In this document: piece after piece, positions 1 through 64,000 of the stretch
Layout of the letters: the number at the start of each line of letters is the position of its first letter
Numbering within the stretch: the stretch's first letter is position 1
Program-made: the position numbers and the translations under genes
The notes under the pieces: model-generated
Told to the model about the DNA's origin: nothing
The model's input: only the letters and a program-made list of their open reading frames with translations
Database searches by the model: none
NCBI GenBank assembly: GCA_963702895.1
Contig: OY969767.1
Span: 480,001-544,000 of the forward strand
DNA from: an uncultured Elusimicrobia bacterium
Lineage (GTDB): Bacteria; Elusimicrobiota; Elusimicrobia; 2-01-FULL-59-12
Direction of reading: 5' to 3'
DNA: 64,000 bases

Positions 1-890
1 AGGATCTCTTCCGTCATGGAGGCGGGGTGCATGTACATCAGCCGGACCCAGCGGATGCCGGAGATCTGGGCAAGTTTGCGAAGAAGCGATGGAAGGCCGT
101 CCGACGTCCGACGTCCGACGTCGGACCTCGGACCTCGGACGCTGAACTGGAAGTCTCTTCCCCAGTCACCGGTGTCCTGGGCAATGAGGGAAAATTCTTC
201 CACGCCAAGTCCCGCCAGCTCCCGGGCTTCTCTCAAAATGGTTTCTTCGGAGCGGCTTTGGACAGGGCCGCGCAGGCGCGGGATGACGCAAAAAGAACAA
301 GGATGACGGCAACCTTCGGAGAGACGCAGATAGGCGCTCGCTGCGCGTTGTGTCTCCTTCTCCCGCGGGGACGCGGGAGAAGGTTGGGATGAGGGCGAGA
401 TTGTGCCCTCACCCTGCGCCCTCCCACCTACGACTGGTGGGACTGGCGCGCTATAGGAAATTACGGGAGCGCCGGTCTCCCGTCTTACGCCGGGAGAGGG
501 AAAATCCATGAACCCGCCGGGCTTGGCGCGGTCCAGAAAACGCGTCTTGGGTCTTTCCAGGAGCTCCGCGACCTGTCCCAGCTGGCCGGTTCCAAGGAAG
601 GCGTCCACTTCCGGCATCTCCTGGAAGATCTCGTCCCCGTGCTGCTGGACAAGGCACCCGGTCACATAGAGTTTTTTGCCGACCCCCTTCAGGCGCGCGG
701 CTTCCAGGATGGTATGAATGGACTCTTTCTTGGCCGCTTCGATGAAGGAGCAGGTATGGACGACGATGGCATCCGCGTCTTCCGCGTTTTCCACGACACC
801 GTGCCCGCGCGCGCGCAGCACCCGCGATAGATGGTCGGTATCGGCCGTGTTTTTGGCGCAGCCGAGGGTCAGGATGGCGACTTTGCTCAT
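1..890 (-). CDS. rimO: Ribosomal protein S12 methylthiotransferase RimO (3' part runs off the window start)
   Basis: Manual translation of parts of the frame from ATG at 890: MSKVAILTLGCAKN... AYLRLSEGCRHPCSFCVIPRLRG (radical SAM CxxxCxxC) ...LIAQDT...WVRLMYMHP. Absent from the ORF track because there is no stop in the window. Confidence 0.9.
   Translation of the reverse strand, partial: MSKVAILTLGCAKNTADTDHLSRVLRARGHGVVENAEDADAIVVHTCSFIEAAKKESIHTILEAARLKGVGKKLYVTGCLVQQHGDEIFQEMPEVDAFLGTGQLGQVAELLERPKTRFLDRAKPGGFMDFPSPGVRRETGAPVISYSAPVPPVVGGRAQGEGTISPSSQPSPASPREKETQRAASAYLRLSEGCRHPCSFCVIPRLRGPVQSRSEETILREARELAGLGVEEFSLIAQDTGDWGRDFQFSVRGPRSDVGRRTSDGLPSLLRKLAQISGIRWVRLMYMHPASMTEEI
99..140. repeat. 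Inverted heptamer array inside rimO (GTCCGAC x3, GTCGGAC, CTCGGAC x2; 42 bp)
   Basis: Seen directly; 14 codons in frame (VRGPRSDVGRRTSD). Confidence 0.85.
355..441. repeat. CCCTCACCC/CTCCC...GGGAGA palindromic repeat inside rimO
   Basis: CCTTCTCCCGCG-GGA-CGCGGGAGAAGG hairpin plus GAGGGC/GCCCTC arms; same family as intergenic 4777-4850. Confidence 0.75.
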
Positions 891-1125
891 GATCAGTCTG
901 GGTTCTTCGACGAAGGCGCCTATTTTATCACATCGGTCGTGGCCTGTCGGAGTTCGTGTCCATCGCGCGCGAAGGGGCGGGTCTGGCAGCGAGCATGGAA
1001 TTCGCCAGGCCGTCGATGGTTGGGCGGAAATCACTCCCCACCGCAGGTGGGGGATGGGGGGCACGCCCAACCGAGACGGCGCCGAGAATTCCTCTGCTCG
1101 CAGAAGACCCCGCCCTTTCGTAGGA

Positions 1126-2226
1126 CTAGATTAGAGCGCTAACGGCTTGGCCGACTTCTTCGGTCGTGGCAGGCCTGCCCGCCGAAGCCTTGGCGAAGGC
1201 GGGTTTGAGATCAGCGGTCACTTTGCCGGAGGTCAGCACTTTTTCGATGGCCGCGTTGACCGCGTTGGCTTCTTTCGTAAGGCCAAAACTGTACTCGAGC
1301 ATGGCAGCCACTGAGCCGATCGCGCCAAGAGGATTGGCTTTGTTCTGGCCGGCGATGTCCGGAGCCGATCCATGGACCGGCTCGTAGAGCCCCACCCAGA
1401 CGCCAGGGCGCTTGGCGTCCCCGATCGAGGCTGACGAGAGCATCCCGATGGAGCCGGCGAGCACCGCGCCTTCGTCGCTCAGGATATCGCCAAACAAGTT
1501 TTCCATAAGCACCACGTCAAAGCGTTTAGGGTTTAAGATGAACTGCATCGCGCAATTGTCGACCAAGATGTGCTCCAGGGCGACATCGGCAAAGTCTTTC
1601 GAGACCTCCGTGACCACCTTCCGCCAAAGTTGGGAGACTTCCAGGACGTTCGATTTGTCGACGCTGGCGAGTTTCTTGCGGCGCTTGCGCGCGAGCCCAA
1701 AGGCCATCTTGGCCACGCGCTCGATTTCCGCTCGGGTGTAGGCCATGGTGTTGACGCCGCGCTCCTCGGGGCCCGATCCCGAGATGCCGCGCGGCGTGCC
1801 GTAGTACAGGCCGCCCGTGAGCTCCCGGACGATGATCATGTCGACGCCGTCGACCAGATTGTTTTTGAGGGGGGAAGAATCGAGAAGCGCTTTGTACGAG
1901 CGCACGGGCCGAAGGTTGGCGTAGACCTTGAGGGTCTTCCGTATGCCCAGAAGCCCCTTCTCCGGGCGCTTCTCCGGCGGCGCGCTGTCAAATTCGGGAA
2001 GGCCAACCGCCCCCATGAGCGTAGCGTCCGCTTCGAGCGCTAGCTTTTCTGTTTCGGGTGGAAAGGGGTTTCCCGTCTTGTGAATGGCGATCCCGCCGAG
2101 CAGGCCTTCCTTAAGGGAAAGCTTGTGTCCAAACTTGGACGCGACGCGCTCCAGGACCCGGACGGCCTCGCGGGTCACCTCGACCCCAATGCCGTCTCCC
2201 GGCAACACCAGAATGTTCATTTCCAT
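1126..2226 (-). CDS. leuB: 3-isopropylmalate dehydrogenase
   Basis: LPGDGIGVEV, ANLRPV, RELTGGLYYG, NLFGDILSDE and YEPVHGSAPDIAG motifs; start placed at ATG 2226 (2220 possible). Confidence 0.95.
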   Translation of the reverse strand: MEMNILVLPGDGIGVEVTREAVRVLERVASKFGHKLSLKEGLLGGIAIHKTGNPFPPETEKLALEADATLMGAVGLPEFDSAPPEKRPEKGLLGIRKTLKVYANLRPVRSYKALLDSSPLKNNLVDGVDMIIVRELTGGLYYGTPRGISGSGPEERGVNTMAYTRAEIERVAKMAFGLARKRRKKLASVDKSNVLEVSQLWRKVVTEVSKDFADVALEHILVDNCAMQFILNPKRFDVVLMENLFGDILSDEGAVLAGSIGMLSSASIGDAKRPGVWVGLYEPVHGSAPDIAGQNKANPLGAIGSVAAMLEYSFGLTKEANAVNAAIEKVLTSGKVTADLKPAFAKASAGRPATTEEVGQAVSALI

Positions 2227-2258
2227 AGGCTGGTCATTATAACTGGGCAAATCGGAAA

Positions 2259-2471
2259 TTAGTCTCTCTTGGATTGGCGGCGTATCGCATGAGCGAGAGC
2301 GCGCAGAGCGTTGTTGACCGACTTGGAGTCTGGAAAGAGTTTCGCTATGCCAGGCTCAAGAACAATGATATTGGTCCCACGAGCATAGCGCTTAGCGTAT
2401 TTCCCTCGCGTCCCCTTGCGGAAATCATATTCGCGAAGCATTTCTGAATGTTTCATTTTAACCTTCTTCAT
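2259..2471 (-). CDS. BrnA-like antitoxin
   Basis: MLREYDFRKG...GKYAKRY...FPDSKSVNNALR; overlaps and follows BrnT. Confidence 0.75.
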   Translation of the reverse strand: MKKVKMKHSEMLREYDFRKGTRGKYAKRYARGTNIIVLEPGIAKLFPDSKSVNNALRALAHAIRRQSKRD

Positions 2472-2745
2472 AAATGGCCTTTTCGTGTCGTGATGCTTCC
2501 CGCGCTGAGATGATTCTGACAGCATTCCCATTTTCAGTGTGGACGACGACCACCACAGTTCGAAGCCGGTACGACAGGCCTATTATGACAAAACGATCTT
2601 CGTAAATGGAGTGTAGCGGATCAGGGATTGTCATCGAATGCGGGTCGCCGAATACCGTGCTTGCCTCTTCAAAAGACACCCCATGCTTCTTTCGATTGCT
2701 TCTGGCTTTCTCAGAATCCCACTCGAATCGTAAGTTCAATGCCAT
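2458..2745 (-). CDS. brnT: BrnT family toxin (DUF497)
   Basis: FEWDSEKARSNRKKHGVSFEEASTVF...EDRFVIIG...RIISAREA. Confidence 0.9.
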   Translation of the reverse strand: MALNLRFEWDSEKARSNRKKHGVSFEEASTVFGDPHSMTIPDPLHSIYEDRFVIIGLSYRLRTVVVVVHTENGNAVRIISAREASRHEKAIYEEG

Positions 2746-2777
2746 GTCTCCCTTGCGCGATGAAAGTCTCTCTATCT

Positions 2778-2809
2778 CTTAGATGCAAAAAACAGAGAAA
2801 TATTCACGA
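2778..2809 (-). promoter_or_regulatory. Putative ECF-sigma-type promoter, copy 1 (TGAAT-N16-CATCTA)
   Basis: Bipartite motif duplicated at 5506-5537 with conserved ends and equal spacer length; both lie upstream of BrnT genes. Confidence 0.5.
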
Positions 2810-2826
2810 TATTTGGGTGAATCGAG

Positions 2827-2871
2827 CTAAATGAGAAATTCGGCCCAGAGGAAGGCGAGATCGGAGGCTTG
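2827..2871 (-). pseudogene. Duplicated 3' end of xth
   Basis: Encodes QASDLAFLWAEFLI* versus xth QASDHTFLWAEFDR*; 19-bp and 11-bp identical blocks at identical spacing from the stop. Confidence 0.75.
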
Positions 2872-2988
2872 GCTGCCGTGCCCGGTCATTCCGCTCGAGA
2901 ACCTCTTTAGGGCAAATAGCCATTGACAGCCCATGGCGCTACTCCTAGACTTGCTGGGTCATTTGAAATACGACGAGAGGAGCCATCC

Positions 2989-3570
2989 ATGAGCACAACG
3001 ATCTGGTCTCATCCTCACTATGTGTTACAGCAAAAACTGTTTTCCATGTTTCATACCGAGTTCCGTATCATGGACCCGCAAGGGGCTCCGATTCTTTTCG
3101 CGAAGATGAAAGCGTTCAAGTTAAAGGAAGATCTCCGCATTTTCTTCGATGAAGCGATGACCCAAGAGGCGATGGTGATGAAGGCCCGGCGCATCCTTGA
3201 TTTCGGGGCAACCTATGATGTGATGGACCCTGCCACGAATCAGCGCATCGGAACGCTGCGTCGAAAAGGCATCAAGTCCATGATTCGTGATGAATGGGCC
3301 ATCCTGAACTTTGATGACCAGCCCATCGGGACGATTGAGGAAGATAGCTGGCTGTTGGCACTCATTCGACGATTTTTGTGGAGCCTCATGCCGCAACATT
3401 ACCACGCGACCGTCAACGGTCAGCCGGTGGCTCACTTCCATCGCCACATCAGCTTCCTGACCATGAAGATGACGATGAACGTTCTGCCTTCGGGAGCCGG
3501 GCAGATCGATCCCCGGGTGATGGTGGCGGCCATGCTGCTGCTCTCGGCTATAGAAGGCCGGCAAAGTTAG
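2989..3570 (+). CDS. LURP-one/scramblase-like protein
   Basis: KAFKLKEDLRIF...ARRILDFGATYDV...IGTLRRKG...DPRV pattern; GAGGAG RBS before ATG 2989. Confidence 0.6.
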   Translation: MSTTIWSHPHYVLQQKLFSMFHTEFRIMDPQGAPILFAKMKAFKLKEDLRIFFDEAMTQEAMVMKARRILDFGATYDVMDPATNQRIGTLRRKGIKSMIRDEWAILNFDDQPIGTIEEDSWLLALIRRFLWSLMPQHYHATVNGQPVAHFHRHISFLTMKMTMNVLPSGAGQIDPRVMVAAMLLLSAIEGRQS

Positions 3571-3572
3571 GT

Positions 3573-4703
3573 TTACTTCGTCGCGGGTGGTTGAAAGCTT
3601 TTGCAACGTCTTTTGAAATCTTCCCAATGGATGGCGGGTGCCCGCGTGGTGGGCGGCAATGTCTTCAGGGCTTCCTTCAGGTAGAGCGCGCGATTCTGGT
3701 CCGCTGGGTGCGTGGAAAAGTACTGAAGCCAACCCTGTTGACTGCTTGTCCCTGTTCGCTCAAAGAACCGGACCATGCCTGATCCTCCAAGCTGAGCTTT
3801 TCTCAGGAGTTCCAGCCCGCCGAGATCCGCTTCTTTTTCCTGGCTGCGAGAAAACTGGAGATCGGACAGGTCGGAAAGGAGTTCAGCCGCGCGGCTTCCA
3901 CTCAAGAGAGCATCGAGGAGCAGGCTAAAACCGTACTTGTTCACGATTTGGTGCAGCGAGTGGCGCTCCAAGACATGTTGAATCTCATGGGCCAGGACAC
4001 CCGCCAGCTCTTCGGGTGTTTCGGCCGCTTCGATCAAACCCGTATGAACGTAAATAGAGCCTCCTGGAACTGCAAAGGCGTTCACGGTCTTCTTGGGGAC
4101 CACGCGAAAACGGAAATCGTAGCGCAGGAGCGTCTCGCTCCCCGCGACCTGCTTTCCCAGCCGTTCAATTTGATCTTGAACAAAAGCGTCTTGAACAGCC
4201 TGCATCTCAAAGCCTTTTCCAAGGTAGTGGCCCAGCTTCTTCTCCCAGGCCACCGGCATAAGGTTTGCTGCGGAAAAGAGGAGCACACGATACGCGATGA
4301 AAAGGGCAATCGACCCTCCCGCCAGCGTGAGTCCGAAGCGGACCCGGTACTTCCATCGGGATGTGAATCGTCCGAGGCGCATCTCACGGATCCGGTCTTT
4401 CATCGGGTAAAGAGCAGGATGCGCGATATCGTCCAAACCGCGTTCCGCATCGGGTCCAAGGTAGACGCGCACTCCTTTTGGATGACGTGAACAGAGAATA
4501 ATCTGGTTTTTCTCAGCTCCTCCAAGTTGGAGTTCGAGTCCTGATAAGGGGAGGCGCATGGAAGGCTTTCCGGAGACTTCCACCAGGGCGTGATCGAACA
4601 CCCACTCCAGTGTCGCTGGCAGGGGTTGATCGGGAGGATGGCCGTCTACGCCGAAAACGGTGACGTTATGTTTCATGACAAGCTCAGGCGCCTTTCCTGG
4701 CAC
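3573..4703 (-). CDS. M48 family zinc metallopeptidase
   Basis: VNAFAVPGG, ELAGVLAHEIQH (HExxH), FSRSQEKEAD, FSTHP; start could be ATG 4676. Confidence 0.9.
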   Translation of the reverse strand: MPGKAPELVMKHNVTVFGVDGHPPDQPLPATLEWVFDHALVEVSGKPSMRLPLSGLELQLGGAEKNQIILCSRHPKGVRVYLGPDAERGLDDIAHPALYPMKDRIREMRLGRFTSRWKYRVRFGLTLAGGSIALFIAYRVLLFSAANLMPVAWEKKLGHYLGKGFEMQAVQDAFVQDQIERLGKQVAGSETLLRYDFRFRVVPKKTVNAFAVPGGSIYVHTGLIEAAETPEELAGVLAHEIQHVLERHSLHQIVNKYGFSLLLDALLSGSRAAELLSDLSDLQFSRSQEKEADLGGLELLRKAQLGGSGMVRFFERTGTSSQQGWLQYFSTHPADQNRALYLKEALKTLPPTTRAPAIHWEDFKRRCKSFQPPATK

Positions 4704-4776
4704 CCTTCATTTTCTGTTCCTTTGCCGGATACCGCACTCCTTGCGGGTGCGGAGGAGGCGCCGTCATACGACCGTG

Positions 4777-4850
4777 CCCTCACCCTCGGCTCTTGCTGCG
4801 CTCGGCCTCTCCCTCTCCCGCGTGCACGCGGGAGAGGGTGGGGTGAGGGC
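4777..4850. repeat. Palindromic repeat GCCCTCACCC...CCCTCTCCCGCG/CGCGGGAGAGGG...GGGTGAGGGC
   Basis: Nested inverted repeat seen directly. Confidence 0.8.
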
Positions 4851-4889
4851 AGAGATGCCGCAGGCCTTGTGCCTGCGGAGTTTCACTTT

Positions 4890-5174
4890 TTAAGCGCTCT
4901 TTTTGTGCCATTCCTCGAGTTTTTCGGCCAGGATGGAGTGGATGAGGGTTTGGTAGGGCATATGTTTTCTTGCCGCCATCGTACGCAATCCTTCGAGTAA
5001 ACTAAGGTCGACCCGAATAGAGATAAGGTGTTTCATCGGACGAGCAAACTCTACCTTGACAAGGTTTTCTTTTTTCATAAGGGACGAAGTGTCATGCGTG
5101 TCCCAGAAGTTGGCCTCTTCTTCATAGGACTTGAATTTCGGAATCTTATTGGGTAGTGGTTTCAATCTTTTCAT
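4890..5174 (-). CDS. CopG/BrnA-like antitoxin
   Basis: IPKFKSYEEEANFWDTHD...ISIRV...MPYQTLI. Confidence 0.85.
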   Translation of the reverse strand: MKRLKPLPNKIPKFKSYEEEANFWDTHDTSSLMKKENLVKVEFARPMKHLISIRVDLSLLEGLRTMAARKHMPYQTLIHSILAEKLEEWHKKSA

Positions 5175-5437
5175 AGGAGTTGTTGATAGCGTTTTCGTTC
5201 CGTGTAGGTCATATCGAGGGCCGTAATAACTCGGGCAAGTCCGTTGCCGAGCATCTTGATAGCGGCTGAGACATACCGCCCTGCGCTGGTCCTGCCGTAA
5301 AGCATATACAGTCCTGAATAAGATCTCACCATACGATACGGCTCTTGAAGGGTTTCATCTACTTCGTCCTGGCTTATCCCGTGGCGCAAGACGTGCCCGA
5401 TATTCTCCGAGTCCCACCTGAAGCAGACAACCCTCAC
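5171..5437 (-). CDS. brnT: BrnT family toxin
   Basis: FRWDSENIGHVLRHGIS..EV...GRTSAGRY...RVITALDMT..ERKRY; 4-bp overlap with the antitoxin. Confidence 0.85.
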   Translation of the reverse strand: MRVVCFRWDSENIGHVLRHGISQDEVDETLQEPYRMVRSYSGLYMLYGRTSAGRYVSAAIKMLGNGLARVITALDMTYTERKRYQQLL

Positions 5438-5505
5438 GACTTTCCCCTTGATTGTATGTGTATATACATTGCATTACAAGCCCATACGGACGAATCCTCC
5501 TCTCC

Positions 5506-5537
5506 CTTAGATGCAAAACACCGGAAAATATTCACGA
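5506..5537 (-). promoter_or_regulatory. Putative ECF-sigma-type promoter, copy 2
   Basis: TCGTGAATAT-N-GCATCTAAG, same 32-nt span as 2778-2809. Confidence 0.5.
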
Positions 5538-5690
5538 CTTTTTTAAATTCTGGAGAGGCGGCAGCCCAGAAAGGCGGCCCCCCGGAGTATCGGCAAGCCA
5601 GAGAGGCGGGGAGTGGAGGACCTCATGTAAAAGAGTACCTATCGCCGATGTTCAGGAACGCCGACATTCTGGAGTGCCGAAGTTCCGGGG

Positions 5691-6476
5691 CTAGCGATCG
5701 AATTCGGCCCAGAGGAAGGTGTGGTCGGAGGCTTGCGGGGCTTGGCGGGGAGCCGTGTCCACTTCGACTTTCGTGCAGCGCTCGGCGAGGGGCCGGGTGG
5801 CCAGGATATGGTCGATGCGCCAGCCGAGGTTGGCTTCCAGAGCGGTTTTGCCGCCGGAGCGGAAGCGGTAGTCCCAGAAGGTGAACTGCTGCTTGCCGGG
5901 ATGGAGCTTCAGGAACACGTCCTCAAATCCCCAGCTTAGCGTATCGGCGTAGGCCCGTTTGGCGTCTTCATGAAAGCAGACGTGATCCCGATGCTCTTCG
6001 GGATGATGGACATCGAGGTCGCGCGGGGCGACATTCATGTCGCCGCACCAGATGACGGGGTCGTCCGGTTTGAGATGCTTCGCAAAGTAGGTCCGGAGTC
6101 GTTTAAACCATTCCAGTTTATACGCGTATTTGGGAGACTCCAAGAGATGGCCTTGCGGAATGTACGTGTTCACGACAGAAAAGGCTGCAAATTGGGCGTG
6201 CGCGAGCCGCGGTTCGTCCGAATCGGGACCGTCGCCCAAACCAAAACGGACGGATTCGGGCTTTGTCCGACTCAAGATCGCCACGCCGTTATAAGACTTC
6301 ATGCCGCGAAAGGCGACGTAGTAGCCGGCCTCATCAAAAGGCTCTTGCGGGAATTGGTGGTCCTGGACTTTGGTTTCCTGTACGCAGAGGACGTCGGGTT
6401 GATGTTGTTGGAGCCAGTCGAGGATCGCATTCTGGCGCATCCGGATCGAATTCGCGTTAAACGTCGCCAGTTTCAC
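5691..6476 (-). CDS. xth: Exodeoxyribonuclease III
   Basis: MKLATFNANSIR, CVQETK, YNGVAILS, GDMNVAP, FTFWDYR, GWRIDHIL, SDH. Confidence 0.95.
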   Translation of the reverse strand: MKLATFNANSIRMRQNAILDWLQQHQPDVLCVQETKVQDHQFPQEPFDEAGYYVAFRGMKSYNGVAILSRTKPESVRFGLGDGPDSDEPRLAHAQFAAFSVVNTYIPQGHLLESPKYAYKLEWFKRLRTYFAKHLKPDDPVIWCGDMNVAPRDLDVHHPEEHRDHVCFHEDAKRAYADTLSWGFEDVFLKLHPGKQQFTFWDYRFRSGGKTALEANLGWRIDHILATRPLAERCTKVEVDTAPRQAPQASDHTFLWAEFDR

Positions 6477-7160
6477 GCGATCATTCTAGCATCCAGCATA
6501 CCAGGCGAAGGAAAGGTATCTCCGCTCCAGCGTAGGGCCTGGCAGACACCGTTCACTCCGTGGCGTTTTGCCATGCGCACCGTCTCAGAGGAACGCAGCA
6601 TGTCGCCAGCTCCTTTCGGACAGACCTCACAACTCCTTGTCCCCCAGGCCCCCTATGTTAAGTGGATGGGGGACGGCGTCGGCCTCGTCCTCCTGATAAG
6701 CGCATAAGAGCGTTATCGTCGGGACCGCCCCATCCTTATATCGGTATAGGAAAGTGGGGTGGACAGTTCGGTCATGGCGTCCTCAAGGAGCTGGCTCAAA
6801 ACGCCAAATCGTTCACCGGAATCTGCCAGGCCCTCCGCTGGAGAGGCGGGCATGCGAGTGACTTGAGGCTTGAGCCCCGAAGGCGGAGACGGTTCTCCGA
6901 ACACTGTTCGCCCCGCTTCTCATGAATGACTAAGAGGCCGGGGCTGTCGACTCTACCCACGCCTCCGGCGCTTATAAAGTGGGCGGGACGACGAAGCCCC
7001 CCGTCCACTTAAACTGGGGGGTCCGGGGGGCGAGGAGTTGTGTGAGGAGTCGGAGCCTGAGGGGCGTACCCCCCAGTCTTCTGGGGGGACAAGCCGAATG
7101 GAACGAGCAGACCACCTCTCCAGCGGAGGACAATACGAATGAAAGTCCTCTTCTATGAGT

Positions 7161-8960
7161 CTAGCGGTTGAGGAGCCAGCCTTCGAGGTAGATGACGAGC
7201 GTCACAAAAGCGCTCAGCTGAAGAACCACCCAGGTCATGGCCTTAATCCATTGGAGGGGAGTGTAGCGGGGATTGATCTCCTTGCGGATAAAGGCGTACG
7301 CCACGACCGACTGCGCGCAGCCGATGTGTGTCCAGCATCCGCCGACCGCGTAGCCCGCTATCTGCGCCATCGCAAAAAGATGGAGCAACCCGACGTCGAG
7401 GCCATGCAGCGCCCGCGCGGCAAAATCCGCGACCACATTGTTGTCGAGGATTGCGGAAAGGAAAGTCGCGCCCCAGTACTGGAAGTAAGCGACATGAGAA
7501 GCTCCCCACCGCGAGATCCCGTCCTGAAGGAGGTGTGCAAGACGATCAAAGAAGCCCATGCGCTGCAAGAATGCGATGGAGAGGAACAAAGGGAAGAGAA
7601 ACAGGTATTCCTTGAACTCGTGCGCGGCATCCCGAAGCGCGAGGGCCCTCATTTTGGGAATGGCATAGATCCCTAAGAAGGCCACGACAAACCCCGCGAA
7701 GGAAGCAATAAAGAGAGGGATGTCGTGGTTGACGGCATGGGCAATTAAAAGCCCTACAAAGGGGATGAAGGACAAGGCGCCTATCTTTTGAGCGTCGAGT
7801 CGCGGCCTGGCGGCGGCCTCGATGGCTTGCCGCACTTTGATCTCCGAGGCGTCCCGAGGGAGATCCCGGTTTTGTAGAAGGTGTTCATAATGCTCTTCCA
7901 GGGGCTTGGCGAGCTCTTCCGAGACAAAGTGACCGAGAAGTTTCCGGCGCAGCCCCGGAGGCACCCGTTCTTCGAGGAGCGCTTCACCCAAAGGCTCACC
8001 CTGGAGCACCCGGTGCTGAAGGGAGGCGAAGCGTTCGCCCAATTCTTCCTTGTGGGCATCCAGAAGACCCACGGGGGTTAAGACTTCACCGTGACGGCTG
8101 GCTTGCAGAAAGCGCAAGTCGGCGTTATGCGTGTCGAGGATGTCTTGGGCCGCCATGTTGATCCTACGACGGCCGAGGCGTTTCCGAAGGTTCCATACGA
8201 CAATCAGGTAGCTTCCGACCGCCACCGGCAGGCAGTAGCGCAGGAAGAAGGCGTTGTCGAGGTGGGGGTATAGGTTGGCTTTCATGATGAGGTTGGGCGG
8301 TTCTCCGTAAGCCATCCACATCCCGCTCACCGTGGTGATGACCGTCGAAACGATCACAGCAAAGATCATGTCCTTTTCCTGGGCGCGTCCCAAAGCCAGG
8401 ATAATCACCAAGGTTCGGATCATGAGGCCGATCATGGACACGCCGTCTAAGACGCCGGAACTGGCGGCCACGATCACCGCCAGCAGAGCCACGGTCCTGA
8501 AGACCCGTCCTTTTTGACGGCGCAGGATGTTGCCGCTGATCGTCTCCAGGAGTCGCGTTTGGGCGATCACCGACACAAAGAAGGTCAGCCCCAGGATAAA
8601 GAGCATGGTATCGGCGTGGAAGAGGCCTTCGAGACCTTGGAGCGTGAGGAAGTGATGGTGGGTGAAATCAGCGAGGGCGGCAGGCCCGCGCTGTGCCAGA
8701 GTTTCTTTTAAGGAAGAAGCAGGCCACCACAGCGGAAGGAAGGTCCCCAAAATGACCATCCCCATGCCATAGGTGAGGGCATTTTTGTCGAGTTGGTAGC
8801 GGAAGGATCCTAAAAGAAAAAGGCCAAGAATCGTGGCGAAGAGTTCGATCGCCACCCAAGCGGGACGGGTCCACCCCGCGAAGCCCGCAAGAAATAAGGC
8901 GCTCGCGGCAAAGGCGCAGCCGATGATGAATTTGCGCGGAGAAAGATGAACCGTTTCCAT
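7161..8960 (-). CDS. Ion-transporter superfamily permease (NhaD/ArsB/CitMHS-like) with a central soluble insertion
   Basis: Many TM segments; SSGVLDG, GEPPNLIM, LSAILDNN, GGCWTHIGCAQSVVA. Confidence 0.75.
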   Translation of the reverse strand: METVHLSPRKFIIGCAFAASALFLAGFAGWTRPAWVAIELFATILGLFLLGSFRYQLDKNALTYGMGMVILGTFLPLWWPASSLKETLAQRGPAALADFTHHHFLTLQGLEGLFHADTMLFILGLTFFVSVIAQTRLLETISGNILRRQKGRVFRTVALLAVIVAASSGVLDGVSMIGLMIRTLVIILALGRAQEKDMIFAVIVSTVITTVSGMWMAYGEPPNLIMKANLYPHLDNAFFLRYCLPVAVGSYLIVVWNLRKRLGRRRINMAAQDILDTHNADLRFLQASRHGEVLTPVGLLDAHKEELGERFASLQHRVLQGEPLGEALLEERVPPGLRRKLLGHFVSEELAKPLEEHYEHLLQNRDLPRDASEIKVRQAIEAAARPRLDAQKIGALSFIPFVGLLIAHAVNHDIPLFIASFAGFVVAFLGIYAIPKMRALALRDAAHEFKEYLFLFPLFLSIAFLQRMGFFDRLAHLLQDGISRWGASHVAYFQYWGATFLSAILDNNVVADFAARALHGLDVGLLHLFAMAQIAGYAVGGCWTHIGCAQSVVAYAFIRKEINPRYTPLQWIKAMTWVVLQLSAFVTLVIYLEGWLLNR

Positions 8961-9069
8961 AAATAAAATAGGAGCTGGCGCGCGCCAACTCCTCTGTTGG
9001 ATGAACTGAACATACTAAATCACTCGCGCGCGTTCCAGCTCCGGTTCCGAAAGGCCAGGCCGCCTGCGG

Positions 9070-10149
9070 TCAATTGCTCGTGGGATAGTCTGTATAGCCC
9101 TTTTCCGAACCGCCGTAAAACGTCGAAGGATCGGGTTGGGCGAGCGGCTTGCCTTGCCGAAAGCGCTCGACTAAGTCAGGGTTGGAGATGAACGGCGCTC
9201 CGTAACAAGCCAATTGAGCAACACCCTTGGAGAGAAGGCTCTCGCCAAGGGCTTGGGTCAGTCCCCCATTGATGATGATGGCTCCTGGGAAGATCTTGCG
9301 TATCGATTCGGTCACGCGCGGCAGGGAGGGGTCGGCCGCCATGGGACCGCTATAGGCCTCTAACATATGCAGGTAGGCTAAGGGGAGTTGATTCAAGAGG
9401 GCAATGGCCTTGGTGAACGTATTCATGGGTTGGGAGTCGCTCATGCTGTTAAAGCTGCTATAGGGGGAGAGCCGAATGCCTACGCGGTGTTCCCCCAAAG
9501 CGGCGATTGCCGCTTGCGTCACGTCCACCAACAAACGGGCGCGGTTCTCGGCAGATCCCCCATAGGGACCGCTGCGCGTGTTGACGCCGTCCCGCAGGAA
9601 CTGGTCCAAGAGATATCCGTTGGCCGCGTGAAGCTCGACGCCGTCAAAGCCGGCGGCTTTGGCGTTACTCGCGGCTCGTCGGAACTGCTCTACAATGCCT
9701 GGAAGTTCTGTGTCCTTCAACGACCGTGGGGCTTCGTAGGGCTGCATCGAATAGTCAGCGGCCATCACCTGGCCTTGGGGAGGCAGGGCGCTGGAGGACA
9801 CCGGCTGTTCGTTAATTAACGTCCGGTGCGCGATGCGTCCTGTATGCACAAGTTGGGCGTAAATCTTGCCCCCAGCCGCATGCACCGCGTCCGTCACTTG
9901 TTTCCAAGCCAGGACCTGTTCCTGGTTCCAGAGCCCTGGAATATTGGGGTAGCCGCACCCCTGGAGCGAGACGGCTATGGCTTCTGAGATGAGGAGCCCG
10001 GCGCTTGAGCGCTGGCGGTAATAGTCCGCCATGATGGGTGTGGGGATATGACCGGCCGTTGCTCTTGAGCGGGTCATAGGCGCCATCACGACTCGGTTCG
10101 CCAAAGGGAGGCCATGAAGATCAAACTTTTCCAATAAGAACGAATTCAT
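9070..10149 (-). CDS. nemA: Old Yellow Enzyme family alkene reductase (NemA-like)
   Basis: NRVVMAPMTRSR, AGFDGVELHAANGYLLDQFL, YGGSAENRAR, GYTDYP. Confidence 0.9.
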   Translation of the reverse strand: MNSFLLEKFDLHGLPLANRVVMAPMTRSRATAGHIPTPIMADYYRQRSSAGLLISEAIAVSLQGCGYPNIPGLWNQEQVLAWKQVTDAVHAAGGKIYAQLVHTGRIAHRTLINEQPVSSSALPPQGQVMAADYSMQPYEAPRSLKDTELPGIVEQFRRAASNAKAAGFDGVELHAANGYLLDQFLRDGVNTRSGPYGGSAENRARLLVDVTQAAIAALGEHRVGIRLSPYSSFNSMSDSQPMNTFTKAIALLNQLPLAYLHMLEAYSGPMAADPSLPRVTESIRKIFPGAIIINGGLTQALGESLLSKGVAQLACYGAPFISNPDLVERFRQGKPLAQPDPSTFYGGSEKGYTDYPTSN

Positions 10150-10268
10150 AGGGATCGGGGTCCTTTCATGCGGAGAATAAGTCGCTGGTGCGCACAGGGG
10201 ATAGTACAAATTAGAAGAACAATAGTTCCCGTCCCCTTTCCCCACAAGGTACCTGCCGGAAAAAATAC

Positions 10269-10380
10269 TTGACCTGAGCGGCGCGGATCACGTATCCTAA
10301 TGCCGTCCCAACGAAGGGAAGAAGCATTTAGCGGCATAGAGGCCTCGGTCGAGCTGTCAGCAGACCGGGGTTTTTTATTT
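10269..10380 (+). promoter_or_regulatory. Sigma70-like promoter plus ANTAR-type dual-hairpin leader overlapping an intrinsic terminator
   Basis: TTGACC-N18-TATCCT; P1 TCCC-AACGAA-GGGA (10306-10319); P2 GGC-ATAGAG-GCC (10333-10344); terminator GCCTCGGTC/GACCGGGGT followed by a T-run. Confidence 0.7.
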
Positions 10381-10480
10381 TCAAGGGGCGCCGCTTGGAC
10401 GTACCCTCACCCAGCATCCCACGACGGCATGCCAGCCCATAGGCGAGTCTCGAAACGACATTAAAAGGAGGAGTAAATCT

Positions 10481-12004
10481 ATGAAATGGCACACCCGTAT
10501 GGAGAAGAGGTTGTTGTGGATGGTGGGAGGAATGCTCCTGGCGCTGGCGTCATCGGTCATCGCCACAGAGGCCCCGCCGGCCGTTGACTTAGCCGCACAA
10601 GTGTCAACCCTGACGGCGTCCTTGGGAGACCACAAGGTCATGATGGATACGATGTGGGTTTTGATCACCGCCATGCTCGTATTCTTTATGAATCTGGGTT
10701 TCGCCATGGTGGAGTCGGGTTTCTGCCGGGCGAAGAACGCTGTCAACATTCTCTCCAAGAACTTCATTGTCTTTGCCGCTTCTTCTTTGGCCTTTTGGAT
10801 TATCGGCTGGGGACTGATGTTTGGCAATGGGAACGGCTTCCTAGGATTGAATGGCCTTTGGTTCCTGGGTGGCGCGGACAACAGCCCCGCTTCCGGGGCT
10901 GCCTACCAAGGGGCTTATAACGCGATCAGTTGGGCTACGGTGCCTTTCCTGGCGAAGTTCTTCTTTCAGCTGGTCTTTGCGGGTACAGCCGCAACGATCG
11001 TATCAGGTGCTGTGGCGGAACGCATCAAATACAAAACCTTCATCCTCTTCACGCTGGTCTTGGTGGGCGTGATCTACCCGATCGTCGGCCACTGGATCTG
11101 GGGAGCCGGGTGGTTGGCCGCCAAGGGGATGTGGGACTTCGCGGGATCGACCGTCGTTCACTCGGTCGGCGGTTGGGCGGCTTTGGCGGGAGTGCTTGTC
11201 CTGGGACCTCGCTTTGGCAAGTATGGAAAGGACGGGTCGGTGAATGCCATTCCTGGCCATAACCTGACCTCCGGCGTCATCGGAGCTCTCATTCTTTGGT
11301 TGGGGTGGTTCGGGTTTAATCCCGGGTCCACGATGGCCGTCATACCCGGGGACATTGCCCGTATTTGTGTGACGACCAATACGGCAGCGGCCATGGCTCT
11401 GCTCACTTCGACCCTTGCTTCCACCTACCTCATCGGCAAGCCCGACCTGGGCATGTCGATCAACGGTTGTTTGGCGGGCCTGGTGGCCATCACGGCTCCC
11501 TGTGCTTATGTGAGCGTGACGAGTTCGGCCATCATTGGCGCGATCGCAGGCGTCACGGTCGTGATCGGCGTCCTCTTCTTTGACAAAATCAAAGTGGATG
11601 ATCCGGTAGGAGCGCTTGCGGTACACTTGGTCCATGGCGTGCTCGGGACGATCTTTGTCGGCTTGTTTGCCCAAGATCAGTTCATTCCGAACACGACGGG
11701 CAATGGTCTCTTCTTTGGAGGAGGAACCAAGCTGCTCATGGCACAGCTGACAGGCGTTGTGTCGGTCGGATTGTTCACGTTTATCCTGTCGTATATTGTA
11801 TGGCAGGTGATCGATAAAACGATGGGCATCCGGGTGACGGCCGAAGAAGAAATTGAGGGATTGGATATCGGGGAACATGGCAACAGCGCCTACCCGGAAT
11901 TCGTCACTCGCAAACCGGCGATGAGCCACTTCGTGGCTGTGCCGCAAACACAGCCCGTCGCACGGAGAATTGCGACACATGTGATGGAAGGGAGTCTGCG
12001 ATGA
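10481..12004 (+). CDS. amtB: Ammonium transporter
   Basis: FFQLVFAGTAATIVSGAVAER, DFAGSTVVH, GWFGFN, DDPVGALAVH, GLDIGEHG. Confidence 0.97.
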   Translation: MKWHTRMEKRLLWMVGGMLLALASSVIATEAPPAVDLAAQVSTLTASLGDHKVMMDTMWVLITAMLVFFMNLGFAMVESGFCRAKNAVNILSKNFIVFAASSLAFWIIGWGLMFGNGNGFLGLNGLWFLGGADNSPASGAAYQGAYNAISWATVPFLAKFFFQLVFAGTAATIVSGAVAERIKYKTFILFTLVLVGVIYPIVGHWIWGAGWLAAKGMWDFAGSTVVHSVGGWAALAGVLVLGPRFGKYGKDGSVNAIPGHNLTSGVIGALILWLGWFGFNPGSTMAVIPGDIARICVTTNTAAAMALLTSTLASTYLIGKPDLGMSINGCLAGLVAITAPCAYVSVTSSAIIGAIAGVTVVIGVLFFDKIKVDDPVGALAVHLVHGVLGTIFVGLFAQDQFIPNTTGNGLFFGGGTKLLMAQLTGVVSVGLFTFILSYIVWQVIDKTMGIRVTAEEEIEGLDIGEHGNSAYPEFVTRKPAMSHFVAVPQTQPVARRIATHVMEGSLR

Positions 12005-12342
12005 AAAGAATTGAAGCGATTCTAAGGCCAGAAAGTATTGGGCCGGTGCTGGACGCCTTAAAAAAGGCGGGATGCCCGGGTGTCATGGTGACCGAAATTG
12101 AAGGTCACGGCAAGCAAAAGGGGATCTCTCAAAACTGGCGCGGGCAGGAGTATAAAGTGGACCTGCTTCCCAAGATCAAGGTCGAAGTGATTGTGTCGGA
12201 TAAGGACCTTGCCTCTATTGTGAAAACGATCGCGGCAACCGCGCAGACCGGAAAGATCGGAGATGGCAAAATCTTCGTGACGGATGTCGCGGATGCCCTG
12301 CGTATTCGCACCGGTGAACGCGGAGAAGACGCCTTAAACTAG
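12001..12342 (+). CDS. glnK: PII nitrogen regulatory protein
   Basis: GHGKQKG...RGQEY...[24 protein letters not shown]; coupled to amtB. Confidence 0.93.
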
Positions 12343-12357
12343 GACGTTTGTAAGACC

Positions 12358-12400
12358 AACCTCCGGCAGCAGGCTTCGAGCCAGCTGCCGGAGGTTTTTA
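12358..12400 (+). terminator. Intrinsic terminator after glnK
   Basis: AACCTCCGGCAGC...GCTGCCGGAGGTT plus T-run. Confidence 0.8.
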
Positions 12401-12469
12401 TATATAATCGAGCGCTACAGGGACCGCCTGCCTCAGCGTCGAGTTCTAGCGAATCCCCTCATTAATCCC

Positions 12470-15400
12470 ATGACGAACCGTTGTCCGCACAAACAAGGGC
12501 TCTACGACCCGGCGTTTGAAAAAGACGCCTGCGGGACGGGTTTTGTCGTCGATATTCAGGGCCGGAAGTCCCACAAGATTGTACAGCAGGCGCTCCAGGC
12601 GCTCGATAACCTGCGCCACCGAGGCGCCTGCGGCTGCGAGGAAAACACGGGGGATGGCGCCGGGATCCTGATCCAGGTCCCGCACGCCTTCCTTCATAAG
12701 CAAGCGAAAGCCTCCGGTTTTGCGCTGCCCTCCACCGGCGAGTATGGGGTGGGCATGGCCTTTCTTCCCAAGGGCGCCGAAGACCAAAAAGAGTGCCAAA
12801 AGCGCGTGGAAGCGATTGTGGCGGAAGAAGGGCAGAAGTTCCTCGGCTGGAGAGCCGTCCCCACCAACAACGCGATGATCGGCGCCACGGCCAAAGCGGC
12901 GGAACCCTCGTTTAAACAGTTTTTTATCGGCCGTTCCTCCAAGCTGAAGGAGGACATGGCCTTTGAGCGCAAGCTCTACGTCATTCGAAAGCGCGTCGAA
13001 GCCGCCATCCGCTACTCGGGCTGGCAAGGCGGCTACTCGTTCTACATCGCCAGCCTCTCCCATCGGACGCTCGTTTACAAAGGGATGCTCATCTCCAATC
13101 AGGTGCCGGAATACTTCCCGGACTTGCAGGACCCCGCCATGGACTCGGCACTTGCTCTTGTCCATTCCCGGTTTTCCACGAACACCTTTCCCAGTTGGGA
13201 CCGCGCTCATCCCTACCGCTACATCGCCCATAACGGTGAAATTAATACGCTCCGCGGCAACGTCAACTGGATGTTCACGCGGCAAGCCTTGTGCCAATCC
13301 GATCTTTTTGGCGACGATCTCAAAAAAATCATTCCCGTGATTCGCATGGATGGTTCCGACTCGGCCATTTTCGACAATGTCCTCGAGTTCTTGGCCCTGG
13401 GTGGGCGCTCGCTGGCTCACGCCATGATGATGATGATCCCGGAGCCCTGGCAGCACCACGAAAACATGTCGGATGAGAAAAAAGCCTTTTACGAATACCA
13501 CTCCTGCCTGATGGAACCCTGGGACGGCCCGGCTTCGATCGCGTTTACGGACGGCCTGCAGGTGGGCGCGGTCCTTGACCGCAATGGCCTCAGACCCTCC
13601 CGGTACTATGTGACCCAAGATGATCTGGTCGTGATGGCCTCTGAAGTCGGTGTGCTGGATATCCCGCCTGAGAAAATCCTCCACAAAGGGCGGCTCCAGC
13701 CAGGCCGCATGTTCCTGATCGATACGGTCGAGAAGCGCATCATCGCCGATGAAGAGATCAAGCGCAAGATCTGCACCGAGAAACCCTATCGCCTGTGGCT
13801 CAAGGAAAATCTCGTGAAGCTCGAAGACCTCCCCGAGCCTCCGGAAATTCCCGAACCCGATCACCCGACGATGCTTCTGCGTCAGCAGGCTTTTGGGTAT
13901 ACCTTCGAGGACTTGCGGGTGGTCATGGCGCCGATGGCCGAGAGCGCCGTGGAAGCAGTTGGTTCCATGGGCGACGATACGCCGCTGGCTGTTCTTTCCG
14001 ATAAGCCGAAGCTCATCTACGATTACTTCAAGCAGCTCTTTGCCCAGGTGACCAATCCCCCGATCGACGGTATTCGCGAGGAGATTGTGACAGGTTCTGA
14101 AACTGGCATTGGCCCCGAAGGGAACCTCTTAGACCCCCGGCCCGAGAGCGCGAGGCAAATCGAGCTCAAATCCCCGATTCTCACGGATGAGGAGTTCTAC
14201 AAACTCGTCCACGTCAACCACCCTTGGTTCCGCTCACGGGTCTTCCCCATGGTGTATCCCGTGCGCTCTGGCGGCAAGGGCCTGGCAGAGGCCCTCGACA
14301 AACTCTTCGCGGATGTCGACCGCGCGATCGAGGACCACATCAATATTGTGATTCTCTCCGACCGCACGATGGACCGCGAGAACGCCGCGGTTCCGGCGCT
14401 CCTCGCGTGCGCGGGCCTTCATCACCACTTGATCCGCCGCGGGACGCGCACGCGGGTCGGGATCATCTTGGAATCGGGTGAGCCGCGTGAGGTGCATCAC
14501 TTTGCGCTCCTCGTCAGCTACGGCATCAGCGCGATCAACCCGTATCTGGCCCTCGAGTCTCTCGATGACATGAGACGCCAGGGCATGCTCTCCAGCGACA
14601 TCGACCATAAGAAGGCCGTCAAGAATTACGCCAAGGCGGCCGCCAAAGGGGTCCTGAAGGTCATTTCCAAGATGGGGATCTCCACCATCCAGAGCTACTC
14701 CGGCGCTCAGATCTTTGAAGCGATCGGCCTTGATCAAAGCGTGATCGATAAGTATTTCTGCTGGACCCCATCGCGTATTGGAGGTGCGGATCTCGAAGCG
14801 CTTGCCAGGGAAGTGGAAATGCGTCACCGGCACGCCTTCCCCGATTATGGCGTCGCGGGCACGAAGACCTTGGAACCTGGTGGTAAATATCAGTGGCGAA
14901 AAGAGGGCGAGCATCACCTTTTTAATCCCGAATCCATCCACTACTTGCAGACCGCCTGCCGCACCAACAATTACGAGCTTTATCAGAAGTATGCCTCCCT
15001 GATTAACGGTCAGGCGACGCGCCTGGCCACCCTGCGCGGCCTGATGGACTTCCAGAATGGCAGCCCCATCCCCATTGACCAGGTGGAGCCGGTGGAGGCC
15101 ATCGTGAAGCGTTTTAAAACGGGGGCGATGTCGTATGGCTCCATCAGCCAAGAAGCCCATGAGACGCTCGCGATCGCGATGAACCGCCTTGGAGGAAAAT
15201 CCAATACAGGCGAAGGCGGCGAGGACCCCGAGCGTTATAAACCTCTGCCGAACGGCGATTCCAAAAAGAGCGCCATCAAACAAGTGGCCTCCGGGCGCTT
15301 TGGCGTGACGAGCCAATATCTCGTGAATGCCGTCGAGCTCCAGATCAAGATGGCGCAAGGGGCCAAGCCCGGCGAGGGCGGCCAGCTCCCGGGGAGAAAA

Positions 15401-17068
15401 GTCTATCCTTGGATCGCCAAAGTCCGGCACTCCACTCCTGGCGTCGGGCTCATTTCACCGCCCCCTCACCATGACATTTACTCCATCGAAGACCTGGCGG
15501 AGCTCATTCACGATTTGAAGAACGCCAATCCCCAGGCGCGCATCAACGTCAAGTTGGTGTCGGAAGTGGGTGTAGGAACCGTCGCGGCGGGCGTGGCCAA
15601 GGGCCACGCGGATGTGGTCCTCATCTCGGGCCACGACGGAGGAACGGGCGCCTCGCCCCAAACGTCCATCAAGTACGCGGGCCTGCCCTGGGAGCTGGGG
15701 CTTGCCGAAACCCATCAGACGCTTGTCTTAAACAAGCTGCGAGACCGGATTGTGGTGGAAACCGACGGTCAGCTCAAGACGGGCCGCGATGTGGTCGTGG
15801 CGGCCCTCTTGGGTGCGGAAGAATACGGATTTGCTACGGGTCCGCTCGTCGTCATGGGATGCGTCATGATGCGCGTGTGTCACTTGGACACTTGCCCGGT
15901 CGGCGTCGCCACCCAAAACCCTGAACTTCGCAAGCTCTTCACGGGGGATCCTGATCATGTCGTGAACTTTATGCGCTTTATCGCCCGGGACATGCGCGAG
16001 ATCATGGCGCAGCTGGGTTTTCGCACGATCAACGAGATGGTGGGGCGCGTGGATAAGCTCAAAATGAGAGACGCCATCGATCACTGGAAAGCCAAGGGCC
16101 TTGATTTCTCCAAGATCCTCTACCAGGTTCCCATGGGTCCGGAAGTGGGCCGCTACCAGCAGGTGGCCCAGAACCATGGCCTGGATCAGGCGCTCGACAG
16201 GACAAAGCTTTTGGACCTCTGTAAACCCGCCCTTGAGAGGGGGGAGAAGGTGAAGGCGACCCTCCCGATTAAAAACGTGAACCGCGTGGTCGGCACCATG
16301 GTGGGCAGTGACATTACCCGTCGTTACGGTCCCCAGGGCTTGAAAGAAGACACCATTCACCTCCTCTTTCAGGGTTCCGCTGGTCAAAGTTTTGGCGCCT
16401 TTATCCCTCCGGGGATGACGCTGGAGGTGGAAGGCGACACCAACGACTATTTCGGCAAGGGCTTGTCCGGCGGGAAGCTCATCGTTTATCCTCCCAAGGG
16501 CTCTTCCTTTGTTCCCGAAGAAAACATCATTATTGGCAACGTCGCTTTCTACGGCGCGACAGCGGGGGAGGCTTATATCCGAGGCGTTGCGGGCGAGCGC
16601 TTCTGCGTGCGCAACTCCGGTGTGCGGGCCGTGGTCGAAGCGGTGGGCGACCATGGTTGTGAATACATGACGGGCGGGCGCGTGGTGATCCTGGGCCCCA
16701 CCGGCCGAAACTTTGCGGCGGGCATGTCCGGAGGTATCGCGTATATTCTCGACACGCAGGGGACCTTCCCGGTCCGGTGCAACAAACAAATGGTGATTTT
16801 GGAAGCGCTCAGCGATACGAACGAAATCGCCGAAGTCAAAGCGATGATCGAGCGTCATGCGACCTACACGAAGAGCGCCGTGGCCGAACGGGTCCTTGCT
16901 TCCTGGAGCGCCATGGTGCCGAAATTCGTCAAGGTGATTCCCAAGGACTATCAGCGCGTGCTGGAAGCCGAAAAACGCGTTCGTTCCCAGGGACTCTCCG
17001 GAGAAGAAGCCATCATGGCTGCTTTTCAGGAAAATGTAAAAGATGTGGCAAGGGTGGGCGGCAACTAA
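12470..17068 (+). CDS. gltB: Glutamate synthase large subunit
   Basis: [58 protein letters not shown]. Confidence 0.98.
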
Positions 17069-17069
17069 T

Positions 17070-17100
17070 GTCCCGTGTCTCGCGTCCTGCGTCCCGAGTC
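17070..17100. repeat. Heptamer array (GTCYYGN), left arm
   Basis: GTCCCGT GTCTCGC GTCCTGC GTCCCGA; reverse complement of the units at 17509-17641. Confidence 0.8.
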
Positions 17101-17112
17101 AAGTGAAAGAGA

Positions 17113-17655
17113 ATGGCCAAGTTCGAAAAATTTGAAGATATTGAAGCATGGCAGATTTGCCGTGCCCTTATGAAATCGATCTATGAGGTCACGTCTCGTA
17201 ACGAGTTTGCTCGAGATTTTCCGCTTCGAGATCAGATCCGGAAGGCGGCCATATCAGCGCTGTCAAATATTGCGGAAGGTTTTGAGCGAGGTGGAGACAA
17301 AGAGTTCCGGCAATTTCTCTCCGTAGCAAAAGGCTCCATCGGTGAAATGAAGGCGCAGCTTTATGCCGCTTTTGACGCAGGATATTTAAAGGACGAGAAA
17401 TTCCAAGATCTTATGGAAATGGCGGATCATGCTGCGCGCAAGATCGGAAGTCTCATGCAATATCTGGCCAGTTCTGAATATAAAGGTGTCAAATTCCGAG
17501 ATTCCGATGCGGGACTCGAGACGCGGGACGCGGGACTCAAGACACAGGACGCGGGACTCGAGACGCGGGACGCGGGGCTCAAGACACAGGACGCGGGACT
17601 CAAGACACAGGACGCGGGACTCGAGACGCGGGACGCGGGACTTCATCATGGGTAA
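17113..17655 (+). CDS. Four-helix bundle protein (23S rRNA IVP / TIGR02436-like) with repeat-encoded tail
   Basis: FEDIEAWQ...[22 protein letters not shown]...[15 protein letters not shown]. Confidence 0.9.
17509..17641. repeat. Tandem heptamer array, 19 units (GCGGGAC/TCGAGAC/TCAAGAC/ACAGGAC), right arm
   Basis: Seen directly; translated as ([14 protein letters not shown])n. Confidence 0.9.
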
Positions 17656-19132
17656 ACCTACTGGGTTTTTAGAATTTCAGCGGGAACTTCCAACCGATCG
17701 CCCTCCCGAAGAGAGGACACGCGATTGGAAGGAATTCCATCATCCTATGTCCGAGGAGAAGCTTCGGACCCAGGGTTCGCGCTGCATGGATTGCGGCGTG
17801 CCGTTCTGCCACACGGGCACCTTGATCGCCGGCATGGCCTCGGGATGCCCGATCAACAACCTCATCCCGGAGTGGAACGATCTGATTTACAAGAATCTCT
17901 GGCAGGAAGCCTTGGAGCGCCTTCATAAAACGAACAATTTCCCGGAATTCACCGGCCGCGTCTGCCCGGCCCCTTGCGAGGCCGCCTGCGTGCTCGGGAT
18001 CAATAGTCCACCCGTTACGATCAAAAATATTGAATACTCCATTATTGAAAAAGGATTCGCTTCGGGATGGGTGACACCCGAGCCTCCCGCCAAGCGTACC
18101 GGCAAGAAGGTTGCGGTGGTGGGATCGGGCCCCGCGGGCCTTTCCTGCGCGGCACAGCTCAACAAGGCGGGACATCGGGTGACGGTCTACGAGCGCGCCG
18201 ACCGCATCGGGGGACTTCTCATGTATGGCATCCCCAACATGAAGCTCGATAAAGAGTCTGTCCAGCGCCGTGTGCGTCTCATGGAACAGGAAGGCATTAC
18301 CTTTGTGGTGAACACCGAAGTCGGGAAGAACCTTCCCGCGGAGAAGCTTCTCACCGAGTTTGACGCGGTGGTCCTGTGTACCGGCGCGACCAAGCCCCGG
18401 GATCTCTCCGTGCCGGGACGGGATCTCAAAGGCATTTACTTCGCGATGGAATACTTGCGCGCCAATACGCAAAGTCTCTTAGACTCAGGCCACAAGGACA
18501 GAAAGTTTATTTCGGCCAAAGACAAGGATGTCATTGTGATTGGCGGTGGCGACACAGGCACCGATTGCGTTGGAACTTCGCTTCGGCATGGGTGTCGGAG
18601 TCTCGTCCAGTTTGAGATTCTGCCGAAGCCGCCGCTCGCGCGCGCGGCCGACAACCCCTGGCCGCAGTGGCCCAAAATCTATAGCATCGATTATGGGCAA
18701 CAGGAAGCGGCGGCCCGCTACGGCCAAGATCCTCGCGTTTACTCGATTTCAACCAAGCGGTTCGAAGGAGACGCTCAAGGGAATCTGAAAGCGATCCATA
18801 CCGTCGGAGTGGAGTGGGTGAAGGGTCCCACAGGTCAATTCCAAATCAAAGAGGTGCCTGGATCTGAGAAAGTCTGGCCGGCACAGCTCGTGCTCCTAGC
18901 AATGGGTTTCCTCGGTCCAGAGGATCCGTTGCTCAAGGCGCTCAAGATCGAGCAGGACCCCCGGTCCAACATCAAAGCGGACTACGGCAGGTATTCGACA
19001 AGCGTACCACGCGTTTTCGCCGCGGGGGACGCGCGCCGCGGGCAGTCGCTCGTGGTCTGGGCCATCAACGAAGGCCGGGGCGCGGCGCGCGAATGCGACC
19101 GCACCCTGATGGGCCATACCGAGCTTCCCTGA
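17648..19132 (+). CDS. gltD: Glutamate synthase small subunit
   Basis: [41 protein letters not shown]; true start ATG 17648. Confidence 0.97.
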
Positions 19133-19140
19133 TACCTCGC

Positions 19141-19989
19141 ATGCCACGGCCGAAACCTCAGCCTACGCCGCCACCTTCCAGACAAGACCCCGATGTCATC
19201 TCCAGCCGCCAGAATCCCCTGATCAAGGAAATCATCAACATACGGGACGATCGGGATTCACCGCTCTTGTTTCTGGAAGGGCCCCGGCTGATCCATGAGG
19301 CGGTGAACGCCAACTGCAAGTTGGAGATCCTTGTGGTGAGCGAAGAATTTCCCCAGATTTCGTTCCTGGAGCCGATTCTCGCCAAGACCACGCGGGTCGT
19401 CAAAGTTTCGGAAGCGATGTTTCGCGCCATCTCGGATGTCGAAAATCCCCAAGGTCTCCTCGCCATCGGTCGCGAGCCGCTGTGGTCGTGGGAGGAGATC
19501 TTCGCCCGCAAGCCAGCCCCGGTCCTGATTCTGGACGCTCTTCAGGACCCCGGCAACGCCGCCTCCATCATCCGCACGGCGGACGCCGCGGGCGCCGCGG
19601 GTATCGTGACGACCCCGAAAACCGTGCATCTCTATTGCCCCAAGGCCCTGCGCGGCGCGATGGGGTCCTCGTTGCGCGTGCCGATCCTGGAGCATGTGCC
19701 GGTTGAGAAAATTGTGTCGATGCTGCGCAAGGCCGGTTATCAGATCGTGACGACGCCGCTGGAGACGAGCCAAAAGGTTCTTCGTTATGATCGACTCGAT
19801 TGGACCCAGCCTTGGGCCATGGTTGTGGGTCAGGAAGCCAAAGGGATCTCTTCCGCCTGGGACAAGGTGTCGGACGCATGCCTTCAGATCCCCATGAAGG
19901 GGCCGGTGCAGTCGCTCAATGTCGCGGCGGCGGCCGCTGTTTTGCTCTACGAAGCGTTTCGCGCACAGAACAAGGAGGATCAAGGATGA
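19141..19989 (+). CDS. TrmH/SpoU family RNA methyltransferase
   Basis: [45 protein letters not shown]. Confidence 0.92.
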
Positions 19990-20690
19990 AAACACAGCTT
20001 GTCATGCTCGCGTGGGTCGTGCTTGGGGTTTCCGCTTTTGGGTTTGCTGACAGTGACAAGAAAGAGCGTACCCTGACGGTCCAGGGACAGGGGAAAGTCT
20101 TCACGGTACCGGATGTCGCCAGGATTTCCGTCGAAGTCAGCCGGGACGGCGTGGAGCTGGACCCCGTGTTGGTGCAGGTCCGAAAAGATATGGCGCGGGT
20201 GCTGGAAGCGATCCAAGGCCAAGGACTGCCTGAAAAGGACATCCAGACAGAGCTCTTTCAGGTTCACCCCAAAGTCGAACGTGACAAGAACGGCAATCAG
20301 CGCCGTGTTGGCTTTGTCGTCACGAACCGCGCCTCCGTCAAGGTCCGTGACATCAAGAAAACCGGGAAGGTCCTTTCCGTCGCTTTATCGGCCGGCGCGA
20401 CTTCCGTGAACGGCCCGGACTTTGAGCTCGACAATCCCTCGGCTGCCGAACGGGAGGCGCTCGCCGCCGCGACGAAGGACGCCAAAGCCAAAGCCCAGAC
20501 GGTCGCGGAGGCGGCTGGCGTTCAGCTGGGAGAAATTTTGTCCATCAATCCTCAGCAGGTCAGCTGGCCTTCGCCGAGGCGCTTTGCCGCGCGCGCTATG
20601 ATGATGGACTCGGCGATGGCGGAGGAGCCCATCGCCGCGGGCGAACAGACGCTCGTGGCTTATACCTCCATCACGTTTGTAATTAAATAA
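19986..20690 (+). CDS. SIMPL domain (DUF541) periplasmic protein
   Basis: Signal peptide; TLTVQGQG...PDVA...DAKAKAQTVAEAAGVQLG. Confidence 0.88.
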   Translation: MKTQLVMLAWVVLGVSAFGFADSDKKERTLTVQGQGKVFTVPDVARISVEVSRDGVELDPVLVQVRKDMARVLEAIQGQGLPEKDIQTELFQVHPKVERDKNGNQRRVGFVVTNRASVKVRDIKKTGKVLSVALSAGATSVNGPDFELDNPSAAEREALAAATKDAKAKAQTVAEAAGVQLGEILSINPQQVSWPSPRRFAARAMMMDSAMAEEPIAAGEQTLVAYTSITFVIK

Positions 20691-20705
20691 GGCACTTTCA
20701 GTGCT

Positions 20706-20824
20706 GTCATCCCCCCCGGCTGTAAGGGGGGGACGCCACACAACAGGCGTCCGACCGTAGTGTGTCGGATCCATCATTCCACTTACGACTGTGATAGACC
20801 CCGGCTGACGACCGCCGGGGTGAC
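20706..20824. repeat. CGTC/GTCA-type REP doublet carrying a nested 36-bp hairpin (20734-20769)
   Basis: GTCATCCCC...GGATCC...GACCCCGG...CCGGGGTGAC. Confidence 0.85.
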
Positions 20825-20844
20825 GGCCTAACTGAACTTTCCCG

Positions 20845-21465
20845 CTAGTCGTGATCCTTCGCCGGAAGGCTGTGCAGGTTCATCTGTCCGGGGAGAGTCG
20901 CCCCCGCCGAAATGATGCTTTGGATGCCTTGTTGTACGGTGAGGGACGTCATGCGGACCTCTTCAGGCTTAAAGAGGAAAAGGTCGCCTAAGTACAGGTG
21001 GTTGGTCGGGACGTAGACGGAAATCCTCTTCTCCTTTTTAGACGCCTCTGTTGTTTCGACTTCGCTCGTGACAAAGCCCAGGCTCAAGCCCCCTCCTCTG
21101 GGATGCTCCACCAGGACCACGCTGCGAAACGAGGCTTGGGACTGAGGCGAAAAAATCTGCATGACTTGCTTGGTCGTGTTGTAGATCGCCCGAAACACCG
21201 GGAGTTCCATGAAGACATAGTCGATGAGCTTGAGCAGGTAGCGCCCCACCACGTTCGAGCTGAGCGCGCCAGCCAGAAGGATCAAACCAAGCGTGACAAA
21301 GAGCCCCAGACCCGGGATGCGATAGCCAAAGAGCCTCTGCGTGATCGGCAAGGCCCAGTTGTCCATGAAGTGAAAGAGCCACGAGATCACCACCCATGTC
21401 GCGGCCAATGGCAAGAGCACAAAGATGCCGGTCAGGAAGTAGCGCCGGAGCGTTTTGCCTAGCAT
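20845..21465 (-). CDS. DUF502 membrane protein
   Basis: LRRYFLTGIFVLLPL, IPGLG, IYNTTKQ, VVLVEHPR, VYVPT. Confidence 0.9.
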   Translation of the reverse strand: MLGKTLRRYFLTGIFVLLPLAATWVVISWLFHFMDNWALPITQRLFGYRIPGLGLFVTLGLILLAGALSSNVVGRYLLKLIDYVFMELPVFRAIYNTTKQVMQIFSPQSQASFRSVVLVEHPRGGGLSLGFVTSEVETTEASKKEKRISVYVPTNHLYLGDLFLFKPEEVRMTSLTVQQGIQSIISAGATLPGQMNLHSLPAKDHD

Positions 21466-21632
21466 GGGCTTTATCATACCTCTATCCCGCGAGGATTTTT
21501 CGAACCGGCGAGTGGGCGAGCCGGCGTGTCGGCGAATAGTCGACCAGCTATTGGAGCTGCGTCCGGACCGCCCGCGGAGAGCACTTGAAACGCTCCGTTG
21601 CAACCCCCTGCCGCTCCTGTTAGAATGGCGGT

Positions 21633-21902
21633 ATGAAAGTGAACCGCGATCTCCTCTGGGACTACCACTTTAGTGAAGAAGAACTGGAAACTGAGTCCTT
21701 CCGCCAGTGGTATGTCGCTCGTGTCCTGACGCAGGGAACCTGCGAAGATATTCATGATCTAGGACTGCCGCTCATTCGCCGGCACCTTCCCGATCTGTGG
21801 CTCCCATCCGCCATACGACATTTCTGGGAATGGTATTTTGCGCTCCCTCATGCCCAATCCACCCGACCCGATACTTACTACTTTCCAGATCGAGCTGCTT
21901 AG
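21633..21902 (+). CDS. Small putative antitoxin (DUF6922-like)
   Basis: LLWDY...WYVARVLTQG...FW; overlaps the nucleotidyltransferase; TTGCAA-N17-TAGAAT just upstream suggests a leaderless transcript. Confidence 0.65.
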   Translation: MKVNRDLLWDYHFSEEELETESFRQWYVARVLTQGTCEDIHDLGLPLIRRHLPDLWLPSAIRHFWEWYFALPHAQSTRPDTYYFPDRAA

Positions 21903-22506
21903 CCGCATCGCTCGATCTCCGCTCAAGAAGACTTTCTTTTTGACGGGAGGAACGGCTTTGTCGGCCTGCTATCTGCGGCATCGTTTATCGGAAGATCTTG
22001 ATTTTTTTACGGAAGAACCCCATGCGGTCAGGCAGGTCGAAGCCCATCTTGCGGCCCTCGTCCGTGAAGCTTCCTGCAAACTGCGCATTGCCAGGCAATT
22101 TGACACTTTTATAGAAGCGTTTGTGACGTCTCCCCAGGGAGAGACGGTCAAAATTGATTTTGCCCAGGACTCTCCCTTTCGGCTGAGACCGATCGAAGTC
22201 TCCGAGTACGGCATCCGTGTGGATAATGCGCTGGACATCGCGTGCAACAAGCTGTCGGCACTCTTTGAACGGGCAGCGTCCAAGGATTTTGTAGATCTGT
22301 ACTTTATCACGCAGAAGTTGTTTCCATTTCAAGAGCTCCTGAGGGACGCCCGGAAAAAGCATGTCGGGCTGGACGCTTATTGGCTTGCGATCGCCTTCCA
22401 GCGCGTTGAGCGAATTGACAAATGGCCGGTCATGAAAATCCCCTGTGATTTTGAAGCTCTCCGCGCCGACTTCCTGGCCAAAGCCCGCGAACTGCTGGCG
22501 CCTTGA
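21850..22506 (+). CDS. AbiEii/AbiGii-type nucleotidyltransferase toxin
   Basis: FFLTGGTALSACYLRHRLSEDLDFF...NKLSAL.ER...KDFVDLY. Confidence 0.9.
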   Translation: MPNPPDPILTTFQIELLSRIARSPLKKTFFLTGGTALSACYLRHRLSEDLDFFTEEPHAVRQVEAHLAALVREASCKLRIARQFDTFIEAFVTSPQGETVKIDFAQDSPFRLRPIEVSEYGIRVDNALDIACNKLSALFERAASKDFVDLYFITQKLFPFQELLRDARKKHVGLDAYWLAIAFQRVERIDKWPVMKIPCDFEALRADFLAKARELLAP

Positions 22507-22720
22507 AGCCAAGGAGACTGTCCTTTCCGATGATCTGATACGGCAGATCCTGGGTACCGTACGGCGGATCCGCCGCACGGAGCCTAAGATCCGCCCCATG
22601 GTTCATAGAATCCGCCTCTTTCCCAAGGCCCAAGGCCTTTCTGCCCATGCCGTCCTGGGTTTTTATTTAACCTAATATTAACAGTGCCGCCATTTGGCCG
22701 TAACCTGCCTCCGCTATGCT

Positions 22721-22894
22721 TTATGGCGATGGGGCGCCAGAGCACACGGCGCCCGCCCACGTAGGCGAGGACCGCTTTTCAGGGTGGCCCGCCGGAAAGG
22801 GCGGATCCAGATAGGCACTATCAAGGAGCCCCACAATACGACCGCCTCGGCGAAAGCCTGGCGGAAACGGGTCCCCCGAGAAGCTTTGTGGGAC
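22721..22894 (+). ncRNA. Candidate structured leader RNA, copy 1
   Basis: Near-identical to 26779-26952; multiple hairpins; follows TTGGCC-N16-TATGCT. Confidence 0.45.
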
Positions 22895-22914
22895 ACCAAA
22901 ACGAGGAGCTAATC

Positions 22915-23160
22915 ATGAAACGCTTAATTCGAGTCTTAGCAGCCCTGGCTGTAATCGTCACAATCGGTGGAGTTGGCAAGAGCTTCGCTGATGATAATCG
23001 GGAGATGCTCTGCCAAGCTGCACTAGTGGTAGAAGACTGGGCGAGAGAAGATTGGCTTGCCTGCATAAGAGGATACACAGAAGAATCGTGTAAGAGTCAA
23101 AGGGATAACTATAGTCAGGCCGTTCAGAATTCGATATGGTGGTGCCAAATTATGATTTAA
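22915..23160 (+). CDS. Small secreted 4-Cys protein (81 aa)
   Basis: GAGGAG RBS; Sec signal MKRLIRVLAALAVIVTIGGVGKSFA|; four Cys. Confidence 0.75.
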   Translation: MKRLIRVLAALAVIVTIGGVGKSFADDNREMLCQAALVVEDWAREDWLACIRGYTEESCKSQRDNYSQAVQNSIWWCQIMI

Positions 23161-23376
23161 CTTTTCATAGTGCAGTCTTCAGTAAACGGTAAGTTTATAA
23201 CACCCCCCGCCCGGGCGAAAGCCCCGGCGGGGTGCTGTGGTTTTGAGGGGACGGTCCTCGGAAACTCGGTAAGTTTTAAACAACATCCCTCCGCCCGGGC
23301 GAAAACCCCCGGCGGGGGATTGTCTTGTTGGACCGAGCTAGCGTGTTGGCGAACCGGCGAGTGGGCGAGCCGGCGA

Positions 23377-23482
23377 CCCGCCTACGCTAAAGCTACGGCG
23401 GGCAAGCCCGGCGACCCGCCTACGCTAAAGCTACGGCGGGCAAGCCCGGCGACTCGCCTACGCTAAAGCTACGGCGGGCAAG
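23377..23482. repeat. Three copies of a 30-bp hairpin element CCCGCCTACGCTAAAGCTACGGCGGGCAAG (38-bp period)
   Basis: Further copies at 28145-28174, 30948-30977, 31132-31161; variants lie in leuB and mnmA. Confidence 0.9.
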
Positions 23483-23729
23483 CCCGGCGAATCGCCCGCC
23501 ACTACATCACGGCGGGCCCGCCAACGATGTGATGGCGGGGCGAACCGGCGAGTGGGCGAATCGGCGAACCGGCGAGTGGGCGAATCGGCGAGCCGGCGTG
23601 TCGGCGAATAGTCGACCAGCTATTGGAGCTGCGTCCGGACCGCCCGCGGGGAGCACTTGAGCGCTACACAGACGAAATTGGCCTGGTAGCAAGAGAAGCG
23701 GGATGCTATACTTAAGCAGGTAATCGAAA

Positions 23730-23918
23730 ATGAAATGCAATGCCAATCCTCATTCCAAGCGTGATCCCAAAAAAGCTCTGGAAATCCTGCGCCGCAGCCA
23801 GAATCTGTCTAGTCGCCACGGCGGCCCTACCCAAGGGATGACCAAGGACGAGATCATCCGGTCCATCAAAAAAACCCGCGAAGAGTTGTGGTCTACGTAT
23901 CTTGCGCCTCGTTCTTGA
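23730..23918 (+). CDS. Small putative antitoxin
   Basis: 62 aa, GMTKDEII..IKKTREELW; overlaps the PIN gene. Confidence 0.6.
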   Translation: MKCNANPHSKRDPKKALEILRRSQNLSSRHGGPTQGMTKDEIIRSIKKTREELWSTYLAPRS

Positions 23919-24321
23919 CTCCAACGAATACATTCTAGTTTTCGGCAGCGAACGGGATCCCGCGAGCGAGAAGCTCTTGGCTCAAATCGCTGTGAAGTCA
24001 AACAAGTACACGCTCAGCATTTGCCGTCCAATTTTGGACGAACTGGGCCGCCATCTTCTCCCCCGCCAGTTAAGCGATGTCTACTCCTTTCTGAACGCAA
24101 TCACCGTTAACATCGATGAACGCTGGGTTGTCCCATTTGAATTTGTTGAGCGTTATATCGAACGCGGGCTAAAGCGCGGAGACGCTTTTATCGCAGGGTA
24201 TACGGAGTGGGTAGGCGCGGATTGCCTTGTTTCAGAAAATCGTGCCGACATCGTCAGTCAAGCCAAGCTCTTTCCTTTTCGAGTATTCACCGCCGAACAA
24301 TTCATAAAAAAACATCACTAA
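23902..24321 (+). CDS. PIN domain toxin
   Basis: RLVLDSN...ILDE...GDAFI...ADCLVSEN..D. Confidence 0.85.
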   Translation: MRLVLDSNEYILVFGSERDPASEKLLAQIAVKSNKYTLSICRPILDELGRHLLPRQLSDVYSFLNAITVNIDERWVVPFEFVERYIERGLKRGDAFIAGYTEWVGADCLVSENRADIVSQAKLFPFRVFTAEQFIKKHH

Positions 24322-24379
24322 TTTGCGCTGGAACGACGCCCCAGCCATCGAGATATCATGTGGTTATATTACGCGGTAT

Positions 24380-24557
24380 TATAACCGCCTGTCAGTCGGC
24401 GCGGGCGATCTGCGCGGACTGCAGAGTTTTCGGGACTATTACGGCCGCAAACACCAGGCGTGGCTTTTCTACGCCGGCGACACCCCGAAAAGACTCGTTA
24501 ATGTCAACCTTCGGCCCTGGCAAAGCGGCCTGCGCGAGCTTGTCGAGTCACCATTGA
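24380..24557 (+). pseudogene. C-terminal remnant of a DUF4143 ATPase
   Basis: VGAGDLRGLQSFRDYY...LFYAGD...VNLRPW resembles DUF4143 protein C-termini; no N-terminal part. Confidence 0.45.
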
Positions 24558-24686
24558 ATGGGCGGACGGTCCGTGACGGTCATGAGTCTTCTAACCCAAA
24601 AGCTCACGTAACGCCCAAGTCTCATCGGAGCACTTTTCACCGTTTCGGTACCCCTTCCGTCGTCACCCCGATTTCTATGACCTCGG

Positions 24687-25711
24687 TCAAGCATTTTTTA
24701 GGATCCGAGGATTGACTGACCTATAGTCAGCAAGATACGGTGACTTTGTGCGCAGTACGGCACAGATAATGCGCAAGAGTTTGTTGGCAATGTTGTTGAG
24801 CGCCAAGCGTTTGGCTTTTCCGGCTTGTACTTTTCTTTCAAAGTAGTGCCTGAACTGCTGATGATGTGTGCGAAGGGATCGGGCTGCCAGGTGCAATAGC
24901 TTGCGGATGATGTCCGGACCGATCCCGCGAGAGCTTGCATTCTTGCGCACGGAAGTTCCGCTGGAGTGTTCGAGTGGGCACATGCCCAAATACGAGGCGA
25001 TGCGGCGGGGTTCCAGGGATCGCGTAAAGCCTTGGCTGATGACCATCAAATGGGCCGTCAAGAGTCGGCCCACCCCAGGGATGGTGAGCAGCAAGCTCAC
25101 CATGGGGCCAATGGTGGGGTGGTTTGAGATCAGTTGATCCAAGGCCTGATCGATTTTTTTGATCTGTTCTTTGAGATGGCGGATGGTGTCCAGGAAGCTT
25201 TGTTCGGCGAGGATCGTGCGAACGACTTTCCGGCTGATGGCCGACAAGGCATTTTGATTGGCGGTCATCTGGCCGGTCAGCTGCTCGCGCGTCGTCAGAA
25301 GAACACGGACTTGTTCGATCAAGGCTTCCGAGGGTTTCCAGAACGCGAGTTGATCGAAAAAGCGCCAGGCATATTCGGCGAGCTGGCGGCTATCGATGGG
25401 GTCGCTTTTGGCTCCCAGGGGGTGAAAGGCGCGTTTGGTTTTATGCGGCGCCTCCACCGACACCGGATAGCCTTTGGCACAGAGCCAGTAGCAGAGCTGC
25501 TCCGCATAAACACCGGTGGCTTCCATGCAGACCACGGTATTGGTGGAATCGACTCCGCGTTTCTTAAACCAGGCTTCGAATTCCTCAAAGCCGGCGGGTG
25601 TATTGGCGAGCGTCTGATGTTTGGAATACTTTTGTTCGGCTGAGCTGTAATGTGTTGCGCTGAAGGTTTGATCGGCGATATCAACGCCTATGTAATGGAG
25701 AGGTGGGTTCA
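24687..25711 (-). CDS. IS110 family DEDD recombinase/transposase
   Basis: YIGVDIA, CMEATG, KSDPIDS, TIPGVG, YLGMCP..HSSG; AGGAG RBS before MNPPLH (start position approximate). Confidence 0.95.
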
Positions 25712-25734
25712 TAAGGCTCCTTTTTGTAAGTGCC

Positions 25735-25905
25735 GACATTCGTGATGCGAGCTTTGCCTATTAAGGGTTTTTATGACATCACTTCTATCTAGCTTTGGAT
25801 CACGAAAGAATGGGGTCTTTACCGGGGTATGGTTTTCACCTTGGCGAAAGTTAGACTTATTCCATTCTTGTCGGTGTCTTCTTCTAGAGTCTACAAAGAC
25901 TCGAG
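25735..25905 (-). ncRNA. Candidate IS110 bridge RNA
   Basis: 5' hairpin GAGTCT-TTGT-AGACTC; target loop with CTTTCGCC / GGT-GAAA-ACC / ACCCCGG; donor loop with GTCATAAAAACC / TAATAGG closed by GTGATG/CATCAC. Confidence 0.8.
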
Positions 25906-26189
25906 AAAAGTCTAATAGGCGAAAGCCGGCCCTCCAGACTCCCGGCGGGCCGAGTCGCCGGACTTGTGGAGACCCGGGGTCCAGTCCATCGGATGTTCTG
26001 GATACCGGCCCGCCAGACTACCGTCGGGCCGCCCGCCAGGGTAGTGTGGAGGGCGGCGTTCGCCGGTATGACGGCATTGGCTTACGTGAGGATTTGGGTT
26101 CTTTACGCTTCCGTTGGGCAATTCCCGTAAGCGCCCGAGCCTCGCCATGATCGGCTCACACGCCATCGGCCTGGTCAAAACGATCTTAT

Positions 26190-26660
26190 GATCTGATACG
26201 GCAGATCCTGGGTACCGTACGGCGGAACCTTGGTACCATACAGCAGATCTTCAGTACCGTACGGCAGATCTTTGGTACATACGGCGGATCTTCAGTACCG
26301 TACGGCGGATCTTCAGTACCGTACGGCGGGTCCTTGGTACCATACGGCGGATCTCCGGTACCGTACAGCAGATCTTTGGTACCGTACGGCGGATACTAGA
26401 TATCGTACGGCAGATCTTCGATTCCCATGCAGCGGATCTGCCCCATGGTACTGAAGATCTGCCCCATGGTACTGAAGATCTGCCTCATGGAGCTTGAAGA
26501 TCCGCCTCATGGTACTGAAGCTCCGCCTCATGGAACCGAAGATCTGCCGTACGAAGCTGATGATCCGCCGCATGGTTCCTCGAATCCGCCTCACGGTTCC
26601 TCGGATCCGCCTCACGGAGCCTAAGATCCGCCGCACGGAGCCTAAGATCCGCCCCATGGT
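26190..26660. repeat. Two head-to-head arrays of a 21-bp unit (GTACCGTACGGCGGATCTTCA and its reverse complement)
   Basis: About ten units each way; collapsed version at 22530-22600. Confidence 0.85.
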
Positions 26661-26778
26661 TCATAGAATCCGCCTCTTTCCCAAGGCCCAAGGCCTTTCT
26701 GCCCATCCTGTCCTGGGTTTTTATTTAACTCATTTTTAACACTGCCACCATTTGCCCGTAACCTGCCTCCACTATGCT

Positions 26779-26952
26779 TTATGGCGATGGGGCGCCAGAG
26801 CACACGGCGCCCGCCCACGTAGGCGAGGACCGCGTTTCAGGGTGGCCCGCCGGAACGGGCGGATCCAGATAGGCAATATCAAGGAGCCCCACAAAACGAC
26901 CGTCACGGCGAAAGCCTGGCGGAAACGGGTCCCCCCAGAAGCTTTGTGGGAC
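26779..26952 (+). ncRNA. Candidate structured leader RNA, copy 2
   Basis: Near-identical to 22721-22894; follows TTGCCC-N16-TATGCT. Confidence 0.45.
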
Positions 26953-26968
26953 TTAAAGGAGACAGAAA

Positions 26969-27220
26969 ATGAAGAAAGTATTCTTAGGTGCTGCGCTGGT
27001 GCTCGGTATCAGCTTCTTTGCCAATCCTCAGCAAGCGTTCGCATGGTGTTACAGCATCGGTAATGGTGAAACGCAGTGTGTTGAAGTTTACCGCGACGCT
27101 CCCGAATGCGATGGCGGACAGCTGGCCTGGGTCACTGAAGGGGTCATGTCTGATGGCGTCTTCTGGATCAGCAGAGAGTACTCCTACTGTCGCACGTGGG
27201 GGGTACCTCAAATGTACTGA
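26969..27220 (+). CDS. Small secreted 4-Cys protein (83 aa)
   Basis: AAAGGAG RBS; signal MKKVFLGAALVLGISFFANPQQAFA|; four Cys. Confidence 0.8.
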   Translation: MKKVFLGAALVLGISFFANPQQAFAWCYSIGNGETQCVEVYRDAPECDGGQLAWVTEGVMSDGVFWISREYSYCRTWGVPQMY

Positions 27221-27249
27221 TGTTTGAATAACGAATTAGCTGTAGTTCA

Positions 27250-27291
27250 CAAAAACGCCCCACCAGACGTCTGGTGGGACGTTTTGTTTTG
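27250..27291 (+). terminator. Intrinsic terminator
   Basis: CCCACCAGA-CG-TCTGGTGGG plus T-rich tail. Confidence 0.7.
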
Positions 27292-27829
27292 TCCGTAAAT
27301 CCAGCCGATTCCTTGGCCCTTCGCGGAGAATTATTGTGGAGTTTTGAAGTTTTGAGGGGACGCTCATTAGAGGTTTTTCCGTCAAGTGGCGAAAGATCTC
27401 CTCCCGCCGTGTCGTGGCTGTTGATGTATCGTGAAACCTCCGTTGTAGACGTTGCCGCATCCAGGTTCTCTCTTTTTTAGGTTACGGCACGAAGCCGCAC
27501 CAGACACTCATCAGGATCAAGACGAACACGATGAACTGCGCTCATCCCTGCCCCCTCACGGGAGCCCAGAAAACCATTGGTGCCCGGCTCTGTCCAGACT
27601 CATGATCGCCCGACGTCTGGCGATCGACAGTTCTGTGGCTGGCTCGCCCGACTTCTGGCGGCTGCCATCCCTTTGTGGCTCAGCGCCGAGGCGTCTTCGC
27701 CTAAAACAGCGGGTGACGGAAACGGCTAATCAGTCCTCGGAAACTCGGTAAGTTTTAAACAACATCCCCCCGCCCGGGCGAAAGCTCCGGCGGGGGATTG
27801 TCTTGTTGGACCGAGCTAGCGTGTTGGTG

Positions 27830-28011
27830 AACCGGCGAGTGGGCGAATCGGCGAATCGGCGAACCGGCGAGTGGGCGAATCGGCGAACCGGCGAGTGGGC
27901 GAATCGGCGAACCGGCGAGTGGGCGAATCGGCGAACCGGCGAGTGGGCGAATCGGCGAACCGGCGAGTGGGCGAATCGGCGAACCGGCGAGTGGGCGAAT
28001 CGGCGAACCGG
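27830..28011. repeat. Octamer array (ACCGGCGA GTGGGCGA ATCGGCGA)n
   Basis: 24-bp higher-order period; shorter arrays near 21503, 23350, 23543, 30890, 32622, 60500. Confidence 0.9.
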
Positions 28012-28306
28012 AACGGCGGCAGACCGGAGCGGCGGCTTGCCGGAGTGGCGGTGAGTGGTAGCCTTAATAAAAGAGTACCTATCACCGATGTTCTGGAGGG
28101 CCGATTCTCTGGAGGGCCGATGTTCGGGAGCGCCGACAAGGAGACCCGCCTACGCTCAAGCTACGGCGGGCAAGCCCGGCGAACTTCCGACACGGGGACG
28201 CGACCCCCCCCCCCCCCCCCATCACGTTACGAGGATTTTGAGTTTCACTCGCCGCCTCTCCAGGATTACCGCCTCTGCACGACACCTGCCGTTCGCGCGC
28301 ACATAT

Positions 28307-30121
28307 CCCAAATAATCCGATAAGCCACCCCTGACGTCATCCCCCGCGGCCGTCAGCGGGGGATCCATCGACGGCCTTGGTGTAGGTGTTGGTGGCGGGA
28401 TCGAAGACGAAGGGTTTCACTTATTGGGTGAAAAATGAGGGGTCAACACAGGAGGCTTTGAAAAAGGGTGCAGCGCGTGATTTTACAGCGACGCGCAGAG
28501 GCAATAAAATACCTCGCAAGCCAGAGTGGAATCTGAACTGCGAGGTGCTTTTATGTTACTGAAGAACTTGGACGTATACAAGGTCTCGACGACGGATCAA
28601 GCGGTGACGAGTTTTGCAGGGCTGCCGTTGTTGTTGGGGACGGCACGGAGCCTGGGGTTGGAGGAGCGGCTCAATGCGCTGCCGGTGAAGGAGCGGGCGC
28701 GGGGATACGATCCTGCCGAGAGTATTTTGGGGTTGATGGGATCGATCCAGGCGGGCGGGGAAGCGCTCGAAGACATCGGGCTGCTGCAAGGGGACGAGGG
28801 GATACGGCGCTTGCTGGGGGATTTTCCGGCAGCGAACACGTTGGGCGAATTTCTTCGGCGTTTTGGGCGCAAGACGATTCATGGGTTGGGATGGGTCCAG
28901 CTCAAGACGGCGGCGAAGGTGATCCGGGCCTGCGAGCTGTCTATTGTGACGATCGATATCGACGCTTATTTTTTGGAGTCACAGAAGGAAGGCGTCTTGA
29001 TGAATTACGATGGACTGGAAGGGTATTGTCCGGTGATGGTCAGTTGCGCGGAGCTGAAGATGCCGCTGGCCGGGGCGTTTCGGGCAGGCAATGCGAGCCC
29101 GATGGCGAACCTGGCGAGTTTGTTGCGGCGGGTCTTGCGGCAGTTTTCCGGTTTGCGGATGAGGGCGCGCTCAGACAGCGCGGGGTATCAGGCGAAGGTG
29201 GTTCGGGAATTGGATCGGGCCGGGGTGGACTTCACCATCACGGCGCGCAAGGATGATGCCGTTTTGGAAGCGATTCGGTCGATTCCGGAGAAGGCCTGGA
29301 AGAAGTACAACTCGCCGGTCTATCCCCATAAGGGATCTGAGATTGCCGAGACGGTGCATGCTTTTGGGGAGGCGGACAAGGATATCGCCGCATTTCGGTT
29401 GGTCGTGGTGCGCTGGCAGCAGGAGCCGCAAGGCGAGCTTTTCGATAAGGAGCACTTTGAATACCATGCGGTGGCGACGCGGTTCACATGGGAACCGGGA
29501 TTGGTTCTGCAATTTCACCGTAACCGGCAGGATGGGTCGGAGAACGTGAACCGGGAGATGAAGAGCGAGGGTGGGTTTGGATTATCCAAGCTGCCGTGCC
29601 GGGATTTTATGGCCAATGCCGCCTATTTCCAGATCGCGATGTTGGCGTCGGTGGTCACGGCAGCCTTCAAGCATTTGGTTCTGCCGAAAGCCTGGCAGAG
29701 CTTCACGATCCAGACGCTGCGGCACCGGCTGATCCGCTTGGCCGGGACAGTGTGCCGGAAGTCGCGCTATCTGTGGTTAAAGATTCCGGAAAACTACCCG
29801 TTCCGGCGGGTTTTTGAAGAGGCGCGCTATGGCGTGTTGGGGCTGTCTGTGGTGATCGCGTCTACCGGTTGATTGACGGGACGGCGACACCGAAGGCATC
29901 GACGGAGGGAAAGAACCGAACAGAGGGTCGGAGCGGCGAAAACTGCCGCAAAAGGCCGACAATTGATCAGACGGTAGTCTGAACCGCCTCCGAGGGAAGC
30001 CAAGGGTACCCGAAGCAGGCGAGAAACCTGGTCGCCGCGGCGACCGAGCGGTGAAAAATTGGGACCTATGTGTGGCCTACGTCAAAACGCAGCGCTGCAG
30101 AAAATTACCGGAGCTTTTGGG
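28307..30121 (+). mobile_element. IS1380 family element
   Basis: Imperfect IRs CCCAAATAATCCGATAA / TTACCGGAGCTTTTGGG; ACATAT direct repeat at 28301-28306 and 30122-30127. Confidence 0.75.
28553..29872 (+). CDS. IS1380 family DDE transposase
   Basis: TSFAGLPL, IDID, GYCP, FRAGNA, RSDSAGY, ENVNREMK, ANAAYF, TLRHRLI. Confidence 0.9.
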   Translation: MLLKNLDVYKVSTTDQAVTSFAGLPLLLGTARSLGLEERLNALPVKERARGYDPAESILGLMGSIQAGGEALEDIGLLQGDEGIRRLLGDFPAANTLGEFLRRFGRKTIHGLGWVQLKTAAKVIRACELSIVTIDIDAYFLESQKEGVLMNYDGLEGYCPVMVSCAELKMPLAGAFRAGNASPMANLASLLRRVLRQFSGLRMRARSDSAGYQAKVVRELDRAGVDFTITARKDDAVLEAIRSIPEKAWKKYNSPVYPHKGSEIAETVHAFGEADKDIAAFRLVVVRWQQEPQGELFDKEHFEYHAVATRFTWEPGLVLQFHRNRQDGSENVNREMKSEGGFGLSKLPCRDFMANAAYFQIAMLASVVTAAFKHLVLPKAWQSFTIQTLRHRLIRLAGTVCRKSRYLWLKIPENYPFRRVFEEARYGVLGLSVVIASTG

Positions 30122-30170
30122 ACATATTTGACCACTTGCACGGTAGGCGCTAATGTGTTAAACTAACCGC

Positions 30171-30461
30171 GTGATCAAGGACTTTGGCGATGCTAGTTCA
30201 GAGGACTTCTTTCATGGGGTTTCTTCGAAGGCGGCGCGTAAGATCCCGCAAAATCTGGCATCTGTCGCGCATCGAAAATTGGACATGCTGAATGCCGCTC
30301 AAACACTGGCTGATTTGACAGCGCCTCCCGCCAACCGATTGGAAGCTTTGAAAGGGGACCGGAAGGGTTACCACAGTATCCGGGTCAACGATCAATTTCG
30401 GGTTATTTTTAGGTGGGTGGACGGCCATGCCCATGAGGTCCAGATCGTTGATTATCATTAG
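30171..30461 (+). CDS. higB: HigB/RelE-like toxin
   Basis: RKLDMLNAA...PPANRLEALKGDRKGYHSIRVNDQFR...IVDYH. Confidence 0.93.
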   Translation: MIKDFGDASSEDFFHGVSSKAARKIPQNLASVAHRKLDMLNAAQTLADLTAPPANRLEALKGDRKGYHSIRVNDQFRVIFRWVDGHAHEVQIVDYH

Positions 30462-30490
30462 ACGGAAAGTCATCGAGAAAGGAGGCTAGA

Positions 30491-30763
30491 ATGATCCCAT
30501 CCCACCGCGAACCCACTCATCCCGGGGAGGTGCTTCTGCAGGAGTTTTTGAAGCCCCTGAAAGTGAGCCAAAGCGCGCTAGCGGCCAAGCTGGGGGTTTC
30601 ACTCCAGCGGGTGAATACCTTAATCAATGGCAAGCGCGATATCACGGCGGAAACTGCCGTGCTCCTGGCTCAATTCTTTAAGACCACACCTGAATTCTGG
30701 ATGAATCTGCAGGTTGCCTGCGACCTCTACGAGGCCAAAAAGCGTCTGCTCCATGCGGCATAG
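30491..30763 (+). CDS. higA: HigA HTH antitoxin
   Basis: THPGEVLLQEFLKPL...ITAETA...TTPEFWMNLQ..DL. Confidence 0.93.
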   Translation: MIPSHREPTHPGEVLLQEFLKPLKVSQSALAAKLGVSLQRVNTLINGKRDITAETAVLLAQFFKTTPEFWMNLQVACDLYEAKKRLLHAA

Positions 30764-31269
30764 AACGGTGACGCAGCGCCCTAGGCCATAAGGACCGCTC
30801 CTCGGAAATTCGGTAAGTGTGTAACACCCCCTGCCCGGGCGTAAGCTCCGGCGGGGGGGTGTATTGTTGGACCGAGCTAGCGTGTCGGCGAATGGACGAA
30901 CCGGCGAATCGGCGCACCGGCGAACCGGCGAGTGGGCGAGACGGCGACCCGCCTACGCTAAAGCTACGGCGGGCAAGCCCGGAGAAGCGGCGAACCGGAA
31001 CGGCGGCAGACCGGAGCGGCGGCTTGCCGGAGTGGCGGTGAGTGGTAGCCTTAATAAAAGAGTACCTATCACCGATGTTCTGGAGGGCCGATTCTCTGGA
31101 GGGCCGATGTTCGGGAGCGCCGACAAGGAGACCCGCCTACGCTCAAGCTACGGCGGGCAAGCCCGGGGACGGCGGGCGAAGTGCAATATGTTTGGGCGCC
31201 TTTGACGTTTGATAGACACGCCTATTAAATATACTAGACAGATCTATTATATTCTGCTATCCTTGCAGC

Positions 31270-32433
31270 ATGCTGACCCGGGAATTTGTTCGAACGTTGG
31301 TCCAACGAATGCGGGAACCCTCGCCGCTCATTCAAGTGGTCTTAGGACCGCGCCAGGTGGGGAAGACCACCGGCGTGCTGCAGATGAAAGAGACGTATGC
31401 CGGGCCATCGTTTTACGCGACGGCCGATGACACCTTGTCCGTCTCCAACCGGTGGATCCAGGAGCAATGGCAGGCCGCGCTGGAAAAGGGCCCTGGGACG
31501 GTGCTCATCATCGATGAGATTCAGAAGATCCAGAACTGGGCGGAAGTGATCAAGCGGCTTTGGGACGCCCAGGCGCGTTCTTCCCAAAAGTTGAAGTGCG
31601 TGCTGCTGGGGTCTAGTTCGCTCACCCTGCAAAAGGGACTCACGGAGAGCCTGGCGGGCCGCTTTGAGCTCGTGGCGGTGCATCACTGGAGCTACCCGGA
31701 ATGGCACGAAGCCTTCGGGGACGACCTGGAGGCGTTCTTGCGTTACGGCGGGTACCCCGCGGCGCACGCCTATCAGAACGACTACCCCCGGTGGTTCTCC
31801 TATCTGAAGTCTTCCGTCGTCGATATGGTGGTCGGCCAGGATATCCTGGCCCAGCAAACCGTTGCCAAACCAGCACTCTTCCGACAGGCATTCGAAATTC
31901 TTTGCGGCTATCCGGCGCAGGAGGTCAGTTACACCACACTTTTGGGACAACTTCACGACCGCGGCAATACCGATCTGGTCAAACATTATCTGGAACTCTA
32001 TGAAGGAGCCTTTCTTTTTCGTGGATTGGCCAAATATTCCGGGAAAATCGTCAAGAGCAGGACCTCCAGCCCTAAAATACTCCCGATGTGCCCGGCGCTC
32101 TATACGCTGGCGGCGGGCCCCCGAGCCCTCAATGACCCGGAAAAAAGAGGCCATCTCTTTGAGGCCGTGGTGGGGATGGATCTGCTGCGAATTCCGGGGG
32201 CCCGCGTGTTTTATTGGCGCGACGGCGCTCACGAAGTGGATTTTGTCGTTGAGCAGGAGGATCGGCTGTATGCGGTCGAAGTAAAGTCCGGGCGCCGCCG
32301 AGCGGTGGCGGGGCTGTCCGTCTTTCAGACACACTTCCGTGCCGCCAAAGTCTGCCTGATTAGACCGGAAAACTATATCGCGTTCTCCCAATCCGCCGCC
32401 GCGTTTTTACAATCGATGTCGGCGGAATCATAG
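31270..32433 (+). CDS. AAA_14/DUF4143 ATPase with C-terminal PD-(D/E)XK-like motif
   Basis: GPRQVGKT, IIDEIQ, LGSS, ESLAGRF, EVDFV...AVEVKSG. Confidence 0.9.
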   Translation: MLTREFVRTLVQRMREPSPLIQVVLGPRQVGKTTGVLQMKETYAGPSFYATADDTLSVSNRWIQEQWQAALEKGPGTVLIIDEIQKIQNWAEVIKRLWDAQARSSQKLKCVLLGSSSLTLQKGLTESLAGRFELVAVHHWSYPEWHEAFGDDLEAFLRYGGYPAAHAYQNDYPRWFSYLKSSVVDMVVGQDILAQQTVAKPALFRQAFEILCGYPAQEVSYTTLLGQLHDRGNTDLVKHYLELYEGAFLFRGLAKYSGKIVKSRTSSPKILPMCPALYTLAAGPRALNDPEKRGHLFEAVVGMDLLRIPGARVFYWRDGAHEVDFVVEQEDRLYAVEVKSGRRRAVAGLSVFQTHFRAAKVCLIRPENYIAFSQSAAAFLQSMSAES

Positions 32434-32771
32434 AGACGCGATAGAGGGCAAGTCCAGCCCTCAGTCAATCGCTCAGTTCTCCATAAAGAGCTCCTCGCCA
32501 GGCCTATGTCGGGGACCGTGAAAACAAAGATACCAGCCAGGCCCTAGCGCCTCGGCCTATTGTGAACGGCCATCGCCCTCCTTCAAGTCATGGAGAGCGG
32601 TGGCCGGCGCTTTTGTTTGGACGAACCGGCGAATCGGCGAACCGGCGAATGGAAGGAACGGCAGTGCAGAGCGAACAGAGAAGAACGAGCAGCTGAGAGC
32701 TTTGCGCTGTTCTCTGCGCGATGCCATATCGCCGGGACGCCGGTTCCCCGTTTCGCCGATTCCTCGATGCT

Positions 32772-34745
32772 TTATTCGTACCGCAGGGCTTCTATGGGTG
32801 AGAGGAGCGAGGCTTTTCGGGCGGGCCAGAAGCCGAAGAGAACGCCTGTCCCAGCCGAAAACACAAATGCCAACACGACCGATGAGGTCGTGACGTCCGT
32901 TGCCCAACCCGCAAAAGAGGTCATGACCATCGACACCCCGACGCCCAGGCTGATGCCGATGAGTCCTCCCAGGGTGGATAGGACCACGGATTCCATCAGG
33001 AACTGGGCCAGGATCGCCCGCCGGGCCGCCCCGACCGCCTTGCGCAGGCCGATCTCCCGGGTGCGCTCGCTCACCGAGACGAGCATGATGTTCATGATGC
33101 CGATGCCTCCCACCAGGAGCGAGATCGCCGCCACAATACCCAAAAGAAGCGTGAAGGTCTGCGTGGTCCCTTGCAGGGCCGCCTGGATATCGGCCATATT
33201 GCGCAACTCAAAATCATTATCCTTGTAAGCCGGAAGGCGGTGCTGTCTGCGCATGAGCTGCGTGACCTCTTCCATCACACCCGCCATGCTCTCCGGAGAA
33301 GCGCATTCGATATAGATATTGCTGAAGTATTTCCTGCCCAGGACGCGGTTCATGGCGGTGTTGACCGGAATGAGAATCATGTCGTCCTGGTCCCGCCAGC
33401 CGCCCGCGCCCTTGAGCGGCAGAACGCCAATCACACGGAAACCGATGCGGTTGATCTTGATGGTTTTATCCACAGGGTTTTCTTTGTCGAAGAGGTTGTT
33501 CACCACGGTCTGCCCGAGGAGGCACACGCGCTCCTGCCTCTGGTTTTCCTCTTCCGTAAAGAAGCGGCCATAATACGGGCGGGCGTTGCGCATGACTTCA
33601 TACACCGGCGAGGCCCCGGTGAGTTGGGTGTTGACGTTTTTGCCCGCGTAGACGGCCTGCACGCTTCCCTGGATGTTGCCATCGACATGCAGGATGTCGG
33701 GGCTCGCACGCGGGATCGCCTTGAGATCGTCCTCGGTCAGCCGGCTGAAGCTGCCCACGGGACCGGAAACGCCATGCATCATGGGGAATGCCGGATGGAG
33801 CATCAAGAGGTTGGATCCTAAGCCTGCCAAGCGCGATTCAATGGCTTTCTGCGCGCCTTTTCCGATCGCCAGCATCGCGATGACGGCGGAGACCCCGATC
33901 AAGATGCCCAGCATCGAAAGGCCTGAGCGCAGCTTGTTCGCCACAATCGCGCGCAGGGCGGAACCAAAGTTCTCTTTAAATTCCGCCCAGAGAATGAACA
34001 GGACAGAATGAGAGGAGAAAAAAACGGGTTTCGGAATGTCCCGCCCTTCACCCTTCACCCCTCGCTTTTCAGAAGACTGCTGGTCATCCGTGATTCGCCC
34101 GTCCTTAAGATGAATGACGCGCCGGGCGTGCGCCGCGATGTCCGGATCGTGCGTGACGAGAATCACGGTGATGCCGGCCTGATTGAGGAGCTGGAGGATC
34201 TCCAGGATCTCTTCGGCCTGCTCCGAAGCCAGGTTTCCAGTCGGCTCATCCGCAAAGACGATCCGCGGCCGGTTCACGAGCGCCCGGGCAATCGCGACGC
34301 GCTGCTGCTGGCCGCCGGAGAGCTGATTGGGCCAGTGGCCCATCCGGTCCCCGAGCCCTACGCGGTTTAAGAGCTCTTTCGCCCGTTCTTGGCGGTTGGC
34401 GGTGCCGGAATAGATCATGGGCAGAAGCACGTTTTCAAGGGCGCTCGTGCGGGGGAGCAGGTTAAACATCTGAAAGATGAACCCGATGGTCTTGGAGCGC
34501 AGGAGGGCCCCTTCGTCATCGGAGAGCTGGGAAACATCGCGGCCGTCAAGCTTGTAGGTCCCGCAGGTGGGCCGGTCGAGAAGCCCCAGGATCTGCATCA
34601 GCGTGGACTTGCCGGAGCCGGAAGGGCCCACGATCGCGACGAATTCGCCTTCCTCAATAATCAGGGAAATGTCTTTAAGAACGTTCAGCTCGCCATCGGC
34701 GACCTGGTACGAGCGGCCGATGCCCCGGAGCTCGATTTGAGACAT
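32772..34745 (-). CDS. macB: MacB-type ABC transporter (ATPase-permease fusion)
   Basis: [46 protein letters not shown]. Confidence 0.95.
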
Positions 34746-35740
34746 TAAGGACGTCCACCACCGGATGAGCGCTGGCTCTGTTGACTGCTTTGTCGGGGGC
34801 CGCCCATGATGAGCGGGCTCTGGGAGGCGGCCTTCTGAGGCGTGTAGCGCTTTTGAACGATGAGCACTTTTTCTCCCGCTTTGAGGCCGCTCGTGATTTC
34901 CACCTGGTCCGCCGTTTGCAGCCCGACTTGAACGGGTCGCAGGCCCGGCTTGCCCTCCGGCCCTGGCACCATCACGTGATGTGCTCCCGCGGAGGACTCT
35001 TGAACGGCCGCCGCGGGCAGGATCACGACGAGGTCTTTTTTCTTCGAGATCAGCCGGATATTGGCTGTCATCTGAGACCGGAAAAAGGCGGGGACATTCT
35101 TCGGCTCAATCTTGACCCCGTAGGTGATGACGCTTGACACATTCTTGCCCTCGAACAGAATTTGAAAGACCTTGCCCTGGATCGGATGTTCGGGATAGGA
35201 GTCGAGCGTGATGGTCGCGGACATGCCTGGCTTGACCCGCCCGATGTCGGATTCGTCGACATCGGCCTGGACGATGAGCTTATCGGACATGGCGTAAAGC
35301 ACGGTGCTTGCGTCGACGGTCTGTCCGACCACCACATTGCGCAGAATGATGACGCCGGACAAGGGCGCCACGATCGGAGTGGGCTTGTAAGCGTCCTGCC
35401 ATTTCTGCACTTTCTTGGGTCCTTGCGCGCGCGCGGCATCCAGGATCGCGGCGCGGTCGGAAGAGCTCATCCAGGCGAGAATGTCTCCCGCCGCGACGTG
35501 GCCGCCTTCATCAACCAAGAGTTGTTCCACGCGGCCCGAGATCGGCGGTTTGATCTCGACGCGGTTGAGCGGCTGCACCGTCCCGGTCGCCTCCACCGCG
35601 TCTTCGATAGAACCCAGGACGGCCTCGACGACTTGCGTTCGCTCCACCATCTTCTGGCTGCCGGCCTGGGTGCGATACACCATCACACCCGCCAAGCCGA
35701 GGATCAAGAGGAACACGAAGAAGACCAGTATTCGTTTCAT
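34745..35740 (-). CDS. macA: MacA-type periplasmic adaptor
   Basis: N-terminal TM, ATGTVQP, ISGRV, APLSGVI, VDESDIG, GLKAGEKV. Confidence 0.9.
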   Translation of the reverse strand: MKRILVFFVFLLILGLAGVMVYRTQAGSQKMVERTQVVEAVLGSIEDAVEATGTVQPLNRVEIKPPISGRVEQLLVDEGGHVAAGDILAWMSSSDRAAILDAARAQGPKKVQKWQDAYKPTPIVAPLSGVIILRNVVVGQTVDASTVLYAMSDKLIVQADVDESDIGRVKPGMSATITLDSYPEHPIQGKVFQILFEGKNVSSVITYGVKIEPKNVPAFFRSQMTANIRLISKKKDLVVILPAAAVQESSAGAHHVMVPGPEGKPGLRPVQVGLQTADQVEITSGLKAGEKVLIVQKRYTPQKAASQSPLIMGGPRQSSQQSQRSSGGGRP

Positions 35741-36990
35741 CACAGGTGCTCTCCAAGCGGCTCGCCCAGCGCCAGGCGCCACCTTGCTTCGGCAAGGACC
35801 GCGTCACGGCGGGCCCGCAAATCCGAGCGTTCCGAGTTGGCGTAGTCGATCACGATCAACTCCCAATCATTGAAGGAAAGAAGGCCGCCTTCGTAGCGAA
35901 TGTCCGATTCCTCGCGCCGCTGCCGGGCGGCTTCCAGAAAAGCGCGCTGCACTTGCACTTGGTCCTGGGCGCCCGCGTAATTAGACCAGGCCGCTTCCAT
36001 CTCCGTCCGGACTTGAAAGCGGGTGGATTGTAAATCGTACTCTGTTTTTTCGACATTTTGACGGGCTTCCGACATCGCAAAATAAGTCGCGGTAGGGCCC
36101 TCCCCGAAAAGCGGATAGCTCACCACTCCCGCCGCGGTCCAGGAGGGGTTCGAAGGGAAAAAGCTCTCGCCTGTGAAGCTCCGCGTATAGGAAGCCGAAA
36201 GCGTGGGGAAAAGGGGGCTCTCGGCCGCAAGGAGCGCGGCCTTCGCTTGAGCGAGAGCCGCTCTTTGAGCGATCACCTTCGGGTGGAGTTCCATCAAAGG
36301 CGTGATATCGTGCGGAAATTCAGGAAGGCGTGCAGCGGCCAATGCCCCTTTGGCGGTGAGTTCCGTAAAGTTCTCCCCGCCGAGCACTTCGTTCAAGGTT
36401 TGCCGCGCAACCCTAAGATCCCGAACGGACTGGGAAACGTCCGCTTCCGCTTGGGTGAATTCAGCGGAGGTGCGCATGCGGTTGCCTTTGGACTCGCGGC
36501 CTGATTTGTATCGCAAACTGATCAGGTCCGCGTTGTGTTTCCAAACCTCCCGAATGCGTCGCGCGACGCCAATTTGTTCCTGAGCAAAAAGAAGACCGGC
36601 AAAGGCCTGATGAAGATCGGAAAGAACATTGGAAGAGGTGAGATGATAGCGAGCGAGGCTCTGATCCAGGCTGGCCGAGGCCGAGCGTATGGAAGCGTAA
36701 TCGTCGAGATTGAAGAGGTTGAGGCTGGCGGTGCCGCCTGTCCTCCAACGCGAGAGGGGCGACGTATCGCTGCCATCGGAGAGGCTCGCGTTGAGCGACA
36801 ATTTTGGCAAAATACCGTTATAGCTTCCGGAATATTGAGAGCGGCTGGCCTCAGCGCTCTTCCGCGCGGAGAGGAGATTCGGATTGCGAAGGTTTGTCAG
36901 GCGCATGCAGTCCTTCCAGGTGAGCGGTTCCTGGGCGCTGGCCAGAGCGGTCAAGCTAAAAATATAAAACGCTATTAAATAACGAATCAT
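35740..36990 (-). CDS. TolC family outer-membrane factor
   Basis: Signal peptide, two OEP repeats, RYKSG/RYEGG. Confidence 0.88.
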   Translation of the reverse strand: MIRYLIAFYIFSLTALASAQEPLTWKDCMRLTNLRNPNLLSARKSAEASRSQYSGSYNGILPKLSLNASLSDGSDTSPLSRWRTGGTASLNLFNLDDYASIRSASASLDQSLARYHLTSSNVLSDLHQAFAGLLFAQEQIGVARRIREVWKHNADLISLRYKSGRESKGNRMRTSAEFTQAEADVSQSVRDLRVARQTLNEVLGGENFTELTAKGALAAARLPEFPHDITPLMELHPKVIAQRAALAQAKAALLAAESPLFPTLSASYTRSFTGESFFPSNPSWTAAGVVSYPLFGEGPTATYFAMSEARQNVEKTEYDLQSTRFQVRTEMEAAWSNYAGAQDQVQVQRAFLEAARQRREESDIRYEGGLLSFNDWELIVIDYANSERSDLRARRDAVLAEARWRLALGEPLGEHL

Positions 36991-36997
36991 TTTGCAT

Positions 36998-37025
36998 TAG
37001 ACGGGTCGTCAAGAAAATTTGTTCC
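36998..37025 (-). promoter_or_regulatory. ECF-sigma-type promoter GGAAC-N17-CGTCTA directly before tolC
   Basis: Matches the general ECF consensus; ATG lies 8 nt downstream and there is no RBS. Confidence 0.6.
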
Positions 37026-37137
37026 TTCAACCCCAACCTAACAGATAGAGTCTAATAGTCCTATGATTTCCGTGCAAGGGGAAATCCAGAAAGAGGATGG
37101 TCCCGATCATGGAACCATTAGCCGAAATTCTTCAGTT

Positions 37138-37222
37138 CGTCACCCCGGAGATCCGTAATCCGGGGTCCATCATCGACGTAAAAGACATGATGGATCCCGG
37201 CTGACGGCATGCCGGGATGACG
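37138..37222. repeat. CGTC-type REP doublet
   Basis: CGTCACCCCGG...CCGGGGTCCATC...GATGGATCCCGG...CCGGGATGACG. Confidence 0.88.
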
Positions 37223-37279
37223 GCACAAAGAAGGTCCGACGTCTCAGTCGATAAACCACGTCCAATAGAACTTTTCCGA

Positions 37280-40200
37280 TTAGGAATGCGGCTCCCCGAG
37301 TTCCTTGAGGGCCTCTTTGAGATCGCGGTCGTGCCGGTGGGATTCCAGGTGGGACAATAAGCTGTAGGCGGCCGGGACGACAAACAGCGTTAATAGAGTC
37401 GACAAAAGCACACCGCCGATGACGACCTGAGCCATCGGAGCGCGTATTTCGGCCCCTGCGCCCACAGCCATGGCCGTAGGGATGGCTGCCGACATCGTGG
37501 ACACAGAGGTCATAATGATTGGACGCAGACGGATGGGACAGGCTTCCAGAAGGGCCTCGCGCACGCCAAGGCCTGCCTTGCGGCGTTCATTTGTGAAATC
37601 GACTAGCAAAATAGAATTCTTTTTGACGATTCCCATGAGCAGAATGAGCCCTATCGCGCTATAGAGGCTGAGCGAGCTTCCTGTCATCCAGAGAGCCAGA
37701 AAAGCTCCCACGATGCTGAAGGGCAAAGCCAGAAGCACCGTGAAAGGATGGATGAAACTGTTGTACTGGCTGGCGAGGACCATATAGGCGACAAAAAGCC
37801 CAAGAACGAAAACGAAAAGGAGTCCTTTGTTCGACTCTCCATACGTGGCCGCGCTTCCGGAGAACACCATCCGGCTGCCTTCGGGTAAGAGTTGTGATGC
37901 GATCTCCTGCATTTTCCCGAGGGCTTCTCCTTGCGAGTGGCCCGGGGCGACATTGGCAAAGAGCCGAATCGCTCGCTGACGGTCTTTGCGCGTGATAGAC
38001 ACAAGGGAAGGCTTTTCTTTGAGCGTGACAACCTCGTCCAGGGGCACGACTTCCCCGCGGTTGTTGCGCACCCAGATGTTCCGGATATCTTTGGGCTGCT
38101 GCCGGTCTTTGTCCACGAGGCGCACGCGGATGTCATAGCGCCTTCCGCCGCGCGTGTATTTGCCAATCCGAACGCCGCCGATCATGGCGTTGACAGCATT
38201 GCCAATGGACTCCATGGTCACGCCGCGAGCCGCCGCTTTTTTGCGGTCCGGCTCGACACGGATTTCAGGCTGGCCCAGGCGATAGTCCGTGTCGACATCC
38301 ACCATGAACCCGGACTCCTTCATGCGACTCTGGAATTGTTCCGAAAGATCAGCCAGGACGTCCCAGTCCCGTCCCAGAAGCGCGACTTCGACAGGAAATC
38401 CTCGTTGGGCAGAGAATCCCTGCTGAGAGAGATCCTGCACAATCGTACGTTTCACGCCGGGGACCTGACTGAACTCGTTTCTGGCCCAGCCCATCACGTC
38501 CGCCTGCGTATAGCGTTTCTTTGTTTTTGGATTGAGAGGTCTTTCGGATTTAGGCTTGAGCGTCATAAAGAGATTTCCGGTGTCTGTTTCTCCTCCCCCA
38601 AAACCGCCGACCGCGCAAAAATAACGAGCGAGCGCCGGGTGCTCGAGCGCTTTGGACTCGATCTGCTGGAAAACGCGATCCGTGAAATCGATCGAAGACC
38701 CTACGGGGGCCTGAATCCGAACGAGGAACCGGCTTTGGTCCTGGGAGGGGACAAACTCTTTCTTGACCACGCGCGCGACGTAAAACACGGACGAAAAGAT
38801 CGCGGCCGACACCAGGACCGTCGTCCATGGAAAATCCAAGACCCGGATGAGCGTCCGATGATAAAGGGCGCTCAGGCGATCCATCGACCGGTCCAAGGCT
38901 TGACCGATTCGCGTGGTATGACCGACTTCGAGAAACTGGGAGCAACGCATCGGCGCAATGGAAAGCGCCTCGACCAGCGACAGAGCGACCGCGACGGACA
39001 TCGTGACGCCGAACTGATACAAGAACTTGCCCACAATGCCCGGCATGAAGATCACGGGGATAAAGATCGCGAGGATCGCGGTGGTGGCCGCGATCGCCGC
39101 TGACGTGATTTCTCTGGCCCCCGCGATCGCGGCCCGCATGCGAGAGTGACCCTGTTCTCGGTAGCGCACGATATTTTCGAGCACCATGATCGCATCGTCG
39201 ACCACAATGCCAATCGCAAGGGTCAGGCCGAGCATCGTAAACGTGTTCAGTGTAAAACCCAGGAAATAAAAGATCGTAAAGGCCCCCACGATGGAGACCG
39301 GTATGGCCAGGAGAACATTCACCGTCGAACTCCAAGACCCCAAAAACACCCAGCAAACCAGTCCCGTCAGAAGGGAGGCCAGGATCAGATGCAGCTTGAG
39401 CTCATGCGTCGACTCCTCAATAAACTGGGTCGTGTCAAAGACGACATTTAAGTCCGTGTTCGCCGGGAGCGACTTTTTGAGGGCCGCGATCCGGTCTTTG
39501 ACCGCGCGGGCGACCTCCACGGCGTTGGAGCCGCGCTGCTTGCGGATGCCCAGGCCCACCGCCGATTCACCCTGGCTTCGCGAGATGCGCCGAATATCAT
39601 CCAACCCATCTTCCACCGATCCGATATCTCGAATCCGGAACGTCCGCCAAAGAGGAGAGCCTCCTTGGCGGGCGGGGATGATGATGTCCTCAAACTCTTC
39701 GACTGTTGCCGCTTCACCCATGACCCGGATGTTCAGCTCTTGTTTTGGTGTTTCGATGCGGCCGGCTGGCACCTCGGAATGCTGAGTCCGTACAGTCTGG
39801 ATGATGTCATCGACGGTGAGCTCCCTCGAGCGCATCTGGTCTTGATCCAGCCAGACCCGGAGGTTCGGTTCGATATAACCGCCTAAGAAGACCTCGCCGA
39901 CGCCCGGCACGGTGGTGAACGCATCTTTCAAGCGGTCTTTGGTGAACTCCATCAGGAACTTGCGGTCCCGCTGGCCCGTGAAGGCGACCCACATAATGGG
40001 TTGGTCCTCCGGGTTGTTTTTGGTGACGACCGGAGGATCGATTTCAGCGGGAAGATTTCTCTGGGCCTGTGCGATTTTGGTTTGCACTTCCTGGAGCGCA
40101 ACATCAATATCACGGTTGAGGTTGAATTCGATGTTGAGGTTGGCTTGGCCTTGGCGGGAAGACGATGAGATTTCTTTGACCCCTTCGACCTGCACCACCG

Positions 40201-40408
40201 CGTCTTCGAGGGCGTCCGTCACTTCCGTCTCCACGACTTCAGGCGCCGCCCCCTCCCATGTCACGCGGACATTGATGACGGGAAAATCAACATCCGGCAG
40301 CTGGCTGATGCCCATGCGCTGGGAACTGATCGCCCCAAAGACGATCAGCCCGATCATGAGCATCCAAGAAAAGACAGGGTTTTTAATGGAGACGTCGGAA
40401 AGGGTCAT
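37280..40408 (-). CDS. RND efflux permease (AcrB family)
   Basis: PDVDFP, GIVVDDAIMVLENI, GIVKKNSILLVDF, RLRPIIMT. Confidence 0.95.
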   Translation of the reverse strand: MTLSDVSIKNPVFSWMLMIGLIVFGAISSQRMGISQLPDVDFPVINVRVTWEGAAPEVVETEVTDALEDAVVQVEGVKEISSSSRQGQANLNIEFNLNRDIDVALQEVQTKIAQAQRNLPAEIDPPVVTKNNPEDQPIMWVAFTGQRDRKFLMEFTKDRLKDAFTTVPGVGEVFLGGYIEPNLRVWLDQDQMRSRELTVDDIIQTVRTQHSEVPAGRIETPKQELNIRVMGEAATVEEFEDIIIPARQGGSPLWRTFRIRDIGSVEDGLDDIRRISRSQGESAVGLGIRKQRGSNAVEVARAVKDRIAALKKSLPANTDLNVVFDTTQFIEESTHELKLHLILASLLTGLVCWVFLGSWSSTVNVLLAIPVSIVGAFTIFYFLGFTLNTFTMLGLTLAIGIVVDDAIMVLENIVRYREQGHSRMRAAIAGAREITSAAIAATTAILAIFIPVIFMPGIVGKFLYQFGVTMSVAVALSLVEALSIAPMRCSQFLEVGHTTRIGQALDRSMDRLSALYHRTLIRVLDFPWTTVLVSAAIFSSVFYVARVVKKEFVPSQDQSRFLVRIQAPVGSSIDFTDRVFQQIESKALEHPALARYFCAVGGFGGGETDTGNLFMTLKPKSERPLNPKTKKRYTQADVMGWARNEFSQVPGVKRTIVQDLSQQGFSAQRGFPVEVALLGRDWDVLADLSEQFQSRMKESGFMVDVDTDYRLGQPEIRVEPDRKKAAARGVTMESIGNAVNAMIGGVRIGKYTRGGRRYDIRVRLVDKDRQQPKDIRNIWVRNNRGEVVPLDEVVTLKEKPSLVSITRKDRQRAIRLFANVAPGHSQGEALGKMQEIASQLLPEGSRMVFSGSAATYGESNKGLLFVFVLGLFVAYMVLASQYNSFIHPFTVLLALPFSIVGAFLALWMTGSSLSLYSAIGLILLMGIVKKNSILLVDFTNERRKAGLGVREALLEACPIRLRPIIMTSVSTMSAAIPTAMAVGAGAEIRAPMAQVVIGGVLLSTLLTLFVVPAAYSLLSHLESHRHDRDLKEALKELGEPHS

Positions 40409-41679
40409 AGGCCTTGTCCCATGGCCACACGGAGGTTGACGGCGTTGCTCTTGGCCACCGCGCGGGCGCGCTGCCGTTTGATTCTTAAGTCTTCCAGTTG
40501 CGTGAGGGTCCTGAGCACTTCCAGGTTATTGATGAGCCCCAGGCGGTACTCCCGTTGTTGGACCGTGTAGTTGCGCTCCGCCAGCGTCACCGCCCGTTCA
40601 AAAAACTGAACCTGAGAAAGGCTGTTACGGAGATCCTGATGGGCGTTCTGGATCTCTTGTCGGCCAAGACGCCTGGCTCTTGAGGCCGCAAGCTCAGTTG
40701 CGATGGCCTGTGACCTCGCTTCCTGGACTTGACCCTGGGTCGAGAGTCCTTCGAAAATGGGGACATAGAGCGTAAACATCGCATCCCATCGAACCTCAGA
40801 GAGAGACCCTTCGCGCTCCGTCCAGTAGTCCCCCGTCAAATCCAGGCTGGGTAAATAGCCCCCTTTTGCATAGGCAAGACGATGCTGAGCTGCCCGTTGT
40901 GCGTCTTCTGCGGCCAAGACACTGGGTCGCTTGCTGAGCTGGCCCAAGGCTTCCTCGAGCGTGATGGATGTTGTCTCTGGAAGGGTGTCTAAAAGCGGGA
41001 CCTCCGGCTTCACTTCCGTAAGAAATTGAAGGATTTGACGGGCATTGGCATGGCTCCGGTTGGTTTCTTCGATCTGAGCATCGAGGGAAGCCAGGTCGAC
41101 TTGGGCGCTGAGGACTTCACTGTCACGGGACTTGCCCAATTGCACGCGGCGCTCAAGTTCGTCGAGGCGCTCTTGGGTGAGACCCCGCTGGGACTTTAAG
41201 ATGCCCAGTTCTTCCTGTAAGTCGAACGAGGTGAAATAGATCGTTGCCAGATCCTTGAGAAGATCAAGCTCCGCTTGCTGGCGCTGCCGGCGGGCTTCCA
41301 TGGTCATGGCTTTGACGGCGGCTATCGCACGAAATTCCTTGAAGCCGTGAAAAAGAGGCTGCGTCAGCTGGAAATAGGACTCGTGTTGACTCGTCCGCTG
41401 CGCATCGAAGGACGAGGAGCCTCCCCCGGGATCATCCCGATAGAGCTGCTTTTTCGTCCACGACAGATGGGGAAGGATCGCTCCTACGCCTTGCTTGTAT
41501 TGAGCTTCGAGTTGACGAATGGTTTCATCGTCTATAGCCAGGGTTTCACTGACCTGGACAGCTTTCTTGAAGCACTCCGCTAAGGTGATGCCACTCGGGG
41601 AAGACTGAGCCTCCATCCCAGGCACAAAGCCGAACAGGAGAGCTTCCCATAAGAGGGCATGGAAGATAAGGCGATTCAC
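40405..41679 (-). CDS. TolC family outer-membrane factor
   Basis: OEP repeats; GTG 41679 has an AAGGA RBS; overlaps the RND start. Confidence 0.85.
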   Translation of the reverse strand: MNRLIFHALLWEALLFGFVPGMEAQSSPSGITLAECFKKAVQVSETLAIDDETIRQLEAQYKQGVGAILPHLSWTKKQLYRDDPGGGSSSFDAQRTSQHESYFQLTQPLFHGFKEFRAIAAVKAMTMEARRQRQQAELDLLKDLATIYFTSFDLQEELGILKSQRGLTQERLDELERRVQLGKSRDSEVLSAQVDLASLDAQIEETNRSHANARQILQFLTEVKPEVPLLDTLPETTSITLEEALGQLSKRPSVLAAEDAQRAAQHRLAYAKGGYLPSLDLTGDYWTEREGSLSEVRWDAMFTLYVPIFEGLSTQGQVQEARSQAIATELAASRARRLGRQEIQNAHQDLRNSLSQVQFFERAVTLAERNYTVQQREYRLGLINNLEVLRTLTQLEDLRIKRQRARAVAKSNAVNLRVAMGQGL

Positions 41680-42366
41680 CGTCAAATTCCTTTTTGGCTT
41701 GTCAACTAAGCAGCCGCTCGACGCATCATCTGTTTCCCCAATGACGAGGAAATATACCATAGAAGTAATCCCGTTGATTCACAGCCAAGGACAGAGCAGG
41801 AAATCTTTAGGGGTGGGTTTTCTCCTCTTTCCCTGGAGCAGGCGCCTGCTCGCTCCAGCGAAATTTCCCCTCCATGGCCCAGGCCTTGCAGCATTGTGGA
41901 GGGTCAGCGTTTTGGTTTCGGGCAGCCTGCGGAACTCGGACCCTCCCCCGAAAGCGCAGCGGTGGGTCCTCAAACCGTCCTCGGCTGGGCACGCCCTCAC
42001 CAAAACGCTTGAAATTTCGAGTCGCTCGCCAGGCTCCTGCTCCAGGGAAAGAGGTTCCTCCCCTTGAAAGCGTGAAGATTGCTTGTTGTGGGGGAGGGAG
42101 GCAGCGAACGACTCGCGGACGGCGGCTGGGTGGTGAGCGCGTCCAGCCGAGGATGTGTGAGCCTCAACCTCTGGCTTGCAGGGAGGAGGCGAGTTCCGCA
42201 GGCTGCGCGAACTACCCAGCCGGGGTGTCCGGGAGCGCCGGAGTGAGTCGCCTCCCTCACCCACAGCAAGGACCCCGAAAGATTTCCTGCATCGGCCAGG
42301 ATTTCCGGGTGGCGTCTCTTCGGGATATAAGATACACTGCCCGCAAGCCTAGGAGGCAGACCCGCC

Positions 42367-43527
42367 ATGTTCAAACCCAAGTATCCCTTACACTGGCCGA
42401 ATCTTCTCTTTTTGACCCTTTCGCCGCTTGCGGCCATCGCGGGAGCGATCTCTTACATCCCCCGTTTTGGCGTGCACCCGTTAGAAGTCACTTCCTTTAT
42501 TGTGATGTTCTTCGCCACAGGTCTGAGTATTACAGCGGGCTACCATCGCCACTTCGCGCACGTCGCTTACAGAGCACATCCCGCCGTGCGGCTTTTTTAC
42601 TTGGTCTTTGGGGCTTGCGCGATGCAGAACTCCGCCCTTTACTGGGCGTCCGATCATCGCCTCCATCACCGCTACACCGATACGGACCTTGACCCCTATA
42701 ATGCGGGCAAAGGGTTCTGGTGGTCTCATGTCGGGTGGATTCTCTATCAATCCAGGCAGGAAAAACAGCTCTCCAATGTCGGTGATTTATTGAGGGACCC
42801 GCTGGTGCGGTGGCAGCATCGTTACCATGTGCCGATTGCCATCGCGGTCGGGCTTCTCGTGCCGACCCTCATCGGCAGTTTTGTGGGCAGGGCCTTCGGG
42901 ATGCTGTTGTGGGCCGGAATCATCCGGGTCGTTTTTGTCCACCACATGACCTTTTTCATCAATTCTTTGGCGCATATGTACGGCACGCAGCCCTATGCCC
43001 GGAAGGACACCTCGCGGGACTCCTGGTGGCTCGCTTATCTGACGAACGGGGAAGGTTATCACAACTTTCATCATATGTTCCCATCCGATTATCGTAACGG
43101 TATTCATTGGTATCACTGGGACCCTACCAAATGGCTGATCTGGGGGCTCAGTCGCTTCCGCATGACGCGCAAATTGCACAAGGTCTCGCCTCATCTCATC
43201 TTGCGCGCCAGGGTGGACGTCGAGGCCCTGGACGCGGAAAAGCGTCTGCAGGCCATCCCGCAGGAGTTGGGTCAACCCTGGCGAGCGCGGCTTCAGACTT
43301 CGAAGGAAGGTTTCGAAAAGGCCCTCGCGGATTGGGCCGTGACGCGCGCCCGCTATTGGGAACTCAAGAAAACGGCCTGGGCCAATTCCGAAGGCGCCCA
43401 GCATTGGAAGGGAACACTCGCAACGTGCGAATCTCGCCTGAACGAAGCTCACTTGGCGTGGCGATCCTCCTTTCGGGCCTCCAAAAGAGCCCTCTCATCC
43501 GCTCGCTTGAATCAGGCGGTTGGCTAA
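42367..43527 (+). CDS. Delta-9-type fatty acid desaturase
   Basis: His boxes GYHRHFAH, HRLHH, GEGYHNFHH; WDPTKW. Confidence 0.93.
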   Translation: MFKPKYPLHWPNLLFLTLSPLAAIAGAISYIPRFGVHPLEVTSFIVMFFATGLSITAGYHRHFAHVAYRAHPAVRLFYLVFGACAMQNSALYWASDHRLHHRYTDTDLDPYNAGKGFWWSHVGWILYQSRQEKQLSNVGDLLRDPLVRWQHRYHVPIAIAVGLLVPTLIGSFVGRAFGMLLWAGIIRVVFVHHMTFFINSLAHMYGTQPYARKDTSRDSWWLAYLTNGEGYHNFHHMFPSDYRNGIHWYHWDPTKWLIWGLSRFRMTRKLHKVSPHLILRARVDVEALDAEKRLQAIPQELGQPWRARLQTSKEGFEKALADWAVTRARYWELKKTAWANSEGAQHWKGTLATCESRLNEAHLAWRSSFRASKRALSSARLNQAVG

Positions 43528-43539
43528 GGTGTTTGGGGT

Positions 43540-44943
43540 TCAGGGCCAGGGTGTCGAACTTGGAGATATTTCCTGCCAGGACTGACGCGATAGGACGACA
43601 TTGAGGGCTGGAACCTCAAGAGTGTCGTCATAAAAGATTCCGCAAGAATTCGACAAACTTCCGCCACTGGCTGTGACATTCCCGTTCACCCATACAGCGC
43701 CGTGAAAGTCAAGGTATTTAAGAATCGTGAGATTGCCGCCTACGTATGTAAAGCCTTTGATGCCTACTGTGTTGATATAGGGGCCTGTGCCGAGACCCGG
43801 AACGCCGAACGTATCTGTTCCAAACTGAAAGGTGGCGGCTGTGGAGTGGTATCCTGTATCCGCGGGGTATTGTCGGGTGGCTGCCGTGTCGAAGGTGGTC
43901 TTTGTGAATTTCTGATGTTCCTGCCAGGCATTCGTCGGGACATGTCCCGTATACTTAAATTCGCCGGGGGTGTCGATTGTGAGATTTCCCCGGACGATGA
44001 CCATCCCGCGCAACCCACAACTTTGATTCGCCGATGATCCTCCGCTGAGGACGACATCGCCATCCCAATACCAGACATAATCCGTGTCGGGATTTAAGCG
44101 AGCGGACCTCGTGTGGCTCCACGGATTGCCAAAATGCGTGGTGTGCAAACCTGCCGAAGCGCAACTCGCCCGCGTGTCCCATCTCGTGGCGTGAGCCAAG
44201 CTCCCTGCGCCGCCTTGTGTCGATCGACATCCGTAAATGTTCAGTGTGCCTGTGGCGGCAGCGGAGGAGCGCAGCGCCACAAAATCAAGAATGGGGACTT
44301 CCGGAACGCCAGAGTACTGGGACCACCATTCAACATTGTCCGTGTTGGGGGTTGCCAACCCATTGGTATCGCGAGGATTGACGGCAGTTCCGATCACAAC
44401 TCCCTTTGCATACTTTCGGGGGTAGTAAATACCACCCACAACATCGTCCATCACTTGCATGTTTCCCTGTGACAGGATCGCTCCCCAGAATATGAGCAAT
44501 CCTTTGGCCCATGTGACGCTTCCTCCAGCCATTATTGGGCTGTAAATGGTTTGGTTTCGGTAGACGGCCGAAATCGCTCGAACTTCGTTGGTCGAGGAGT
44601 CCCTCCCTTCAGCGACGATGGTGACCGAATTGTTGGCAGCACTCGAGAATCGTATTCGATAGCTTCCCCCGGGAATATCACGATACGTCGTGTCAAAGTT
44701 ATAACCTGCGATGACGGTTCCAATCGAGGCGTTTTCCCAAGTGGTGGTTGTGCTTTGAAGTTTCCACTGTCCCCGGTCCAGCCCCGCTTCAGCCAGATTC
44801 ACGGCGGAAACACTTTTCTGTTGCTTGACCGCCCATCTCATATCGTGCTGCAACCAGCTCACCAGGCCATAGGTCATGATGGTCATGACAACCAATAACC
44901 CAATCACAACTGGCAATATTTGGCCACGGCTGGTCATATTCAT
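43540..44943 (-). CDS. PilX-like minor pilin/pseudopilin
   Basis: RGQILPVVIGLLVV...AVNLAEAGL; beta-rich C-terminus ending SWQE. Confidence 0.75.
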   Translation of the reverse strand: MNMTSRGQILPVVIGLLVVMTIMTYGLVSWLQHDMRWAVKQQKSVSAVNLAEAGLDRGQWKLQSTTTTWENASIGTVIAGYNFDTTYRDIPGGSYRIRFSSAANNSVTIVAEGRDSSTNEVRAISAVYRNQTIYSPIMAGGSVTWAKGLLIFWGAILSQGNMQVMDDVVGGIYYPRKYAKGVVIGTAVNPRDTNGLATPNTDNVEWWSQYSGVPEVPILDFVALRSSAAATGTLNIYGCRSTQGGAGSLAHATRWDTRASCASAGLHTTHFGNPWSHTRSARLNPDTDYVWYWDGDVVLSGGSSANQSCGLRGMVIVRGNLTIDTPGEFKYTGHVPTNAWQEHQKFTKTTFDTAATRQYPADTGYHSTAATFQFGTDTFGVPGLGTGPYINTVGIKGFTYVGGNLTILKYLDFHGAVWVNGNVTASGGSLSNSCGIFYDDTLEVPALNVVLSRQSWQEISPSSTPWP

Positions 44944-45434
44944 CAGTTCATCACCCGGACTTTCTCAGATGCCATATGGAGTGCCTTGAGCGCGCCTCCA
45001 TAAATCTGTTGTTGTAAGGTCAGCGCTACCGACACGATCGTCATATCATCAGAGCGCGGGAACGTAAACGACAAATACGAAAGGTTTTGTGTCATGGTGG
45101 AGACGTGAATCCCTTCCGAAAAGATCAAGGATCCTCCCTGCTGACGAAGCGTGATGTTCGAGCCTTGGGCCTTCGTAAAGCGGATACGGGAATAATAGGG
45201 TTGGTTGGAACCTTGATCGATCACAACGGTGCTGGATTGGGCTTGCCGGAGTTCGCGGGTCACGTTGTACATGATGGCACGCGCTTCCCGCTGCAGCTCG
45301 AGTTTTGTACGCCCGAGGACAAACAGTTGTGTGGATTTCGTAACAAGACTTGGCGCAATCAGCGCCAGGATGCCGAGGATGGCGACCACGATCATGAGTT
45401 CCATAAAGGTCATGCCGCGCTGATTGTTCACCAT
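44943..45434 (-). CDS. Prepilin-type N-terminal cleavage/methylation protein
   Basis: QRG|MTFMELMIVVAILG. Confidence 0.85.
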   Translation of the reverse strand: MVNNQRGMTFMELMIVVAILGILALIAPSLVTKSTQLFVLGRTKLELQREARAIMYNVTRELRQAQSSTVVIDQGSNQPYYSRIRFTKAQGSNITLRQQGGSLIFSEGIHVSTMTQNLSYLSFTFPRSDDMTIVSVALTLQQQIYGGALKALHMASEKVRVMN

Positions 45435-48058
45435 GAGAAATTCACGCCCGACGTTGTCATCCCGGCGTTCACCGTAACCCCGGAGACGGTTCTTGAGCTG
45501 ATGACTGGAGTACTTCCATTCAAATACATATAGAAAGCATGCACCGAGTAGGCGGTGGTCGTACTGCCGCGTACATCAACGGAGTAGGTGCCGTCTTCGC
45601 CGCTCGAATCGGCATAAAATGCGGACGAATTGAGCGTGTTGCTGCTCAGGGCAGGCGGTGGAAGTGAAATGGCCCCGGTGCTTACAATCACGAGCACTCC
45701 GCTCTTGATGGTCGATCCGCCGGATGTGACAGACCCCGTCACCGTTCCCATGGCGCCGGTAATGGTAAACGTGCTGGACCAGGTCGTCACTCCCGCAGTT
45801 ACGGTCACGGATGCATTCGTCGGGCTTGCGCTCTCTTTCAGATCAAGAACAGGCTCAATGGTGTAGGTGCCGGTGGTGAGATTGACGAGCAAAAAGGATC
45901 CATTGGAACCCGACACTTGAGAATCGCGGACATACCCAGTGGAGTCTTTTGCAACGACGGTCATCCCGGGAAGAGGATTCGTTCCATCGCGCGTCATCCA
46001 GCCACTGACTTTGCCGCCCTTGGGAAGATTGAAGTCGGTGTCCGAGGTCAAGTCTCCAAGTGTCACGGCGACTCCAGTTTGCGTCGCGGAAGCGTACATG
46101 GAATTTCCTAGCCCCATATTCGAGATCACATCGTAGACTCCAGTCGAAACTCGCAGGTAGTAATAGCCGGACGCTCCAATCGTCGTGACCGCGCTTCCTG
46201 CCGTGACCGACAGGCTCCCGATGATGGGTTGGCCAGCGGCGTCCTTGACAGTCCCGCAGATCATTCCCGTTACTCCTTCCGTGGACAGAATGCTCGCGAA
46301 AGACCCAGGGGCATTCCAGGCGGGTGACGTCGCGGAATTGGGTATCCAGGTGACATTGTTGGCTGTGACCGATACGTTGCTGATCTCTGCTGAAGCTGTC
46401 CCGCTGTCGATGAGAACAACCCAAGTTCCAGAGGCGACACCCGGCACCGAGAACAAAGCATAGGGCGGGCTTCCCATCGAGATGGCAGCGGTCGCAACAG
46501 AAATGCCGTCGCTGATGGACACAAGCGCGCCAGTGGCGGGAACTCCTGAAAGGGGTGCCAAGGTTGTTGTGTTGGTCCGGGGAGCGAAGGGGGGGGATGC
46601 GTACGAAATGAAATCGACACTGTTATTCCCCGAATCGTAGGCATTGCCATAGCTCGAGCTGATGACCGTCGTCGTGTCCGCTCGGCGCACGAAGGCTTCG
46701 CCGACCGCCATGCCGCTCATCGAGGAAGCGGCGGCCGGAGAAGTCTCGTAATACGCAGGTGTTGTCCCAGCCCCATTCCAAGACACGGCATCGATCTTTT
46801 GCACAGAGGCTATTCCGGACCAGGGAGACCCTCCATTGGTCCCGATTCCAAATCCCCCGGCGCTCTGAGTCCACGCGCATCCGCCTGCTCCGTAGGGGTG
46901 ACACTGAAGAGCGTGGTTCGGCATTCCAACATAACGCCAGCAAGCGTCGGGGTTCACGGTGGTGCCGGCAATGGTAATGGGATCGCATGTGATTCCGGAT
47001 CCACCGCCATCACCGGTGTTTGTAATAAGGAAGTACCCGTTTGCCGGGACAAACGTACTGATGTAGACAAGCTGCATGTCTTGCGCATTCCCGTCCGCAT
47101 CGAACACGACAGTCCATACAGAGGGGGCGTGGGGTGCTGCATTGCTTCCAATGGTGATGGCGGAGGTCGTGGGATTATAAAGCTCGACATATTCAAGATT
47201 GTTCGTTGCCCCAGTGCTGGCGACCACCTGGCTGATGAGAAGGTGATTATTAATCCAAGCTGTCCCTTTCACGGTGCCGGAACTGATCGGCGTTAATGAA
47301 AAATCCTGAACAAGCGATGCGTAGGGCGCGAGCGTCAGTACCGTGGTTGCTGAATAGAAGCCGGGGGCGCTTGCCATAAAACTGAATGTCCCGGGCGAAA
47401 GATTAATCAGGTAACTGCCCGTCGCGCTCGTCGAGTCTTGCCATCCCACGTTTTCTGCCGCGTTAACAAGAGCAGAAGCAATAGCTTCTCCCGTATTGGC
47501 GTTTGTGACAGTGCCTCGTAAAATGGAGCGTGTCATCACGGTGCTCGGGTTGTTCAAGATGCTTTTCATCGTGATGAAACTTTCTCCCTTGTTGGTTGAC
47601 CATAAGATGGTCACGGTCAGTTGGCGCATTCCAGTATCCGGGGTGGTGGGCGGCAAGATGACGATATTACCAGAATTCTCCTGAACGACTTGGACATAGG
47701 TGTATCGCGTGAACAGCATGCCGCCTTCCATGATTGTCTCTGGAGGGAAATAAGAAGGGTCATAAGGGATACTGGTGGATCCCACCACGCGGTAGGCTGG
47801 GTCCGTCGTGACGAGGACCTCGTAATAACTTTTCTGCATAATGACCTGCATTTTTTCCTGACCAATATTGGTTGCCAGAGTTCGCCCCTTTGAAGCCTGA
47901 ATCCCCTCGTGAACTTTCGAGAACGTTTGGACGGAAGCCAGCACCCCGATGCCGATCAGAGCGGTCGCGATCATCAGCTCTGCGAGGGTTGCTCCTGTGC
48001 TGTTCTTGAAAGTGGTCACAAGAAGTTGCCTGATCGAGAGGCCGCAATGGTGTTGCAT
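45428..48058 (-). CDS. Large prepilin-type protein with carboxypeptidase-regulatory-like repeats and a lamin-tail-like domain
   Basis: G|ATLAELMIA; repeated GTV.N/G.Y...L.PGT; LLISQV...EYVELYNPT; start uncertain. Confidence 0.75.
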   Translation of the reverse strand: MQHHCGLSIRQLLVTTFKNSTGATLAELMIATALIGIGVLASVQTFSKVHEGIQASKGRTLATNIGQEKMQVIMQKSYYEVLVTTDPAYRVVGSTSIPYDPSYFPPETIMEGGMLFTRYTYVQVVQENSGNIVILPPTTPDTGMRQLTVTILWSTNKGESFITMKSILNNPSTVMTRSILRGTVTNANTGEAIASALVNAAENVGWQDSTSATGSYLINLSPGTFSFMASAPGFYSATTVLTLAPYASLVQDFSLTPISSGTVKGTAWINNHLLISQVVASTGATNNLEYVELYNPTTSAITIGSNAAPHAPSVWTVVFDADGNAQDMQLVYISTFVPANGYFLITNTGDGGGSGITCDPITIAGTTVNPDACWRYVGMPNHALQCHPYGAGGCAWTQSAGGFGIGTNGGSPWSGIASVQKIDAVSWNGAGTTPAYYETSPAAASSMSGMAVGEAFVRRADTTTVISSSYGNAYDSGNNSVDFISYASPPFAPRTNTTTLAPLSGVPATGALVSISDGISVATAAISMGSPPYALFSVPGVASGTWVVLIDSGTASAEISNVSVTANNVTWIPNSATSPAWNAPGSFASILSTEGVTGMICGTVKDAAGQPIIGSLSVTAGSAVTTIGASGYYYLRVSTGVYDVISNMGLGNSMYASATQTGVAVTLGDLTSDTDFNLPKGGKVSGWMTRDGTNPLPGMTVVAKDSTGYVRDSQVSGSNGSFLLVNLTTGTYTIEPVLDLKESASPTNASVTVTAGVTTWSSTFTITGAMGTVTGSVTSGGSTIKSGVLVIVSTGAISLPPPALSSNTLNSSAFYADSSGEDGTYSVDVRGSTTTAYSVHAFYMYLNGSTPVISSRTVSGVTVNAGMTTSGVNFSW

Positions 48059-48160
48059 GGCTCTTATTCCTACACTACTTAAGATACATTTACAATGGAA
48101 AAGTCGGCTGGAGAACACAAATTTACATCGCAATATAAGCCTGTTATGACGGCGCGTTTT

Positions 48161-49879
48161 TTACTGAAGAGGGGCCGCTGGGGAGGTGCTGGAAGCCAGG
48201 ATTCTCTCGTAGAGCTGCCGGGTCTGTTGAACGGTGCGCGAAACGCTCACCTGGGCCTGAGAAGCCAGCGCTGAGCGAATCATGGCGGCGTGCAGGGCAT
48301 CATTTTTCAGGGCTTGCTGGAGTTGTTTGCAGGCGCGTAAAAGCCCGTCCGCGCGGGGATGACTGTAGACATAGGGCACCTCAAACCCATTGGGCGCTTG
48401 CCCTTCATTTTCGCGTCCTTGAAAGATCACGGATTCGGGAATGGCCCCGTCATCGGAGGCGATGATGAGGCCCCCATTGACCTGGGCCTTCATGAAACCG
48501 GTCGCTGAGGCCTCCCGTCCATCATCGGCCAGCATGATTGCGGCATCGGTGCCCTGAAACAGCTTCGGGGCCATCCAAACGTTGAAATTATCCAGAAAAA
48601 CAATGCGTTCCTGAAGCTCCGCGTCCTGACTGATGATGTCCAGGAGGTTGTAGATCATGGTTTGAGCCTGGTCATCATGTTGATGGATCCGGCCGCCTAC
48701 CAGCAGGACGATGTTGGTGTCGACAAACTGCTTCCTCAGCGACGCGTCTTTACACAGCGTGTCCAGGATGTCAATGCGCTTGTAGCCCGTGATGCGCCTC
48801 GTCCAGAGAACGACACCCTTGTCGATCACGTGTTCCTTCCAGGTGTGCCACAAGCCATATTGGCGCCAAACCCAATCCAGGAGCTCCTCTTTTTTCCTTT
48901 TTTTGAGTTTGAGCAGCTCGCTGTCTGGCAACGAGGCCGCGCCGAGATAATCCGGCGACTGCCAAATTCCGACATGGACGCCATTGGTGATGGCCTCAAT
49001 TTTGTGCTCATAATCTTTTAAGGACGCCATGGCGCGCATCACGCGCGCGTGTTTTTGGGCGACGCCGAAAACCCCTTCGCTTCGGGCGATCAGCAAGCGA
49101 GTCACATCGACATTGGTGCGGTCATTGGTCCCGGGCGATGGAACATAAGAGGATGAATCGATTTGAAGCCTGGCGATGGTCTGCTCCGACCAGATGGGGT
49201 GGGCATACTCCATCGGGGTGTGGTCATTAAAAATATAGCGGGTGTTGCTGAAAAAAGGGTCGTTTTGCAGCTCATCTTTGACCAGGCGGTGTTGGGCAAA
49301 AAACGTGGGCGTTTCACTTTGAACGATGATGTCCGCTTGAAACCCGAGCGCTTTCGCCAGGTGGAGAGCGCCCCGGCCGGCCAGCCAGCTCTGCTTTTGT
49401 CTCGCCTCGACAGCCCAGGACCAAGGGTTGGGATGTTTGGGAGGGGCATCTTCTTCGCTGGGGTAGACCACATCGGTCATTTCCGGGCAATCAAGAAAAT
49501 AGACCTTCGATTTTCCGTAAGCAACTTCCCAAACGTGGGCTTTGGCGACCGACTTGTCAAAAAGGTTGATCGAAAGGATGAGGTCTGTGTCTTTGAGGAA
49601 CGGGCGCAGCACGGGAGCCACATGGCGCTTTTCAAGGTGCAGCTGGCCCCAGTCAAACCAGCTCTGGATCCAGGTGTACTGGTAGAGAAGCGTGACGCCA
49701 ATCGTTTCGATTCCTTCCTCTCCATGGGTGATAATGCGGTCGCGGAGCAGAGGGCCAATCCCGCCCACCGAAGTCGACATGGCGGCATCACGGGTCGGCC
49801 GGTACCCGTGCCGGGCGTAAACAGCGTCCAGCACGGCCGCAGGGAGAGCGATTTCCATAGCGACTTCCATGATTCGCAT
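48161..49879 (-). CDS. Alpha-glucan phosphorylase family protein (GT35), divergent
   Basis: AMEIAL, GGIG, HTP, ITNGVH, RRITGYKR, EASATGFMKAQVNG. Confidence 0.8.
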   Translation of the reverse strand: MRIMEVAMEIALPAAVLDAVYARHGYRPTRDAAMSTSVGGIGPLLRDRIITHGEEGIETIGVTLLYQYTWIQSWFDWGQLHLEKRHVAPVLRPFLKDTDLILSINLFDKSVAKAHVWEVAYGKSKVYFLDCPEMTDVVYPSEEDAPPKHPNPWSWAVEARQKQSWLAGRGALHLAKALGFQADIIVQSETPTFFAQHRLVKDELQNDPFFSNTRYIFNDHTPMEYAHPIWSEQTIARLQIDSSSYVPSPGTNDRTNVDVTRLLIARSEGVFGVAQKHARVMRAMASLKDYEHKIEAITNGVHVGIWQSPDYLGAASLPDSELLKLKKRKKEELLDWVWRQYGLWHTWKEHVIDKGVVLWTRRITGYKRIDILDTLCKDASLRKQFVDTNIVLLVGGRIHQHDDQAQTMIYNLLDIISQDAELQERIVFLDNFNVWMAPKLFQGTDAAIMLADDGREASATGFMKAQVNGGLIIASDDGAIPESVIFQGRENEGQAPNGFEVPYVYSHPRADGLLRACKQLQQALKNDALHAAMIRSALASQAQVSVSRTVQQTRQLYERILASSTSPAAPLQ

Positions 49880-49926
49880 ATCCTTGATAATACACGATTG
49901 AAAGCTTTTAAGTATAATCCGCCCCT

Positions 49927-50529
49927 ATGGCGGCTTTCATCGATTCGGGCCTTTTGCAGGCCCAATCCACCCCGTCACTGGCCGATAAGATCAAAGAGAT
50001 TCTGCTTGATCTCGGAGAAGATCCTGGCCGGGAAGGGCTCCTCAAGACCCCGGAACGAGTCGCCAAGTCGCTCCGTGAATTAACCGCCGGTTATCGAGTG
50101 GATGTCGATCGACTGGTCAACGAAGCGCTCTTTGAGGTCCCCTATAGCGAAATGGTTTTGGTCCGGGATATCGATTTCTACTCGCTTTGCGAGCATCACC
50201 TGTTGCCCTTTTTCGGGAAGTGTCACGTGGCCTATATTCCTAACGGAAAAGTGATCGGCCTTTCGAAAATCCCCAGGCTCGTGGAGGCCTTTTCGCAACG
50301 TTTGCAGGTGCAAGAGCGCCTGACCTCTCAGATTGCCGAGATCCTGCTAGCCAAGGTGAAACCGTTGGGGGTTGCCGTGGTCATGGAGGCCCGTCATCTC
50401 TGTATGGAGATGAGGGGCGCCCAGAGCAAGAACGCCCCTACCGTGACGAGCGCCATGCTGGGATGTTTCCGGTCGGACGCCCGTACGCGTGAGGAATTTC
50501 TTGGCTTTGTCAACAACCATCAACGATAA
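49927..50529 (+). CDS. folE: GTP cyclohydrolase I
   Basis: [38 protein letters not shown]. Confidence 0.97.
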
Positions 50530-50546
50530 GGAGTGGAGTCCTCATC

Positions 50547-51686
50547 ATGAACGAACCCTTAGACGGCCTTGAAGATGTCGTGATCGCCAATTCCTCCATC
50601 TGCTTCATCGATGGGGACAAGGGGATCTTGCGTTACCGCGGCTATGACGTGCAAGAGCTGGCCGACAAGTCGACCTACGAGGAAACGGCCTATCTTCTGA
50701 TCTTCGGCGAGCTCCCTGAGGTGGACCAGCTTTCCAATTTCCAAAAAGAGCTCCACAAAAACCGCGGAATCACACCGGGACTGGCCAAAATGCTTCAGGA
50801 TATTCCCAAGGCCACCGACCCCATGGCCTGGCTGCGCACCGGCGCATCGGCCTTGGCCGCCTATGACCCCGAGTCCGAAGACAATAGCGACGCCGCCAAT
50901 CTCCGCAAAACGATCCGGTTGACGGCTCAACTCGCGACCATCGCCGCGGTCCTTGAGCGCACCCGTAAAGGGCTTTCTCCCGTGGCGCCGGACGCGAACC
51001 TTGATCACGCCGCCAATTTCCTCTACATGATCACGGGCAAGAAGCCGGATGAGCTTTCCCGAAGAGCCATGGACATGGCGATGATTCTCCAAGCGGACCA
51101 TGAACTCAACGCTTCGACCTTTGCCGCGCGCGTGACGACCTCGACGCTTTCGGACATGTATTCGGCCGTCACCAGCGCCATCGGCACCCTGAAAGGCCCC
51201 TTGCATGGCGGGGCCAATCAGCGCGTGATGGAAATGCTTGAAACCATCGGAACACCCAAGAAAGCCGAAGCCTTTATTCGAGAGCAGCTGGCGGCAAAGA
51301 AGAAAGTCATGGGCTTCGGTCACCGCGTCTACACGACGGTCGATCCGCGCGCGGCCGTTCTGAAGAAAAAATCGAAAGAGTTGAGCCAGAAGGTGGGACC
51401 GGCCGTGTGGTTTGAGATGTCTGAAATCATTGAGAAAATCATGATCGGGGAAAAGAAGATCAACCCCAATTTGGATTTCTATTCAGCGACGGTCTTTCGC
51501 TATCTCGGGATCGATACGGACCTCTACCCCGTGATTTTTGCCATCAGTCGTATCGTCGGATGGTGCACGCATGTCATGGAGCAATACAAACACAATCGCT
51601 TGATCCGTCCCTTGTCGCACTACACAGGCCCTCAGGGGCTTCATTATCAACCCCTCTCGTCTCGCCGGGCGTCCCCCGCCGGCTAA
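50547..51686 (+). CDS. gltA: Citrate synthase (or methylcitrate synthase)
   Basis: ADHELNAST, GPLHGGAN, MGFGHRVY, PNLDFYS. Confidence 0.88.
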   Translation: MNEPLDGLEDVVIANSSICFIDGDKGILRYRGYDVQELADKSTYEETAYLLIFGELPEVDQLSNFQKELHKNRGITPGLAKMLQDIPKATDPMAWLRTGASALAAYDPESEDNSDAANLRKTIRLTAQLATIAAVLERTRKGLSPVAPDANLDHAANFLYMITGKKPDELSRRAMDMAMILQADHELNASTFAARVTTSTLSDMYSAVTSAIGTLKGPLHGGANQRVMEMLETIGTPKKAEAFIREQLAAKKKVMGFGHRVYTTVDPRAAVLKKKSKELSQKVGPAVWFEMSEIIEKIMIGEKKINPNLDFYSATVFRYLGIDTDLYPVIFAISRIVGWCTHVMEQYKHNRLIRPLSHYTGPQGLHYQPLSSRRASPAG

Positions 51687-51690
51687 AGCC

Positions 51691-52926
51691 TTGCGTCTTC
51701 ACGAATATCAAGCCAAAGCCGTCCTGCAGCAAGCAGGTCTTCCGGTTCCCGCTGGTGTGCCACTCCTTCAGAAGCAGGAGATGGCCTCTGTTTTGACCCG
51801 ATTGCCGCCCGGTCCCTGGGTGGTGAAAGCGCAAGTCCACACCGGAGGACGCGGCAAGGCAGGAGGCATCCTGAAAGCTCAAACGAGCGCCGATATCGAA
51901 AAGGCAGCCCAGGCCCTCTTTGAGAAAAAGCTCGTGACACACCAAACAGGACCGGATGGCATCCACATCCGAAAGCTTTATATCGAACAAGCCCAAAGCG
52001 TCACGCGAGAGCTCTATTTAGCCTGCGTGATGGATCGGGTCAAAGGACGTCCCGTGATGATGGCGTCACCGGAAGGGGGCATGGACATTGAGCAGCTCGC
52101 GCGCACCCGGCCCGAAGCTCTTTTTTATGTCGATGTCGATCCTTGGCAAGGACTTCCAGACTATCTTGCTCGCGCTCTCGCAAAACGCATGGGACTGAAG
52201 GGAGCGTCCTTAGGGGCGGTGGCTTCTGCTGCCTCCAAGGTGGCCAAGGCGTTTCTCGCATGGGACGCATCGCTCATCGAAGTGAATCCTCTTGGCCTGA
52301 CGGCGGATGAACGGGTGATCGTCATGGATGCGAAAATGAGTTTGGATGATAGCGCCCTTTACCGACATCCGGAAGCCCGAGCCTGGCGTGATCCGTCAGA
52401 AGAAAATCCTCTGGATGTGAGGGCCCAGGAAGCGGGTGTGAGTTATATCGCCCTCGCCGGCGACATTGGCTGCCTCGTCAATGGTGCGGGTCTGGCGATG
52501 GCGACGATGGACCTGATCAAGTTTCATGGCGGCGAGCCGGCCAACTTCCTTGATGTTGGCGGAGGAGCCGATGCCAAGCAGGTGACGGAGGCCTTCCGGA
52601 TCATCCTGGCGGACCCGAAGGTGAAGGGGATTCTCGTGAATATCTTTGGCGGCATCATGAAATGCGATGTGATCGCCGAAGGGATCGTGACCGCCGCCAG
52701 GGAAGTCGGCAAGGAAGTGCCGCTCGTGGTACGCCTGGAAGGTACGAATGTCGAGCTCGGGAGGAAAATCTTGCGGGATTCGGGCCTCAAGCTTGAAACC
52801 GCAAAAGATTTAACCGAAGCCGCTAAGAAAGTGATTACTGCAACTCAAAGATGTCATCCCCCGCGGTTGTCAGCGGGGGACGCCACACGACAGGCGTCCG
52901 ACCGTAGTGTGTCGGATCCATCATGA
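51691..52926 (+). CDS. sucC: Succinyl-CoA ligase beta subunit; C-terminal ~23 aa encoded by a REP
   Basis: [44 protein letters not shown]. Confidence 0.96.
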
Positions 52927-52958
52927 TGGATCCCGGCTTACGACGTGCCGGGATGACG
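52853..52958. repeat. REP doublet with nested 36-bp hairpin (52881-52916), overlapping the sucC end
   Basis: Same architecture as 20706-20824. Confidence 0.88.
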
Positions 52959-52970
52959 TCGTAGATTGGT

Positions 52971-53870
52971 ATGAGCATATTAGTTAACAAGAATACGAAA
53001 CTCCTCGTTCAAGGGATCACCGGCACCGCCGGCGCCTTTCACGCGCGGGGTTGCCGGGACTACGGCACCAACGTGGTGGGAGGAGTCACGCCTGGCAAGG
53101 GGGGGACAACCCTGGACCAGATTCCCGTGTTTGATACCGTGTCTGAGGCGGTGGCTGCGACGGGGGCCCATGCGACGATGATTTTTGTTCCGGCGCCTTT
53201 TGCCGCCGACGCGATCCTCGAGGCGGCCGATGCGGGCCTGGAGACGATTGTGGCGATAACAGAAGGGATCCCGGTGTTGGATATGGCGCGCGTGAAAGCG
53301 GCGCTTGCCGCTTTCGGATGGAAAGGGCGGCTCATCGGCCCGAACGGTCCCGGCCTGATCACGCCGGGGGAGTGCAAAGTCGGGATTATGCCTGGGTATA
53401 TTCACAAACCGGGTTCCATCGGTGTCATTTCCCGTTCCGGGACGCTGACTTACGAGGCGGTGTGGCAGTTGACCCAACGGGGGATCGGCCAGTCGACCGT
53501 GGTCGGTATTGGCGGGGATCCCATTACGGGCTCAAGCTTCCTTGACCTCCTGGACCTCTTTGAGAAAGACCCACAGACTGAGGCGGTTCTGCTCATCGGC
53601 GAAATCGGTGGTCGACAGGAAGAAGAGGCGGCCGACTATTTTAAGAAATGCATGAAAAAACCTATGGCGGCTTTTATTGCGGGCCAAACCGCGCCGCCCG
53701 GCCGCCGCATGGGCCACGCGGGAGCGATTATTGAAGGAGCCCGTGGCACGGCGGAGCAGAAAATGAAATATTTGGAGAACGCGGGCATCCGGGTCGCCGG
53801 AACGCCTGAGGCGCTGGGGGAGACCGTGGCGGCGATCCTTCCCAAGGGCGCCGGGAGGGAAAAAGTGTGA
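52971..53870 (+). CDS. sucD: Succinyl-CoA ligase alpha subunit
   Basis: [30 protein letters not shown]. Confidence 0.97.
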
Positions 53871-54442
53871 TGCGTGATTTTATCTACAGTTTTATTCCCA
53901 TCTTTGTGGCCATGGACATCGGCGGCCTGATCCCGGTGTATCTGTCTCTTACGAAAGATCTCACCGCGAAAGAGCGGCGTCATGTGAGCCTTCAGGCGCT
54001 CATGACCGCTTTTTTCATCAGCATTCTTTTTGTGCTCGCAGGTCAATTGATCTTCCGTGTCCTGGGCATTACAGCCTCGGACTTTCAGATCGGCGGCGGC
54101 CTCCTGCTCCTGGTGCTTGCCATCATCGAAATGGTTCGCGGTGAACACCCCTTCGGGCCTTCCGGTCTTCAGGTCGGGGTTGTTCCCTTAGGGATCCCCC
54201 TCATCGTGGGTCCGGCGGTGCTCACCTCGCTTCTCATCCTCATTGATCTTCGGGGCTACACGATGACGCTGTCGGCCCTGATGGTCAACCTTGCCCTCGT
54301 GGCCCTGGCCTTTCGTTTCAGCCAGCGGCTCGTCAAAAGGATGGGACAGAACGGTCTGCGCGCGACCTCTCAGGTGGTGAGTCTCTTCCTGGTCGCGATC
54401 GCTGTCAGCATGATTCGCCGCGGCTTAGAGTCCCTTCGATAA
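53870..54442 (+). CDS. MarC family membrane protein
   Basis: FQIGGGLLL, VVPLGIPLIVGPAV. Confidence 0.9.
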   Translation: MRDFIYSFIPIFVAMDIGGLIPVYLSLTKDLTAKERRHVSLQALMTAFFISILFVLAGQLIFRVLGITASDFQIGGGLLLLVLAIIEMVRGEHPFGPSGLQVGVVPLGIPLIVGPAVLTSLLILIDLRGYTMTLSALMVNLALVALAFRFSQRLVKRMGQNGLRATSQVVSLFLVAIAVSMIRRGLESLR

Positions 54443-54484
54443 GTCCTTGACTTCCGTCTAAAGACCTGTCAGTAAACAATCGCC

Positions 54485-55264
54485 ATGATTTTGAAGCCAT
54501 GCCCCTTTTGTCACAAAGAAATTCCCCGCTCGATCACGGTCTGCCCGTATTGCCACCGAGATGAAAAGGGCAAATCCATTGTGATGGACTCCGCGCTCGT
54601 CGAAATCCCGGAGTCTGATCGGCGCTTGCAGGAGGATCTTGCGGCCCTTTCGAGCGATGATCCCTATACGCGGGAGCAGGCCATTGTTCAGCTGTCCCAG
54701 CGCGGCTCAGCGGCTGTCCCGGCGCTGATGTCTATCTTGAACGACTTTTCAAAGCCCGGATTGGCGGGGGTGGCAAGAGCCCTCGGAAAAATTGGGGAAA
54801 AACGGGCGGTTTCTGTCCTTGCCCATGCGGCCAAACTGGGCGATGAAGAGCTCCGCATGGGGGCCGTTTGGGCACTGGCCCAAATCCACGATCCGGAGTC
54901 TCTTCCGTCTCTACTTCGGGAAGCCGAGCGCCCGCATCCCGTCGTCCAAAGCTTTATTGCGTTTACGCTGGGGACGTTCCAGGACGCTCGGGTGGTCCCC
55001 GTCTTGTCCAAACTCGCGATTCACCCGAATCGAGAGGTCGCGTTTCAAGCGTCTTGCGCTCTGGGGGAAGTGGGGGGGCAGGACAGCATTAGGGCCCTCA
55101 AGAAAGCGTGGCGCAAAGGAGATAACCTCGTTCGCGCGGCCAGCGCTTCGGCCTTGCGGCGTCTCGGGGCGCGTCCTTCCAGAATCCCCATCGGGCCATG
55201 GTTAGTGTGTGGGATGTTTTTCGCGTCACTTGGGGCGGGGCTTGCCTTCTTTTTCTACAAATAG
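54485..55264 (+). CDS. Zinc-ribbon plus HEAT-repeat protein with C-terminal TM
   Basis: CPFC...CPYC; repeated ALGxIG; hydrophobic tail. Confidence 0.8.
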   Translation: MILKPCPFCHKEIPRSITVCPYCHRDEKGKSIVMDSALVEIPESDRRLQEDLAALSSDDPYTREQAIVQLSQRGSAAVPALMSILNDFSKPGLAGVARALGKIGEKRAVSVLAHAAKLGDEELRMGAVWALAQIHDPESLPSLLREAERPHPVVQSFIAFTLGTFQDARVVPVLSKLAIHPNREVAFQASCALGEVGGQDSIRALKKAWRKGDNLVRAASASALRRLGARPSRIPIGPWLVCGMFFASLGAGLAFFFYK

Positions 55265-56217
55265 AATTCCCTTAAGACCATCTCCGTACGTTTAAGAATC
55301 TGTTGTGGGTCAAGGGGTTTCCTTAGGAAACCGTTGGCTCCAATTTTCAGCGATTGTTGCACAACCTCACCCGTCGTTTGTCCCGACATGGCGATGACCG
55401 GGACTTGCGACATGGAAGGATCGGCCCGCAGACTGGTCAGGAATTCCCAGCCTGTTTTCCAGGCCAGATCAAGACTGAGAAGAATCAGATGAGGGGACCA
55501 GGTCCCCATGGAGACGGTCGCCTGGTTTTGATTAAAGACGAAGAAGGCGTCAAAGCGGTTTTGAGAGAGCGCTTTTTTCAGGCTGCTGAGGGTCTCCAGC
55601 TCCGGTTCAATGACAAGAATTCGTGCGGGCTCAGGCATCTTGCGCGCTTTGGAGGTCGTCGCCCTTCCCTCGGGCGCCAGGTCATAGACGTTGGTGCCCA
55701 AGGCGGCGTTCCACCCCATACGCTGGAATTGTTTCGCCTGCTGCCCGAGGAGCGAGACGGTGGCTTCGGAAAACCAGGCGTGATTGGCCAAGGCCCCCTG
55801 CTGGAGCTTGGCCGTGATATCCAGCGTACGCGAGATGATTTCGCCCGAGGACATATGTTCACTTTGCAGCACCTGGCCTGTATGAACGCCGAGACGAAGC
55901 GTAAGAGGACGTGTGAGGTGGTTTTGTTTTCTATTGAATTCGGGCAAAGAGCGAAGAAGTTCCCCGGCCATCCGCAGCGCGTCATCGGGTTTTTGGAAGC
56001 GGCACATGATGCCGTCGCCTGAAATCGTCGCCACCTCGCCATGGTGGGTATAAGCGAGCCCCGAGACCAGCTTGTGATATGCTAAAAATGTGTAGATAAT
56101 ATCTTGCTCGTTCTGGCCGTTTTTGAGTTGTGTGGAGCCCGCGACATCAATGGACATAAAGGTGCAGATCTGTGCGGAAAGATTGAGGAGTTCAGAAAGG
56201 TTTGCCTTAGAATCCAT
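55255..56217 (-). CDS. Class III nucleotidyl cyclase domain fused to a receiver domain
   Basis: SIDVAGST, GDGIM, RLGVHTG; C-terminal RILVIE...PVIAMS...GANGFLRKP. Confidence 0.8.
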   Translation of the reverse strand: MDSKANLSELLNLSAQICTFMSIDVAGSTQLKNGQNEQDIIYTFLAYHKLVSGLAYTHHGEVATISGDGIMCRFQKPDDALRMAGELLRSLPEFNRKQNHLTRPLTLRLGVHTGQVLQSEHMSSGEIISRTLDITAKLQQGALANHAWFSEATVSLLGQQAKQFQRMGWNAALGTNVYDLAPEGRATTSKARKMPEPARILVIEPELETLSSLKKALSQNRFDAFFVFNQNQATVSMGTWSPHLILLSLDLAWKTGWEFLTSLRADPSMSQVPVIAMSGQTTGEVVQQSLKIGANGFLRKPLDPQQILKRTEMVLREFYL

Positions 56218-56253
56218 GCGTCAATTGGATATATCTAAAACGGGGCTCTTGCA

Positions 56254-56772
56254 ATGGGTAAACTCTTAAGCGGCCGGTATGGTTCCAAGCCACAGGCGGA
56301 GTCCTTCTCTCTGTCTCTTACGGAGTGCGCTCAAAAACTGAACTTAAAGCCCTCTGATTTTGTCTCCGAAGGACCTCCTCAATTCTTTGAGAAGAGTTTC
56401 GGTTCCTCCAGTCACTATTTGCTTTTCTATGTCTCGTCCGAGGATGTGAAAGATAAGCCGATCTGGAAAACCGGGTATTATCTTTTGCCGCTAGAGGCCA
56501 AGGAGGTTCTGGCAGCCATTGAGCGGCGTCGTCGTGGGGCCAGCGAAGAAGAGAACCTCCTTCCTCTCGAGTGGGAGGAAGAGGCAGAGGCCCCGCCCCC
56601 CATCAAGGACAAAGCCATGGCTTGGGGCAGAAAGTCCCAACCCCTTTTCTTTCTTTGTTCCTGCAAAAGCCTAAAAATCCGTCTTTATCCGCCCTGGGCC
56701 ATGCGTACAAAATGGAAGGCACGCCTACGCTGCGCGGGCAAATGCCAGCCGCCCATCACCACCCTCCTCTAA
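56254..56772 (+). CDS. Hypothetical protein with C-terminal Cys cluster
   Basis: 172-aa ORF filling the gap; CSC...CAGKC. Confidence 0.6.
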   Translation: MGKLLSGRYGSKPQAESFSLSLTECAQKLNLKPSDFVSEGPPQFFEKSFGSSSHYLLFYVSSEDVKDKPIWKTGYYLLPLEAKEVLAAIERRRRGASEEENLLPLEWEEEAEAPPPIKDKAMAWGRKSQPLFFLCSCKSLKIRLYPPWAMRTKWKARLRCAGKCQPPITTLL

Positions 56773-56815
56773 AGAGGCTAAATGATATAATTACCGTCGA
56801 TTTTGAAACATTTTT

Positions 56816-56889
56816 GGCAGGGTAGCTCAGCTGGTTAGAGCGTTCGCTTCATAAGCGAGAGGTCGAGGGTTCGAGTCCCTCCCCTGCTA
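56816..56889 (+). tRNA. tRNA with CAT anticodon, probably elongator Met (CCA not encoded)
   Basis: Acceptor GGCAGGG/CCCTGCT, D-arm TAGCTCAGCTGGTTAGAGC, loop TTCATAA, T-loop GTTCGAGT; Ile2 not fully excluded. Confidence 0.92.
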
Positions 56890-57030
56890 CGTTTTGAGTG
56901 CAGGAAGAAAGCCTCGGCTTGCATAATCCATGACCAGCACATACTCATTGCTCATCCCCCATACGAACGGGGGATTGTCCCACCCTATGATCTCAAAGGA
57001 ATGGGACGTCGCTCGTTGCTCGTTGCTCCC

Positions 57031-57798
57031 ATGCTGACGCTCTGGCCGCATCGAGCACCGGCGCTCGTGATCGGACACCGCGGCGCGATGGGCTATGCTC
57101 CCGAAAACACCCTGGTATCCTTTGAGGAAGGGATCCGCCGGGGCGCAGACCTGATTGAGCTGGACGTCCAACTGACCCAGGACGGCAAGATTGTGGTCAT
57201 GCATGATACCTCTGTCGACAGGACCACGGACGGCTCCGGAGTTGTCCGCGATTTGCCCTGGCGAAAAATCCAGACCCTTGATGCAGGGATCTGGTATGGG
57301 CCGGATTATGCCCAGGAGGGCGTCCCTTGCCTGGAGGATGTGATTGCCCGTTTCCGGGATAAGAAGACCGCCAGTCGGAACGATCTCGGTTTTGTGATTG
57401 AACTGAAGACCATTCGCGGCAGTGGGGGGTCTCTCGCGGATGCGGTCGTCGAGCTCCTGATGAAGGAGAACTTCACTGACCGCTGCATGATAATCTCGTT
57501 TGATACCGTGGCGCTCCAGGAAGTCCGGTCCGCGCACAAGACCCTGCCCACGGGCCTTCTCTTTAACGAAGAATCCGAAGAGGGACGTATCGATCAGGCG
57601 AAAGCGATCGGCGCACAGGCCATTTTCCCCAGGAAAACATGGGTCACCTCCAAGGGGATCTCTGTTGCCCATAAGGCTGGACTCACGGTAGGGACTTGGA
57701 CCTGCAATACGAAAAATGAGATGAAGCGCATGATCGAGTGCGGCGTGGACGCCATCGCCACCAATTATCCAGACCGCCTGCGGTCTTTAATGGAGTAA
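57031..57798 (+). CDS. Glycerophosphodiester phosphodiesterase
   Basis: GHRGA..APENT, IELDV, HD..DRTT, IELK, TNYP. Confidence 0.92.
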   Translation: MLTLWPHRAPALVIGHRGAMGYAPENTLVSFEEGIRRGADLIELDVQLTQDGKIVVMHDTSVDRTTDGSGVVRDLPWRKIQTLDAGIWYGPDYAQEGVPCLEDVIARFRDKKTASRNDLGFVIELKTIRGSGGSLADAVVELLMKENFTDRCMIISFDTVALQEVRSAHKTLPTGLLFNEESEEGRIDQAKAIGAQAIFPRKTWVTSKGISVAHKAGLTVGTWTCNTKNEMKRMIECGVDAIATNYPDRLRSLME

Positions 57799-57819
57799 TG
57801 GACGTGATTAAGTGATTAG

Positions 57820-57963
57820 CAGGGTGCCGAAAAAGGATATCGACGCCTCTTTTGACGTCACCCCGGCGGAAGCCGGGGTCCAGTTCGTCGACGATGTTCT
57901 GGATTCCGGCTTTCGCCGGAATGACGGCCAATAAGACCTTCTGAAGGGTTTTTCGGCAGCCTG
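57820..57963. mobile_element. MITE with 15-bp TIRs and TTAG duplication, containing a REP doublet (57856-57926)
   Basis: CAGGGTGCCGAAAAA / TTTTTCGGCAGCCTG (one mismatch); TTAG at 57816-57819 and 57964-57967. Confidence 0.75.
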
Positions 57964-58066
57964 TTAGGTGATTAAGTGATTGGGGGATGCCAAGAGGAAA
58001 GCGATAAATAATCACTTAATCTTGGCCGCCCCCCTAATCACTTAATCACCTAATCACGACCAATTT

Positions 58067-58756
58067 ATGCTAAGAGCCATTATTTTCGACATGGACGGCG
58101 TCATCTGTGACTCCGAACCCCTCCACATGCAGGCCTTTCAGGATATTCTTAAGGCGGAGGGCGTCTCAATCACGGACCAGGAATACTATGACAAGTACCT
58201 CGCCCATGATGATCGGGGGAGTTTCGAGGCTGCCCTCCAAGCTCACCAGCGTCCGCAGCCCGATCCCAAGCGTATGAAAGCGCTTCTGTCCGCCAAGGCC
58301 CGCGCCTTCGAAGCGCGCATGAAGAATCACCTGGTGATCTATCCCGGCGTGGATGCGTTCATCAGGAAAGTCAGCCAACGATATTCTCTGGCGATCGCTT
58401 CCGGCGCGCGCCGCCTCGAGGTTGAATATGTTCTCAAAAAAGCCAAAATCCGAGATGCCTTTGCAGCGATTGTGAGCGCCGATGAGGTCAAGATTGGGAA
58501 ACCCCAGCCGGAGGCGTTTCTGCGCGCCCTCGAGCTCCTCAACCAGGTTCGGCTCGAGGGCGCGCCCGCCCTCGAACCCGCACAAACGCTGGTGATTGAA
58601 GACTCTCCACGATGCATACGAACGGCCAATGCTCTTGGCATGAAGACCGTGGGAATGGCCAGTTCCTATAGCGCGGAAGAGCTTCGCGAAGCCAATCTTG
58701 TCGTGAATACGCTCGCCGGTCTTGAGTTAGACGCCCTGGAGAAGCTCTTTGCCTAG
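58067..58756 (+). CDS. HAD-IA family phosphatase
   Basis: FDMDGV, ASG, KPQPE, IEDS. Confidence 0.92.
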   Translation: MLRAIIFDMDGVICDSEPLHMQAFQDILKAEGVSITDQEYYDKYLAHDDRGSFEAALQAHQRPQPDPKRMKALLSAKARAFEARMKNHLVIYPGVDAFIRKVSQRYSLAIASGARRLEVEYVLKKAKIRDAFAAIVSADEVKIGKPQPEAFLRALELLNQVRLEGAPALEPAQTLVIEDSPRCIRTANALGMKTVGMASSYSAEELREANLVVNTLAGLELDALEKLFA

Positions 58757-59660
58757 CATGGTTCAAAACCGTCAATGCCTTCCACCGGAGGTGGCAGCAG
58801 TCGCTCAGCGCACGTGGACCTTAGAGGAATCCCTGGCCTATTGCACGCGTCTGAGCCTGGGCCATTACGAGAATTTCCCAGTAGGCTCCTTTCTGGTTCC
58901 CGCAGGACTGCGCCCGGCCATTCACAGTCTTTACGCCTTTATGCGCACAGCTGACGATTTCTCTGATGAGGGCCGGCGCCCCGGCGATGAGGAGGAACGG
59001 CTGGGCTACCTCCAGACCTGGGACGAGATGCTCACGGATTGCGAGCATGGAAAAGCGGAGCATCCGATCTTCATCGCGCTGCGGGCAACCCTTGAAAAGC
59101 ACCAGCTCCCCACGGTCTGGCTGCATGATCTGCTCAGGGCCTTCATGATGGATTGCACGGTCCGGCAATACCCAACGTTCGGGGATCTTTTAGAGTATTG
59201 TCGTTATTCCGCAAATCCTGTTGGCAGGCTTATTCTCACGCTTTTTGGGTATCGGGAGGAGGAGCTTTACCGTCTGTCAGATTTGATTTGCACGGGGCTG
59301 CAGCTGGCGAACCATTGGCAGGATGTGGCCATCGACCTGGAAAAAGAGCGTGTCTATGTGCCGCAGGAAGATTTACTTCGTTTCGGCGTTCTGTTGGACC
59401 AGGAAGCAGCAAAGCCCATCAGCGCTTCGTTCGGCAGGCTCATGGCCTTCGAAGTCGAGCGGGCACGCGAGTTTTTTCTTCAGGGGCAGTCCTTGCCGGA
59501 TCGTGTGCGCGGCCGCTTGCGCCTGGAGCTCCGTTTCACCTGGAAAGGAGGAGTCCGGATTCTCGAGAAAATCAAGCAGGCAGACCATGACGTGTTCCGT
59601 CACCGTCCGGAGGTGACCAAGCTCGACTGGCTTTCGATCGCCGTGAGCACCCTCTTTTAA
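58749..59660 (+). CDS. hpnC: Squalene synthase HpnC
   Basis: HYENFPVGS, RTADDFSDEG, YCRYSANPVGR, LQLANHWQD. Confidence 0.92.
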   Translation: MPSMVQNRQCLPPEVAAVAQRTWTLEESLAYCTRLSLGHYENFPVGSFLVPAGLRPAIHSLYAFMRTADDFSDEGRRPGDEEERLGYLQTWDEMLTDCEHGKAEHPIFIALRATLEKHQLPTVWLHDLLRAFMMDCTVRQYPTFGDLLEYCRYSANPVGRLILTLFGYREEELYRLSDLICTGLQLANHWQDVAIDLEKERVYVPQEDLLRFGVLLDQEAAKPISASFGRLMAFEVERAREFFLQGQSLPDRVRGRLRLELRFTWKGGVRILEKIKQADHDVFRHRPEVTKLDWLSIAVSTLF

Positions 59661-60491
59661 ATGGACCATCACTACGTCAACACCGTTGCTCGGCAAAGCG
59701 GCAGCAATTTCTATTATTCGTTTTTCGCTCTCCCCAAGGAAAAGAGAGAAGCGATCACGGCGGTGTACGCCTTTTGTCGGGAAGTCGATGATGCGGTGGA
59801 CGCTCCGGGTCAGGCCAACCCAGCGGCCGAAGTGGAAAAGTGGAAACAAGAGATCGCCCGCACCTACGAGGGCAGACCCACCCTCCCTCTGACGCGCTCG
59901 CTTGCCCATGCCATTGAGCGGTTCGATTTGTCCCGCGTCTACTTTGATGGCGTTCTGCAAGGTGTTTCCATGGACCTGGGGCGCAGCCGCTACGCCACGT
60001 TTGAAGAACTTTCCACGTATTGTTATCACGTGGCTGGCGAAGTGGGCCTTTTGTGCATGGAAATCTTTGGCTACAGGTCCGAACGCCTGAAATCCTACGC
60101 CATCAAACTCGGCACCGCTTTTCAGCTCACCAACATCCTTCGTGATGTGGGGACCGATGCCGACCGGGGCCGCCTTTATCTCCCGGGAGAGGACTTGCGT
60201 CGTTTTGGGGCCGAGGAGGCCGATGTCTTAAACAAGCGCCTAACGCCCAATCTGCGTCGTCTTTTGGCCTTTGAGGCCCGTCGCGCGAGAGGCTTCTATC
60301 GGGAAGCCTCTGAGCTTCCGACGCAAGAGGAGCGTCCTGCGCTTCGTGCCGCCGAAATCATGCGTGCTGTTTATGAGAACATTCTTGAGCGCCTGGAGCG
60401 TAAGAACTATGACGTCTTTGCCGGGCGCATTCGCGTGCCAGCGCCCCTCAAAATCTGGTTGGCTCTCAAGACTTGGTGGGATTGCCGATAA
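59661..60491 (+). CDS. hpnD: Presqualene diphosphate synthase HpnD
   Basis: SGSNFYYSF, YAFCREVDD, FQLTNILRDV..D..RGRLYLP. Confidence 0.92.
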   Translation: MDHHYVNTVARQSGSNFYYSFFALPKEKREAITAVYAFCREVDDAVDAPGQANPAAEVEKWKQEIARTYEGRPTLPLTRSLAHAIERFDLSRVYFDGVLQGVSMDLGRSRYATFEELSTYCYHVAGEVGLLCMEIFGYRSERLKSYAIKLGTAFQLTNILRDVGTDADRGRLYLPGEDLRRFGAEEADVLNKRLTPNLRRLLAFEARRARGFYREASELPTQEERPALRAAEIMRAVYENILERLERKNYDVFAGRIRVPAPLKIWLALKTWWDCR

Positions 60492-60582
60492 TGGATCGAA
60501 CCGGAGAGGCGGCGCACCGGCGGATCGGCGAAGCGATCACGTCGCGGCTGTGCGGTATTCCCGAGTCGCCGGAACGAATTTC

Positions 60583-61953
60583 ATGACCAAGAAAGTCATT
60601 ATCATTGGCGGGGGCTTTGCGGGGCTCTCTGCCGCGACGGCGCTGCTGGAAAAAAAATATGACGTGACCTTGCTGGAAGGCCGGCAAACCTTGGGTGGCC
60701 GGGCTTTTTCTTTTGAGGACACCGTGACGGGTGATTCCGTCGATAATGGCCAGCACCTTTTCATGGGTTGCTACCGGGAGACCCTCAAGTTTCTCGAGCG
60801 CATCGGCGCGGAGAAAGGCCTGACTTTTCAGCAGGCCTTGACGATCCCCTTTGTTGGATCAGGGCGCCTGCGCGGGCATCTTCGATGCTTCCCCCTGCCC
60901 GCCCCCTGGCACCTTTACAGCGGACTCCTGCGCCTCAAAACGTTGTCTTGGTCAGACCGCTGGCGTCTGCGGCAGGTCGAGAAGGAGTTGCATAAGAAGA
61001 CCGCTCCAGAAGAGTTGGACCGCATCACGGTGGAGGAGTGGCTGACCCAATGCCGCCAGTCCGAGCGCGCGCGTCGGCATTTATGGGACCTGCTCACGAT
61101 TGCCTGTTTGAATGAAGTCCCGCAGGTGGCCTCGGCCCTGCCGTTTGTCGCGGTGCTCAAGCAGGCATTCTTTGAGGATTCCAAGGGCTCTCAACTCGCT
61201 TTTGCCAATGTCGGGCTTTCCGATCTCTATGTGAAAGACGCTCTTCACTATATCGCGTCGAGGGGCGGGAAAGTCTTTGCGAAATCCCCCGTGCAGCGTC
61301 TTGAAATGCACGCCGGCAAAGTCTCCGGGGTGCTGTTGAGGAATGGCGAAAGTATGGAGGCCGACGCCGTGGTGAGCGCCGTTCCCTCCTGGGCGCTTTT
61401 AAAACTTGTACCGCAGGAGGCTCTCGACCGCGAGCCGTATTTCCATAATTTAAACAGGCTTTCTTACTCGCCGATCCTCTCGATCCATCTCTGGTTTGAT
61501 CGAGCGATCACGCGCGACCTCTTCGCGGGGCTGCTCGGTACGCAAATCCAGTGGCTTTTTAACCGGTCCCGCATGCACCGCGACCCCAAAACGCGTGAGG
61601 GCTATGTGTCTTTGGTGATCAGCGGCGCGCATGCGTTTGTCGATTGGGACGAGAAGAAGATCCTGAGCATGGCGCTGGCCGAGCTCAAACGTCTTTATCC
61701 AGAAGCCAGCTCAGCGGCCTTGGTGCGCTCCCTTGTGATGAAGGAATCACACGCTACGCTATCGCCGAAAGTCGGGACAGAGCGATGGCGCCCCACGCCC
61801 CAATCACCGCTTCCAAATCTCTGGGTCGCTGGCGATTGGACCAAAACCGGACTGCCGGCCACCATTGAAAGCGCCTGCCTGAGCGGGCATGCCTGCGCCG
61901 AGCTGATTGCGAAGACGATGGAGCCCGCGCCGCGAGAGAGCGTCTGCGCCTGA
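60583..61953 (+). CDS. hpnE: Hydroxysqualene dehydroxylase HpnE
   Basis: IGGGFAG, LGGRA, DNGQH, AGDWT.TGLPATIESA; follows hpnCD. Confidence 0.9.
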   Translation: MTKKVIIIGGGFAGLSAATALLEKKYDVTLLEGRQTLGGRAFSFEDTVTGDSVDNGQHLFMGCYRETLKFLERIGAEKGLTFQQALTIPFVGSGRLRGHLRCFPLPAPWHLYSGLLRLKTLSWSDRWRLRQVEKELHKKTAPEELDRITVEEWLTQCRQSERARRHLWDLLTIACLNEVPQVASALPFVAVLKQAFFEDSKGSQLAFANVGLSDLYVKDALHYIASRGGKVFAKSPVQRLEMHAGKVSGVLLRNGESMEADAVVSAVPSWALLKLVPQEALDREPYFHNLNRLSYSPILSIHLWFDRAITRDLFAGLLGTQIQWLFNRSRMHRDPKTREGYVSLVISGAHAFVDWDEKKILSMALAELKRLYPEASSAALVRSLVMKESHATLSPKVGTERWRPTPQSPLPNLWVAGDWTKTGLPATIESACLSGHACAELIAKTMEPAPRESVCA

Positions 61954-61995
61954 TCAGGCTGGACAGGCAAGGGAGAGTTCAGGAGTAAAACGGCT

Positions 61996-62059
61996 GTCAC
62001 CCCGGCGGATTGTTAGCCGGGGTCTATCATGATGGATCCCGGCTTTCGCCGGGATGACG
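61996..62059. repeat. REP doublet
   Basis: GTCACCCCGG...CCGGGGTC...GATCCCGGCTTTCGCCGGGATGACG. Confidence 0.88.
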
Positions 62060-62069
62060 AAAGAAAAGG

Positions 62070-63281
62070 ATGAAACGCACCATTTATCTCGATCATAACG
62101 CGACCACGCGACCTCGACCGGAAGTGGTGGAGGGGATGCTTCCTCACCTGCGCAGCCATTACGGCAACGCGTCCAGCCTCTATGCGCTCGGTCAGGAAGA
62201 GCGCCAAGCGATTGATGTCGCGCGCGCACACGTTGCGCGTTTGATTGGGGCGCAAAGTCCAGAAGAGGTCGTCTTCACCAGCGGCGGCACCGAGTCGATC
62301 AATTGGGCGATTCAGGGGGTGGCCCATGCGAACCGTTCCAAAGGGCGGCATATCGTCACGACGGCCATCGAACATAGTGCGGTCCTCAAAACCTGCCAGT
62401 ATTTAGAAACGTTGGGCTGGCAGGTGACGTATGTGGGGGTCGATGGGCGTGGACGCGTGAGCCCCGCCCAGATCCAGGAAGCGCTCACGCCAGAGACGGT
62501 GCTCGTCAGCGTCATGCATGCCAATAACGAGATCGGCACGATGGCCGAGGTGGATAAAATTGGCAAGCTCTGCCGTGCGCAAGGCGTTCCCCTGCATGTT
62601 GACGCGCTGCAAACCGTCGGGAAAATCCCTGTTTCGGTCGAAACGCTGCCGTGCGACCTTTTGTCCATCGGTGCCCACAAGTTTTATGGCCCCAAAGGTG
62701 TTGGAGCCCTCTATCTTCGCCCTGGGACCAAGATCCACCCGCTTCTGTATGGAGGAACACACGAGCGCAACCGGCGGGCCGGAACAGAAAATGTCCCCGG
62801 TATTGTCGGGATGGGTATCGCATCGGCACTGGCCGCCAAAGACATGAAGAACGATGAAAAGCATGTCTGCCACCTCCGTGATCGGTTGGAGAAGGCGCTT
62901 CTCGCGAAGCTGGAGTGTGTGCAGTTGAACGGCGATCCTGAACATCGCCTCTTCAATACGTCCCATCTGAGCATCGAGGCTCTCGAAGGGGAGGGGCTCA
63001 TCATGGGCCTTGATATGGAGGGCCTCTGTGTGTCCTCCGGGAGCGCCTGTTCTTCGGGTCAAACGGCGCCCTCCCATGTCCTGCGAGCGATCGGGGTGCC
63101 CCTCGAGCTGTCCAAGGGATCGGTCCGTTTCTCTCTTGGTCGAGACAACACCGAAGAAGAAATTGAGCGGGTCCTGGAGGTCTTCCCCAAGGTGGTCGAG
63201 CGCTTGCGCCATCTTTCGCCGCTTTGGGGCGATTATCAGAAGGGACTTCGAAAGTCGGTAATCACCAAACTGGAGGTGTAG
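62070..63281 (+). CDS. iscS: Cysteine desulfurase (IscS/NifS)
   Basis: YLDHNATT, FTSGGTES, AHKFYGPKG, SSGSACSS. Confidence 0.93.
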   Translation: MKRTIYLDHNATTRPRPEVVEGMLPHLRSHYGNASSLYALGQEERQAIDVARAHVARLIGAQSPEEVVFTSGGTESINWAIQGVAHANRSKGRHIVTTAIEHSAVLKTCQYLETLGWQVTYVGVDGRGRVSPAQIQEALTPETVLVSVMHANNEIGTMAEVDKIGKLCRAQGVPLHVDALQTVGKIPVSVETLPCDLLSIGAHKFYGPKGVGALYLRPGTKIHPLLYGGTHERNRRAGTENVPGIVGMGIASALAAKDMKNDEKHVCHLRDRLEKALLAKLECVQLNGDPEHRLFNTSHLSIEALEGEGLIMGLDMEGLCVSSGSACSSGQTAPSHVLRAIGVPLELSKGSVRFSLGRDNTEEEIERVLEVFPKVVERLRHLSPLWGDYQKGLRKSVITKLEV

Positions 63282-63290
63282 TGCGTTTGT

Positions 63291-63645
63291 CGTCACCCCG
63301 GCGAAAGCCGGGGTCCAGAGCACACCATGGAAAAACGGCCTTGCGTCTACATCCTAGCAAGTCATAGGAATGGCACACTGTACGTTGGCGTTACCTCAGA
63401 TTTGCTTAAACGAATTTGGGAGCACAAATATGATGTTGTTGAGGGATACACTAAGAAATACAAGGTTCATACGTTGGTTTGGTATGAAATGCATGTGACA
63501 ATGGATGCCGCGATCCGGGCGGAAAAGGCTCTCAAAGAGTGGAAGAGATCTTGGAAATTAGAGCTGATTGAAGAAAAAAATCCCGAGTGGAAAGACTTGT
63601 ATGAAGAACTGCTTTGACTGGATTCCGGCTTTCGCCGGAATGACG
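63291..63645. mobile_element. REP doublet whose loop is occupied by a GIY-YIG gene
   Basis: Left arm 63291-63318, right arm 63618-63645; matches the empty doublet at 57856-57926. Confidence 0.7.
63327..63617 (+). CDS. Stand-alone GIY-YIG nuclease
   Basis: VYILAS.RNGTLYVGVTSDL.KR..EH...LVWYE...EK.LK.WKRSWKLELIE..NPEW.DL. Confidence 0.93.
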   Translation: MEKRPCVYILASHRNGTLYVGVTSDLLKRIWEHKYDVVEGYTKKYKVHTLVWYEMHVTMDAAIRAEKALKEWKRSWKLELIEEKNPEWKDLYEELL

Positions 63646-63649
63646 ATTT

Positions 63650-64000
63650 GTGAGTAGCAAAGTGGTCGTGGCTATGTCGGGCGGGGTCGATAGTTCTGTG
63701 GCCGCGGCGCTCCTCAAGGAGCAAGGCTATGACGTCTACGGCGTTACCATGCGCCTGGCCGATTGGCAGGCGACAGAAGGCCCCTCCTCCGCCAAGGCTA
63801 CGGAGGGCCAGCCCTCCATAGCCTCTGCGACGGAGGGCCAGCCCTCCATAGCCTCTGCGACGGAGGGCCAGCGGACCTTTGGGGGCTGCTGCGGTTCCAA
63901 GGATTTCTACGACGCGCGCTCCGTGGCGCAAACGCTGGGTATACCCCACTACAGCTTTGATTATGTGGAGAAGTTTCGGGGTTCTGTGATCGGCTATTTC
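63650..64000 (+). CDS. mnmA: tRNA 2-thiouridylase MnmA (partial)
   Basis: Manual translation from GTG 63650: [22 protein letters not shown]...GGCC...DARSVA..LGIPHY. Confidence 0.93.

Follow-up and report, generated by a model that had tools for sequence, protein, structure and literature searches.

The window analysed here, i.e. the whole stretch of 64,000 nucleotides from the genome of an uncultured Elusimicrobia bacterium, contains two small cassettes of similar layout, in which a promoter and a hairpin-rich segment of 170 nt precede a gene for a short, predicted secreted protein. Their features are as follows (window coordinates, unless a genome position is specified):

22530..22617 (unstranded): palindromic tandem array of 21-22-bp units, short form, at the left end of the duplicated unit
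22643..22667 (+): terminator-like hairpin with a T-run, upstream of the promoter; in copy 2 at 26701-26725
22667..22704 (+): four boxes, TTAAC, TTAAC, GCCAT and GTAAC, with an 11-bp period; predicted OmpR/PhoB-type activator array, copy 1
22715..22720 (+): -10 hexamer TATGCT, 10 bp after the last box; transcription is predicted to start near 22727
22725..22894 (+): hairpin-rich segment of 170 nt, copy 1, GC 67%; probable insertion at the start site and predicted 5′ UTR
22729..22764 (+): putative 11-codon frame, its ATG about 2 nt past the predicted start; identical in copy 2, at 26787-26822
22915..23160 (+): ORF1, 81-aa predicted secreted protein with 4 Cys; it has paralogues at 2148221 and 2510364 of the genome
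23200..23238 (+): hairpin behind ORF1, CCGCC-NN-GGCGAAAGCC-N-GGCGG, as in the leader's last hairpin
23240..23376 (unstranded): right arm, copy 1; a 14-mer followed by 123 bp that are 94.3% identical to 27733-27854
about 26188-26675 (unstranded): palindromic tandem array, long form, copy 2
26725..26778 (+): boxes and -10 hexamer of copy 2; held-out score 38.1 bits
26783..26952 (+): segment of 170 nt, copy 2; 7 differences from copy 1
26969..27220 (+): ORF2, 83-aa predicted secreted protein with 4 Cys; no similarity to ORF1 or to any sequence searched was detected
27255..27290 (+): terminator-like hairpin following ORF2; the hairpin after ORF1 is unrelated to it
27349..27854 (unstranded): right arm, copy 2, split by about 370 bp absent from copy 1

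Both cassettes sit in a 12-kb island that carries toxin-antitoxin pairs, an IS110 element and an IS1380-type transposase, and that is absent at this site from two relatives, G003 and G007. The toxin-antitoxin-like pairs are an AbiEii nucleotidyltransferase with a small partner (21633-22506), a possible PIN-type pair that has no Pfam or NCBIfam match (23730-24321) and a HigB/HigA pair (30171-30763). The IS110-family transposase (24687-25739 on the reverse strand, with 25740-26010) is inserted at a CGTC-type repeat, and the upstream non-coding end of the element recurs at four other genome sites; the IS1380-type transposase (28526-29872, forward strand) is present in at least 7 copies. In the long array at 26188-26675, a forward run of the 21-22-bp units is followed by an inverted run (see also loci L034 and L035). 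Similar arrays occur at other sites of the genome and in relative G003, where they flank a gene resembling a four-helix-bundle protein; likewise, other repeats flank a four-helix-bundle-like gene (TIGR02436) at 17113-17655 of the window.

A sequence-only reading of this DNA had described a duplicated, structured leader of about 175 nt, in two copies upstream of variable secreted peptides, and had proposed that it might be a riboswitch-like regulatory RNA or an sRNA co-transcribed with the peptides. Both copies do lie where it had placed them, and the duplication stands, but its extent was underestimated: the copies have in common a left block of 328 bp (22567-22894 and 26625-26952, 94.8% identity), a further 42 bp at 22530 and 26188 beyond this block, and arms behind the ORFs, whose 14-mer occurs in exact form at 23240 and 27349 only. 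The left block comprises the tail of the palindromic tandem array, the terminator-like hairpin (both copy-to-copy differences of which are in its loop), the promoter and the 170-nt segment. As had been noted, identity stops directly ahead of each ribosome-binding site (RBS), at 22894 and 26952, a fixed body being followed by variable sequence. No more than two copies of the segment were found in the own genome, whether by BLAST, by nhmmer or with a two-sequence covariance model (2 matches), and both are inside one duplicated block. Since the duplication sets in some 160 bp ahead of the leader and reappears past the ORFs, the leader is not separately conserved. Its divergence (7/168) is no lower than that of the rest of the left arm (10/160, p=0.46), which goes against the riboswitch-like view; if compared to the spacers between the promoter boxes (7/28), it is lower (p=0.001), four of these 7 spacer differences falling in one 6-bp spacer. 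RBS, ORF and terminator are unrelated between the copies and both flanking arms are about 5% apart, which suggests that the block between the arms was exchanged after the duplication. The assembly of the joint between leader and ORF1 is supported by a DNA contig from sequencing run X1, which may not be independent, because this contig spans 22772-22940 with zero differences.

The promoters of the two peptide genes do not fit the housekeeping pattern of the genome, TTG-N17-TAnnnT, where the spacing of TTG and TAnnnT peaks at 17 (34 found versus 5.7 in shuffles); the TTG(G/C)CC and TATGCT elements, reported earlier as 16 nt apart, are in fact separated by 15 nt. In the genome at large, GTAAC is found 10 bp ahead of TAnnnT in 15 intergenic cases, versus 0-6 at the other twelve distances, and three further boxes lie upstream of GTAAC with an 11-bp period. 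Direct repeats with this period, the last of them some 10 bp ahead of the -10 hexamer, are the geometry of OmpR/PhoB-type promoters. According to the parts consulted of two papers on PhoB class II promoters (PMC1906773, PMC4447250), direct repeats stand there in tandem every 11 bp, and about 10 bp separate the final one from the -10. The four-box class resembles them in its 11-bp direct repeats, in the distance of about 10 bp to the -10 and in having no usable -35, and differs from pho boxes, as described there, in its GTAAC/TTAAC core, its number of boxes and the kind of genes it precedes, i.e. envelope and secretion genes. A matrix was trained on 14 other sites, the three peptide promoters being left out; it gave 41.5 bits for copy 1, 38.1 bits for copy 2 and 31.8 bits for the third peptide gene (2148221). 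At 30 bits or more, 26 sites are found in the genome and 0 in the reversed-genome control; in 8 relatives, the pattern gave 70 matches versus 3 control matches. A pstS-like gene has the identical geometry with the letters GTCAT/GTCAC and, therefore, a different OmpR-family regulator would serve the four-box class; the genome has 8 candidate genes for OmpR-type regulators.

For a Pfam scan, 19 box-array genes were picked from 45 promoter sites, the pstS-like gene being the twentieth. Matches were obtained in 13-14 of the 19 and none in 5, the domains being secretin, PorV (3), FlgD_ig (2), OmpA, Ig, TPR and S8 peptidase, together with SpoIID, a kinase and, in two more genes, receiver domains. 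Judged by these contents, the four-box class is likely to be an envelope/secretion regulon of an OmpR-type regulator. It is found family-wide and is often leaderless, with boxes TTAAC/TTTAC/GTCAT/GTAAC (loci L043-L122 and L201-L219), and the genes behind it in the family encode secretin, PorV-like, FlgD-Ig and Ig-domain proteins, giant surface proteins, kinases and receiver proteins.

The leaderless members help to locate the start of transcription. Among four-box promoters of the relatives, 22 of 72 have an ATG or GTG 6 nt past the -10; because of this peak, the start site is placed near 22727, upstream of the structure. The segment thus very likely forms the 5′ portion of the peptide mRNA, as the sequence-only reading had presumed in calling it a leader, a prediction that we base on promoter class and leaderless-start peak. 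A leader of this length is long for the class: the median distance from -10 to start codon is 18 nt among 20 four-box sites, versus 188, 184 and about 139 nt for the leaders of the three peptide genes.

What, then, is the segment? The hairpin arms named by the sequence-only reading are all present, 37 of 37 pairs forming in both copies, and its remark that the differences fall mostly in loops or give G-U pairs holds as well: 6 of the 7 differences in 170 nt are at unpaired positions and the seventh changes C-G to U-G, so that no helix is broken. The duplication itself exceeds chance; the structure of the 170-nt segment exceeds it weakly and not clearly. Folding z-scores are -2.30 for copy 1 and -2.25 for copy 2, and 4 of 200 shuffles were as low for each. 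However, among the upstream intergenic windows of this genome (602 available, 295 scored), 56 have a z of -2.3 or less, the copies scoring -2.4 and -1.5 in that setting. When the same 7 changes were placed at random, 96/300 and 48/300 placements matched the consensus fold energy of the two copies. If the reader's structure is kept constant, the probability that no pair is broken is 0.04-0.06, for a structure drawn after both copies had been seen; if a nested rod-like fold is kept constant, it is 0.004, for a rod drawn post hoc and trimmed to fit. The predicted minimum is another fold than the reader's, with several folds of close energy that exclude one another in competition, and folding has no strand bias (-78.6/-78.8 and -74.7/-76.2). 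An imperfect internal inverted repeat joins positions 32-56 of the segment with positions 140-168.

That the segment is a new ligand-binding riboswitch seems to us very improbable. Its 5′ position after a well-supported promoter, its multi-helix fold with GNRA-type loops and the lack of an Rfam match would all suit such a reading, and the sequence-only reading, too, had recognised no known riboswitch in it: Rfam 15 at gathering score gave 1 match in the whole window, a tRNA, and none on either copy, and at E 10 over 22400-27500 the 5 weak matches were all outside the leaders. HDV-like, hammerhead, glycine, lysine, TPP and SAM-I RNAs were dropped by eye against consensus features, in agreement with Rfam. 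But the search for homologues, proposed as the way to covariation, brought none from class, phylum, promoter loci or pattern scans. A DNA search of 60 relatives gave matches of 27-47 nt only, in 4 genomes, BLAST of 400 phylum genomes matches of 26-29 nt only, in 3 genomes, and BLAST of phages and plasmids matches of 26-32 nt only. The two-sequence covariance model gave 5 weak matches (18-25 bits) in 150 class genomes, with no common motif or gene context, and at best 9.4 bits on 76 promoter loci and 15.4 bits on 78 pattern loci. Pattern scans yielded 12 matches in metagenomes, none extending beyond the pattern, and 71 GTDB and 5 viral matches, none with outer stem and closing arm together; other viral scans returned 0, 0, 0 and 2. 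Exact patterns and a two-sequence model may, of course, miss distant homologues. A viral-scan locus, L199, has a perfect hairpin with a similar loop and was set aside as probably convergent.

In addition, no pair of the 37 is changed on both sides and only 1 on one side, though two 96%-identical rows have no power in this respect, and no expression platform is apparent: there is no terminator, the longest T-run (3-4) not being behind a 3′-end stem, and no anti-Shine-Dalgarno sequence beyond chance, predicted RBS opening cost and pairing being like those of controls. The segment is also absent from paralogue 2148221 in spite of the same promoter, and the genes downstream encode unrelated peptides rather than a metabolic or transport set. 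The idea of a conserved cis-regulatory RNA was thus not borne out. As an RNA motif the segment is of small weight, being apparently confined to one genome and giving no sign of a conserved switch. Neither the leader nor the four-box class was described among the matches listed from a mostly open-access literature, and supplementary lists of candidate RNAs may bear on their novelty. 6S RNA was also considered; RF00013 has no match in this genome or in 5 relatives and so is uninformative, and a housekeeping RNA would not be expected to be confined to a strain island. This failure to detect 6S RNA in G000 and G003-G007 may mean that it is too diverged there or split by repeat insertions.

A second reading, to which we give little credence, is that of a stand-alone RNA cut from the transcript, either an sRNA or the orphan guide scaffold of a TnpB/IscB-type system, the variable 3′ flank being the guide. 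A fixed body of 170 nt with variable sequence directly 3′ has the expected appearance, and TTTAT, a target motif of some IS200/IS605 elements, stands directly ahead of the segment. Against it, the TnpB/Cas12f domain PF07282 was not found in the genome (the control was positive in 8/14), nor was PF14239, in a search that had no positive control, and the only trace of a Y1 transposase is a short fragment resembling one. Furthermore, Rfam gives nothing for the segment, not even at E 10, its 3′ end lacks a terminator, and there are two copies only.

Comparison with the paralogous gene at 2148221 points to the origin of the segment. Promoter and signal peptide are here the same as at ORF1, but the stretch between them, of 40% GC, is unrelated. 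The boundaries of the segment were set by two separate comparisons: similarity of copy 1 to the paralogue stops at 22724, and similarity of copy 1 to copy 2 stops at 22894. Directly after 22894, copy 1 has the same four bases as the paralogue has directly after its promoter, and removal of the segment would bring the start codon to 24 nt (copy 1) or 20 nt (copy 2) past the -10, not far from the class median of 18 nt. The segment is, therefore, probably an insertion at the start site, because it is absent from a paralogue of the same promoter, in which the flanks meet; they do so over 4 bases, yet the paralogue has an extra stretch of its own, of 118 nt, at this place. As evidence this is modest: the match at the junction is 9/14, a score also reached at three other places in the paralogue's A-rich spacer. 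Elsewhere, repeats are inserted just past four-box promoters at genome site 727343 and at locus L106.

As to the source of the inserted DNA, the segment partly resembles the palindromic repeats of this genome, but the tests are mixed. The first hairpin plus GCCC fits a twin-hairpin pattern that has 15 other matches in the genome and 0 in 20000 shuffles, but it may not be counted as a scored member of these modules: a profile of 9 twin-hairpin members gives it 0.8 bits, and 26 of 500 shuffles were as high. The core of the last hairpin, GGCGAAAGCC, occurs 105 times in the genome, mainly as the core of CGTC-type repeats, and a CGTC-repeat profile scores 6.9 and 7.4 bits on the two copies, above 500 of 500 shuffles, in a match limited to the core that had been used to choose the CGTC family. 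The design CCGCC-NN-GGCGAAAGCC-N-GGCGG is common to this hairpin and to the one behind ORF1, and CCGTCA precedes the core in copy 2. About half of the segment has no likeness to any repeat, and its likeness to two MITE-like elements is below that of shuffles. An origin from a group II intron was also rejected, the leader matching none of the DNA of the 3 intron reverse transcriptases of the genome.

Nor does the segment have the marks of a mobile element. Only 3 of 20 end positions match as terminal inverted repeats, the flanks differ, i.e. there is no target-site duplication, and no third or dispersed copy exists in the own genome; for these reasons, the segment was filed neither as MITE nor as REP. 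Any mobility of the segment is therefore hypothetical, and the same three findings count against an insertion. Correia, ERIC and QMITE insertions, as far as they are covered by the part consulted of a review (PMC10969869), are like the segment in being short, non-coding, hairpin-forming, gene-adjacent and co-transcribed; the segment differs from them in lacking terminal inverted repeats and a target duplication, in being GC-rich rather than AT-rich and in having two copies only, both from one segmental duplication. The CGTC-tagged REPs described by Di Nocera et al. 2013 (PMC3733652), in the sections consulted, have a CGTC tag, a perfect stem, a loop of 4-5 nt and a CCA tail. Such repeats are present in this genome, and the leader's last hairpin shares their core and, in copy 2, has the tag-like CCGTCA ahead of it, but the segment is no CGTC-tagged REP: its stems are broken and shortened, the CCA tail is absent and no repeat is complete.

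Taken together, these data lead us to favour, with a probability of roughly 0.55, the following explanation: the segment would be a young hairpin-rich insertion at a promoter that originally had a short leader, copied along with the cassette and serving as a passive 5′ UTR, with control exerted at the DNA level by an OmpR/PhoB-type regulator. Its youth is suggested by the failure to find homologues in the searches above and by the absence of the island from G003 and G007. In this sequence of events, a winged-helix response regulator would bind the four-box array in place of a -35 and transcription would start near 22727; the segment would have been inserted at the start site, being probably built from, or moved like, the palindromic repeats of the genome; and a tandem duplication would have been followed by recombination that swapped the block of RBS, ORF and terminator in copy 2. 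As the hairpins are predicted to leave the RBS about as open as it is without them, they would contribute at most shielding of the 5′ end and slower decay. For the Correia elements, the same review, in the part mentioned, reports RNase III cleavage and altered mRNA decay.

One possible objection is that the insert was kept for a reason. It might restrain or time the translation of possibly harmful peptides, in the manner of type I toxins, until the leader is processed or refolded; we give this a fair chance, though a smaller one than the passive reading. Three facts fit selection on the RNA: the low divergence of the leader relative to the box spacers, the integrity of all helices in spite of the copy differences, and the long leaders of the peptide genes, which are seen in three of the three under four-box promoters. 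If counted as independent events, long leaders arose on 2/2 peptide genes versus 2/19 of the others (p=0.03, a post hoc comparison). The competing folds of close energy would suit a refolding leader, and the zorO mRNA has a comparable leader of 174 nt (PMC5397157, in the part consulted). The predictions on the RBS are, however, discouraging: with the segment, the cost of opening it is 0.9-2.1 kcal/mol more in copy 1 and -1.0 to +0.5 in copy 2, and pairing between segment and RBS is not better than in shuffles (62/300 and 238/300 for the two copies). No sigma-70-type promoter was found in antisense orientation facing either leader, and the leader of paralogue 2148221 is unrelated and may hold a promoter of its own. 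The peptides themselves, with 81-83 aa, a signal peptide and a polar Cys-rich part, are also far from the small hydrophobic toxin of under about 60 aa. The zorO/zorP locus of E. coli O157:H7, as described in the portions consulted of two papers (PMC5397157, PMC3919570), is like the present cassette in being duplicated, with a leader of about 170-190 nt and a small protein; the cassette differs from it in having no predicted RBS sequestration and no antisense promoter, and in that its proteins are longer, secreted and cysteine-rich.

A broader version, somewhat speculative and in our opinion doubtful, would make of the palindromic-repeat insert a recruited RNA switch. Antimicrobial or signalling peptides, themselves swappable, would be restrained by it, and one response regulator would induce them together with a surface programme of pilus and secretion genes. 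The switch would act by processing or through the leaderless 11-codon frame, and leader and arms would form the constant part of a cassette whose peptide can be exchanged. Should the leader indeed gate translation, one would see here, as is rarely possible, how a cis-regulatory RNA emerges from repeats.

The 11-codon frame is itself the subject of another proposal, which we consider improbable: it would be translated leaderless, so that the ribosome refolds the leader as in attenuation, or it would be read through and couple to the peptide gene. Its ATG is 8 nt past the -10, inside the range of leaderless starts in the four-box class, but this offset is rare in the relatives (2/72, the peak being at 6). 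The frame is identical in the two copies and there is one stop in 62 codons; if extended, it enters ORF1 in frame and, in copy 2, stops on the ORF2 start, with synonymous differences of 4/7 (p=0.03 for that frame, 0.14 as best of three). Other frames are likewise open in this GC-rich segment, and the read-through frame has no protein relative. Besides, TAG serves here as an ordinary stop codon, ending 198 of 1060 long ORFs, a tRNA with a CUA anticodon was not found, and blocking the first 50 nt did not consistently change access to the RBS. The locus also calls for caution: where repeats abound in a genome, near-identical structured leaders ahead of different genes can be the product of a duplication and an exchange of cargo.

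The cargo is of interest in its own right. ORF1 and ORF2 have signal-peptide-like starts and 4 cysteines in each mature part, in agreement with the earlier description of secreted peptides, and since the two are unrelated, the word ‘variable’ was justified too. When small ORFs were scanned for cysteines, an RBS and a signal-like start, four stood out clearly, namely ORF1, ORF2 and the genes at genome positions 2148221 and 2510364, i.e. four orphan secreted cysteine-rich peptides, three of them under a four-box promoter. The latter two have signal peptide and cysteine spacing in common with ORF1, at 40% and 28% identity, respectively. In the protein database, the peptides matched only themselves and the two paralogues; no relative was found in 10 family genomes, and no match of weight in Pfam, NCBIfam, PDB or Atlas. 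Being apparently secreted, disulphide-bonded and fast-changing, they may be antimicrobial or signalling peptides, judging from their anatomy alone. The two orphan peptides related to ORF1 are encoded at L008:5222-5452 (76 aa, 4 Cys) and L009:4865-5113 (82 aa, 6 Cys); a terminator-like hairpin is common to both genes, and the L008 gene has a single-copy stretch of 118 nt past its promoter, which may contain a sigma-70-type promoter.

Of wider use is the four-box class, which links secretin, PorV-like, FlgD-Ig and adhesin-like genes across an uncultured family and whose regulator is directly testable. Small genes recur behind these promoters: two tiny genes conserved in several relatives, one for a protein of about 50 aa with a CxxC...CxxC arrangement (L085, L060, L065, L093 and genome site 812680) and one for a hydrophobic peptide of about 30 aa (L063, L068, L070, L092, L100 and site 2602528), and, in relative G010 (L088), a gene for a secreted Cys-containing protein of 116 aa, preceded by a leader of 70 nt.

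Follow-up and report, generated by a model that had tools for sequence, protein, structure and literature searches.

The window, by which we mean the whole 64,000-nucleotide stretch of DNA that was analysed, carries an IS110-family element on its minus strand at 24670..25917. These limits are shared by five 100% identical copies present in the genome, which is a single 2.72-Mb contig, and the ends thus defined align with the conserved ends of related elements. The element is 1,248 bp long (~1.25 kb), including one C that can be assigned to either side, and runs from TATTAGAC... to ...GTCATAGAAA followed by the right core TC. The junctions were identical in 5/5 copies, with the layout ...CCGGCTTTCGCC / TATTAGAC...GTCATAGAAAT / CGGGGTGACG. 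Since the five copies are 100% identical over 1.25 kb and occupy five different sites, the element has spread recently, and with its present sequence. The left non-coding end measures 205 nt up to the ATG of the recombinase gene and the right end extends ~17 nt beyond the stop codon, which fits the IS110-group layout of a long left non-coding end and a short right end.

The recombinase gene (24687..25712, minus) encodes a protein of 341 aa; its ATG at 25712 has AAGGAG ahead of it and its stop codon TGA lies within the -35 box described below. The protein possesses the Pfam domains DEDD_Tnp_IS110 (PF01548) and Transposase_20 (PF02371), and scored 193.5 bits with NF033542, 'IS110 family RNA-guided transposase', as compared to a cut-off of 140. 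It could be aligned over its full length with the IS621 transposase 8wt6_A (E 3.5e-28), the D, E, DxxD and SGxS motifs being in register, and with ISCro4 (E 1.7e-26), again with the catalytic motifs in register. Residues D11, E64, D104, D107 and S251 were invariant in an alignment of 38 homologues. The protein thus shows the combination typical of the IS110 group, namely a DEDD RuvC-like domain and a Tnp domain with a catalytic serine.

All five copies are inserted at the same position of a hairpin, GGCTTTCG-CC-GGGGTGAC, with CTTTCG-CC before the element and GGGGT after it. In the window, the left half of the target (25918..25927, minus) consists of GGCTTTCG plus the core CC and covers the loop of the hairpin CCCCGGC-TTTC-GCCGGGG together with the beginning of its 3' arm, and the right half (24662..24669, minus) is GGGGTGAC. 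The uninterrupted 18-mer, GGCTTTCGCCGGGGTGAC, has 36 occurrences in the genome. When only the 13 nt covered by the guides were considered, 37 free exact copies were found in addition to the 5 occupied ones, along with 58 copies with one mismatch and 165 with two; stems of the CCGGC-TTTC-GCCGG type number 70. The target is REP-like, being a short GC-rich hairpin in many copies. An Rfam search with the flanking repeat gave one weak match only, to sX12, at 27.7 bits as against a gathering score of 106. An earlier note on this DNA had reconstructed the target and identified it as the host REP palindrome. Five identical occupied sites and 36 free 18-mers confirm that this target is real and is a repeated palindrome of the host, and as the hairpin terminates several longer repeat families, both the reconstruction and the name given to it hold.

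Of 4,794 candidates in a protein search, 1,704 proved to be homologues of the recombinase at E <= 1e-20. The closest ones were 87%, 85% and 63-65% identical, and all were metagenomic. The recombinase was absent at E <= 1e-20 from 60/60 related genomes, and species-representative genomes contained one relative, with 30% identity. When metagenome contigs were scanned with a profile, 484 of 597 candidate stretches were confirmed as relatives, of which the best 80 (L037-L116), with 39-59% identity, were used; L038, L039, L042 and L043 are the closest among these best 80 of 484 metagenomic relatives, with 56-59% protein identity. The relatives have common ends, [C/T]ATTAGACT on the left and TTGAC-N(2-3)-GTCATAG-NNN-TC on the right, mostly with the same core TC at both junctions. 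The RNA alignment, designated A2, included the window and 64 of the 80 relatives, i.e. 65 elements. The 16 relatives excluded were duplicates (L041, L053, L071, L092, L100), loci that were too short upstream or were without the anchor motif (L037, L094, L098, L102, L108, L111, L113), L051, which is the element of L052 with its anchor mis-set, L116, which has a long insertion, and L112 and L115, which are without the 5' part of the gene.

The putative bridge RNA, of ~160 nt, occupies 25741..25902 (minus), with both ends predicted, and comprises a 5' stem-loop, a target-binding loop and a donor-binding loop. The 5' stem-loop, GAGUCU-UUGU-AGACUC (25887..25902, minus), was predicted in minimum-energy folds of this element's non-coding end. 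The target-binding loop module (25806..25869, minus) consists of an outer stem (25869-25862/25813-25806), a second stem (GUCU 25856-25853/AGAC 25818-25815) and an inner hairpin (25840-25831). The donor-binding loop module (25741..25804, minus) consists of an outer stem (CGUGAU 25804-25799/AUCACG 25746-25741) and a second stem (AGCU 25794-25791/AGCU 25753-25750). Five helices were named from the sequence of the window and were then counted on A2. In the 65 elements, the target-loop outer stem was 98.6% paired, with changes on both sides in 8/9 pairs, the second stem GUCU/AGAC was 100% paired (both-side changes in 1/4 pairs) and the inner hairpin was 80.7% paired (3/3 pairs). The donor-loop outer stem was 78.4% paired, with both-side changes in 6/6 pairs, and its second stem was 97.7% paired, with such changes in 2/4 pairs. 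For the whole scaffold, 92.0% of cells were paired, as compared to 80.0% in shuffled alignments and <=51.4% when the partners were slid, and both-side changes were seen in 20/26 pairs.

The same architecture was recovered when the window was left out. RNAalifold, run on 61 relatives without the window (L074, L096 and L101 were omitted as long or divergent), predicted the target-loop stems, the AGCU/AGCU stem and a covarying 3-bp inner hairpin in the donor loop (UA 32, CG 21). A covariance model, R1, built from this 61-relative alignment with the window excluded, matched 25738-25872 (minus) from end to end, scoring 82.9 bits (E 1.2e-13), and had no other match in the 64 kb; genome-wide, R1 matched exactly the five element copies. 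The non-coding end had no match in Rfam 15 at E up to 10, and a suitable model appears to be absent from Rfam. The fold of 25735-25905 (minus), the interval earlier singled out as the RNA, was better than that of 200/200 shuffles (z = -3.34; 0/200 shuffles folded as well). Thus, two stem-loops with internal loops follow a predicted 5' stem-loop and covary, which is the arrangement of an IS621-type bridge RNA, with the donor inner hairpin degenerate in this element. The R1 match, the covarying scaffold and the comparison of the guides with the flanks all argue for the earlier claim that this stretch is the bridge RNA of an IS110-group element.

In the bridge RNA of IS621, a left guide with the top-strand sense of left arm plus core is combined with a right guide that is reverse-complementary to core plus right arm (PMC11208160). 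The segments from which the earlier note had built its target loop, AGAATGG (25868-25862) with CCATTCT (25813-25807), GTCT (25856-25853) with AGAC (25818-25815), CTTTCGCC (25850-25843), GGT-GAAA-ACC (25840-25831) and ACCCCGG (25828-25822), were all present on the minus strand at these positions. The left target guide, (A)CUUUCG plus CC (25843..25851, minus), has the same sense as left target and core, and equals CTTTCGCC at 5/5 left junctions. The right target guide, ACCCC plus GG with the handshake base U next to it at 25821 (25821..25828, minus), is the reverse complement of CC-GGGGT. The left guide matches at 8/8 and the right guide at 7/7 positions, with 5/5 on the right target itself. In 200,000 dinucleotide-preserving shuffles of the 205-nt end, the 8-mer occurred in 511 and the 7-mer in 1,448, and both guides, in order and 10-40 nt apart, occurred in 0/200,000.

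The guides were compared with the flanks in the relatives also. The right target guide matched its flank with a mean of 4.65/5 in 55 unique pairs, as compared to 2.55 when shuffled, and the left target guide with a mean of 5.08/7 in 52 unique pairs, as compared to 3.71. The observed mean was reached by 0/5,000 permutations in each of three guide tests; such tests ignore kinship and therefore overstate the significance, and the count of distinct classes is the fairer measure. A 5/5 match of the right target guide was found in 42/55 pairs, as against 0.8% of non-cognate pairs. Among the 24 distinct right-target 5-mers, an exactly complementary guide was present for 15, and the remaining 9 were off by one to three bases. 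Examples of flank and guide changing together are GCAAT-AUUGC, AGGAT-AUCCU, AAGCT-AGCUU, GGCGA-UCGCC and TGCGG-CCGCA. With the stems covarying and the guides covarying with the flanks, the target loop and both of its guides had been placed correctly.

A 221-nt contig from run X2, which is 90-95% alike, carries five consecutive substitutions at 25847-25851, within the left target guide, besides which one further difference only is listed. This altered segment looks like a reprogrammed guide. Neither circle junctions nor empty-site joints were found in the contigs of runs X1, X2, X3 and X20, and no piece spans the stretch. Among the sequencing runs listed as containing the stretch, none is recorded as an RNA run.

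For the donor loop, the motifs GTGATG (25782-25777), CATCAC (25747-25742) and TAATAGG (25763-25757) were found on the minus strand as described earlier, and so was GTCATAAAAACC (25777-25766), with its 10/12 match to the right end GTCATAGAAATC (24681-24670). The proposed right donor guide was upheld, TAATAGG being the exact reverse complement of CCTATTA (25919-25913). In the RNA this guide reads UAAUA plus GG, followed by the handshake base C at 25756 (25756..25763, minus), and is reverse-complementary to the G-CC-TATTA of the left junction; it matches the left end at 5/5 positions and both core bases, with a G-T pair at the donor's T. The left donor guide was located by homology as AUAGAAGU (25781..25788, minus), which would pair with the right end ATAGAAAT at 7/8 positions strictly and at 8/8 with one G-T wobble. 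Its last U reads the core base T; the second core base C is not read, the next base being G. This segment starts two bases past the AGCU-type stem, the same spacing as that of the left target guide from GUCU. The right ends ATAGCATT, ATAACATT, ATAGTGTT, ATAATATT and ATAGTAAT of relatives are each mirrored in the same RNA columns, and over 47 unique pairs the left donor guide matched the right ends with a mean of 7.38/8, as compared to 6.17 when shuffled.

Hiraizumi et al. showed that the bases immediately 3' of both right guides pair, once the strands have been exchanged, with position 7 of the other DNA, and that they must not do so with position 7 of their own (PMC11208158). In this element, U25821 can pair with donor A7 and C25756 with target G7; U25821 could also wobble with its own target G7. 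Among the aligned elements, the target-loop handshake base pairs with donor position 7 in 61/63 (A:T 43, U:A 18) and with its own target in 7/55, and the donor-loop handshake base pairs with target position 7 in 46/55 and with its own donor in 2/63. The relatives' usual G opposite C has become C opposite G in this element.

The core differs between donor and target. The first core base is C in 37/37 free targets (CC; none TC), and the five copies have CC at 5/5 left junctions and TC at 5/5 right junctions, the second core base C being shared. The same combination of CC on the left and TC on the right is found in L038, L039, L042, L043 and L060, as compared to TC at both junctions in most relatives. 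The earlier description of a 'CC-like core' thus applies to the target alone, the right end of the element having TC, the usual core of the family. At 10/10 insertion sites (5 copies and 5 relatives), the target C lies on the left and the donor T on the right, and the reverse was found in none, a count to be read with the fact that the right-end search pattern required TC, so that right ends with CC would have escaped it; the four loci for which no right end was called are cut, frameshifted or differently spaced. At the first core position, the left target, right target and right donor guides read C (a G may wobble with T) and the left donor guide reads T. The right target guides of L043 and L060 read the donor's T. 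A core CT/CG, shifted by one base, was rejected, as the core in the relatives is formed by the two bases preceding [C/T]ATTAGAC at one end and by the two that immediately follow GTCATAG-NNN at the other. Of the excision footprints sought in the genome, targets with TC and targets with three C were found 0 times each, and one copy with a single C was found.

We tentatively propose, at somewhat below even odds, that there is a permanent difference between the donor core, TC, and the target core, CC, with the guides split between them, that the first core base acts much like an extra handshake, and that the products are of the top strand only, which would support single-strand transfer. In IS621 the top strands are cut after the core (PMC11208158), so that exchange of top strands would leave CC at the left junction and TC at the right one; an element excised in like manner would give back a CC target and a TC circle. 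Were both strands exchanged with a stagger around the core, mismatches would result and then, after replication, both polarities, in contrast to the one polarity of the 10/10 sites. Transfer of a single strand, the top one, has been proposed in preprints (bioRxiv 10.1101/2025.10.25.684509; 10.64898/2026.08.31.748434). The one-sided core footprint agrees with top-strand transfer and is not a proof of it. A fixed difference between donor and target core was not described in the literature searched, and an earlier report may exist.

A potential promoter is split between the two ends of the element, with a -35 box, TTGACC, in the right end (24685..24690, minus) and a -10 box, TAGACT, in the left end (25909..25914, minus); ATTAGACT is nearly invariant at the left ends of relatives. 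When right end and left end were joined, a consensus scan gave TTGACC-18-TAGACT with 9/12 matches, as compared to 0 sigma-70-like sites in the integrated copy (24560-26060). A promoter-like site spanning the junction was present in 56/58 relatives with both ends, 44 of which have TTGACA-17-TAGACT. This junction promoter would place the RNA start near 25902, and the 25905 given earlier is close.

The layout of the donor loop is the point at which the earlier note and the family disagree. The note had closed the loop with GTGATG/CATCAC and had taken as left donor guide the segment that reads GUCAUAAAAACC in the RNA (25766..25777, minus). For this layout to work here, GUGAUG/CAUCAC would close a compact loop in a lineage that had remodelled its donor loop. 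The 12-mer is identical to the element's own right end at 10/12 positions, as compared to 4 to 8 of 12 in 62 relatives and to 7/12 for the homology-based guide over the same positions, and 5/5 copies carry it. The family's inner hairpin is indeed degenerate here, keeping G:C and U:A with a C-A mismatch, so the earlier remark that no inner hairpin is obvious was fair. The minimum-energy fold also uses the GUGAUG/CAUCAC stem. Energies were -52.4 kcal/mol for the unconstrained fold, -49.5 with the earlier note's stems enforced and -46.2 with the family stems enforced; for the named stems alone they were -17.2 and -20.2 kcal/mol, respectively, and in the unconstrained fold guide segments also pair among themselves. 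Energies are thus not decisive between the two layouts, and thermodynamics was set aside as a judge. Comparison across the family goes against the earlier layout. GTGATG/CATCAC is 38.7% paired in A2, as against 78.4% and 97.7% for the two family stems, and the 12-mer occupies the position of the covarying 3-bp hairpin in 61 relatives, where R1 aligns it as an inner hairpin with one non-standard pair. The segment that covaries with the right end family-wide is AUAGAAGU (25788-25781), which lies two bases after its own stem just as the left target guide does. The 12-mer has, moreover, two mismatches on the bottom strand, A opposite C and C opposite A, neither a wobble and one of them at the core, and a hairpin loop without an inner stem departs from the internal-loop geometry reported for IS621 (PMC11208160). 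We consider it rather unlikely that the earlier layout operates in this element, and take AUAGAAGU as the left donor guide. The 12-mer, in which the donor hairpin has come to match the right end at 10/12 positions, might act as another guide for the donor.

The degenerate hairpin, short of one of its three pairs, would also be expected if the element were a recently frozen relic, in which the RNA scaffold is inherited and the weakened donor loop no longer supports transposition; the absence of circle or empty-site joints from the contigs of X1, X2, X3 and X20 fits such a history as well. A relic is nevertheless improbable, as five 100% identical copies at five sites indicate recent spread with this very sequence, the reading frame and the catalytic residues are intact, and the four guides and both handshake bases still fit. 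Still less credence, to the point of near-dismissal, is due to the view that the stretch is merely a 5' untranslated leader or promoter, with the matches to the flanks being target leftovers or chance. The lack of an Rfam 15 match at E up to 10 is compatible with a plain leader. A leader would account neither for stems that covary, nor for guides that covary with targets over 24 target classes, nor for the handshake pattern, and both target guides together arose in 0/200,000 shuffles. We put the probability at about 0.9 that 24670-25917 (minus) is an intact IS110-group insertion sequence whose 205-nt left non-coding end encodes a bridge RNA. Judged from its sequence, the locus is a further bridge-RNA element of an already known mechanism, with guides that spell the host repeat and the element's own ends.

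By this mechanism, the element would leave as a circle in which the joint of right end and left end builds a sigma-70-type promoter, and the RNA would be transcribed from ~25902; for IS621, on which this step is modelled, rebuilding of the promoter at the circle junction has been reported (PMC11208160). In the target loop, ACCCC-GG would pair with the top strand of core and right target. In the donor loop, AUAGAAGU would pair to the right end ATAGAAA-T on its bottom strand, and UAAUA-GG with the top strand of core and left end TATTA. The DEDD/serine recombinase would then cut the top strands after the core and exchange them, and the handshake pairs U25821-donor A7 and C25756-target G7 would form after the exchange.

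Bridge RNAs are now a much sought-after genome-editing tool. According to Durrant et al., a bridge RNA is predicted in 85.7% of the catalogued IS110-group elements (PMC11208160); bridge RNAs being already general in IS110, one more orthologue is useful and not surprising. The locus adds a compact pair, a recombinase of 341 aa and a predicted RNA of ~160 nt, with a 13-nt target, and a family of at least 60 readable relatives that appear to have been naturally reprogrammed to 24 different right targets. It also backs the handshake rule family-wide, beyond the sequence set of the original description, and the fixed core difference with its one-sided outcome bears on the question of one- versus both-strand transfer.

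The four closest relatives, L038, L039, L042 and L043, are alike in having ends TATTAGAC... and ...GTCATAGAAA-TC, the scaffold, and CC at the left junction combined with TC at the right junction. They differ from this element in their target guides and in having the donor-loop hairpin intact as GCC/GGC. The guides of L043 specify GTCACC-CC-GGCGA, a target hairpin of the same kind, read from the opposite strand.

ISPpu9 of Pseudomonas putida, also an IS110 element, reportedly inserts in REP or stem-loop repeats likewise. ISPpu10 of P. putida resembles the present element in being a multi-copy IS110 with every copy in one conserved GC-rich palindromic repeat (bioRxiv 10.64898/2026.03.19.712850). 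In ISPpu10, a stem-loop 5' of the target reportedly acts as an additional gate on specificity, unlike here, where the crossover lies within the 3' arm of the hairpin itself.

Another closely similar system is IS621 of Escherichia coli, whose bridge RNA measures 177 nt (Durrant et al. 2024, PMC11208160; Hiraizumi et al. 2024, PMC11208158). Like IS621, the element encodes a DEDD and serine recombinase that aligns over the full length, and has its predicted RNA in a long left end, with a 5' stem-loop ahead of a pair of stem-loops with internal loops. The senses of the guides, the handshake bases after the right guides, the junction promoter and the repeated-palindrome target are shared too, here as read from sequence alone. 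The two elements are distant in sequence (102 bits by phmmer). Unlike IS621, whose core is CT, this element has the core TC and the target CC, so that donor and target cores differ at the first base. The right target guide extends 5 bases beyond the core, as compared to 2 in IS621, the left donor guide ends at the first core base, and the donor-loop inner hairpin is degenerate.

The single-strand models come from preprints on CazIS110-1 and IS621, which propose copy-out and predominantly top-strand insertion (bioRxiv 10.1101/2025.10.25.684509; 10.64898/2026.08.31.748434). Unlike the natural footprint considered here, those are bench results obtained with identical cores. In all copies of this element the left junction has the target core and the right junction the donor core, the polarity that these models predict.

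The guides of one close relative of the IS110-family element are set to a different site. The insertion site of L043, a metagenome relative of the 56-59% protein identity class (positions 522-785 of its contig and the right flank), reads GTCACC-CC-GGCGAAAGCCGGGG, which is the target hairpin of the element's own genome in reverse complement, with the crossover a few bases away. The guides of L043, GUCACCCC and UCGCCGA, fit this insertion site. L043 is a case of natural retargeting, onto the opposite strand of a repeat of this type. A variant left target guide was also found in sequencing run X2, where a metagenome contig of 221 nt, 90-95% alike, carried five consecutive substitutions at window 25847-25851. 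The substituted positions fall exactly in the guide's 5' half, and only one other difference was listed in 195 nt.

On the donor side, the left donor guide has a G (window 25782) opposite the donor A at position 7. In the RNA alignment of the window element and 64 relatives, this arrangement was present in eight elements, namely the window element, four near relatives and three elements with ATAGTAAT ends. At the handshake position, the pair is a recurring G-T wobble and not a plain match.

The own genome carries 13 IS110-family recombinase genes of three lineages, comprising the five copies of the window element, five genes of type B (G000:C1:416661-417641, 646160-647140, 671508-672488, 2232389-2233369 and 2427493-2428473) and three of type C (G000:C1:130477-131376, 180035-180934 and 1125744-1126643). 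R1, the covariance model built from 61 metagenomic relatives with the window left out, matched the lineage of the window element only. The type C genes have an upstream non-coding end of 203 nt and are flanked by palindromic repeats of a kind other than the window element's target. The upstream end of type B is short, which suggests that the right end may hold an RNA.

The 70 nt immediately left of the element (window 25918-25990) are themselves repetitive, and the genome has over 25 copies of them, complete or partial. This stretch weakly matched Rfam sX12 (27.7 bits, E 0.024; gathering score 106), the match consisting of a terminator-like hairpin and U-run. Just past the left flank, the open frames on both strands of window 26230-26740 translate as short repeated peptides (e.g. 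ADLQYRT... and RRILGSV...), which points to a tandem DNA repeat.

Comparison of the recombinase with known families gave a match of its C-terminal half (residues 136-297; window 24690-25712) to NF052498, named 'TIGR-Tas system RNA-guided endonuclease', which was weak at 29.1 bits, below the cut-off of 100.

Follow-up and report, generated by a model that had tools for sequence, protein, structure and literature searches.

What is a nuclease gene doing inside a pair of repeats that stand without a gene elsewhere in the same genome, and does its product move those repeats or only recognize them? The question is raised by a locus of an uncultured Elusimicrobia bacterium (GenBank assembly GCA_963702895.1, contig OY969767.1), which lies in a window of 64,000 nucleotides, i.e., positions 480001-544000 of a single-contig genome of 2.72 Mb and 57% GC. 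Here, we identify the gene and its repeats, as judged from their sequences, as very probably a new example of the published Ssn/SRM system.

The gene lies inside a hairpin doublet, as the sequence-only reading of this stretch had described. The left SRM/CGTC-1 hairpin arm (63291..63318, plus strand) has its CGTC tag on the outside, an 8-bp stem, a 4-nt loop and a TCCAG tail toward the gene, and it stops 8 bp short of the start codon (ATG at 63327). The ssn gene (63327..63617, plus strand) encodes a predicted 96-aa, single-domain GIY-YIG nuclease (Pfam PF01541, E 1.3e-15) and has a GC content of 42.6% compared to 57% for the genome. The right arm (63618..63645, minus strand) begins immediately after the TGA. 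Both arms fit the published SRM pattern, each forms an 8-bp hairpin as ssDNA (fold z -4.1 for the left and -4.7 for the right arm), and each has 8 exact copies in the genome; the right arm has 2 mismatches (one compensated stem pair) compared to the Neisseria NTS consensus. The two 28-bp arms are mutually inverted and inward-facing, yet they are not identical, their stems differing at 4 positions. Pfam matches identify the host genes on either side as an iscS/nifS-type cysteine desulfurase upstream (62070..63281, plus strand; PF00266) and the 5' part of mnmA downstream (63650..64000, plus strand; PF03054; GTG start; 432 aa in the genome), confirming that the unit sits between iscS and mnmA. 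The region of mnmA encoding the N-terminus also contains an in-frame tandem insert of approximately three 27-bp units (63776-63870), and the full protein has more low-complexity inserts.

Several lines of evidence place the protein in the Ssn family. Chenal et al. (2025; PMC11893778) described Ssn nucleases (cd10448) as proteins of ~94 aa that act on ssDNA only, bind a 28-nt CGTC hairpin (NTS/SRM) and cut just upstream of it. First, the 96-aa protein is identical at 53 of 93 positions (57%), in an ungapped alignment, to a 94-aa SsnA-type protein of N. gonorrhoeae (database E 2e-31). The gene for this protein sits amid 12 NTS matches, and we infer that it is the SsnA orthologue, the locus being unannotated in its record. 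With the gonococcal protein as proxy, homology to Neisseria SsnA extends over >75% of the length at E < 1e-10; the identity to this proxy, 57%, is below the stricter cut-off of 60% that PMC11893778 sets for identity to N. meningitidis SsnA. The same paper also counts homologues on E-value alone. Second, Y8, Y19 and E66 align in the ungapped alignment to the gonococcal protein with Y6, Y17 and E64, the positions mutated in PMC11893778, and are invariant in 18/18 aligned homologues, which we chose from ~100 loci. Third, the AlphaFold model comprises one domain (pLDDT 94), and its best fold matches in the PDB are the GIY-YIG domains of UPF0213, Slx1 and UvrC, with the UPF0213 protein BH0048 on top (E 1.6e-3). 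The fold search gave nothing at E <= 0.001, the sequence search for a solved structure gave no match, and the NCBIfam scan of the protein gave no model at its cut-off. Fourth, the genome contains 147 SRM matches compared to 20-32 in 10 dinucleotide shuffles. Membership among the RAYT/REPtron proteins, which is defined by a HUH Y1 transposase (PF01797), was rejected; the protein has a GIY-YIG domain instead. In a quick protein tree (91 rows x 96 columns), in which 7 of 88 branches had strong support, genes from the host's own family did not cluster (4 changes versus 4.2 shuffled). Our literature search, from whose coverage subscription journals were mostly absent, found no paper on Ssn beyond PMC11893778.

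These findings support a model, to which we assign a probability of roughly 0.85, in which the protein is an Ssn nuclease with cognate hairpins and would cut ssDNA just outside each arm, the cutting being modeled on SsnA. For SsnA of N. meningitidis, hairpin binding is Mg-dependent and restricted to ssDNA, and the NTS75 oligo of PMC11893778, taken together with the 20-nt product, places the cut by our calculation 4 nt 5' of the CGTC tag. By analogy, the enzyme studied here probably attaches to the CGTC hairpins on either side of its gene while these are single-stranded, and its cuts probably fall a few bases beyond each hairpin. Because the arms face inward, the predicted cuts lie outside the cassette on opposite strands, and the enzyme would in that way mark the cassette ends. 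We suggest that such marking could occur during replication or DNA uptake and that joining would be left to host repair or recombination. Cleavage by GIY-YIG enzymes is hydrolytic, and they are not known to stay covalently attached to the DNA for rejoining; a covalent tyrosine intermediate is not expected.

Are such cassettes mobile at all? The genome contains a second ssn gene (genome 554270-554563), a 67% identical paralogue 11 kb from the first, in a cassette (genome 554228-554603) with two long-loop arms in the same arrangement. Both ssn genes have ~43% GC, and each cassette is single-copy, the genome holding one cassette plus its one 67% identical paralogue. Both cassettes lie where the stop codon of one operon gene meets the start codon of the next, and comparison with relatives shows these junctions without them. 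Among eight same-family loci, one of which ends at a contig edge, iscS and mnmA directly adjoin in 5 of the 7 informative genomes (gaps of -4, 17, -4, 8 and 8 to the first aligned residue), and other inserts of 679 and 836 bp occupy the junction in the remaining two; none of 29 iscS loci of relatives had an ssn match. The paralogue lies between a TPM-domain gene and a nucleotidyltransferase-like gene, as we read the translations, and this junction is closed in 4/4 relatives showing both genes, three more loci being uninformative. Thus, both cassettes interrupt junctions that are closed in relatives, and ssn cassettes do enter genomes at sites particular to a lineage. The relatives belong to other species, their IscS proteins being 68-77% identical, and therefore the insertion could be old and the exact ends of the empty site cannot be read from them. 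By our reading of the iscS-mnmA junction, ~4 extra bases lie to the right and ~11 to the left of the cassette, so a cut offset of 4 nt agrees with just one of the two sides. Neither a TIR nor a target duplication of the IS1182/IS5 type is present at the ssn cassette itself. Among 96 ssn loci from other genomes, one resembled the context of either cassette, by a 33% match to the upstream side.

Two observations on cassette neighborhoods may be added. At the paralogue cassette, the bases to the right of the arm provide a GGAGG motif and the ATG for the downstream gene. In Azospirillum lipoferum 4B (NC_016623.1:255506-255799), an ssn homologue separates sufB from sufC, so that here too the insertion affects an operon for Fe-S/sulfur functions.

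The genome is rich in arms without a gene. A structural rule yields 310 arms genome-wide, of which 125 are short-loop and 185 long-loop (8-9 nt), and 109 of 122 pairs of neighboring arms within 500 bp face inward as in the cassette. In the window, a degenerate arm pattern gives 5 matches versus 0 in each of 100 shuffles. The observation that the two arms of the cassette recur without the gene proved exact: the doublet at 57856..57926 has the same arms, separated by a 15-bp spacer, and its left arm has one mismatch, so that gene-bearing and gene-free units share their termini. Related doublets had also been noted at 20706, 37138, 52853 and 61996. These doublets are real; however, most of their arms are long-loop, unlike the 4-nt-loop arms flanking the gene. 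They comprise a long-loop doublet with a 55-bp spacer (20705..20825), a second long-loop doublet (37138..37222), a third at the sucC/sucD junction (52852..52958), and a mixed doublet of a long-loop and a 4-nt-loop arm just upstream of iscS (61995..62059). By sequence, the gene-free doublets would be target sites for Ssn. As a population they are mixed: DDE-type MITEs carry at least one third of them, a few arms lie in an IS1380 element, and no carrier was identified for the rest. Overall, 53 of the 109 doublets touch a MITE or IS carrier and 56 are carrier-free, a call made with looser patterns that have ~5% false positives per arm. Long outer flanks are shared with another arm by 104 of the 310 arms (633 pairs versus 0-2 in random draws).

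What, then, spreads the hairpins? The explanation that survives best, and to which we give slightly less than an even chance, is that they are passengers. The hairpins would travel mostly in YTAR-duplicating MITEs, in IS1380 and by recombination, and ssn would be a domesticated ssDNA restriction enzyme that, as in Neisseria, limits how far DNA with such hairpins is taken up or recombined, with no role in moving the repeats. In agreement with such a role, SsnA lowers transformation by NTS-bearing DNA (PMC11893778). Support comes from the MITEs. MITE-1 has ~70 copies of 146-210 bp with a 4-bp YTAR duplication and a hairpin doublet at a fixed point; the copy at 37122..37279 (158 bp, TTAG on both sides) carries the long-loop doublet 37138..37222. 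Among copies with both ends, 26 of 36 have an exact 4-bp direct repeat, mostly YTAR, compared to 7.9 +/- 2.2 after shuffling (maximum 18 in 20000), and 36 of the 109 doublets abut the MITE-1 long arm. For this count, both ends were anchored on the TIR alone; 35 of 71 candidates lack a second end under our rule. Of the 84 matches to a MITE-1 profile, 65 are followed by an SRM and 11 have hairpins of another family in its place, and passive carriage leaves unexplained how several doublet types and a second hairpin family came to occupy one fixed point of the MITE.

MITE-2 tells a similar story for the very doublet that shares its arms with the cassette. The doublet 57856..57926 is carried in a MITE-2 copy of 144 bp (57820..57963), in which the TIRs start with CAGG and TTAG is present on both sides (57816-57819 and 57964-57967). 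An exact 4-bp repeat is found in 3 of 4 closed copies of MITE-2, and its TIR is common to IS1182-like elements. In another genome, this TIR forms the ends of a 1360-bp element whose flanking 4-mers differ by one base and which encodes an IS1182-like transposase of 374 aa (E 3e-54, a score under the family cut-off); at a metagenome locus it delimits a 1316-bp element flanked by CTAG on either side. The other short elements that have the MITE-2 TIR mostly lack an SRM. MITE-2 around this doublet was thus likely moved by an ordinary transposase; against this stands that a search of the host's own genome for relatives of the IS1182-like transposase gave none. Our literature search, again with subscription journals mostly outside its coverage, found nothing on REP doublets in YTAR MITEs.

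A search of the genome for an empty MITE-1 copy or an autonomous MITE-1 partner found none. IS630/Tc1 was rejected as partner, there being no PF13358 match, and so was a PF01609 transposase, the 7 matches of which represent one IS4-family element with other ends. The ends of MITE-1 and a group II intron inside it led us to consider the elements as integron attC sites; this reading was rejected as well, the end 4-mers being direct (26/36) with an inverted match in 3/36, and no integrase scoring over the TIGR02249 cut-off. The group II intron encodes a 462-aa reverse transcriptase and is present in 3 copies (genome 1961780-1963746, 229517 and 463101), each of which begins just inside a MITE-1 end. 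In addition, SRM arms in several MITE copies harbor, at a fixed point, a nested 48-bp module of two hairpins, giving rise to variants of 200-214 bp (e.g., genome 237595, 424502 and 440095).

Insertion sequences are also associated with the arms. The IS1380-family element, represented in the window at 28307..30121 (plus strand), has 7 full copies of ~1815 bp with 6-7-bp duplications and one SRM arm ~30 bp inside the left end (in the window a single long-loop arm, 28335-28368); altogether, 8 arms lie at the left end of this element or its stubs, in line with carriage of hairpins as passengers. At the IS110 element around which a doublet had been noted (24670..25917, minus strand; ends accurate to within a few bases), the insertion interrupts one arm of a hairpin pair. 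NCBIfam labels it an IS110 RNA-guided transposase. It occupies the same position inside an SRM arm in 5/5 copies, i.e., in the window and at four other sites in the genome. A second IS110 family, with two subtypes and 5 copies, lies in the MITE-1 short arm (genome 671371-672771, 2232107-2233506, 2427392-2428756, 416551-417923 and 645884-647239).

The explanation by passive carriage accounts neither for the 56 carrier-free doublets nor for the insertion of the two cassettes, and these are the features on which the original proposal could build. In that proposal, which we now consider doubtful, the cassette is an autonomous unit, and Ssn distributes copies of the gene-free doublets across the genome, the role proposed for RAYT in the case of REPINs. 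Several observations are in its favor. Both cassettes occupy junctions of coupled genes that are closed in relatives, each has one loop class (4-nt here, 8-9-nt at the paralogue), and the neighboring arm pairs mostly share the inward orientation of the cassette. Even carrier-free arms have G at -2 in 67% and T at -3 in 50%, which might mark the edge of a unit close to where SsnA cuts. For CGTC repeats, Di Nocera et al. (2013; PMC3733652), who classified such repeats as CGTC-1, equal to dRS3, found no dedicated transposase in the part of their survey considered here. Nor did we find an intact Y1/RAYT gene in the genome; RAYT was rejected as the hairpin partner, the sole PF01797 match being a truncated fragment 13 kb from the nearest arm.

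Against copying by Ssn stand, first, the chemistry expected for a hydrolytic GIY-YIG cut, which leaves no covalent link, and second, the absence of any reported strand-transfer activity in the sections of PMC11893778 drawn on here, which report cutting only. Third, neither cassette exists in a second copy. Fourth, the doublet spacers are unrelated to the cassette interiors: they share 0-3 anchored matching bases with the interior of this cassette (88/88) and 0-2 with that of the paralogue (87/88), which rules out that the doublets are internal deletions of either cassette. Fifth, direct repeats flanking the doublets are not in excess (24 with >=5 bp compared to 21.5 +/- 4.0 after shuffled pairing). 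Sixth, loop classes are mixed within 18 of the 109 doublets, and the bias at -2 and -3 is absent among 118 arms from other genomes. Finally, the doublet at 57856 that had been cited as the empty counterpart of the cassette is MITE cargo, as are at least one third of the doublets, in TIR-bounded elements with a 4-bp duplication of the kind typical of DDE transposition. The claim of an autonomous cassette with non-autonomous doublets is therefore not supported. A third long doublet (222 bp, genome 1113074) contains nested repeats and no ssn frame.

Because no intact RAYT was found, Ssn is nevertheless the best candidate for the 56 carrier-free doublets and for the entry of doublets into the MITEs. 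A more far-reaching proposal builds on this candidacy, and we regard it as unlikely. It holds that the Ssn proteins are the missing mobilisers of CGTC-type REPs and that both the cassettes and the bare doublets travel by cutting and repair of ssDNA, a route initiated by the GIY-YIG enzyme and free of tyrosine chemistry. The two cassettes of this genome, inserted independently and differing in loop class, would have seeded ~300 hairpins, dropped them at a fixed point in the MITEs, which would then have amplified them, and created target sites for IS110.

That gene and hairpin belong together is borne out by the flanks of homologous genes. Of 75 GTDB loci, 35 have an inward hairpin on each side at a distance of up to 150 bp (22/75 by the SRM pattern alone), compared to 0/140 control windows 1 kb away; the 75 loci with 150 bp of flank on both sides come from the best 80 of 121 confirmed loci, which contain near-duplicates, and the counts are therefore not independent. 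At least one side has an inward hairpin in 56 of the 75 loci, and 19 have none on either side within 150 bp. Outward-facing hairpins are found upstream in 17/75 and downstream in 16/75 loci, and the NTS copies closest to the gonococcal gene also face outward. Among loci of relatives at E < 1e-15, 7/14 have inward hairpins on both sides and 12/14 on either side (controls 0/23). The association of small GIY-YIG homologues with REPs that had been predicted is thus found, and it supports a specific tie between CGTC hairpins and the GIY-YIG genes that belong to this clade. A chance association, in which REPs landed by accident beside a generic small GIY-YIG repair nuclease of the UPF0213 type, is excluded: the ~310 arms in the genome and BH0048 as top fold match would speak for it, but arms lie 1-10 bp from both ssn genes and none within 3 kb of the three other, more distant GIY-YIG genes of the genome, and the homologues differ from the control windows as described.

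The idea of a GIY-YIG-based analogue of RAYT is upheld with regard to the tie between clade and hairpins and to lineage-specific insertion; the analogy itself is already in print. The Discussion of PMC11893778 likens NTS-ssnA-NTS to a mobile element, to IS200/IS605 transposases and to REPs, and proposes domestication; the paper reports SRM on both sides within 5 kb in 42% of homologues. The pairing of gene and repeat is thus known, and the value of this locus is as a clean test case for what spreads CGTC repeats, a question raised in PMC11893778 and PMC3733652. One single-contig genome combines two Ssn paralogues, each with a hairpin class of its own, with junctions that stand empty in relatives and with a separable set of MITE-cargo doublets. 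The latter warn against counting every doublet as Ssn offspring. The genome also adds two candidate ssDNA-specific nucleases that possibly differ in specificity.

Compared to Ssn/SsnA and NTS/SRM (PMC11893778), the cassette has the same 94-96-aa single-domain GIY-YIG protein, the same catalytic positions, CGTC hairpins on both sides and an SRM-enriched genome. It differs by its host, a new uncultured lineage outside the 29 reference genomes of that paper, by the presence of two paralogous cassettes with distinct loop classes, and by a minimal inward cassette with one arm per side, compared to the NTS clusters of Neisseria. The empty junctions in relatives are another difference; the sections of PMC11893778 used here report none. 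Compared to CGTC-1 REPs including Neisseria dRS3 (PMC3733652), the arms share the CGTC tag, the 8-bp stem, the 4-nt loop, the CCA tail and the arrangement in mostly tag-outside dimers. They differ in that the majority here is long-loop (185/310 arms) and in that at least one third of the dimers are carried in YTAR-duplicating MITEs; the part of PMC3733652 consulted describes dimers within longer palindromes in one species, without target duplication.

With IS1182/IS5-type insertion sequences and MITEs, the system shares the envelopes of many doublets, which have TIRs and 4-bp YTAR duplications, the MITE-2 ends matching those of IS1182-like elements. With the RAYT/TnpA-REP REPtrons and REPINs, it shares what would be a small ssDNA-hairpin-recognizing enzyme, inverted cognate repeats flanking the gene, and many gene-free doublets. 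In contrast to RAYT, however, the enzyme has a GIY-YIG rather than a HUH Y1 fold, and the repeats have a CGTC rather than a GTAG tag.
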